From: an uncultured bacterium
GTDB lineage: Bacteria; Schekmanbacteria; GWA2-38-11; J061
Reading direction: 5' to 3'
NCBI GenBank assembly: GCA_964549305.1
Contig: CAZJVM010000033.1
Coordinates: 1 to 29,690 of the forward strand
DNA length: 29,690 nt
Shown here: positions 1-29,690 of the stretch, piece after piece
How positions within the stretch are numbered: the first letter of the stretch is position 1
Layout of the letters: every line of letters starts with the position of its first letter
Position numbers and translations under genes: made by a program
The notes under the pieces: model-generated
What the model was told of the DNA's origin: nothing
Seen by the model: only the letters and a program-made list of their open reading frames with translations
Databases searched by the model: none

Positions 1-1175
1 GGATAAAAACCGAAGAATATTCCCACTCCCGCGGAAAATCCGAAAGCGAGAATAATCGCAAAGGGGGAAATAATCGTAGGCCATTCAAAATAATTTGAAA
101 CCACAACTGAAATGCCGACGCCAATCACCGTGCCAATCAATCCCCCGAGAAATGAAAGGACAACCGCTTCGGTGAGAAACTGAAAAAGTATGTCCCTCTG
201 CTTCGCGCCGATTGCCATTCTTATGCCAATTTCCCGGGTGCGCTCTGTAACAGATACGAGCATTATGTTCATAATCCCGATTCCGCCCACAAGAAGCGAT
301 ATTGAAGCGATAGCACCGAGCAGAAGCGAAGAAATGCTTGCCGCTTTTGTGGCAAATCCGCTCATTTCGGCAAAATTCATAACGATAAAATCCGGTTCCT
401 GATTTTTTCCGATACGATGTCTTTGTCTTAAAAGTTCATTCATCTGCTCTTCAGCGGCATCTACTTTTTTCTGCGAAACCGCCTTTACCATAATCATATT
501 TATGATGCCCGGACGGCGCGACCCGAATACCCTTTGCTGTGCAGTCGATATAGGAATGTAGATAATATCGTCCTGATCCTGCCCCATAAGAGACTGTCCC
601 TTGCTCTCGAGCAATCCCACAACGGTAAAGAGCACCCTGTTAATTCTTATTACTTTACCGATTGGATTATCACCGAAAAAAAGATTATCGGCAACGGTCT
701 TTCCGATGACGCAATTTTTCGTTGCGCCCTCCACATCAGAAGCGGTTATGAATTTGCCTTCATCTAATTTCCAGTCACGAATTGCGAACATATCGGGAGT
801 AGTTCCCATAACCATAGTATTCCAGTTATCGTTAGCGTAAACGACCTGAGCGCCGCCACTCACAACGGGTGCGGCATTTTTCACGGCAGAGCACTCCTCA
901 GCAATGGCAATTGCATCGCTGAGCTTAAGCGTTGAACTGGTCCCCATCCCCATTCTCGTGCCTCCGCTTGTCTGTGAACCGGGGCGGACCATAAGCATAT
1001 TGGAACCGATGCTTTCAATCGATTCCGCGAGTTTGGCTTTGGCTCCGTTTCCTATCACTATCATTGCGATAACCGCGCTTACACCTATGATTATCCCGAG
1101 GATGGTAAGGAAGGAACGAACCTTGTTAACGCGCAATGCTCTCAGTGCAACCCGTATATTCACAAAAATATTCAT
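1..1175 (-). CDS. MacB/FtsX-family ABC transporter permease (3' end runs off the window)
   Basis: Absent from the ORF track because there is no stop in the window. Manual translation from ATG at 1175 gives MNIFVNIRVALRALRVNKVRSFLTILGIIIGVSAVIAMIVIGNG, and the window-edge end reads AIILAFGFSAGVGIFFGFYP. Both are typical MacB-permease termini. It starts 5 nt after the ATPase stop. Confidence 0.93.
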   Translation of the reverse strand, partial: MNIFVNIRVALRALRVNKVRSFLTILGIIIGVSAVIAMIVIGNGAKAKLAESIESIGSNMLMVRPGSQTSGGTRMGMGTSSTLKLSDAIAIAEECSAVKNAAPVVSGGAQVVYANDNWNTMVMGTTPDMFAIRDWKLDEGKFITASDVEGATKNCVIGKTVADNLFFGDNPIGKVIRINRVLFTVVGLLESKGQSLMGQDQDDIIYIPISTAQQRVFGSRRPGIINMIMVKAVSQKKVDAAEEQMNELLRQRHRIGKNQEPDFIVMNFAEMSGFATKAASISSLLLGAIASISLLVGGIGIMNIMLVSVTERTREIGIRMAIGAKQRDILFQFLTEAVVLSFLGGLIGTVIGVGISVVVSNYFEWPTIISPFAIILAFGFSAGVGIFFGFY

Positions 1176-1180
1176 CTAAC

Positions 1181-1900
1181 TCAGTCGTCTCCCCAAAGCA
1201 CGGGAGTATCCGTCAACTGCCCTCCCCCGTCATCTGACACTATCAGTCCGTCGCTAAAATGAATTCTTCTTTGCGCGTACGCGGCAATGTCGGTCTCGTG
1301 CGTTACCATAATAATCGTTATCCCCTTGTCCCTGTTGAGAGAAGTAAATATGTCCATAATCTCCCTGCTTGTTTTTGTATCAAGATTTCCCGTGGGCTCA
1401 TCTGCAAGAATGAGAGAGGGCTTGTTTACAAGAGCGCGCGCAATGGCGACTCTCTGTTGCTGACCGCCCGACAACTGATTTGACAGATGTGTCGCCCTGT
1501 CATCAATCCCCATATCCTTCAGTGCATTAAGAGCAATTGCCTTTCTTTCCTTTTGATGAATTCCGCTGTAAATGAGAGGAAGTTCGGCATTTTCAATGGC
1601 GCTTGTCCGCGACAGGAGATTAAAACCCTGAAACACGAAACCAATTTTTTTATTTCTGAGTTCCGATAACTGTATTGGAGAGTGTTCGCTCACATTTTTT
1701 CCGTCGAAATAAAATTCGCCTTCAGTGGGCACATCGAGACACCCCAGTATATTCATAAATGTGGATTTACCCGACCCCGACGAGCCGAGAATCGCGACAA
1801 ACTCACCCTTTTCAACGCTTACGGAAACACCGTTGAGAGCACGGACTACCTGCTCGCCCACAGAATAGAATTTTTTAAGGTTTTTAACTTCCAGAAACAT
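1181..1900 (-). CDS. ABC transporter ATP-binding protein, MacB/LolD type
   Basis: Walker A GSSGSGKST, signature LSGGQQQRVAIARAL, Walker B ILADEPTGNLD, H-loop MVTHE. Confidence 0.96.
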   Translation of the reverse strand: MFLEVKNLKKFYSVGEQVVRALNGVSVSVEKGEFVAILGSSGSGKSTFMNILGCLDVPTEGEFYFDGKNVSEHSPIQLSELRNKKIGFVFQGFNLLSRTSAIENAELPLIYSGIHQKERKAIALNALKDMGIDDRATHLSNQLSGGQQQRVAIARALVNKPSLILADEPTGNLDTKTSREIMDIFTSLNRDKGITIIMVTHETDIAAYAQRRIHFSDGLIVSDDGGGQLTDTPVLWGDD

Positions 1901-1925
1901 TATCAGATTAAATGTTAAGGATTAA

Positions 1926-3080
1926 CTAATCTTCGTAAATGGCATCTATCACTACATTGCCGCCTTCCTTTATCTCACCTTCAATAAGCTCGGTAAAGGC
2001 GCTGTTGCTGATTCCTGTTTTAACTTCCACTTTATGAAGTTTATTATCAGGCAGGATTTTCCAGACACCCTTGGCGGCATATTTTCTGTAGTTCGCATTT
2101 TTTTTCATTTTTTCCTTTTCCTCACGGGGCATAAATCTCAGTGCCGCATTGGGTATTCTCAAGACATTTTCCTGTACGCTTGTAGTTATGCTCACATTGG
2201 CGGTCATTCCCGGTTTGAGAATCAGGTCGCTGTTATCCACATCGATTATCACTTCATAGGTGACCACATTCTGAACATTCTGCGGTGATATCCTTATTTG
2301 CGATACTTTACCTGCGAATGTCCTTTCAGGAAAAGCATCTACGGTAAAGTCAACGCTCTGTCCCGTTAAAACGCGCCCGATATCCGCCTCGTCAACATTG
2401 GTTTCAATCTGCATTACGGAAAGGTCCTTAGCGGCGATAAAAAGAGTTGGTGTCTGCATACTCGCCACTATCGTCTGACCCACATCGACTTCCCGTGATA
2501 CGATGATGCCGTCAACGGGAGAAATAATGTCCGTATATTTGAGGTTAGTTTCCGACTCCTCGAGAATCGCCCTCTGCTGGTCAACCTGCGCTTTTGAAAC
2601 CTCTACCTGCGCTACCGCTGAATCATGGGCACTTTGAGCAGAATCAAGTTCCTGGTCGGAAGCAAATCCCGTTTGATTCAATGCCTGAATTCGTTTAAGT
2701 TTCAATTGCGAATCTTTGAGCAGGACTTCATTTTTGTTAAGGTTTTTAAGCGACAATCTCAGATTGTATTTTGACTGGTCAACACGCGCCTGAAAAATCT
2801 GCGGGTCTATTTTGGCAAGGAGTTGCCCCTTTTTTACTCTGCTGTTGAAATCCACAATTATTTTACTTACCTTACCTGAAACCTGACTTCCGATAATTAC
2901 CATTGCCTTTGGATTGACAGTGCCCGTAGCGCTAACCTTCTGGACAATCTTCCCGCGGGTAACCTGTGCGGTTAAGTATTCAATATCATTATTCTTTCCC
3001 CGGCGAAAAGACCTGAATGTAAAAAACAGCGCTACTACAACCACAATTGTTATAATGATATAAAGATTGCTTTTTTTCAT
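1926..3080 (-). CDS. MacA-type efflux periplasmic adaptor (membrane fusion protein)
   Basis: N-terminal TM helix; VSATGTV, IGSQVSG, VKKGQLLAKID, IISPVDGIIV, DEADIG and LKPGMTA motifs. The start is placed at MKKSNLY (ATG 3080) rather than the TTG at 3137. Confidence 0.93.
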   Translation of the reverse strand: MKKSNLYIIITIVVVVALFFTFRSFRRGKNNDIEYLTAQVTRGKIVQKVSATGTVNPKAMVIIGSQVSGKVSKIIVDFNSRVKKGQLLAKIDPQIFQARVDQSKYNLRLSLKNLNKNEVLLKDSQLKLKRIQALNQTGFASDQELDSAQSAHDSAVAQVEVSKAQVDQQRAILEESETNLKYTDIISPVDGIIVSREVDVGQTIVASMQTPTLFIAAKDLSVMQIETNVDEADIGRVLTGQSVDFTVDAFPERTFAGKVSQIRISPQNVQNVVTYEVIIDVDNSDLILKPGMTANVSITTSVQENVLRIPNAALRFMPREEKEKMKKNANYRKYAAKGVWKILPDNKLHKVEVKTGISNSAFTELIEGEIKEGGNVVIDAIYED

Positions 3081-3217
3081 TTCCAGCCTTTCTGTCCCGA
3101 TTTTTTGGTTTCTATTTTGACACTTAATTATAAACAAATAAATTAGCTATTTAACATTTAATCAGAATAATTAAAAGCGGCAAAATGATTAGTGGAAAGT
3201 TGAGGATATTTTTATAT

Positions 3218-4024
3218 TCATCCAAATAACATTTTCTCAACTTCATCAAAAGTGATTCCATCTGCGCCGTTACAGCTTTTAACCTCAAGAGTGATGCTTC
3301 CCCTGTAATTCATTTTATTTAAGATATCTCCTATTTCATTCCACCTCACATTTCCCTCGCCCGGATGAAGATGCAAATCCCCGATGCCGTCATTGTCGGA
3401 CATATGGATATTCAGAAGATATTTGCCCGCGATTTCCACTGCCTTCACGGCATCTTCAAAAATATTGGCGTGTCCCGCGTCAACGCAAATACCGAGATTT
3501 AACAAACCTGAATCTTTCACTATTTCAACCAGGTCACTTACAGGCATTTCTCTTTCCGTATTCTCGAGGGCAATCCGGGTTTCCTTTTTCAAAGCATACC
3601 CGCATATTTCCGTCAAACTTTTCTTAAGCGCGGATTTCGCTCCTTCGATATCGCTCTTATCCTTAATATCCCCGTGGACAATGGCAAGTTTTGAACCGCT
3701 TTCTGAGATAACTTCGATTGACCTGCAAATGAGTTTTACCGATTCCGCCCTTTCATTCTCATCGGTATCGGTTATGTATGCAATCTCCCTGCGCTTGCCT
3801 GAAGTGTCAATTTTAAAAATAGGCGTGTGGTATGAGTTGATTTTGAGCCCTGATTCTTCAAGCAACCTGAATGTATGGGCATTGCTCTTTTCATTATACA
3901 AATCGATATGAGGCGGCATTGTCCAGAATTCTATATTTTCATATCCGAGAGACGCAATTGTTTCAAGTCTTTCGGAATTTAATTCAATACCGGCATAAAA
4001 ATGGTTGGAAAAGGATATTTTCAT
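3218..4024 (-). CDS. Sugar phosphate isomerase/epimerase (xylose-isomerase-like TIM barrel, AP endonuclease 2 family)
   Basis: Metal-ligand motifs ALEN, CVDAGH, IHMSDNDG, DLHLHPGEG and TLEV. Probable start is MKISFS at 4024. Confidence 0.88.
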   Translation of the reverse strand: MKISFSNHFYAGIELNSERLETIASLGYENIEFWTMPPHIDLYNEKSNAHTFRLLEESGLKINSYHTPIFKIDTSGKRREIAYITDTDENERAESVKLICRSIEVISESGSKLAIVHGDIKDKSDIEGAKSALKKSLTEICGYALKKETRIALENTEREMPVSDLVEIVKDSGLLNLGICVDAGHANIFEDAVKAVEIAGKYLLNIHMSDNDGIGDLHLHPGEGNVRWNEIGDILNKMNYRGSITLEVKSCNGADGITFDEVEKMLFG

Positions 4025-4063
4025 TATATTTGCCCCGCTAAAAGATAGCAGATGATAATTTTC

Positions 4064-4092
4064 TTGCAAGTGATATGACGATTTACTACTTT
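4064..4092 (+). promoter_or_regulatory. Candidate sigma70 promoter for the LUD/CCG gene
   Basis: TTGCAA(4064-4069), 17 nt, TACTTT(4087-4092), then a GGGAGG RBS before ATG 4126. Confidence 0.4.
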
Positions 4093-4125
4093 TAAGTTAT
4101 TTCAGCAATGGGAGGAATTATCCTT

Positions 4126-6273
4126 ATGCCGCAAAAAAAGACAGGTAAAAATTACAACAGGGAATGCCGCAATGCCGTCAACAATCCTATTCTAAAGGAA
4201 GCGCTCAACAGAACAACCGAAAGATTCACGAAAAACAGGGACAAGGCATTTTTTGAATTTGAAGACATTGAATCTGCGCGCGAAAATGCCCGCAATATAA
4301 AGAAAAATGCCATCGATAACCTTGATAAAAATATTGAAAGTTTTAAAAAAAATTTTGAAAACGCGGGCGGAACTTTCTATATGGCAAAGGATGCCTCATC
4401 TGCCTGCGGATATATAACGTCTCTTCTCAAAGAGCATAACATCACGAAAACCGTAAAATCGAAATCACTTGCATCGGAAGAGATAGGTCTTAACGAAGAA
4501 CTCGCGTCAAAGGGAATTGACGCAGTAGAAACGGACCTTGGGGAATGGATAATTCAGCTAAGGGGGGAAAAACCCTCTCATCTCATTGTTCCCGCGATGC
4601 ACTTAACTAAAGAGGTGATTGCGCGCACCTTTGAAAAAGTGGAAGGCAGGAGTCTTCCCGATGACCCCGATGAACTGGTAAAAGTCGCGAGAAGACATCT
4701 GAGACAAAAATTCATAGATGCCGAAGCGGGAATCACGGGAAGCAATTTTCTCATTGCAGATACGGGCACTCTCGTAATCCTTTCAAACGAAGGCAATGCG
4801 CGCCTTTGCTCTAGTCTTCCCCCGATTCACATTGCAGTAGTGGGAATGGAAAAGATAATCGGCACAATGGCTGAAAGCGTTCCCCTAATCCGCCTTTTAA
4901 CGAGAAATGCCACGGGACAGAATATCACAAGCTACATCTCCTACATTACGGGACCCAGTCGCACTGCCGATATCGAGCTTAACCTCACTCTCGGCGCACA
5001 CGGACCCGAAGAGGTGCATCTTGTAGTGATTGACAACGGACGCTCAGAAATTCTTGCAGATAATGAATTCAGGGAAATTCTTTACTGTCTTCGTTGCGGC
5101 GCCTGTCTTAATGTCTGTCCCGTATTCAGGGAAATCGGAGGACATATTTTCGGACATACATATATGGGAGGCATAGGTACGCTTTTGACATATTTCATAG
5201 ACGGTGCAAAAAAAGCGAAAACTCTCGCATTTTCCTGCACGGGATGCGGAGAATGCTCTGATGTATGCCCGGTAAAAATCGACATCCCCGGCCTGTTGCT
5301 CAAGCTCAGAAAGCGCTACTCGGAAAAGGGTGATTTGCCGTGGCTTAAGAAGTTTCTTTTTAAAAATGTAATTAAAAACCGCTCGCTTTTTGAAAAAAGC
5401 CTGAAAGCGGCATATCTGTCAACTTCTCCATATAAGGACAATGAAAATACTATACGCCATTTACCCTTATTCTTTTCCGGAATGACGGAATTCAGAAAGC
5501 TTCCTGCAATCGCAAAAGTTTCATTGAGGGAGAGGTTTAATTCAATAAAACAGGAAGGCAGTGATGAAGTGGTATTATTCCCGGGATGCCTCATAGAATT
5601 TGTTTATCCTCATATCGGAGAGAAAATCATAAGTCTTTTAAACAGGAACGGAAAAAAAGTTTTATTTCCGGAAAATCTCAACTGTTGCGCATATCCTCTG
5701 ATTGCGTCAGGCGACTGGAAAACCGCCAATGAAATCGCGGTTAACAATATAGAAATACTTAACAAGCAGAACTGTCCAATTATAACCGCCTGTCCAACGT
5801 GCCTTGAGGCGCTTTCGGAAAGATATCCGGAAATAATGGAAAAAGATAACGCATTATACGGCGAAGCGCTGAAAATCGCCGGAAGATGCACTGACATATC
5901 CAATTACCTCCTGAATGTACTCGGTTGCCATATAAAAACGGAATCAGGTGAAAAAATAACATACCATACCCCCTGTCATCTTAAAAAAAATAAGAAAATG
6001 GCGGACTCTCCAACGGAAATATTGAGAAAAAGCAGAGGTAACAGCTTTATTGAGATGAAAAATTCGGCTTATTGCTGTGGCGCGGGAGGTTCCTTCGCGG
6101 TGGAATATCCTCCGCTTTCAGGCGCTATTTCAAAAAGAAAAACCGATTCAATAGAAAAAACGGGCGCTGAAACTGTCGTCACATCCTGCCCGGGATGCCT
6201 GATGCAGATTGAAGGCACTCTTCAAAAACTCAAAAAAACAATTAAAGCGAAACATATTGTTGAAATTCTTTAA
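4126..6273 (+). CDS. Lactate-utilisation LutB(LldF)-LutA(LldE) fusion: LUD domain + 2x[4Fe-4S] + two CCG domains (LldH-type L-lactate dehydrogenase large subunit)
   Basis: LUD motifs KSKSLASEEIGLN, ETDLGEWIIQL, PSHLIVPAMH, NEGNAR and GPSRTADIE; CLRCGACLNVCP and CTGCGECSDVCP; CCG motifs FPGC/NCC/CPTC and YHTPCH/YCCGAGG/SCPGC. The start at 4126 follows GGGAGG. Confidence 0.9.
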   Translation: MPQKKTGKNYNRECRNAVNNPILKEALNRTTERFTKNRDKAFFEFEDIESARENARNIKKNAIDNLDKNIESFKKNFENAGGTFYMAKDASSACGYITSLLKEHNITKTVKSKSLASEEIGLNEELASKGIDAVETDLGEWIIQLRGEKPSHLIVPAMHLTKEVIARTFEKVEGRSLPDDPDELVKVARRHLRQKFIDAEAGITGSNFLIADTGTLVILSNEGNARLCSSLPPIHIAVVGMEKIIGTMAESVPLIRLLTRNATGQNITSYISYITGPSRTADIELNLTLGAHGPEEVHLVVIDNGRSEILADNEFREILYCLRCGACLNVCPVFREIGGHIFGHTYMGGIGTLLTYFIDGAKKAKTLAFSCTGCGECSDVCPVKIDIPGLLLKLRKRYSEKGDLPWLKKFLFKNVIKNRSLFEKSLKAAYLSTSPYKDNENTIRHLPLFFSGMTEFRKLPAIAKVSLRERFNSIKQEGSDEVVLFPGCLIEFVYPHIGEKIISLLNRNGKKVLFPENLNCCAYPLIASGDWKTANEIAVNNIEILNKQNCPIITACPTCLEALSERYPEIMEKDNALYGEALKIAGRCTDISNYLLNVLGCHIKTESGEKITYHTPCHLKKNKKMADSPTEILRKSRGNSFIEMKNSAYCCGAGGSFAVEYPPLSGAISKRKTDSIEKTGAETVVTSCPGCLMQIEGTLQKLKKTIKAKHIVEIL

Positions 6274-6554
6274 AAATTCTTTTCCGATTTTAAAAATAAA
6301 TAGAATTGCTTGTGTTTTTATAAATATTATTCGATATTAAGATATCTTTTAGATAATTTACAAAAAGGAAGTTTCAATAACAATATTTTTTTAAGTTTTT
6401 TCTTGAATTATTTTTTAATTTCTATAAAGTAAAGAGTCTTTTAGTAGCTTATCAGGCTAATTGACAAGCCTCTGACTAATCGGAAAAGTATAAACATATA
6501 GATAAATTTGAAGATTTTTAAATATTCAAAAAAAACTCAAAGGGGTGAATTTAG

Positions 6555-6758
6555 TTGGGAAATGTACTTTTCAAAATTGAGGTAAACGGAAATCTCGAAA
6601 AAGCTCTCGGCAAGATGAAAAGAGAGTTTAAAAAAGGGAATATCCTGAACGAGATTAAAAAGAAAAGTTTTTACGAAAAGCCAAGCGAAAAGAAAAGACG
6701 TAAAGTACGCGAGGCAAAAAGGAAAATGCAGAAAAAATCAATCGAATTATCGCGCTGA
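6555..6758 (+). CDS. rpsU: 30S ribosomal protein bS21
   Basis: 67 aa, basic, LEKAL..MKR..K..GNILNEIKKKSFYEKPSEKKRRK signature. TTG start preceded by AGGGGTG. Confidence 0.92.
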   Translation: MGNVLFKIEVNGNLEKALGKMKREFKKGNILNEIKKKSFYEKPSEKKRRKVREAKRKMQKKSIELSR

Positions 6759-6888
6759 TTTTTTCAGACCTTCCTACTCTATTTCTTATTTTCAGGCATT
6801 CGGGGGCAATTGCCATACAACCGAAAAAAAGGACAGGTGAGTTGTGCCCGAAGAGATATCATCCCCTATTTTCTCTTCATCCTCTCCT

Positions 6889-7893
6889 TTAAAGCCCAAC
6901 ATAAATATCGAGAATTTCTCCAAGATATGTAAACTCCGAAGCAAGCGCCCGATTCTCCTTTACATAAGAAAAAGTCAAAGGAATATATTTGAGATAATCA
7001 TTCTTTCCCTTGCCAACCTTCTGAAAGGCAAAAGTCCCTATTGCCTTCAAGTTCCTCTGCAAAGCGCAATAATCGTAATAAACCAAAAATTCATCTTTAT
7101 CCCTTACGGGAAATTCGTATTCTTTCCGATACCGGAAATATGATTCAATCATTCCCTTTACAAAATCATCATCGAGTTTCACATAGGAATCTCTCAGAAT
7201 GGAAACCAGGTCATATTGCGGGGGCCCGAGGCGGGCATCCTGAAAATCAATCATCACAATTCTATCATCTGACACCATAAAATTTCTTGAATGATAGTCT
7301 CTGTGCGTAAAAACAAGCGGAAGGTGCCCTGCTATGAAAGCGCTTAATCTTTTAAACTCATTATTTAAAGCTTCGAGGTGAGTTTTTTTTATTTTTTTCC
7401 CAAGAAATTTCTCAATGTAGTTTTCCCTGAAAAATTGAAGTTCATAGATGAATTTTGCATCATCGAATCTTCTGGCAAAGGCAACGGCATTTTTATTGTC
7501 TGCATCTTTTATCTGTGACTGCATCTTTGCAAGTATGGACAGGGCGCTCTTGTAATACTCCTGTGCCCTTTCGGGATTTTTTACTATCGCTTCCTGCAGA
7601 GTAATGTCTCCAAGGTCTTCAAGCGCGGCAACTCCGTCATTCGAGCTTACTCCGTAAATTTCCGGTACTGGAAGATTGTATTTTTTTAAAAGCTCTGCCG
7701 TATCAATATAATCCTGAAGACTGTTATTATTCGGTTCGGGATAAACCATCAGGATACAGCTTTTTGATTTTGCCTCTGTCTCCGTTGTCATCCTGATAAA
7801 ATTCCTGTCCGACGCGTCGCCGAAAAGCGGAGTATATTTCGGAGAGGGAGGCAGTGTTCCGAAGAGATTTTTTATCTTTTTTTCAGAGAGCAA
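6889..7893 (-). CDS. Aminoglycoside-phosphotransferase-fold kinase, AmgK (MurNAc/GlcNAc anomeric kinase)-like
   Basis: GDASDRNFIR, LEDLGD, HRDYHSRN, IDFQDARLGP.YDLVSIL.D and QRNLKAIGTF motifs match the AmgK subfamily. Confidence 0.85.
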   Translation of the reverse strand: MLSEKKIKNLFGTLPPSPKYTPLFGDASDRNFIRMTTETEAKSKSCILMVYPEPNNNSLQDYIDTAELLKKYNLPVPEIYGVSSNDGVAALEDLGDITLQEAIVKNPERAQEYYKSALSILAKMQSQIKDADNKNAVAFARRFDDAKFIYELQFFRENYIEKFLGKKIKKTHLEALNNEFKRLSAFIAGHLPLVFTHRDYHSRNFMVSDDRIVMIDFQDARLGPPQYDLVSILRDSYVKLDDDFVKGMIESYFRYRKEYEFPVRDKDEFLVYYDYCALQRNLKAIGTFAFQKVGKGKNDYLKYIPLTFSYVKENRALASEFTYLGEILDIYVGL

Positions 7894-7907
7894 GGAAGAT
7901 TCCCTGA

Positions 7908-8663
7908 TTAAATATTAATTTCTTTGAGAAGTGCTTCCAATTCTCTCTTTGCTCCGGTTTTTACAGGCGCACCGTGACTCGGCAAGAGAGACTCAAATGA
8001 ATAATCCATCAGCTTTGCGATATTCTTCACTGCCAAATCCCAATCGGCGCAAACATCTTTGCCGGGAAGGTTGATTTTTTTAGTAGCATTCGCGCCCGAC
8101 GCGCCCTTGCCGAGAAGAACATCTCCGGTAATAATAGCTATACCTTTTACAAGCAGGCATATGCTTCCTTTCGTATGCCCTTCAACGTGAATAATATCAA
8201 TTTCCTCATTAAATCGCTGTTTGTCCTCAAGGGGAATATCCACTTCACAAGGCACACAGTCAAAGTGGTGATGCAACTCCTCGGGAATCATTTTGGGCCT
8301 TGGAGCCGCCTCCTTGCCTTCGATTACGGGTATGTCCGATTTATGCGCGGCTACAGGGACTCTGAATTCTTCCTTCAGCTTCGCGAGATTCCCGATATGG
8401 TCGCCGTGGGAATGGGTACAGATAATCGAATCCACTTTAAACCCGTTATTCTTCAAAAATTTCACTATGGTCGAGCGGGAGCCCTTTCTCAGAAGATTCA
8501 ACTGTTCCTGTGAAAAGGGCATTTGATTTTCTATGAAAAAATTTATCACCTCTTTTGAAAGCGGCTTTAACCCCGTATCAACAAGGACTTTTTCGTCAAT
8601 ACCGTCAATATAAAAGGACTTGCTCAAACCCAAATCTATTTCAAATATACCGTGAAGGCTCAT
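7908..8663 (-). CDS. MBL-fold metallo-hydrolase
   Basis: LVDTG, THSHGDHIG (HxHxDH), GHTKGS, TGD and PSHG motifs. Confidence 0.92.
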   Translation of the reverse strand: MSLHGIFEIDLGLSKSFYIDGIDEKVLVDTGLKPLSKEVINFFIENQMPFSQEQLNLLRKGSRSTIVKFLKNNGFKVDSIICTHSHGDHIGNLAKLKEEFRVPVAAHKSDIPVIEGKEAAPRPKMIPEELHHHFDCVPCEVDIPLEDKQRFNEEIDIIHVEGHTKGSICLLVKGIAIITGDVLLGKGASGANATKKINLPGKDVCADWDLAVKNIAKLMDYSFESLLPSHGAPVKTGAKRELEALLKEINI

Positions 8664-8679
8664 ATTGCACCATCGAATT

Positions 8680-8718
8680 AAAAAAGGCGGAAGATGAGAT
8701 TAACATCTACCGCCTTTT
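8680..8718 (-). terminator. Rho-independent terminator after the 78-aa gene
   Basis: On the - strand: AAAAGGCGG-T-AGATG / TTAATCT loop / CATCT-T-CCGCC, then TTTTTT. Confidence 0.75.
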
Positions 8719-8776
8719 GGTTGTCCATCAAAAGCAATTATCTAAATCACAGATTATCAAATTTTCGAAAGAAAAA

Positions 8777-9013
8777 TTAAGCGCTCTTTAAAGGTTCAAG
8801 AGCTTTTAATGCCATCTGAAGAAAAGGTTTCGGTGTGATTTCCTTTACCGCTTCAAGGAAAGTATCTTCCGTTACATCGCCACCGTCACCGCATTTCTTG
8901 GTAAGGGTTTCAACAAGGCGCTTTCTCGTCATTTCCTGAAAAGGTTTCGGTGAACCTTCGATCGATTTGTCAAACATTGCTTTGCTGTTTCCCTGCCAAT
9001 TAAAATCTCCCAT
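8777..9013 (-). CDS. Small helical protein, PCP_red/DUF2621-like
   Basis: GGAGGT RBS at 9019-9024. Pattern W...SKAMFDK.I...PKPFQEM.RK.L....VTED.FL.AV.E.TPKPF resembles the PCP_red/DUF2621 helical domain (from memory). Confidence 0.65.
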   Translation of the reverse strand: MGDFNWQGNSKAMFDKSIEGSPKPFQEMTRKRLVETLTKKCGDGGDVTEDTFLEAVKEITPKPFLQMALKALEPLKSA

Positions 9014-9066
9014 GTTTTACCTCCCGGAATTTAGGTTTTGGATTAAAATAGCTCTCAATATGTACC

Positions 9067-9097
9067 ATACTATTTTCTAAAAAAAATATTTTGTCAA
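9067..9097 (-). promoter_or_regulatory. Candidate MerR-type promoter with 19-bp spacer
   Basis: On the - strand: TTGACA(9097-9092), 19 nt, TAGTAT(9072-9067). TATTTT-N6-AAAATA dyad at 9071-9088. Confidence 0.5.
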
Positions 9098-9163
9098 GAA
9101 AAACCGAACAAAAATAATATTAATTCCCCGAAGAGGCAATGACGGAAAAAATGTAGTCGGGAA

Positions 9164-9592
9164 TTACCAATTTATATCGACAATATCTCCGTCAGGCGGT
9201 CCGTTTTCCGGAGTGATTGCTTCTATTTTAGCCATAAAATCATCAATCTGACTTACAAAGATATTCAATTCCCTAATCTTTTCAAGAGCGTGGGATTTTT
9301 GTTCTGAAAGTTTTTCGAGCATTTTTCTTTTGGGTTTTTCCCTTGTGGGGTCGGATTCGAAAAGAAAACTAACCTCCTTTATTTCATCGAGCGTAAGTCC
9401 CATACTTTGAAGTTTTCTGATTGCCTTTACAAGAAATGCCGTGTGTCTGTTGTAATAGCGCACCTTGCCGTTTACCTTCGAAGGCGGATTCAGGAGTCCA
9501 AGCTGTTCATAATAACGCAGAGTCCTCGTGCTTATTCCCAGTTTGCTTGCCATTTCTCCTATCTTGAATAGTTTATCCCTTTGCTTCTCCAT
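9164..9592 (-). CDS. MerR-family transcriptional regulator (no cysteines)
   Basis: FKIGEMASKLGISTRTLRYYEQLGLL HTH, RYY, LQSMGLTLDEIK, C-terminal coiled coil. Confidence 0.93.
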   Translation of the reverse strand: MEKQRDKLFKIGEMASKLGISTRTLRYYEQLGLLNPPSKVNGKVRYYNRHTAFLVKAIRKLQSMGLTLDEIKEVSFLFESDPTREKPKRKMLEKLSEQKSHALEKIRELNIFVSQIDDFMAKIEAITPENGPPDGDIVDINW

Positions 9593-9752
9593 ACAATCAA
9601 CTTTACCTTCCCAAATGTTTTAGTATCTGTTAAAAAATTTGAATTGAGCTTCTGATTTATGCTAATAAATTATATTATTAAAAATGTCAAAAGTGAGGTT
9701 TTGTTAGTTTAATTTTAAAGGAACTATAGTTTCCTCTGCAACCAAAAATAAT

Positions 9753-10907
9753 TTGGAAGTAATAAGACAAAAAAGTTTTTTTGGTTTTATTATACTACTG
9801 CTTGTACTGCTAATCGTATCAGATTTTTTTCACCATTCCTCTAAAGCCGCAAAAACACAAAAAAACGATGTCAATAAAAAGATTATCATATTGTCTCCCC
9901 ACCCTGACGACGCCACAATATCCTGCTCATCTGTAATTATTAACGCGGTCAAAGAAAAAATCCCCTTTAAAATTGTATTAATGACAAACGGAGACCTTTT
10001 TTTCCCGAAGAAAAGAAAAATAATCGGCGATTTCGACGGCAACGGTTCGGTCAATTATCTTGATTACGGGCTGACAAGACAGAAAGAAGAAAAATGCGCT
10101 GTCAAAACATTAGGCGGGAGCAAGGACAATCTCATTTTTTTGGGCTATCCTGACTACTTTCTTCTCTATCTCTATTGGAGAAATTTTAACGATTTCTATG
10201 TTCATTTGGACAGTCCTTTCATTTTTGAAGAAGTCCTGAGGTTAAACTCGACAAAATTTTCCCTTTATAAAAATAATTATCACGAAACCCGATTCCCCGG
10301 CGAAATGGCACTTTTTTCCGCCGATTACATAATCAGGGATTTGCAAAGCATAATACTCGACTTTTCTCCAACGGATATTTACGTAACCCACGAAATGGAC
10401 ACCCATCCCGACCATAGCGCGACTCCTCTTTTTTTGCGTGAAGCGCTTTCCGCGTTGATAAAAGCCGGAAAGGTCGATGAAGGTCAAATCACTGTACACA
10501 GATATATAGTGCATTTCAACTACAGCGATAAAGTGAGAGATTCCCTGGAATACCCCGCAACGAAATCAGACCGTCTTGAAGCGCTTGATGTCGAAAATGG
10601 ATGCAAAATTTTAGATTGGAACTCGACCGTTATGAAAATGGCACCTAATATGTCAAATCCCCTTGATGATAAAATGATTGAAATAAAATACGCGGCAATC
10701 AACTGTATGAAATCCCAGACGGCAGACATCTTCTTTGAAGACCCCTGCGGAGAAGGAAAATTCAACTGGCTTTTGAGCTTTGTGAAATCAAACGAGATAT
10801 GGTGGGACCTTCCTCTTGACTTTCCTGTCAGTTTTAAACTTTATCCCGAAGCAGGTATGAAAAAACAAAATAATAAACTTTTACAACGGAACTATAAGAT
10901 GCATTGA
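9753..10907 (+). CDS. PIG-L/LmbE-family deacetylase with N-terminal signal anchor
   Basis: SPHPDD, MTNGD, R..EE..A...LG, FLGYPD and HPDH motifs; hydrophobic N-terminus. The TTG start is uncertain. Confidence 0.85.
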   Translation: MEVIRQKSFFGFIILLLVLLIVSDFFHHSSKAAKTQKNDVNKKIIILSPHPDDATISCSSVIINAVKEKIPFKIVLMTNGDLFFPKKRKIIGDFDGNGSVNYLDYGLTRQKEEKCAVKTLGGSKDNLIFLGYPDYFLLYLYWRNFNDFYVHLDSPFIFEEVLRLNSTKFSLYKNNYHETRFPGEMALFSADYIIRDLQSIILDFSPTDIYVTHEMDTHPDHSATPLFLREALSALIKAGKVDEGQITVHRYIVHFNYSDKVRDSLEYPATKSDRLEALDVENGCKILDWNSTVMKMAPNMSNPLDDKMIEIKYAAINCMKSQTADIFFEDPCGEGKFNWLLSFVKSNEIWWDLPLDFPVSFKLYPEAGMKKQNNKLLQRNYKMH

Positions 10908-10954
10908 AGTATTATTTTTTGAATAAAGAATAAAACCGGATAATTAAAACGACA

Positions 10955-12301
10955 ATGATAGATCGATTTTTTAAAATCTCGGAAAAAGGCTCCACAGTAA
11001 AAAGAGAAATCATCGCGGGGATTGTAACATTTATGACCCTATCCTACATAATTTTTGTCCAACCGGCTATTTTGAGCAATCCCGAAGGCCCTGGAATGGA
11101 TTTTGGCGCGGTTATGACTGCCACCTGTATCGCAAGCGCGCTGGCTACATTTCTTATGGGCTTTATGGCAAACTACCCTATTGCCCTTGCCCCCGCGATG
11201 GGGCACAATTTCTTTTTTGCCTTCACCGTTTGCGGCGCAGTCTCCATAGGCGGTATGAATTTCCCGTGGCAGACCGCCCTTGGCGCAAATTTCATAGCAG
11301 GCGCTATCTTTATCATCATATCGAGATGGGGAGTAAGAGAAAAACTTCTCAACGCCATTCCCGCATCGCTCAAACATTCAATTGCAGTGGGAATCGGACT
11401 TCTCATTGCCTTTATCGGATTTCAATGGGGAGGCATTGTCGTGAGCAATCCGGGCACCCTTGTTTCAATAGGGAATCTTAAAAGCCCTCACGTATTGCTT
11501 GCAGTTTGCGGCACGCTTTTAATCGCACTATTAATGACTCTTCGGATAAGCGGCGCAATCTTTTTTGGAATGATGGCTTGCGCCATTGCGGGAATACCTC
11601 TGGGAATAATCAAGTATCGGGGCGCGGTAAGTATGCCGCCGCCAATTTCTCCGACACTTTTTAAGCTCGATTTTTTTTCAGTATTCGAACAAAAGGGATT
11701 CATAACCGTCATATTTATTTTTCTTCTCCTTGCAATGTTTGACACAGTGGGCACTTTGATTGGAGTAGCGGACAGGGCGGGCCTTTTGAAAGACGGAAAA
11801 CTTCCCAACGCGGAAAAAGCCCTTATGGCAGACGCAATAGGCACCACTTCGGGTACGCTTCTCGGCACTTCAACGGTTACCTGCTACATAGAAAGCGCCG
11901 CAGGCGTTGCCGAGGGGGGACGTACCGGATTTTCCAATATGATAACAGGCACGCTTATTCTTCTTTCCCTGTTTTTTTATCCCCTTGTTAAAATGATTGG
12001 CGGTGGATATGAAGTTTCAGAAGGCGTATTTCTTTATCCAGTGCTCGCGCCTTCTCTCATAATCGTCGGCAGCCTTATGTTTCAGTCCGTAGGCAAAATC
12101 AATTGGAGCGACACTTCCGAAGCGATTCCGTCATTTCTAACAATTACTGTGATGCAGTATGCCTTCAGCATAACCGAAGGCATATCAGCCGGATTCATTT
12201 CGTTTTGTCTGCTGAAAACCATCTCCGGGAAAGGCAGGGAAATTCATTGGATGATTTATCTTTTCTCCGCCCTTTTTCTGGTACGGTATATCTTCCTTTA
12301 A
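10955..12301 (+). CDS. NCS2/AzgA-family purine permease (PbuG-like)
   Basis: EIIAGIVTFMTLSYIIFVQPAILS, ALAPAMG.N.FFAF, FDTVGTL and YIESAAGVAEGGRTG motifs; many TM helices. Confidence 0.94.
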   Translation: MIDRFFKISEKGSTVKREIIAGIVTFMTLSYIIFVQPAILSNPEGPGMDFGAVMTATCIASALATFLMGFMANYPIALAPAMGHNFFFAFTVCGAVSIGGMNFPWQTALGANFIAGAIFIIISRWGVREKLLNAIPASLKHSIAVGIGLLIAFIGFQWGGIVVSNPGTLVSIGNLKSPHVLLAVCGTLLIALLMTLRISGAIFFGMMACAIAGIPLGIIKYRGAVSMPPPISPTLFKLDFFSVFEQKGFITVIFIFLLLAMFDTVGTLIGVADRAGLLKDGKLPNAEKALMADAIGTTSGTLLGTSTVTCYIESAAGVAEGGRTGFSNMITGTLILLSLFFYPLVKMIGGGYEVSEGVFLYPVLAPSLIIVGSLMFQSVGKINWSDTSEAIPSFLTITVMQYAFSITEGISAGFISFCLLKTISGKGREIHWMIYLFSALFLVRYIFL

Positions 12302-12468
12302 ATTTATTTTTAAAGATTTGCAGAAAACATTCAGAAAAATGTGGTTATTTCAAAGGGAATATTTTTTAATCAGCTATTTTCTTGACAACTCAAAGGACAT
12401 ATTCTTTTAATACTAAAATGAGTGAATAATTTAAAATTGTATAAAAATATTTAAGGGGAGGATTTTTA

Positions 12469-13500
12469 ATGGATATATCAGAACTTCTTCTTTTCGCAAA
12501 TGAACAGGGAGCATCGGATATACATATAAGCTCAGGCGAAGTACCCATGTTGAGGATTCACGGCGATATCGAAAAAATAGAAATGCCGCTCCTTTCGGCA
12601 GAAGAAGTTCACGACCTTCTTTATGACATTTTCAATGACAAGCAGAGAAAGGAATTTGAAGAAAACCACGAGATAGACTTTTCAATATCAATGAAAGAAA
12701 TTGCCCGTTTCAGGGTTAATGCATTTGTTCAAAACAGAGGGCCTGCGGCGGTTTTCAGAACAATTCCAACAAAAATACTTTCTCTTGAAGATCTGAAACT
12801 TCCAAAAATTCTCGGTGAACTTTCAAGGAAGGAAAAAGGGCTCGTCCTTGTTACGGGGCCTACGGGAAGCGGAAAGTCGACCACTCTCGCCGCAATGATA
12901 GACCTTGTCAATTCAGAACGGAAAGGACACATACTCACTATCGAAGACCCGATAGAATTTGTTCACAAATCAAAAAACTGCATTATAAACCAGAGGGAAC
13001 TCGGTCCCCATACGCACAGTTTCTCAAACGCCCTGAGGTCAGCGCTCAGAGAAGACCCTGACATAATTCTCGTCGGTGAAATGAGAGACCTGGAAACTAT
13101 TCAGTTGGCGCTTACCGCGGCGGAAACAGGACATCTTGTTTTCGGCACTCTTCATACCTCAAGCGCCCCCAAGACCGTGGACAGAATCATAGATGTTTTT
13201 CCCGCGGCGCAGCAGGGGCAGATAAGGGCAATGTTTTCCGAATCTATACAGGCAGTAGTCACACAGCACCTTTTCAAGAAAAAGGGCGGCGGCAGATGCG
13301 CGGCACTGGAGATAATGATAGGCACTCCCGCAGTAAGAAACCTCATCAGGGAAGCCAAGATTTCACAAATTCCCTCAATAATTCAGACCAGCCAGAAATT
13401 CGGCATGCAGTCAATGGATCAGGCAATCAAGGACCTTCTTGCAAAGAATATGGTAGTAAAATCGGAAGTTGAACAATTTATGACGCAATCAATTACATAA
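12469..13500 (+). CDS. pilT: Type IV pilus retraction ATPase PilT
   Basis: GASDIHI, GPTGSGKSTT, TIEDPIE, LREDPDIILVGEMRD, GHLVFGTLHT and the AVRNLIRE (AIRNLIRE) helix; strong RBS. Confidence 0.96.
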   Translation: MDISELLLFANEQGASDIHISSGEVPMLRIHGDIEKIEMPLLSAEEVHDLLYDIFNDKQRKEFEENHEIDFSISMKEIARFRVNAFVQNRGPAAVFRTIPTKILSLEDLKLPKILGELSRKEKGLVLVTGPTGSGKSTTLAAMIDLVNSERKGHILTIEDPIEFVHKSKNCIINQRELGPHTHSFSNALRSALREDPDIILVGEMRDLETIQLALTAAETGHLVFGTLHTSSAPKTVDRIIDVFPAAQQGQIRAMFSESIQAVVTQHLFKKKGGGRCAALEIMIGTPAVRNLIREAKISQIPSIIQTSQKFGMQSMDQAIKDLLAKNMVVKSEVEQFMTQSIT

Positions 13501-13538
13501 TTTAAAATCGCAATCAGATTAAAGTTAAAGGAGTAAAA

Positions 13539-14702
13539 ATGAAAATAAAAGATATGCTTCAGGAAATGGTTAAAAGGGATTCATCGGACATCTACATTAC
13601 TGCCGAGCTTCCCCCTATGTTTCGTACCGAAGGCGTTACTGAACCATGGGGAGACACAAAGCTAAGTCCGGAAGACACCATTGCCCTTGCCAACGAAGTT
13701 ATGAGCGAAAAACAGAGGGCGGAATTCGAGAACACGAGGGAAATGAACCTTGCCATTTTCGAGCCCGATTTAGGAAGATTCAGAGTAAACATCTTTTATC
13801 AGCGCGGAAATGTGGGAATGGTGTTAAGGCAGATTAAGATAGACATCAAAAGCATTGATGATCTGAAACTCCCCTCAACGCTGAAAGATATCATTATGAC
13901 CAAGCGCGGACTGGTCCTTATGGTAGGAGGTACCGGTTCCGGTAAATCTACGAGTCTTGCCGCAATGATTGATCACAGAAATTCAACCTCATCGGGACAT
14001 ATAATATCAATAGAAGACCCAATTGAATTCGTTCATAATCACAAAAAATCAGTAATAACACAGAGAGAAGTAGGATTTGACACTATTTCATTCGCCGACG
14101 CCCTGAAAAACACCCTGAGGCAGGCACCCGATGTAATCCTTATCGGTGAAATCAGGGATATTGAAACAATGGAATCTGCAATCACATTTGCCGAAACCGG
14201 ACATCTGTGCCTCGGCACACTTCACGCCAATAATGCAAACCAGGCAATCGAAAGAGTTATCAACTTTTTCCCCGCTGAAAGACACCAACAGATCTACCTT
14301 CTTCTTTCATTGAATTTACGCTCCATTATTTCTCAGCGCCTCGTGCCTACCGTTGACGGAAAAAGAGCGGCGGCAATTGAAATCCTCCTCGATACACCGC
14401 GTGTCAAAGACCTTATCCTCAAACAGGAAATAGGCACTCTGAAGGAGGCAATGCAGGAAGGTGTGCAGGAGGGAATGCAGACCTTTGACCAGTGTCTTTA
14501 TAATTTTTACAAAGCGGGAACCATTAGCTATGAAAATGCCATCGCCAACGCGGACAGCGCAAATGATTTAAGACTCAGGATTAAAATGGATTCCGCCGGC
14601 AAAAACGGTGAAGAGGGTGAAGGCGAAGCCAAAGGTGAAGGTGAAAATGACGACAAAAAAGAACCCGCATTTAAAATCAAGAAAGAAGACCCCTACGCGT
14701 AA
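13539..14702 (+). CDS. pilU: Type IV pilus ATPase PilU
   Basis: Directly after pilT. GGTGSGKSTSLAAMI, LKNTLRQAPDVILIGEIRD, TLHANNANQA, GMQTFDQ and ADSANDLRLRIK motifs. Confidence 0.93.
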   Translation: MKIKDMLQEMVKRDSSDIYITAELPPMFRTEGVTEPWGDTKLSPEDTIALANEVMSEKQRAEFENTREMNLAIFEPDLGRFRVNIFYQRGNVGMVLRQIKIDIKSIDDLKLPSTLKDIIMTKRGLVLMVGGTGSGKSTSLAAMIDHRNSTSSGHIISIEDPIEFVHNHKKSVITQREVGFDTISFADALKNTLRQAPDVILIGEIRDIETMESAITFAETGHLCLGTLHANNANQAIERVINFFPAERHQQIYLLLSLNLRSIISQRLVPTVDGKRAAAIEILLDTPRVKDLILKQEIGTLKEAMQEGVQEGMQTFDQCLYNFYKAGTISYENAIANADSANDLRLRIKMDSAGKNGEEGEGEAKGEGENDDKKEPAFKIKKEDPYA

Positions 14703-14739
14703 TAGCGTAATGAATTCTTTTTCACGTTTATGAGAGGCA

Positions 14740-15135
14740 ATGCTTAAAAAAATAAAGATAAACACGCCTTCTCAGGTCGATTTTTTCCATATCACCGGGC
14801 TTGTGAGAAAAACCGTAAGGGAGTCGGGAGTAAAAAGCGGCATCTGCTGCGTTTATGTGCCGCATACCACTGCGGGAGTTACCATAAACGAAAACGCGGA
14901 CCCTTCGGTACAGAAGGATATAATCAGGGAGATAAACAAGGTGATTCCCTTCTCAGACAGTTACACCCATCTTGAAGGAAATTCCGCGGCACATATCAAG
15001 GCATCGCTTTTCGGCGCATCGGAAAATATCATCATCGAAGACAGCGACCTTTTACTCGGCACATGGCAGGGAATCTACTTCTGCGAATTCGACGGTCCGC
15101 GAAGCAGAACATTTTTTGTAAAGATTATATCCTGA
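14740..15135 (+). CDS. yjbQ: YjbQ/UPF0047 family protein
   Basis: PHTTAGVTINENADPSV, HLEGNSAAHIKASL and LGTWQGIYFCEFDGPR motifs. Confidence 0.93.
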   Translation: MLKKIKINTPSQVDFFHITGLVRKTVRESGVKSGICCVYVPHTTAGVTINENADPSVQKDIIREINKVIPFSDSYTHLEGNSAAHIKASLFGASENIIIEDSDLLLGTWQGIYFCEFDGPRSRTFFVKIIS

Positions 15136-15147
15136 TATCCCGCGGCT

Positions 15148-15780
15148 TTAATCTTGCCCCGCGCTTTCAGATTGTACGCCGGTCTCTTTATTCAACTCTT
15201 TTTCGATTGCGCTTTTTAATTTTTCATAGGGCACCGCGCCTACGACTTTCGTTTCTCCTATGATAAAAGTCGGAGTCCCTCTTATACCAAGTTTTCTACC
15301 CTCTGCCATATCCGCCATCACCATTGCCTCTGTAGCGGCATTGCCTAAATCAGCTTTAAAACGCTCCATATCGAGTCCAATCTTTTTAGCGTAACCGATG
15401 AGATAATTCTCCGCGAGTCGCTGCTGGTTTTGAAACATCATATCGTGAAGTTCCCAGAATTTTCCCTGATTTTTGGCGGCAATTGAAGCTTTTGCTGCAA
15501 TAAGGGCGTTTGGATGTATTCCCGTCAAAGGAAACTGCTTGAAGATGATTTCAACTTTATCTCCGTAATCTGCGAGTATTTTTTTGATGGTTGGCTGCAC
15601 TCTTCCGCAGTAATAGCATTGAAAATCGGAATATTCCTTTATGACAAGTTTTTTCTTTTTTTCAACAACAGGCGCTTCCGCTTTTTTTTCGCCCGCTTTC
15701 AAGGGTTTTGTCGTTGCACAAGCAAAAAAAAGAATTATAAAGAGCGGCAGATAAATCATTACAGCGCTTTTTCTAATCAT
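15148..15780 (-). CDS. DsbA/BdbD-like thioredoxin-fold lipoprotein
   Basis: EYSDFQCYYC active site, KQFPL..IHP.A, QGKFWELHD, GIRGTPTF cis-Pro loop; lipobox-like FFAC. The start at ATG 15780 overlaps the upstream stop. Confidence 0.9.
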   Translation of the reverse strand: MIRKSAVMIYLPLFIILFFACATTKPLKAGEKKAEAPVVEKKKKLVIKEYSDFQCYYCGRVQPTIKKILADYGDKVEIIFKQFPLTGIHPNALIAAKASIAAKNQGKFWELHDMMFQNQQRLAENYLIGYAKKIGLDMERFKADLGNAATEAMVMADMAEGRKLGIRGTPTFIIGETKVVGAVPYEKLKSAIEKELNKETGVQSESAGQD

Positions 15781-16336
15781 TGAAAACTCCTTCTTTTGTT
15801 TTAGATTCCAAATATTTGAATAATTCCTCTTCAAGCAAACCCGTTGATTCGCATTTTTTAAACAGTGTGATTTTCTCCTCAGGGTCGCGTATGGCAACGG
15901 CAATACAGGGACTGTAATTCGCGTAAGTATTGAAGGTCGCCACAATAAGCGTGAGGAATGCGTCATCTCTTCTCTCAGTCGTAACGATTACTTTAGCCCT
16001 CTTTCTTTCATAAGTCCAGTTCATATCCGGTTTTCCGCAATCGCAATAATCCCTTACGCCTTCCCTTTTAAATGACCCGTAATAATATGCCGAATCAGTT
16101 TCAATCCAGTCAGTAACAATTTTTCCCGGTACACCCCCATCTTTTATAATCCTGAACCCTTTCCCTTTCAGAAACTCCGTAATCGAGGAATGTAACAGGT
16201 TGCTGTCCTTTGTTTCAACATACCGTACAAAAGAAAAATTTCTTTTTTCGGGAGGTTTTCCCACGGGAACGCAGGAGGAAAATGAAAGAGCAAATAAAAC
16301 AATCATCAACGGAAAAAACACATTTCTGAAACTCAC
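15773..16336 (-). CDS. Hypothetical cysteine-containing lipoprotein
   Basis: Signal peptide ending SFSSC; GKIVTDW motif; YCDCG, SPC and CESTGLLE; tight operon spacing. Confidence 0.75.
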   Translation of the reverse strand: MSFRNVFFPLMIVLFALSFSSCVPVGKPPEKRNFSFVRYVETKDSNLLHSSITEFLKGKGFRIIKDGGVPGKIVTDWIETDSAYYYGSFKREGVRDYCDCGKPDMNWTYERKRAKVIVTTERRDDAFLTLIVATFNTYANYSPCIAVAIRDPEEKITLFKKCESTGLLEEELFKYLESKTKEGVFND

Positions 16337-16340
16337 GAGA

Positions 16341-16595
16341 TTACCCTATGATTTTTATAAGAAAAAAAACAACGGTTAATATAATGACAGAAACATCAAT
16401 GAAAAAAAAGGGCATAAACAAGGGACTGCTTTCCCTTATCCCGGCAAAATTAGGTATCTTCCACGACAAAAGCACAACTACGGAAGTCGCAATGATAAGC
16501 ATTGAAACTACAAAACAGAAAAGATAAAAAGCAACGGTATAGGCCACTATAAGCAAGCCCACGGGAATCATCAGAATGAATTTTATCCAGCTCAT
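16341..16595 (-). CDS. Hypothetical small membrane protein
   Basis: 84 aa, very hydrophobic; 6-nt and 4-nt gaps to neighbours on the same strand. Confidence 0.65.
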   Translation of the reverse strand: MSWIKFILMIPVGLLIVAYTVAFYLFCFVVSMLIIATSVVVLLSWKIPNFAGIRESSPLFMPFFFIDVSVIILTVVFFLIKIIG

Positions 16596-16601
16596 AAGCT
16601 C

Positions 16602-17381
16602 TCACTTAAAATATTTATCTTTGTCAGGTTTTCTTTTTTCGCGGAAAGATGTTGACAACTCCGAGGATTCTTCACTTCGAAGATAATACTGAAGAAGCAT
16701 ATCGTGCGCTACACGCGCCATTCCCCCCGCGCCGTTATGTCTTGCATAAAATACCGTCTTCACGGCAGCTAACGCCTGCGGGCCCTTTTCGATTAATTCC
16801 CCACACCATTCGTCAACCCTGTCGTCAAGTTTATCATATGGGACAACTTCATTCACAAGCCCCATGTCGAGAGCTTCTTTCGCGCTGTACTTCCTGTTCA
16901 GCATCCACATCTCCTTTGCCTTCCGTCTTCCCACGAGTGCTTCTAGATACCACGTGCCGAATCCCGCGTCATAGCTTCCCATCGAGGGACCGACCTGCCT
17001 GAACAGGGCATTTTCCGACGCGATTGAAAAGTCGCATATTGCCTGAAGCACATTCCCGCCTCCCACGGCATAGCCATTTACGGCGGCAACAACAGGCTTT
17101 GGAATCTTTTCAATCAACTCGTGAAGATCTACAATGGGAAGCGTATTGTCATAATGATATTCATCGCTCACATTTGATTTTTCACCGCCTATACAGAAAA
17201 ACTTATCTCCGGCGCCGCGCAACACCCCTACCCTCACATTTTTGTCTTTTCGCACATCTGAAAAAGCGTCAATCAATTCATCTATTGTTTCTTTTCTGAA
17301 CATATTGGCTTTTTCGGGGCGATTTATGGTTATTCTCGCAATACCTTCTTTTTTTTCATAAATGATATCGCCATACTTCAT
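16602..17381 (-). CDS. Crotonase-superfamily enzyme, MenB/BadI-like
   Basis: ITINRPEKAN, FCIGGE, PKPVVAAVNGYAVGGGNVL, QVGPSMGSYDAGFGT, KKA-like RKAKEMW, YYLRSEES and FREKRKPD motifs. Confidence 0.88.
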   Translation of the reverse strand: MKYGDIIYEKKEGIARITINRPEKANMFRKETIDELIDAFSDVRKDKNVRVGVLRGAGDKFFCIGGEKSNVSDEYHYDNTLPIVDLHELIEKIPKPVVAAVNGYAVGGGNVLQAICDFSIASENALFRQVGPSMGSYDAGFGTWYLEALVGRRKAKEMWMLNRKYSAKEALDMGLVNEVVPYDKLDDRVDEWCGELIEKGPQALAAVKTVFYARHNGAGGMARVAHDMLLQYYLRSEESSELSTSFREKRKPDKDKYFK

Positions 17382-17403
17382 TGTCTTCCCTCAAACATTT
17401 TAT

Positions 17404-18039
17404 TCATTTAATTTTTAAGCTTATATCGTCTATTATCAATCTGCACAACTCCCAATCAGCAAGCAGAAAAGAGCGTGTGCTTAAATTCATCAAAGAGGCA
17501 ATCGGAGATGGAATAAAAGATAAGAATCCGAAGGGCGGAGTCGGGAATGTGCCTCCGATATTTCTCAACCTTTTTGACGATGTGTATATTACCTTTCCCT
17601 TATCCGCATCTGTAATCGTGATTTCAAGCTCAACTGTCACAACTGAATACAAAACAAGATAAAGCACATCGTGACGCAACACTTTTCCTGAAATCAGAAG
17701 TTTTGCTCCGGTCATTTTAGAAAGTTTGTCATATCCTGCCTTCGCCACATCTTCGCCTGTAAAAATGCCGTTTTCATCGAGCAGGTCGTCTATTTTGGAA
17801 AGTTCCATATCCTGAAAGGATTCCGAGCTGAAAACTCCGTAGAATGTTTCCCTCATTATGTCCGCGGCATCCGGATAAGCGGTCTGATTTTCAAAGGGCA
17901 GTATGGCAACCTTAATAGTTTCGGCTTCTGATTTATAGGGCAGAAGAGGCGACACATTCTCTTTTTCGACGGTGCAGGAAAATATCGAAAGAAATGAAAA
18001 GATGATAAACGCGAAAAGAACTGACTTTTTATTAATCAT
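17404..18039 (-). CDS. Lipoprotein, GNA1162/DUF799/CsgG-like fold
   Basis: Lipobox IFSC; KVAILPFENQT motif; L..MTGAKLLISGKV. Confidence 0.7.
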   Translation of the reverse strand: MINKKSVLFAFIIFSFLSIFSCTVEKENVSPLLPYKSEAETIKVAILPFENQTAYPDAADIMRETFYGVFSSESFQDMELSKIDDLLDENGIFTGEDVAKAGYDKLSKMTGAKLLISGKVLRHDVLYLVLYSVVTVELEITITDADKGKVIYTSSKRLRNIGGTFPTPPFGFLSFIPSPIASLMNLSTRSFLLADWELCRLIIDDISLKIK

Positions 18040-18160
18040 AATTATATTCTTTTTTTCAGTGTGTTAAAGAATATTACTTAATGTAATAAACAAATGTTGT
18101 TTTCCTGATATAAGAAGAATCGGTACACTTAAAAGATTAAATTAATCACCTTCTCTTTGT

Positions 18161-18189
18161 TTGACAAAAGACTCCCATACTTGTAAAAG
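18161..18189 (+). promoter_or_regulatory. Candidate sigma70 promoter for the FAD/Fe-S oxidoreductase
   Basis: TTGACA(18161-18166), 17 nt, TAAAAG(18184-18189). Confidence 0.5.
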
Positions 18190-18223
18190 CACGCTTTAAG
18201 TATAAAGCAGATAAATAAGAAAA

Positions 18224-18272
18224 TTCAATATATTGAAAACTTTTGAAAATTGCAAAAGCAATTATATTGAAA
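18224..18272. promoter_or_regulatory. Candidate operator: perfect palindrome plus direct repeat
   Basis: TTCAATATATTGAA (18224-18237) is a perfect 14-bp palindrome. TATATTGAAA occurs at 18229 and again at 18263. Confidence 0.45.
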
Positions 18273-18334
18273 CTCTCTTAACTCTATTCAAAACCGGAAA
18301 GCTTTAAAATTAAAATACACGGAGGATTTTTTTG

Positions 18335-20983
18335 ATGCGTGATGAATTGATTAAAATTGTGGGCGAAGAGAGAAGCGCTTTCGATGATAATGAAATCAGG
18401 CAGTATGCAAGCGATATGGCGGCAATCCCAAGAGTCTTCAGAAAAATCGCCACTACGCTTCCCGATGCGGTAGTGCGCCCGGAATCAACTGATGAAGTAA
18501 GCGCCATTCTTTCATTCGCGTCGAAAAACAAAATCCCCTTAATTCCCAGAGGCACGGCATCTTCGGCACTGGGAGGAGTGCTTCCCACAAATGGGGGCAT
18601 CATTCTCGATATGACGGGAATGAACAAACTGGTCAATATAGACGAAAAAAACATGAAAGCGAAGGTTGAAGCGGGCATCGTGTGGGAAAAGTTGGACAAA
18701 GAGTTGAGCAAACACGGATTGTGCGTAAAGTCATATCCCACAAGCGCGCCTGCAAGCACCGTCGCGGGATGGATTGCAACAGGTGGATACGGAGTGGGCT
18801 CACTTGAAAACGGACATATTTCAGAACACATTGACGCTTTGACTATAGTCACCGCGAACGGTGAAATCAAAGAGCTAAGTTCTTCAACTGACGGGAAAGT
18901 TATATCTTCTCTCATAGGCACCGAAGGGCAATTTGCCGTTATAACGGAAGTGGTGCTTAATCTTCGCGGAATTCCGGAAGGAATCAAAACACTACTCTTT
19001 GAATTCAATGACGATGAATCGGGAATTAATTTTCTGAAAGCCATGGGAAGTTCCGAAGAAAAGCCCTTTTTCGTAAAATATGAAAACAGCGAATCTATGA
19101 ATGCGACTGTCGAAGATGATTCTGATAAGCTCGGGCCTTCTGTCATAGTGCGAATTGAAGGAGGTGAAGCGGAAAAAAGATCATCGGCAATCAGGGATAT
19201 TGCTTTGTTAAATTCCGGCACTGAGAAGGATGAAAAGGAAGCGCTTCATCACTGGGATGAAAGATTCTATCCGATGAGGGCAAAAAAGAAAGGCCCTTCG
19301 ATGCTTGCCGCTGAATTCCTTCTCCCCCTTTCATCCCTTACGGAAACCTTAAAGGAAGCGGATTCCCTGTTCAAATCAAAAAACATAAACACGATGATTG
19401 AAGTCCATCTTGTCTCACCTGACACCGCTCTCGTAATGACTACATATTTAAGCGATGAAAGAAACAAGGACCTTTACCTTTCACACCTGTTTCTCATAGA
19501 TGCCGTAATGAAGCTCTCCTTCAGGAAAGGAGGCATACCATACGGAACAGGCATCTGGAATGCCATCTATCTCAACAGGCGATACAGCAGTGAGGAGATA
19601 CAGAATTTAAAATCACTGAAAAAAAAGATGGATCCTGACTCGATCCTGAATCCCGGAAAGTTCTTTGAATTTCGCACGAAATTCGGCCCCGTCATTCCCT
19701 TCCTTCACTCAATCGGAATGGCAGGCGGAGGAAAACTTGCCTCATTGGGGCTTAAAATGTTCGGCTCACAACTCGAAGGTCCACTGAAGGGAGAAGCAGG
19801 CGAAGGAATAAAGAAGATCGAAAAAGAATTTGACGAGCTTTGGACCTGCGCAAAATGCGGTTTCTGCGTAATGGTCTGCCCAACATATGAAGAAATCGGA
19901 TGGGAAGGACTTACCGCAAGAGGTAAAATTAACGCGCTGAAAGATGCCTTGAGCGGCGAAAATCCTGAAATCACAAAGGAGTTGGCATTAAGGGCGTATC
20001 AGTGCACAACCTGTGGCGCCTGCAAAGAGGTGTGCCAGACAAATATAGAAACCGTAGAAATATGGGAGATGATGAGACGCGCATTCGTTGAAAAGAATAT
20101 GGGTCCCCTGCCGGAGCACGAAAACCTTCTCAAGAGCATAAAAAATTACGACAATCCTCTTCAACAGCCACGCTCGGGACGTGACAGATGGACAAGAATG
20201 GCATTAAAGGAGAAACGAATAAAGGAAAAAATTAAGGACATAACCAGGAGCAAATCGAAAGTGCTCTATCACGTGGGATGCATTGGCTCATTCGACGCGA
20301 ATGTAAAGGAAGTTGCCTATAACACATCTTTCATTCTTCAGTCTGCGGGGGTGGATTTCGGCATTCTGGGCAAAAAAGAGCTCTGTTGCGCGAGCACTCT
20401 CAAAAGAGTCGGTGACAGCGAATTTGAAAAAGTCGCCACAAAAACTCTCGAACTTTACAACAGCACGGGCGTTGAAACCGTGGTTACCTCCTGCTCGGGA
20501 TGTTACAAAACATTCAAGGATGACTATCCCCTCCTGGGCGATGTCAATTTCAAACCTATGCACATTGTTGAGTTTCTCGAAGACTTAATCAAGGAAGGAA
20601 AACTTGAATTCAAGCGCGAGCTCGATATGACAATCACATATCACGACCCCTGTCATCTCGGAAGGCACAGAAAAATATTTGAACCGCCGCGCACTGTATT
20701 AAGCGCGATTCCCGGAGTGAAACTCGTTGAAATGGAGAGAAACAGGGAAAACTCACGATGCTGCGGCGCGGGAGGAGGTTTCAGAATAGCATTCCCCGAT
20801 GTGCAGGCGCGTGTTGCGGTGAAAAGAGTACAGGATGCTGAAGAAACAGGCGCAGACTATATCGTTTCGGGATGTCCATTCTGTTATGCCGGAATTCAAA
20901 CTGCAATCAGCTCGGTGGGTTCAGACATTAAAATGATGGATCTCACCGAAATCGTTGCGATGGCTCTTCAGGAAGAGGAATAG
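18335..20983 (+). CDS. FAD-linked oxidoreductase (VAO/GlcD fold) fused to 2x[4Fe-4S] and two CCG domains (GlcD-GlcF-like fusion)
   Basis: PDAVVRP, PRGTASSALGG, STVAGWIATGG, IGTEGQFAVIT and DP..ILNPGK; CAKCGFCVMVCP and CTTCGACKEVC; HVGC/LCC/SCSGC and YHDPCHLGR/CCGAGGG/GCPFC. GGAGG RBS before ATG 18335. Confidence 0.92.
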   Translation: MRDELIKIVGEERSAFDDNEIRQYASDMAAIPRVFRKIATTLPDAVVRPESTDEVSAILSFASKNKIPLIPRGTASSALGGVLPTNGGIILDMTGMNKLVNIDEKNMKAKVEAGIVWEKLDKELSKHGLCVKSYPTSAPASTVAGWIATGGYGVGSLENGHISEHIDALTIVTANGEIKELSSSTDGKVISSLIGTEGQFAVITEVVLNLRGIPEGIKTLLFEFNDDESGINFLKAMGSSEEKPFFVKYENSESMNATVEDDSDKLGPSVIVRIEGGEAEKRSSAIRDIALLNSGTEKDEKEALHHWDERFYPMRAKKKGPSMLAAEFLLPLSSLTETLKEADSLFKSKNINTMIEVHLVSPDTALVMTTYLSDERNKDLYLSHLFLIDAVMKLSFRKGGIPYGTGIWNAIYLNRRYSSEEIQNLKSLKKKMDPDSILNPGKFFEFRTKFGPVIPFLHSIGMAGGGKLASLGLKMFGSQLEGPLKGEAGEGIKKIEKEFDELWTCAKCGFCVMVCPTYEEIGWEGLTARGKINALKDALSGENPEITKELALRAYQCTTCGACKEVCQTNIETVEIWEMMRRAFVEKNMGPLPEHENLLKSIKNYDNPLQQPRSGRDRWTRMALKEKRIKEKIKDITRSKSKVLYHVGCIGSFDANVKEVAYNTSFILQSAGVDFGILGKKELCCASTLKRVGDSEFEKVATKTLELYNSTGVETVVTSCSGCYKTFKDDYPLLGDVNFKPMHIVEFLEDLIKEGKLEFKRELDMTITYHDPCHLGRHRKIFEPPRTVLSAIPGVKLVEMERNRENSRCCGAGGGFRIAFPDVQARVAVKRVQDAEETGADYIVSGCPFCYAGIQTAISSVGSDIKMMDLTEIVAMALQEEE

Positions 20984-20993
20984 ATTATTCCAG

Positions 20994-21227
20994 CCCTCAC
21001 CTTAATCCTCTCCCGCAAATGGGAGAGGAAAATGATATGAGCTTCTTTCTACAACTGCTTAAATCACGTGACAAATAAAAAAAGGACAGCCGCAAGGGCC
21101 ATCCCTATATTTTTTTCAAAAACAAAAGCAGAGAAAAACAAGACCTGAATCCCCCGAACAAGTCGAAGGATGACAATTTATTGCACCAGGGAATTACTGC
21201 CTCGCAGTAGCCTGAAATTTATTTCGG
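20994..21227. repeat. Cluster of different short palindromic (REP-like) elements between convergent genes
   Basis: CCCTCAC...TCCTCTCCC-GCAAAT-GGGAGAGGA (20994-21029); GGACAGCCGCAAGGGCCATCCCTA (21084-21107); CTGAATCCCCCGAACAAGTCGAAGGATGACA (21145-21175); CAGG..TACTGC-CTC-GCAGTA.CCTG (21187-21214); CTGAAAT-TT-ATTTCGG (21212-21227). Confidence 0.65.
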
Positions 21228-21245
21228 ACAATAAAAAAACCTTAT

Positions 21246-22565
21246 CTACTTCAGACTTATATTTTTTATATCATCGGCGCTCTTGTCAATTCCCGTGCCG
21301 AGATTCAAAAGCTCGGCAATCTTCTCAGCCGTAATCTCAGGTGACGCGAGTAGAAGCACAGGACAGATTCCGAGAGTATTTGCTACGGAGTTTACCTCAT
21401 CTCCATTAGCTCCTGAATTTCCCTCAAACAATCCCTTAAGAGGCGTCCATGCGCTGTAAGGAGATGCCTTGCCCTCTCCCCAGGCATCTTCATAAGGGTT
21501 GCCTCCATCTGCACCTGATTCGGAAAGTGATGTAATGGCATCCTTTACATCATCAAATGTGGAGCCTTTCCCTTCTGCCGTTTTTGCCGCCTGCACCGGC
21601 TCGATTCCCAGTCGTGACGCGTATTCAAGTATTTTTCCGGCTTCGGCGGAAGCAAATCCCGCTTTCTGAAGCTTTATTAAAGATGCCGTATCGGTAACGA
21701 GAAAACCGGGTTCATCAACACCGCCCTGCGAAAGTTCGCTGGGCGCTTCGTTATACTTGAGAAATGTATTGCAGTTGTAGGGACATCCGAAACAGCTTAC
21801 GAGACGATGTACCGACGATGACGTCCAAGCTGATATATCTTCCGCTCCCAGATTCTCGGCAATGGAAACTATGCCGTTTTTACCGCTTATATTGCCGGCA
21901 GCAACCTCTTTCTTAAGTTCGGCGCAACCGTTTATGAATTCTTCAGGCGATTCGATTTCCACAAGCCCGAGACCTCTGAAGGCAACGGCTTTCAGGTTTT
22001 TTTCTGCAAAAGCGCCGGCAAGATTCCACTTGTCGGGAGTACCCCAGTAGTTGTGGCAAAGCTGTGCCGCTTTCGAACGGTTTTCTCCGGCAACACCAAT
22101 GGATACAACCTGCACCAGAGGGTCGCCCATTTCTTCCCTCAATGTGTCGGTTACTTCCCAGGGTGATTTTCCCCATAATTCCCCCGCATTCTGAAGGTCA
22201 CCGATTTCATCGTGAAGCCACAGATAGGCAGGCTCTTCCGATTTACCTTTAATCACTACAAAATCGAAACCGGTAAGCTTAAATTCCATACCGGCATTTA
22301 AGATAAGAGGCACGTGCACAACTTCTCCGTTAAGCGGGCTTTTAGCGGTAACTATCGCAGTGGCACCGCCGGGAAAAAGCGAGCCCGTAAAAGGCCCCAC
22401 ACCTATCACGATGGGATTTTCACTTTCATATTCGCGGTAAAGAGCGAGATTGGCTTTAGCCCCTCCGATATTCTCTTCAAAAAAATCGTCTCCGCAACCC
22501 TTTTCGTCAACTTCTCCCTGATTTAAATCTACCAATAAAATTCTATCTGAAAAAAGACCGGGCAT
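21246..22565 (-). CDS. Aldehyde:ferredoxin oxidoreductase (AOR)-fold protein, shortened, with degenerate pterin site
   Basis: RILLVDL, GPFTG, KSPLNG, GFDFVVIKGKS.EP.YL, LWGK, SIGVAGEN, KNLKAVAFRG, CFGCPYNC and LGIC motifs; GGAGG RBS; 439 aa. Confidence 0.85.
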   Translation of the reverse strand: MPGLFSDRILLVDLNQGEVDEKGCGDDFFEENIGGAKANLALYREYESENPIVIGVGPFTGSLFPGGATAIVTAKSPLNGEVVHVPLILNAGMEFKLTGFDFVVIKGKSEEPAYLWLHDEIGDLQNAGELWGKSPWEVTDTLREEMGDPLVQVVSIGVAGENRSKAAQLCHNYWGTPDKWNLAGAFAEKNLKAVAFRGLGLVEIESPEEFINGCAELKKEVAAGNISGKNGIVSIAENLGAEDISAWTSSSVHRLVSCFGCPYNCNTFLKYNEAPSELSQGGVDEPGFLVTDTASLIKLQKAGFASAEAGKILEYASRLGIEPVQAAKTAEGKGSTFDDVKDAITSLSESGADGGNPYEDAWGEGKASPYSAWTPLKGLFEGNSGANGDEVNSVANTLGICPVLLLASPEITAEKIAELLNLGTGIDKSADDIKNISLK

Positions 22566-22589
22566 TTTAAACCTCCGTTTACTTTTTAT

Positions 22590-22937
22590 TTATTCTTTGC
22601 TTATTGCGCCAGTGGGGCAAAAATTCACACATTTGTATTCATCACCATCACCGCAAAGGTCGCAGGTAGGCCTGATTAAAATAGGCTTAGCGGACGCGTT
22701 ATCGCTTCCTCCTCCGGAATCGCTTCCGGGTCTGTTGCATTCGACCCCCTCCGGTCTTCCCACAAGAATATCATCACTGCGCTTGATCATAATGCCGAAA
22801 TAATTTTTCTTCTCATCGGCGCGGTATATCATAACGCTGGAAGAAAGATTAGTAATCGCCTCATCGTGATAATAGCCGCAAGCCATTTCACAGGAGAGGC
22901 ATGCTATGCATTTTAACGGTTCGATTTTGAGTCCCAT
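22590..22937 (-). CDS. Small 2x[4Fe-4S] ferredoxin-like protein
   Basis: CIACLSCEMAC at the N-terminus and CDLC-x7-CVNFCPTGAI at the C-terminus; AAGGAG RBS; 24 nt before the AOR-like gene. Confidence 0.85.
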   Translation of the reverse strand: MGLKIEPLKCIACLSCEMACGYYHDEAITNLSSSVMIYRADEKKNYFGIMIKRSDDILVGRPEGVECNRPGSDSGGGSDNASAKPILIRPTCDLCGDGDEYKCVNFCPTGAISKE

Positions 22938-23076
22938 CAGTCACAATCTCCTTATTGTTTAATAAGATGTTTTCAGCACTTATATTAAATGTTTTAGCTG
23001 ATAGTCAACCATTTATTGAACACTTTTGACTTGTGTACGAAAGCATCAAAAACATAATTGCCCGCAGTAATCAGGG

Positions 23077-23451
23077 CTATGTGAAATAAACTGAATACAA
23101 GGCATAAGACCAGGCAATAATAACTAAAATGATAGTCAAAAAAACAGCGGCACTCCCCATATCTTTGGATTGCTTGGCAAGCTCATCATATTCAGGTGAA
23201 ACCTTATCCACTATCGCTTCAATTGCAGAATTAAGCAATTCCGCGACCAATACACTGATATTGCATAATAAAAGAACGATTCTAAGAGTTGCTGAAAAGG
23301 GAAGCAAGAAGAGCAGAAAGAGCAATATTACAAAAACCAAAAGCTCTTCTCTGAATGCAGATTCATTTTTGAACGCGATTTTTAATCCTGAAAAAGAGTA
23401 AAGCGTCGCGTCCAATATTCGCTTCAACCCATATTTAGATTCCGGCTTCAT
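23077..23451 (-). CDS. dgkA: Diacylglycerol kinase (prokaryotic DgkA family)
   Basis: YSFSGL..AF..ESAFREE, ELLNSAIEAIVD and AK.SKDMGSAAVF motifs; three TM helices. Confidence 0.93.
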   Translation of the reverse strand: MKPESKYGLKRILDATLYSFSGLKIAFKNESAFREELLVFVILLFLLFLLPFSATLRIVLLLCNISVLVAELLNSAIEAIVDKVSPEYDELAKQSKDMGSAAVFLTIILVIIAWSYALYSVYFT

Positions 23452-23537
23452 TTTATATTTTTTTGTAGATGTTAGACAGTATTATACACAGAATTAACTA
23501 AAATAGAGCAGGAATATTTTTATTCAGGAAACATCTA

Positions 23538-26500
23538 TCAAACGTGCTTACGATTCTTAAATTTTTCAATAAACTCATCAAAGACAGAATAAACAGAAGG
23601 GACAACAACAAGAGTAAGGAGCATAGATGTCAAAAGTCCGCCTATAATGGAAATAGCCATTGGCGCCCTGAATTCGGAACCCGGCGCATTACTCATTGCG
23701 ACAGGAAGCATACCGAAAATCATCGCCATTGTGGTCATGAGAATAGGCCTTAATCTTGTGGGTCCCGCCTCGAGAATCGCTTCTTCCCTCGACTTTCCCC
23801 TCTCTCTTAAAACATTAGTGTAATCCACAAGAAGAATCGCGTTTTTTGTCACAAGTCCCATAAGCATTATAAGCGCAAACATTGTGGACATGCTGAAGCT
23901 GAGACCGAAAACAAAAAGCGTAAGCACCGCGCCGATTATTGCAAGAGGAAGCGAAAGCATAATCGTAAAAGGATGGATAAAGGAGTTGAACTGCGATGCA
24001 AGCACCATATATATAAATACTATCGCAAGAAGCAATGCCTGAGTAAGTATTGTAAACGCCTCATCCATTCTTTCTGCCTGTCCCGTAAAACCGACTTTAT
24101 AACCGTTGGGCAGATCGATATCTTTTATTTTCCTTCTTATACTGCTAATCACATCACCCAGCGAAGCATCTTTTACATTGGATTCCACAAGCACCTGCCT
24201 CTGGCGGTTTTCACGCCTTATCTGGCTCGGTCCCTCTTCAATGTTTATCTTCGCAATTTCTCTGAGGGAAACATTTTTCCCTTCCTTGTCCTGTGTAAAA
24301 GAAATCATTCCTATATCATTTAAACTGTCGCGGTCTGTTTTTGCCAGTCTTACCTTGATATCATACTCATTGTCTCCATCCCTGAATTTTGAGGGAACTT
24401 CACCTTCTACAAGCGACCTGAGACTTGCCGCAACGGATATATTGTTCAAACCTATATCTCCCGCAAGGTTTCTGTTAATTTCAATTTCCAGTTCGGGACG
24501 ACCTCTCTGAAAAGAAGAGGAAACATCCACAGTGCCGGGAGTATTTTTGACAATAGGCAATATTTTTTCAGATATTTGCGCAAGCGTTGGAACGTCACTT
24601 CCCCTCACATATAATGTTACGGGAGCTTCCTGTCTGCCTCCCATATTGAAACTTTCAACGGTTATCTTTTCGGCGGGAATATCCCTTACTGCTGTTCGAA
24701 TCTGAGACTTCAAATCTTCGAGGTCACCGCCGGTTACTCTGTGGTTTTTATCGGTGCAATAGACATCGAGATGTGCATTGGTAACATCTTGAAGCTGGCC
24801 AATTGCCGTAAATATAGTTTTTACTTCCGGATTTTTTCTGATTAGCTCTTCGGCTTTTTTTGCCGCCCTATCGGTCATCTGAAGAGATGTGCCCGAAGGC
24901 ATTTTGATTGTAACACTTATTTCACCTCTATCCTGTTCTTCAAAAAAAGTCACCCCCACAAGAGGAAGCATAAAGAGCGAAAGCACGAAGACGCCTATGG
25001 CGCCCAATATGACTGTTCTGTTATGGCTGATTGTCCAATTGAGAATTGACCTGTATTGTGAATCTATACGATTGTATATTTTTTCAAGTTTGTCTGAAAT
25101 CCCCGAAAAAGCCGTTTTTACCTTTTCTTCACCTTTTCTTACGGGGCGCATAAAATATGCCGAAAGCATCGGGTCAAGGGTAAAAGAAACAAATAGTGAA
25201 ACGACTACGGCAAATGCCGCGGTAAGGCCGAAAGATTGAAACCACCTTCCTATCATTCCGGACATAAAGGCGATAGGGACAAAAACCGCCACAATACTGA
25301 AAGTGGTAGCCATAACTGCCAGTCCTATTTCCGATGTGCCGAATGACGCCGCTTCCTTTGGTTCCATTCCTTCTTCCATATGTCTGAATATATTTTCACG
25401 GACAACAATGGCATCGTCTATTACAACACCTACTACAAGATTCAACGCCATAAGCGTCATCACGTTTATTGTAAAGCCCATAAGATATACAAAGAAAAAT
25501 GTTGATATAAGAGAAGTTGGAAGTGAAAGAGCGCATATTAGCGTACTTCTCCAGTCTCGCATAAAGAGGAAAACAATCAGTATCGCCATCAATACTCCCT
25601 CTATGATGGCATTTCTCACTCCGCTCACATCTTCTCTTACCATAACCGAATCATCCCGTATGACAAAAATGCTGTAATCGGAGGGAAGATTTTTTTTCAA
25701 CCCGTCAATTCTTGCGTAAAGGTCATCGCAAAGGGAAACGGTATTGGTACCACTTTGTTTTTTAATTCCCATTGAAACGGCATCGGCGCCGTCTATCCTT
25801 GACAATCCGCGTTGATCCTTGAAACCATCAACGATATCCGCCACATCTCTGAGATATATGGGAACTCCGTCTCTCAGCGATACAACGACACTTTCTATAT
25901 CACCGACATTTGTAAATTCGCCTTTTGTTCTTACAACAATTTCATTCAGGTCCTTTTCAACTCTTCCCGCGGGAAGATTCATATTTTCCCTTTTAAGAAC
26001 ATTTGCCACCTGAAAAGCCGTAATCCCGTACGCGTCGAGCATATCCTTCCTGAGATTTACCTGTATTTCCCTTTCAAGCCCGCCAATGATATCTACGGAT
26101 GCCACATTTTCCACCTGCTCAATTGCGGGTTTTATTTCGTTCTCCGCCACATCCCTTATCTCCGAGGGGTGTCGGGGTGCCGATATGCCTATCCACATAA
26201 CAGGTCTCTGCGCAGGGTCCATTCGCTCGATTACCGGTTCCTTTACATCATCAGGCAAATCCGTCTTCTTCTGAAAAACCTTTTCCCTCACTTCTATTGA
26301 AGCAATCTTTATTGGTATTTCAAACTCAAACTCAAGAATAATCCTCGACAATCCTTCCGTTGTAATGGAATTTATCTTTTTGATGCCGTTAACAGAGCTG
26401 ACTGCTTCCTCGAGAGGTTTGGTCACTGTAGTTTCAACTTCCGACGGACTTGCTCCGGGATATCTTGTGGAAACGGTAATGAAGGGAGGATTTACTTCAG

Positions 26501-26612
26501 GAGTCTGCTGAATTCCGAGATAGGAGATCGAAACAATGCCGAGCACCATAAGGGCGGCAATCATCATTACGGCAAAAACCGGGCGATTTATTGATATCTC
26601 TGATATTAACAC
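23538..26612 (-). CDS. RND efflux transporter permease (AcrB/MdtB-like)
   Basis: 1024 aa; RPVFA, YPGASPSEVE, GVVIDDAIVVRENI, TLDPML, GLVTKNAILLVD and RLRPILMTT motifs. The GTG start overlaps the MFP stop. Confidence 0.96.
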   Translation of the reverse strand: MLISEISINRPVFAVMMIAALMVLGIVSISYLGIQQTPEVNPPFITVSTRYPGASPSEVETTVTKPLEEAVSSVNGIKKINSITTEGLSRIILEFEFEIPIKIASIEVREKVFQKKTDLPDDVKEPVIERMDPAQRPVMWIGISAPRHPSEIRDVAENEIKPAIEQVENVASVDIIGGLEREIQVNLRKDMLDAYGITAFQVANVLKRENMNLPAGRVEKDLNEIVVRTKGEFTNVGDIESVVVSLRDGVPIYLRDVADIVDGFKDQRGLSRIDGADAVSMGIKKQSGTNTVSLCDDLYARIDGLKKNLPSDYSIFVIRDDSVMVREDVSGVRNAIIEGVLMAILIVFLFMRDWRSTLICALSLPTSLISTFFFVYLMGFTINVMTLMALNLVVGVVIDDAIVVRENIFRHMEEGMEPKEAASFGTSEIGLAVMATTFSIVAVFVPIAFMSGMIGRWFQSFGLTAAFAVVVSLFVSFTLDPMLSAYFMRPVRKGEEKVKTAFSGISDKLEKIYNRIDSQYRSILNWTISHNRTVILGAIGVFVLSLFMLPLVGVTFFEEQDRGEISVTIKMPSGTSLQMTDRAAKKAEELIRKNPEVKTIFTAIGQLQDVTNAHLDVYCTDKNHRVTGGDLEDLKSQIRTAVRDIPAEKITVESFNMGGRQEAPVTLYVRGSDVPTLAQISEKILPIVKNTPGTVDVSSSFQRGRPELEIEINRNLAGDIGLNNISVAASLRSLVEGEVPSKFRDGDNEYDIKVRLAKTDRDSLNDIGMISFTQDKEGKNVSLREIAKINIEEGPSQIRRENRQRQVLVESNVKDASLGDVISSIRRKIKDIDLPNGYKVGFTGQAERMDEAFTILTQALLLAIVFIYMVLASQFNSFIHPFTIMLSLPLAIIGAVLTLFVFGLSFSMSTMFALIMLMGLVTKNAILLVDYTNVLRERGKSREEAILEAGPTRLRPILMTTMAMIFGMLPVAMSNAPGSEFRAPMAISIIGGLLTSMLLTLVVVPSVYSVFDEFIEKFKNRKHV

Positions 26613-27775
26613 TATAGGATACCTTTTCTCACCAATGCGCCATCATAAAGGCGGGATTTGTTGGAAACTATAATTTCATCTGTGCCGGCTATTCCCTTTG
26701 TAGCCTGAATAAAGTTTCCTTCCGCGATGCCTGTTTCCAATTCCTTTTCAACGGCTTTGTTGCCGTTTATTAAAAAAACAAATTGTTTATTTCCCTTTTT
26801 AAATACGGCATCTCTCGGAATCATCAGAGCATTCTTTATCGTTTCAAGCTGAACCCTTACTTCCACGAAAAGCCCTGACATAAGCTCCATATTAGCGTTA
26901 TCTATCTGCAATATGGCAACGGAAGACCTTGTTTTCTGGTCAACGGCAGGGGAAACTCTGGTTATCTCTCCTTTGAAAATCTTGTCAGCCATTGAAGGAA
27001 CTTCAATTTCTCCACTCTGCCCTACCTTAAGGAAAGGAGAAAATTTCGCCGGAACCTTTACGAGGACTTTGACTTTTTTCAGGTTTTCAATCGTAAAAAG
27101 GGCTTTGGAATTATTTCCTCCTGATGAATATACCATTGTGCCTATATCCACGTTCTGTCTTGTTACGATTCCGTCAATGGGCGATCTTATCCAACAGTCG
27201 GCAAGGTCTTTTTTTGCAATATCAAGTTTTGCCTTTTTCTCGTCATTTGCCTGCGCCTCGGAAAGCTTTACCGTTGAAAGGGCGCTTAAATACTGCCCTT
27301 TCTCTTTTCTGTATTCTTCATCTGACATCATACCGTTATTATGGAGTGTATCGGCGCTTTCATATTCCGCTTTCTCCCTCTCGAGTGTGCCCCGTGCTTT
27401 TTCAAGGTCGGCAAGGGCAACCTTGAGTACCGCTTCTGCCTCTCTGACTTTTAATTCCTTATCTCTATGCTCGATTACCGCAATCACATCACCCTTTGAT
27501 ATGACATCCCCTATACCGACTTTTATATGCTCGATACGCCCGGTAACCTTTGAAACTATTTCAACACCAACATTGGGATATATGTCTCCCGTCATTGTAA
27601 TCATATTGTTCACATCGCGCGTTTCCACTGTCTTTATCGTTACCGGAACGCCTTCGCCCACAAGAGATTCCTTTTCCCCGGACCCGTTGCTCACGGCAAT
27701 GAAGACTCTGTAGCCCACAAACAGAAAAACTACGGAAATTATTAATGCCAACACCTTCTTTTTTTTAGGAGTCAT
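26612..27775 (-). CDS. RND periplasmic adaptor (membrane fusion protein)
   Basis: N-terminal TM; SKVTGRI, V.IGD.I.KGD.IA, helical hairpin, IRSPIDGIV and LMSGLFV motifs. Confidence 0.93.
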   Translation of the reverse strand: MTPKKKKVLALIISVVFLFVGYRVFIAVSNGSGEKESLVGEGVPVTIKTVETRDVNNMITMTGDIYPNVGVEIVSKVTGRIEHIKVGIGDVISKGDVIAVIEHRDKELKVREAEAVLKVALADLEKARGTLEREKAEYESADTLHNNGMMSDEEYRKEKGQYLSALSTVKLSEAQANDEKKAKLDIAKKDLADCWIRSPIDGIVTRQNVDIGTMVYSSGGNNSKALFTIENLKKVKVLVKVPAKFSPFLKVGQSGEIEVPSMADKIFKGEITRVSPAVDQKTRSSVAILQIDNANMELMSGLFVEVRVQLETIKNALMIPRDAVFKKGNKQFVFLINGNKAVEKELETGIAEGNFIQATKGIAGTDEIIVSNKSRLYDGALVRKGIL

Positions 27776-27794
27776 CTATTTATACCTTATAAAT

Positions 27795-28262
27795 TTAACT
27801 TATATTGTCCTGAGACTTTATTCTTGAACTGATTCTTTCAAAAAGCTCTATGAGAGAGATCTGGTCACTCTCTGTAAGAAGTCCCAAAAAGCTTTCGATT
27901 CTTTCCCTTCTTATCTTCCATAACTTTGATACCATTGCCGAACCGCTTTTTGTAAGGCCTACTTTAACCAATCTTCTGTCAGATTCATCCCTGAATCGGT
28001 CAACGTAACCTTCTCTTACCAGTCTGTCCGTAATTCCCGTAATGGTGCTCATATGAAGCCCCATCCACGATTTCAATTCCGACATTGTGCTTGAGGGATT
28101 TCTTCTCAGGTAAAGCATAACCATAAATTGTGCTTCCGTTACCCTTGAATCTGAGAATCGGTATCTTGTCTTCACCCGTGAAACATTATAAAATTCCCAG
28201 AAAGCTTTTTCAAACCGCTCGGCCTTTACAGAAACTCCGTTATTTTTAACCTTCTCATTCAT
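27795..28262 (-). CDS. MarR-family transcriptional regulator
   Basis: VTEAQF..M..L, TMSEL, STITGITDRLV..GYV.R...ESDRR...V.LT..G; first gene of the efflux operon. Confidence 0.93.
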   Translation of the reverse strand: MNEKVKNNGVSVKAERFEKAFWEFYNVSRVKTRYRFSDSRVTEAQFMVMLYLRRNPSSTMSELKSWMGLHMSTITGITDRLVREGYVDRFRDESDRRLVKVGLTKSGSAMVSKLWKIRRERIESFLGLLTESDQISLIELFERISSRIKSQDNIS

Positions 28263-28563
28263 AAGCGTACTTTTATAAACACATTAACAGCAATAATTCG
28301 TAACACAGAAATTATACATTAGAAATATTTTGTCAAGCAAAATATCATTAACAGCAAACAACTCTCTTCCCGCTACTCATTAAATCAGCTTGCTGCATTT
28401 ACTCTATAGCAAAAACCTTTGAGTATCCGCCTGCATTATCGGCTATATATAGATGTAACCGGAAAAGCGGATGGTATTGAAATTGTATCCCCCTCATCCC
28501 TGTTCAAAACAGATTTTTATATAACTTATCTTTAACAGATTCCCCGACAAAGAATATTCCTGA

Positions 28564-28630
28564 ACCACGTAAGACAATGCCTACACTGACAAAAGAAGAA
28601 TAATTCAGTGTGTTCCGTGTATTCCGTGGT
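28564..28630. repeat. Degenerate inverted-repeat element with 9-bp tandem units
   Basis: TTCAGTGTG-TTCCGTGTA-TTCCGTGGT (28604-28630). ACCACG(28564) pairs with CGTGGT(28625), and ACACTGA(28583) pairs with TCAGTGT(28605). Confidence 0.55.
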
Positions 28631-28710
28631 AAGAAATTAAAATCAAAAATTCAAGCTTTCTAAAAATCCGCTTTTAATATCCGGGGCAACAGTGTATTTC
28701 CTTTAAATGC

Positions 28711-28765
28711 AAAAAAATTGCTTTTCCGATTGATTTAACTTCTTCCAATCATCGGAAAAGCAATT
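28711..28765 (-). terminator. Long hairpin / probable terminator after the exbD pair
   Basis: AATTGCTTTTCCGAT...ATCGGAAAAGCAATT is a perfect 15-bp inverted repeat with a further GATT/AATC pair. It is followed by a T-run on the - strand. Confidence 0.7.
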
Positions 28766-28787
28766 AAAGGTATCTTTAGAAAAATTA

Positions 28788-29198
28788 TTATTTGCCCGTA
28801 ATAATAGCTATTGTCTTTGCTCCCGACCCCTTGCATATATCGATAATATCTACGATGCTTCCGTATATGAGAGACCCTGCCGCTTTGACAAAAACCGTTT
28901 TATTGTCTCTGCCTGCCAGTTCTTCTCTGACCTTGTCAGAGAGTTCGGCTTTTGCCACAGGTTCGGAATTGATATCTATTGATGAATCTTCCCTTATGCT
29001 TACTACGAGATTTTTTGATTCCTTTTTCTCTTCCGCCTGCTTTTTTGGCGGTGTTTTTTCAGGCAGTTTAATATCCAGCCCTTTTTGCGACAACGGTATA
29101 ATAACCATAAAAATAACAAGGAGAACAAGAACGACATCAATCAAAGGAACAACATTAATTTCATTCCTTATTCCCTTGCCGCCTACTTCCATTCCCAT
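28788..29198 (-). CDS. ExbD/TolR-family biopolymer transport protein
   Basis: EINVVPLIDVVLVLLVIFMV TM segment with the essential Asp. Confidence 0.93.
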   Translation of the reverse strand: MGMEVGGKGIRNEINVVPLIDVVLVLLVIFMVIIPLSQKGLDIKLPEKTPPKKQAEEKKESKNLVVSIREDSSIDINSEPVAKAELSDKVREELAGRDNKTVFVKAAGSLIYGSIVDIIDICKGSGAKTIAIITGK

Positions 29199-29245
29199 TT
29201 CGCGAATCCTCCGTTACACTGCTTATAAAAGAATCGGAAAAGATT

Positions 29246-29656
29246 TTATTCTTCTCCCGCTTTCTCTGTCATCAAACCAACTTCTTTTACACCCGCTTTC
29301 GAGCAGATGTTCATAATTTCCATTATCTTGTCGAACGTCAGTGTTTCGTCCGCCTTGATGTGCATTGTCTTGTCTTCCCTGTTTTCAAATATGGACGTAA
29401 GCTTGTCTTCAAGTCTTGTTTTCGGTACGCGGTCCATTTCCAGAAACATCTGGCCGTCTCTCTTGATTGTCAATGTTATTTTTACGCCTTCTTTCTTCTG
29501 CGCGTATTCGGCTGTGGGAAGAATAACATCCACGCCCTTTTGAAGCATAGGTGTTACAACCATAAAGATAACAAGAAGAACTAAAACAACATCGATAAGA
29601 GGGACAACATTTATGTCTGATTTAACATTTTTTGTCCCGCCTGCATCCATTCCCAT
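29246..29656 (-). CDS. ExbD/TolR-family biopolymer transport protein
   Basis: DINVVPLIDVVLVLLVIFMVVTPML.KGVDV.LP.A and IKAD motifs. Confidence 0.94.
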   Translation of the reverse strand: MGMDAGGTKNVKSDINVVPLIDVVLVLLVIFMVVTPMLQKGVDVILPTAEYAQKKEGVKITLTIKRDGQMFLEMDRVPKTRLEDKLTSIFENREDKTMHIKADETLTFDKIMEIMNICSKAGVKEVGLMTEKAGEE

Positions 29657-29690
29657 TACTTACTGGCCTCCTTAAGAAGATAATCAATAA
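29656..29690 (-). CDS. C-terminal fragment of a probable MotA/TolQ/ExbB proton-channel protein
   Basis: Reads IDYLLKEASK-stop, with TAATG overlap onto the exbD start. The identity is inferred from gene order; only 11 codons are visible. Confidence 0.55.
   Translation of the reverse strand, partial: IDYLLKEASK

Follow-up and report, generated by a model that had tools for sequence, protein, structure and literature searches.

The window analyzed here is a 29,690-nucleotide stretch of DNA from an uncultured Schekmanbacteria bacterium (contig CAZJVM010000033.1 of assembly GCA_964549305.1). Two adjacent genes on its minus strand encode a 115-residue ferredoxin-like small subunit, recognized by Pfam Fer4 families (S; 22590..22937), and, downstream of it, a short AOR-fold protein of 439 residues that was defined by its open reading frame and translation (L; 21246..22565). 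An initial annotation had described L as an uninterrupted frame with a strong ribosome-binding site, and both features are present; a GGAGG read from the sequence (22572..22576, or 22576-22572 on the minus strand) lies 6 nt 5′ of the ATG. The minus strand was not given in that annotation, and neither the S gene directly upstream nor the conserved association with a dehydrogenase gene of the GlcD/GlcF(HdrD) type was recognized there. The GGAGG of L falls inside the 24-nt spacer that follows the S gene, which suggests that S and L are co-transcribed. A candidate promoter for the pair (22979..23008, minus strand) consists of TTGACT (23008-23003) and TATAAG (22984-22979) separated by an 18-nt spacer. 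The evidence for this site, picked by eye, is weak, and it is not listed by a consensus promoter scan, in which the number of sites was not above that in shuffled sequence. A terminator-like hairpin with a T-run (21082..21106, minus strand) lies 140 nt 3′ of the L stop codon between two convergent genes, and is a consensus match only, of a kind no more numerous than in shuffles. The gene converging with L (18332..20983, plus strand) encodes an 883-residue GlcD-GlcF/HdrD-like fusion identified with Pfam and NCBIfam.

The predicted fold of L

Residues 8-198 of L match Pfam AFOR_N (PF02730/IPR013983) with an E-value of 6.2e-41 (140.8 bits; cut-off, 29.8). AFOR_C (PF01314/IPR001203) covers residues 390-437 only and its 23.9 bits are under the 27-bit cut-off; the same domain is carried by 10-29% of the members of the Atlas clusters nearest to L. 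An AF2 model of L (pLDDT 94.9) retrieved Pyrococcus furiosus AOR (1aor_A) in Foldseek with an E-value of 6.6e-28, and VIA-align superimposed 423 of its 439 residues on this chain with Z = 34.3 and an rmsd of 2.4 Å. Model residues 2-439 map onto chain residues 1-529 of 605, leaving L without the C-terminal ~75 residues of AOR, a truncation that the initial annotation had recognized. The profile alignment and VIA-align also place a deficit of ~100 residues inside AOR domains 2 and 3. The model thus presents L as a full three-domain AOR fold composed of domain 1 and trimmed domains 2 and 3. Relatives of ~500 residues differ only in a ~36-residue tail and two short inserts. No catalytic motif or family was matched to the C-terminal half of L in Pfam, in NCBIfam or in a search with residues 200-439, and the same residues found no fused or longer forms among proteins of 770-2195 residues, although this is weak evidence.

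Replacement of the cofactor-binding residues

PDB searches by sequence cover no more than domain 1, whether L itself or the family profile is the query, and mapping of the C-terminal part therefore required profile-profile and structural alignment. Domain 1 was aligned to 1aor_A with phmmer (offset 7), an AOR from the same genome was aligned with 1aor_A over its full length, and the short family was aligned with 33 full-length AORs using hhalign (probability 100, E = 7e-65). Every motif quoted in the initial annotation is found in the translation: KSPLNG (74-79), GFDFVVIKGKS (99-109), SIGVAGEN (155-162), KNLKAV (189-194), CFGCPYNC (258-265), LGIC (398-401), GGAT (66-69), VPLIL (85-89), GTPDKWN (175-181), PGFL (286-289), SRLGIE (317-322) and NTLGIC (396-401).

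Arg76, Asn93, Arg182, Asp338 and Asp489 of P. furiosus AOR are reported to bind the bis-pyranopterin and its Mg/phosphates in the 1995 AOR structure paper. The aligned residues in L are Ala68, Pro86, Gly175, Ser317 and Asn396, respectively, which bears out the earlier proposal that the cofactor and catalytic motifs are replaced. The same pattern runs through 74 homologs. The Arg76 position is Cys in 40, Ala in 25 and Ser in 7, the Asn93 position is Pro in 73, the Arg182 position is Gly in 51, the Asp338 position is Ala, Ser, Tyr, Phe or Cys, and the Asp489 position is Tyr in 62; Arg is outside the five commonest residues at both the Arg76 and Arg182 positions. Because identical replacements return across these homologs, the alignments indicate that loss of the pterin/Mg-binding residues is family-wide and not due to chance. 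Charge is kept at the equivalents of Arg186 (Lys179 in L; Lys in 45 and Arg in 18 of the 74) and Asp343 (Glu322 in L; Glu in 45 and Asp in 24). Among the 33 full-length AORs, the Arg182 equivalent is Arg in 31, and His448 and the four cluster cysteines are present in all 33.

The active-site residues of AOR/WOR large subunits are given as Thr243, Glu313, Tyr427 and His448 in PMC13328260. The Thr243, Tyr427 and His448 segments are deleted or unalignable in the profile alignment of L. The GGxH448 segment has no counterpart in that alignment, in agreement with the absence of GGCH noted initially, and the L family alignment contains no invariant His beyond residue 254. The Glu313 equivalent is ambiguous; a conserved Glu285-Pro-Gly motif lies nearby, at a 7-residue alignment gap. 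The former cofactor loops contain the nearly invariant residues His84, Tyr173, Trp174, Asp178, Glu285 and Asp292, and His118, Asp119, His253 and Arg254 are likewise nearly invariant in the family. Judged from the alignment, this polar and aromatic set resembles a functional site more than it does simple space filling. The label pseudoenzyme, proposed at the outset, is not established, since new conserved residues occupy the former cofactor loops, and nothing was found in support of the sensor role proposed with it.

Iron-sulfur cysteines of L and S

Sequence and profile alignments equate Cys258, Cys261 and Cys265 of L with Cys288, Cys291 and Cys295 of P. furiosus AOR, and Cys401 with Cys494. 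L therefore has the four [4Fe-4S] ligands that the initial annotation had assigned to it, and they are kept in all 10 of the sequences closest to L. Retention across the family is another matter: all four occur in 35 of 74 homologs and in 12 of 75 genomic loci, and the complete site is missing in 60 of the 75. The claim that the ligands are kept thus holds for L and its Schekmanbacteria clade, to which four-Cys retention appears from the alignments to be limited, and fails family-wide. With the cysteines retained in a minority, the cluster is not a conserved core of family function, and electron relay by L cannot be the function common to the family. In many relatives, some of them from clades that lost the canonical ligands, Cys occupies each of positions 68, 214, 288 and 316. 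Position 68 is the Arg76 equivalent and position 316 adjoins the Asp338 equivalent; L has the pattern ACFA at these positions, one Cys of the four.

S contains eight cysteines (Cys10, Cys13, Cys16, Cys20, Cys92, Cys95, Cys103 and Cys107), enough for two [4Fe-4S] clusters, and all eight are invariant in the 60 partners aligned. In 69 of 74 loci the S gene immediately precedes L in the same orientation, and partner length across the family is 115-130 residues. The S profile retrieved AorA (8c0z_C, 1.9e-9), 9mqx_E (4.4e-9), BamC (4z3w_E, 2e-5) and the small subunit of WOR5 (6x1o_B, 4e-4) from the PDB, and Foldseek with the S model, whose pLDDT is only 69.5, gave BamC (4z3y_E, 3.7e-4) as the best match and AorA at 4.5e-4. 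These profile and model comparisons identify S as related to, but shorter than, the small subunits AorA, BamC and WorS of AOR-family enzymes. S also matches NCBIfam PRK09898 ('ferredoxin-like protein') weakly, a model that we take to be YdhY.

Distribution and selection of the short family

The short family comprises proteins of 420-520 residues in Schekmanbacteria, Desulfobacterota and several archaea. Among the 120 matches listed, 85 are ≤519 residues with E ≤ 2e-40, and AORs of 592-677 residues begin at 1.3e-31; 70 cluster representatives score below 1e-30. A pattern-limited scan located relatives in at least 279 species genomes; Desulfosarcina cetonica (L075) is a cultured carrier. The nearest homologs of L are proteins of ~430-455 residues with the same replacements, not intact full-length AORs. 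In a tree built from 98 short forms and 33 full-length AORs (131 rows), 97 of the 98 short rows group in one clade with a branch length of 1.1 and support of 100; the remaining row, P0191 (456 residues), branches just outside. L has an orthologue in 4/4 same-order genomes. Between G000 and G001, L has pN = 0.108 and pS = 0.803 (pN/pS ~0.13), like the neighboring genes; pN and pS are given because synonymous sites are saturated and dN/dS proper is not computable for close pairs. The tree and substitution data describe an old, separate, monophyletic family under purifying selection. The initial annotation had read selective loss of the pterin ligands as repurposing rather than decay, and the family-wide replacements, the age of the clade and the low pN agree with it. 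The refuting result that it had named, intact full-length AORs as the nearest homologs, did not turn up.

Gene neighborhood

The 883-residue protein combines a GlcD-like FAD part (FAD_binding_4, FAD-oxidase_C) with a GlcF/HdrD-like Fe-S part (Fer4_8 and two CCG domains), and its PDB relatives are LctD (7qh2_C, 4.5e-27), D-lactate dehydrogenase, glycolate oxidase and HdrB. S and L recur together with this gene in the genomes G001, G002 and G003, although the flanks of the triad are different in G003. FAD/Fe-S dehydrogenases of the GlcD/GlcF(HdrD) type are encoded no more than about 6 kb away in 58 of 75 loci, the window included; a GlcD/CCG gene was not found in the DNA fetched for the other 17. 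These genes occur as a convergent fusion in the 4/4 Schekmanbacteria genomes examined, as a divergent cluster in Desulfobacterota and as a same-strand operon in G028 and in loci L063, L065, L073 and L082. In 53 of 74 loci the gene immediately downstream of L is GATase1/BPL_N-like, and cytochromes c and b are encoded farther on. A GATase1-like homolog in the window's own genome (33% identity) was considered as a partner and rejected; it lies on another contig among housekeeping genes, unlinked to S and L. The same genome has 12 other AFOR_N matches, in open frames of 584-662 residues plus one of 499.

Molybdenum cofactor genes in family carriers

The Methanomassiliicoccales genome G031 contains S, L and McrA, and has no match to MoaC, MoaA-C, MoeA_N, MoaE or AFOR_C. 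G032 has S and L and likewise no match to these five models; McrA is also missing there, which makes this genome less certain. No full-length AOR was detected in either carrier. The window's own genome is positive for MoaA-C, MoeA_N and MoaE. Of 47 bacterial carriers of the family, 46 have MoeA_N, making co-occurrence across bacteria uninformative, and the genomic case for cofactor independence consequently rests on one or two archaeal genomes of unreported completeness.

Discussion

The reading we favor, at about an even chance of being correct, is that S and L form a tungsten-free Fe-S module derived from WorL/WorS that serves a 2-hydroxyacid dehydrogenase. L would be the large subunit of a two-gene module descended from the WorL/WorS tungsten oxidoreductases that no longer binds a W/Mo bis-pyranopterin cofactor. 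In this organism, L and S may form a heterodimer with three [4Fe-4S] clusters, two in S and one in L, that would serve the neighboring GlcD-GlcF/HdrD-type FAD/Fe-S dehydrogenase in electron transfer or as an adaptor; the probable substrate of this dehydrogenase is a D-2-hydroxyacid (for example lactate, glycolate or 2-hydroxyglutarate). Elsewhere, L would in most lineages have no cluster of its own, and its main task might be to hold S in place and bring it to partners, possibly the GATase1-like protein and membrane cytochromes. Some observations run against this reading. The link to the FAD/CCG protein is one of gene neighborhood only, and in the window that gene is convergent with L and not co-transcribed. 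The cluster cysteines are kept in a minority, the Arg186 and Asp343 equivalents keep charge, and nearly invariant polar and aromatic residues occupy the former cofactor loops.

Those residues are the starting point of the main rival, which we regard as possible but somewhat unlikely, namely that L is still an enzyme whose new active site was built from the residues replacing the cofactor loops. The site might hold a new metal or Fe-S centre in some clades, with S feeding or draining electrons, and would use either what the neighboring 2-hydroxyacid dehydrogenase makes or what it consumes. The ten nearly invariant residues occur in all subclades, with or without the cluster cysteines, and the four additional cysteines of many relatives and the fixed operon partners (the GATase1/BPL_N-like gene and the cytochromes) point the same way. 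Packing or subunit contacts would explain the conserved residues equally well, however; L itself has one of the additional cysteines, and its C-terminal half has no known catalytic motif or family. A bolder version, which we hold to be unlikely, makes the short family a new AOR-fold enzyme class. Its tungstopterin pocket would have been refitted with His, Asp, Glu and Trp, and in some clades with four new Cys, for another cofactor or Fe-S centre, and together with S it would form the cytoplasmic, W/Mo-free catalytic head of an undescribed redox complex that joins dehydrogenases of 2-hydroxyacids (GlcD/HdrD type) with the membrane cytochromes of sulfate reducers and related organisms.

It is improbable that L itself takes no part in redox chemistry and works as a scaffold or assembly factor, for example by holding S or by maturing or regulating the 12 canonical AORs of the genome. 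The abundance of those AORs would suit such a role, as would a cluster site that is incomplete in most loci, whereas the site in S never is. The four cysteines are nevertheless uniformly kept in the sequences closest to L, and the presence of the family in G031 and G032, where no full-length AOR was detected, argues against a dedicated function in AOR maturation. Divergent binding of a W/Mo-bis-pyranopterin, making L a true but very divergent aldehyde or other oxidoreductase, is highly improbable. The AOR fold is preserved overall, charge is kept at two of the mapped positions and the host makes the cofactor; against these stand the family-wide replacement of five ligand residues, the absence of the His448 segment and of some 100 residues from domains 2 and 3, the AFOR_C score below its cut-off and the S-L pair in a methanogen genome with no matches for cofactor synthesis. 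The idea that L is the decaying remnant of a full-length AOR gene would explain its shortness and missing catalytic motifs, but is refuted by the conservation data to the point of having next to no probability. The frame is open behind a strong ribosome-binding site, pN/pS is low, the model is of high confidence, and the orthologues and relatives of L form a deep monophyletic clade.

Class II WOR (WorL with WorS; AOR/WOR5 in P. furiosus) is the closest parallel. Its large subunit has the same three-domain fold, with the L model giving VIA-align Z values of 29-34 to 1aor, 9mqx, 9g7j, 1b25, 8c0z, 6x1o and 4z3w, and the [4Fe-4S] Cys motif is at the same position. The gene order, small Fe-S subunit then large, is also shared, and the small subunits are homologous to S. 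L differs in lacking the bis-pyranopterin/Mg residues, the His448 segment and the internal and C-terminal residues described above. S, with 115 residues and 8 Cys for two clusters, differs from WorS, whose definition requires four [4Fe-4S] clusters according to PMC13328260. As described there, the family-wide survey required both AOR InterPro domains; the short clade mostly fails AFOR_C and was therefore probably left out.

BamBC, the active-site module of class II benzoyl-CoA reductase, resembles the pair in having a large subunit of AOR fold and a small partner of ferredoxin type, and shows that the AOR fold can serve non-aldehyde chemistry. BamB keeps its tungsten-pterin, to go by entry titles and a 2025 review, whereas L is without the ligands. 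The Escherichia coli YdhV/YdhY system (Class V WOR) likewise joins an AOR-like protein of unassigned physiological role to ferredoxin-like proteins and is connected with electron transport at the membrane. YdhV has Mo-bis-MPT as its cofactor according to PMC9103625 and PMC13328260. At about 700 residues it is far longer than L, which is cytoplasmic and lacks the ligands. Retention of a pterin-enzyme fold after loss of the cofactor is known from complex I, in which the NuoG/Nqo3 domain with a Mo-bisPGD fold lost its pterin and was kept as an Fe-S-bearing or structural part. This domain has the DMSO-reductase fold, not the AOR fold, and is a conceptual precedent only, implying no homology.

A literature search on a short or pterin-free AOR family found nothing, in line with the initial annotation, which knew of no characterized example. 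The 2025 review attributes a bis-metallopterin cofactor to all known AOR/WOR members, and current reviews treat the superfamily as uniformly W-/Mo-bis-pyranopterin-dependent, in contrast to the widespread short clade without the ligands. This clade would show the reuse of a pterin-enzyme fold after cofactor loss, and its genes should not be tallied as 'tungsten enzymes' when metagenomes are surveyed. S, L, the GATase1-like protein, the cytochromes c and b and the GlcD/CCG dehydrogenases form a strongly conserved, uncharacterized gene set of anaerobes.

A short AOR-fold protein

A 439-aa minus-strand ORF without interruption (21246-22565) encodes the short AOR-fold protein. GGAGG stands 6 nt ahead of its ATG, and all the motifs listed for it in the initial annotation are confirmed. 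Pfam detects a strong AFOR_N domain (6.2e-41, residues 8-198) and a sub-threshold trace of AFOR_C (23.9 bits vs a cut-off of 27, residues 390-437). Matches to the NCBIfam AOR and GAPOR models are confined to the N-terminal 200 residues and score far under the cut-offs. An AlphaFold model from a 74-sequence alignment of short homologues (pLDDT 94.9, pTM 0.94) superimposes on Pyrococcus furiosus AOR (1aor_A) with Z 34.3 and an rmsd of 2.4 Å over 423 aligned residues, model residues 2-439 corresponding to 1-529 of the 605-residue chain, and Foldseek matches the two at E 6.6e-28. By fold and ancestry, the protein is an AOR/WOR relative.

Residue equivalents are numbered after 1aor_A. In phmmer comparison with solved structures, domain 1 aligned to 1aor_A, 8c0z_A, 9mqx_D and others with a constant 7-residue offset, which equates A68 with R76, P86 with N93 and G175 with R182. 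Past domain 1, L001, a canonical AOR encoded by the same genome, was aligned full-length to 1aor_A, and the 74 short homologues were then compared profile-to-profile with 33 full-length AORs (probability 100, E 7e-65). This comparison places C258/C261/C265 on C288/C291/C295, C401 on C494, S317...E322 on D338...D343 and N396 on D489. In the same alignment the GGxH448 segment has no counterpart in the short family, and the chain stops about 70 residues short of the AOR C terminus.

An old family under purifying selection

A word-indexed protein search with the short protein gave 164 matches, of which 120 were listed. Among the matches listed, 85 proteins (P0002-P0086) of at most 519 aa cover the whole query at E ≤ 2e-40; canonical AORs (592-677 aa) start only at E 1.3e-31 and match its first half alone. 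The closest relatives in this set are Candidatus Schekmanbacteria proteins (83-67% identity), followed by Desulfobacterota, Halobacteriota and Methanomassiliicoccales. Family members are named in public databases only as 'hypothetical protein' or 'aldehyde ferredoxin oxidoreductase N-terminal domain-containing protein'. An exhaustive search of cluster representatives returned 70 clusters below 1e-30, mostly of 400-500 aa, and a pattern-limited scan covering a single genome for each species confirmed at least 279 stretches encoding relatives. The best 80 of these 279, labelled Thermodesulfobacteriota in 48 cases and archaeal in 5, supplied the loci for neighbourhood work.

A FastTree of 131 rows (the 74 aligned homologues, 24 more short representatives and the 33 full AORs) places 97 of the 98 short rows in one clade, set apart from the full-length AORs by a branch 1.1 long (support 100); of the short rows only P0191 (456 aa) falls immediately outside it. 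Orthologues are present in 4/4 genomes of the same order at 82, 67, 47 and 53% identity, the last being cut by a contig end. Between the window's genome and its relative G001, pN and pS are 0.108 and 0.803 for the short protein, 0.071 and 0.937 for its small partner, and 0.128 and 0.736 for the neighbouring 883-aa gene; synonymous sites are saturated in this comparison, so proportions only are given. The gene is old and under purifying selection. Origin as a decaying relic of an AOR gene was rejected on the deep short clade, the orthologues in all four same-order genomes and the low pN relative to pS, which leave a decaying remnant a negligible probability.

Residues lost, kept and gained

Cofactor-binding positions are replaced throughout the 74 short homologues. 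The R76 equivalent is C in 40, A in 25 and S in 7, the N93 equivalent is P in 73, and the R182 equivalent is G in 51, with R outside the five commonest residues. The D338 equivalent is A, S, Y, F or C and that of D489 is Y in 62. Charge is retained at the equivalents of R186 (K 45, R 18) and D343 (E 45, D 24). The 33 canonical AORs have R at the R182 equivalent in 31 and at the R186 equivalent in 32, and all 33 have D343, H448 and the four cluster cysteines.

All four canonical cysteines occur in the 10/10 sequences nearest to the window's protein. Across 75 genomic loci the common patterns are CTTH and DTTQ, and 60 loci have neither this set nor another at positions 68, 214, 288 and 316. The cluster cysteines are no trait of the short family as a whole. 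The initial interpretation, selective loss of pterin ligands with cysteines retained as a sign of repurposing, is therefore supported in part: the loss is family-wide and accompanied by purifying selection, but all four cysteines are kept in only 35/74 short proteins and 12/75 loci.

The other cysteine set is found in many relatives, sometimes replacing the canonical one; the window's protein has A, C, F and A there. It was seen, with or instead of the canonical cysteines, in P0028-P0066 and at loci L057, L063, L065, L073, L076 and L082, and its position 68 is the R76 equivalent. Judged from sequence, these cysteines may form a second or replacement metal site in the old cofactor pocket. The family also conserves residues of its own, invariantly or nearly so (W116, H118, D119, Y173, W174, D178, H253, R254, E285-P286-G287, D292, F370-S371, G399 and P402), several of which fall in the pterin-holding loops of AOR.

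The small Fe-S partner

ORFs were called and clustered in the fetched loci. The window and 74 of the 80 loci gave a recognisable target ORF (L051, L059, L080, L083, L085 and L086 were left out). A ferredoxin-like gene lies directly upstream on the same strand in 69/74 loci; at the remaining five, the called target ORF is overlong and overlaps it. In the window this gene (22590-22937, minus strand, 115 aa) is separated from the short AOR gene by a 24-nt spacer. Its eight cysteines are invariant in 60/60 aligned sequences. Among all solved chains its profile finds best the small Fe-S subunits of multi-subunit AOR-family enzymes (AorA 8c0z_C, 1.9e-9; 9mqx_E, 4.4e-9; BamC 4z3w_E, 2e-5; WOR5-S 6x1o_B, 4e-4), and a structure search with its moderate-confidence model (pLDDT 69.5) ranks the same subunits first. 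Given this homology and the adjoining position, the two genes represent a reduced WorS-WorL pair, differing from it in that the small partner has two clusters rather than four and the large one lacks the pterin site.

Gene neighbourhood

Downstream of the pair, Desulfobacterota usually encode a BPL_N/GATase1-like protein, directly adjoining in 53/74 loci, and further on a multihaem cytochrome c (41/75), a cytochrome b561-type protein (38/75) and a cytochrome c/NarI-like fusion (42/75). Upstream and divergent are a GntR regulator (40 loci), a GlcD-like FAD_binding_4 protein (44), a CCG/Fer4_8 protein (55) and sometimes a CoA-acylating methylmalonate-semialdehyde dehydrogenase (16). Five loci (L025, L032, L035, L044 and L054) have a Fer4_11 and Mo-bisPGD set in place of the cytochromes, with NrfD in all of these except L032. 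This recurrent cluster (loci L010-L088) is apparently undescribed. A 394-aa homologue of the GATase1/BPL_N-like protein is also encoded in the window's genome (G000:C1:9190-10317, L099/L100; 33% identity, E 3.3e-71), where it has no linkage to the pair and is surrounded by housekeeping genes (GMP synthase, PheA, TrpS, Mfd).

In 58/75 loci the fetched ~6 kb contain GlcD-like or CCG genes. In G028, L063, L065, L073 and L082 they share the strand of the pair in the order FAD, CCG, FAD, small partner, short AOR protein, CCG. In the four Schekmanbacteria genomes with a readable locus (G000-G003), an ~880-aa fusion of both functions stays convergent to the pair, even in G003, where the other flanks differ. 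The window's copy (18332-20983, plus strand, 883 aa) resembles LctD, D-lactate dehydrogenases, glycolate oxidase and HdrB, with NCBIfam likeness to GlcD, TfrB, LdhH and YdiJ, all under cut-offs; a hairpin with a T-run (consensus match only) lies between the converging genes. Because three arrangements occur in different lineages, a functional link between the pair and the GlcD/CCG genes is likely, on neighbourhood grounds and with related genomes not counting as independent samples.

Upstream of the pair, all on the minus strand, are a prokaryotic diacylglycerol kinase (23077-23451), an AcrB-type RND pump (23538-26612), its HlyD-type adaptor (26612-27775) and a MarR regulator (27795-28262). 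The pump genes are kept in G001 and G002, with other, unidentified ORFs at the kinase's place, and none of this flank adjoins the pair in G003. A 721-aa LUD_dom, Fer4_8 and 2x CCG protein (4108-6273, plus strand), with the architecture of LutB/LdhH-type lactate-utilisation Fe-S proteins, is a second CCG-type 2-hydroxyacid-related gene within the window.

Cofactor synthesis in carrier genomes

The window's genome (2.9 Mb) encodes MoaA-C, MoeA_N and MoaE. With 12 further AFOR_N matches its AOR complement is unusually large; their open frames span 584-662 aa, apart from one of 499 aa that extends to the edge of the retrieved locus. Cofactor presence in this genome therefore says nothing about the short protein, and MoeA_N in 46/47 bacterial carriers makes those genomes uninformative on cofactor independence. 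Two Methanomassiliicoccales genomes that carry the pair, G031 (via L047) and G032 (via L072), have no match to MoaC, MoaA-C, MoeA_N, MoaE or AFOR_C; neither has a completeness figure. G031 has McrA and includes a 385-kb contig; McrA gave no match in G032, which may be incomplete.

Function and relation to known enzymes

We give about an even chance to the two proteins forming an Fe-S heterodimer free of tungsten, which would carry three clusters in the window's lineage and act as an electron-transfer or adaptor module for the GlcD-GlcF/HdrD-type dehydrogenase. The conserved gene pair suggests that they would associate, and the neighbouring dehydrogenase genes point to the probable redox partner. 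Where the cluster of the short protein is lost, it would chiefly hold and dock the small partner. The main rival, that the new conserved residues make up a new active or cofactor site and the protein is still catalytic, draws on their position in the former pterin loops; we consider it rather unlikely. A purely structural or maturation role would suit the loci with neither cysteine set, fits poorly with the intact set in the window's clade, and is improbable. Continued pterin binding is very improbable; in its favour charge persists at two positions, against it the other ligands and the GGxH448 segment are gone.

The short family contradicts the assumption that the pterin cofactor is universal in the AOR superfamily, and this is directly testable. 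Its nearest conceptual precedent, we suggest, is a domain of complex I subunit NuoG that has the molybdopterin fold but lacks the cofactor. In agreement with the initial annotation, which knew of no characterised example, no account of short or pterin-free AORs as a family was found in the main text of openly available full-text papers. As currently used, the AOR/WOR family differs from the short protein in two defining features, the AFOR_C threshold and the pyranopterin/active-site residues, and the protein is therefore not filed as a WorL enzyme. A 2025 review gives a W- or Mo-bis-metallopterin for all known members (PMC12096430). A 2026 classification of 4,064 WorL sequences demands both InterPro domains and describes the cofactor-coordinating residues as highly conserved among WorL (PMC13328260); the clades dropped in its section 5 might include the short family.
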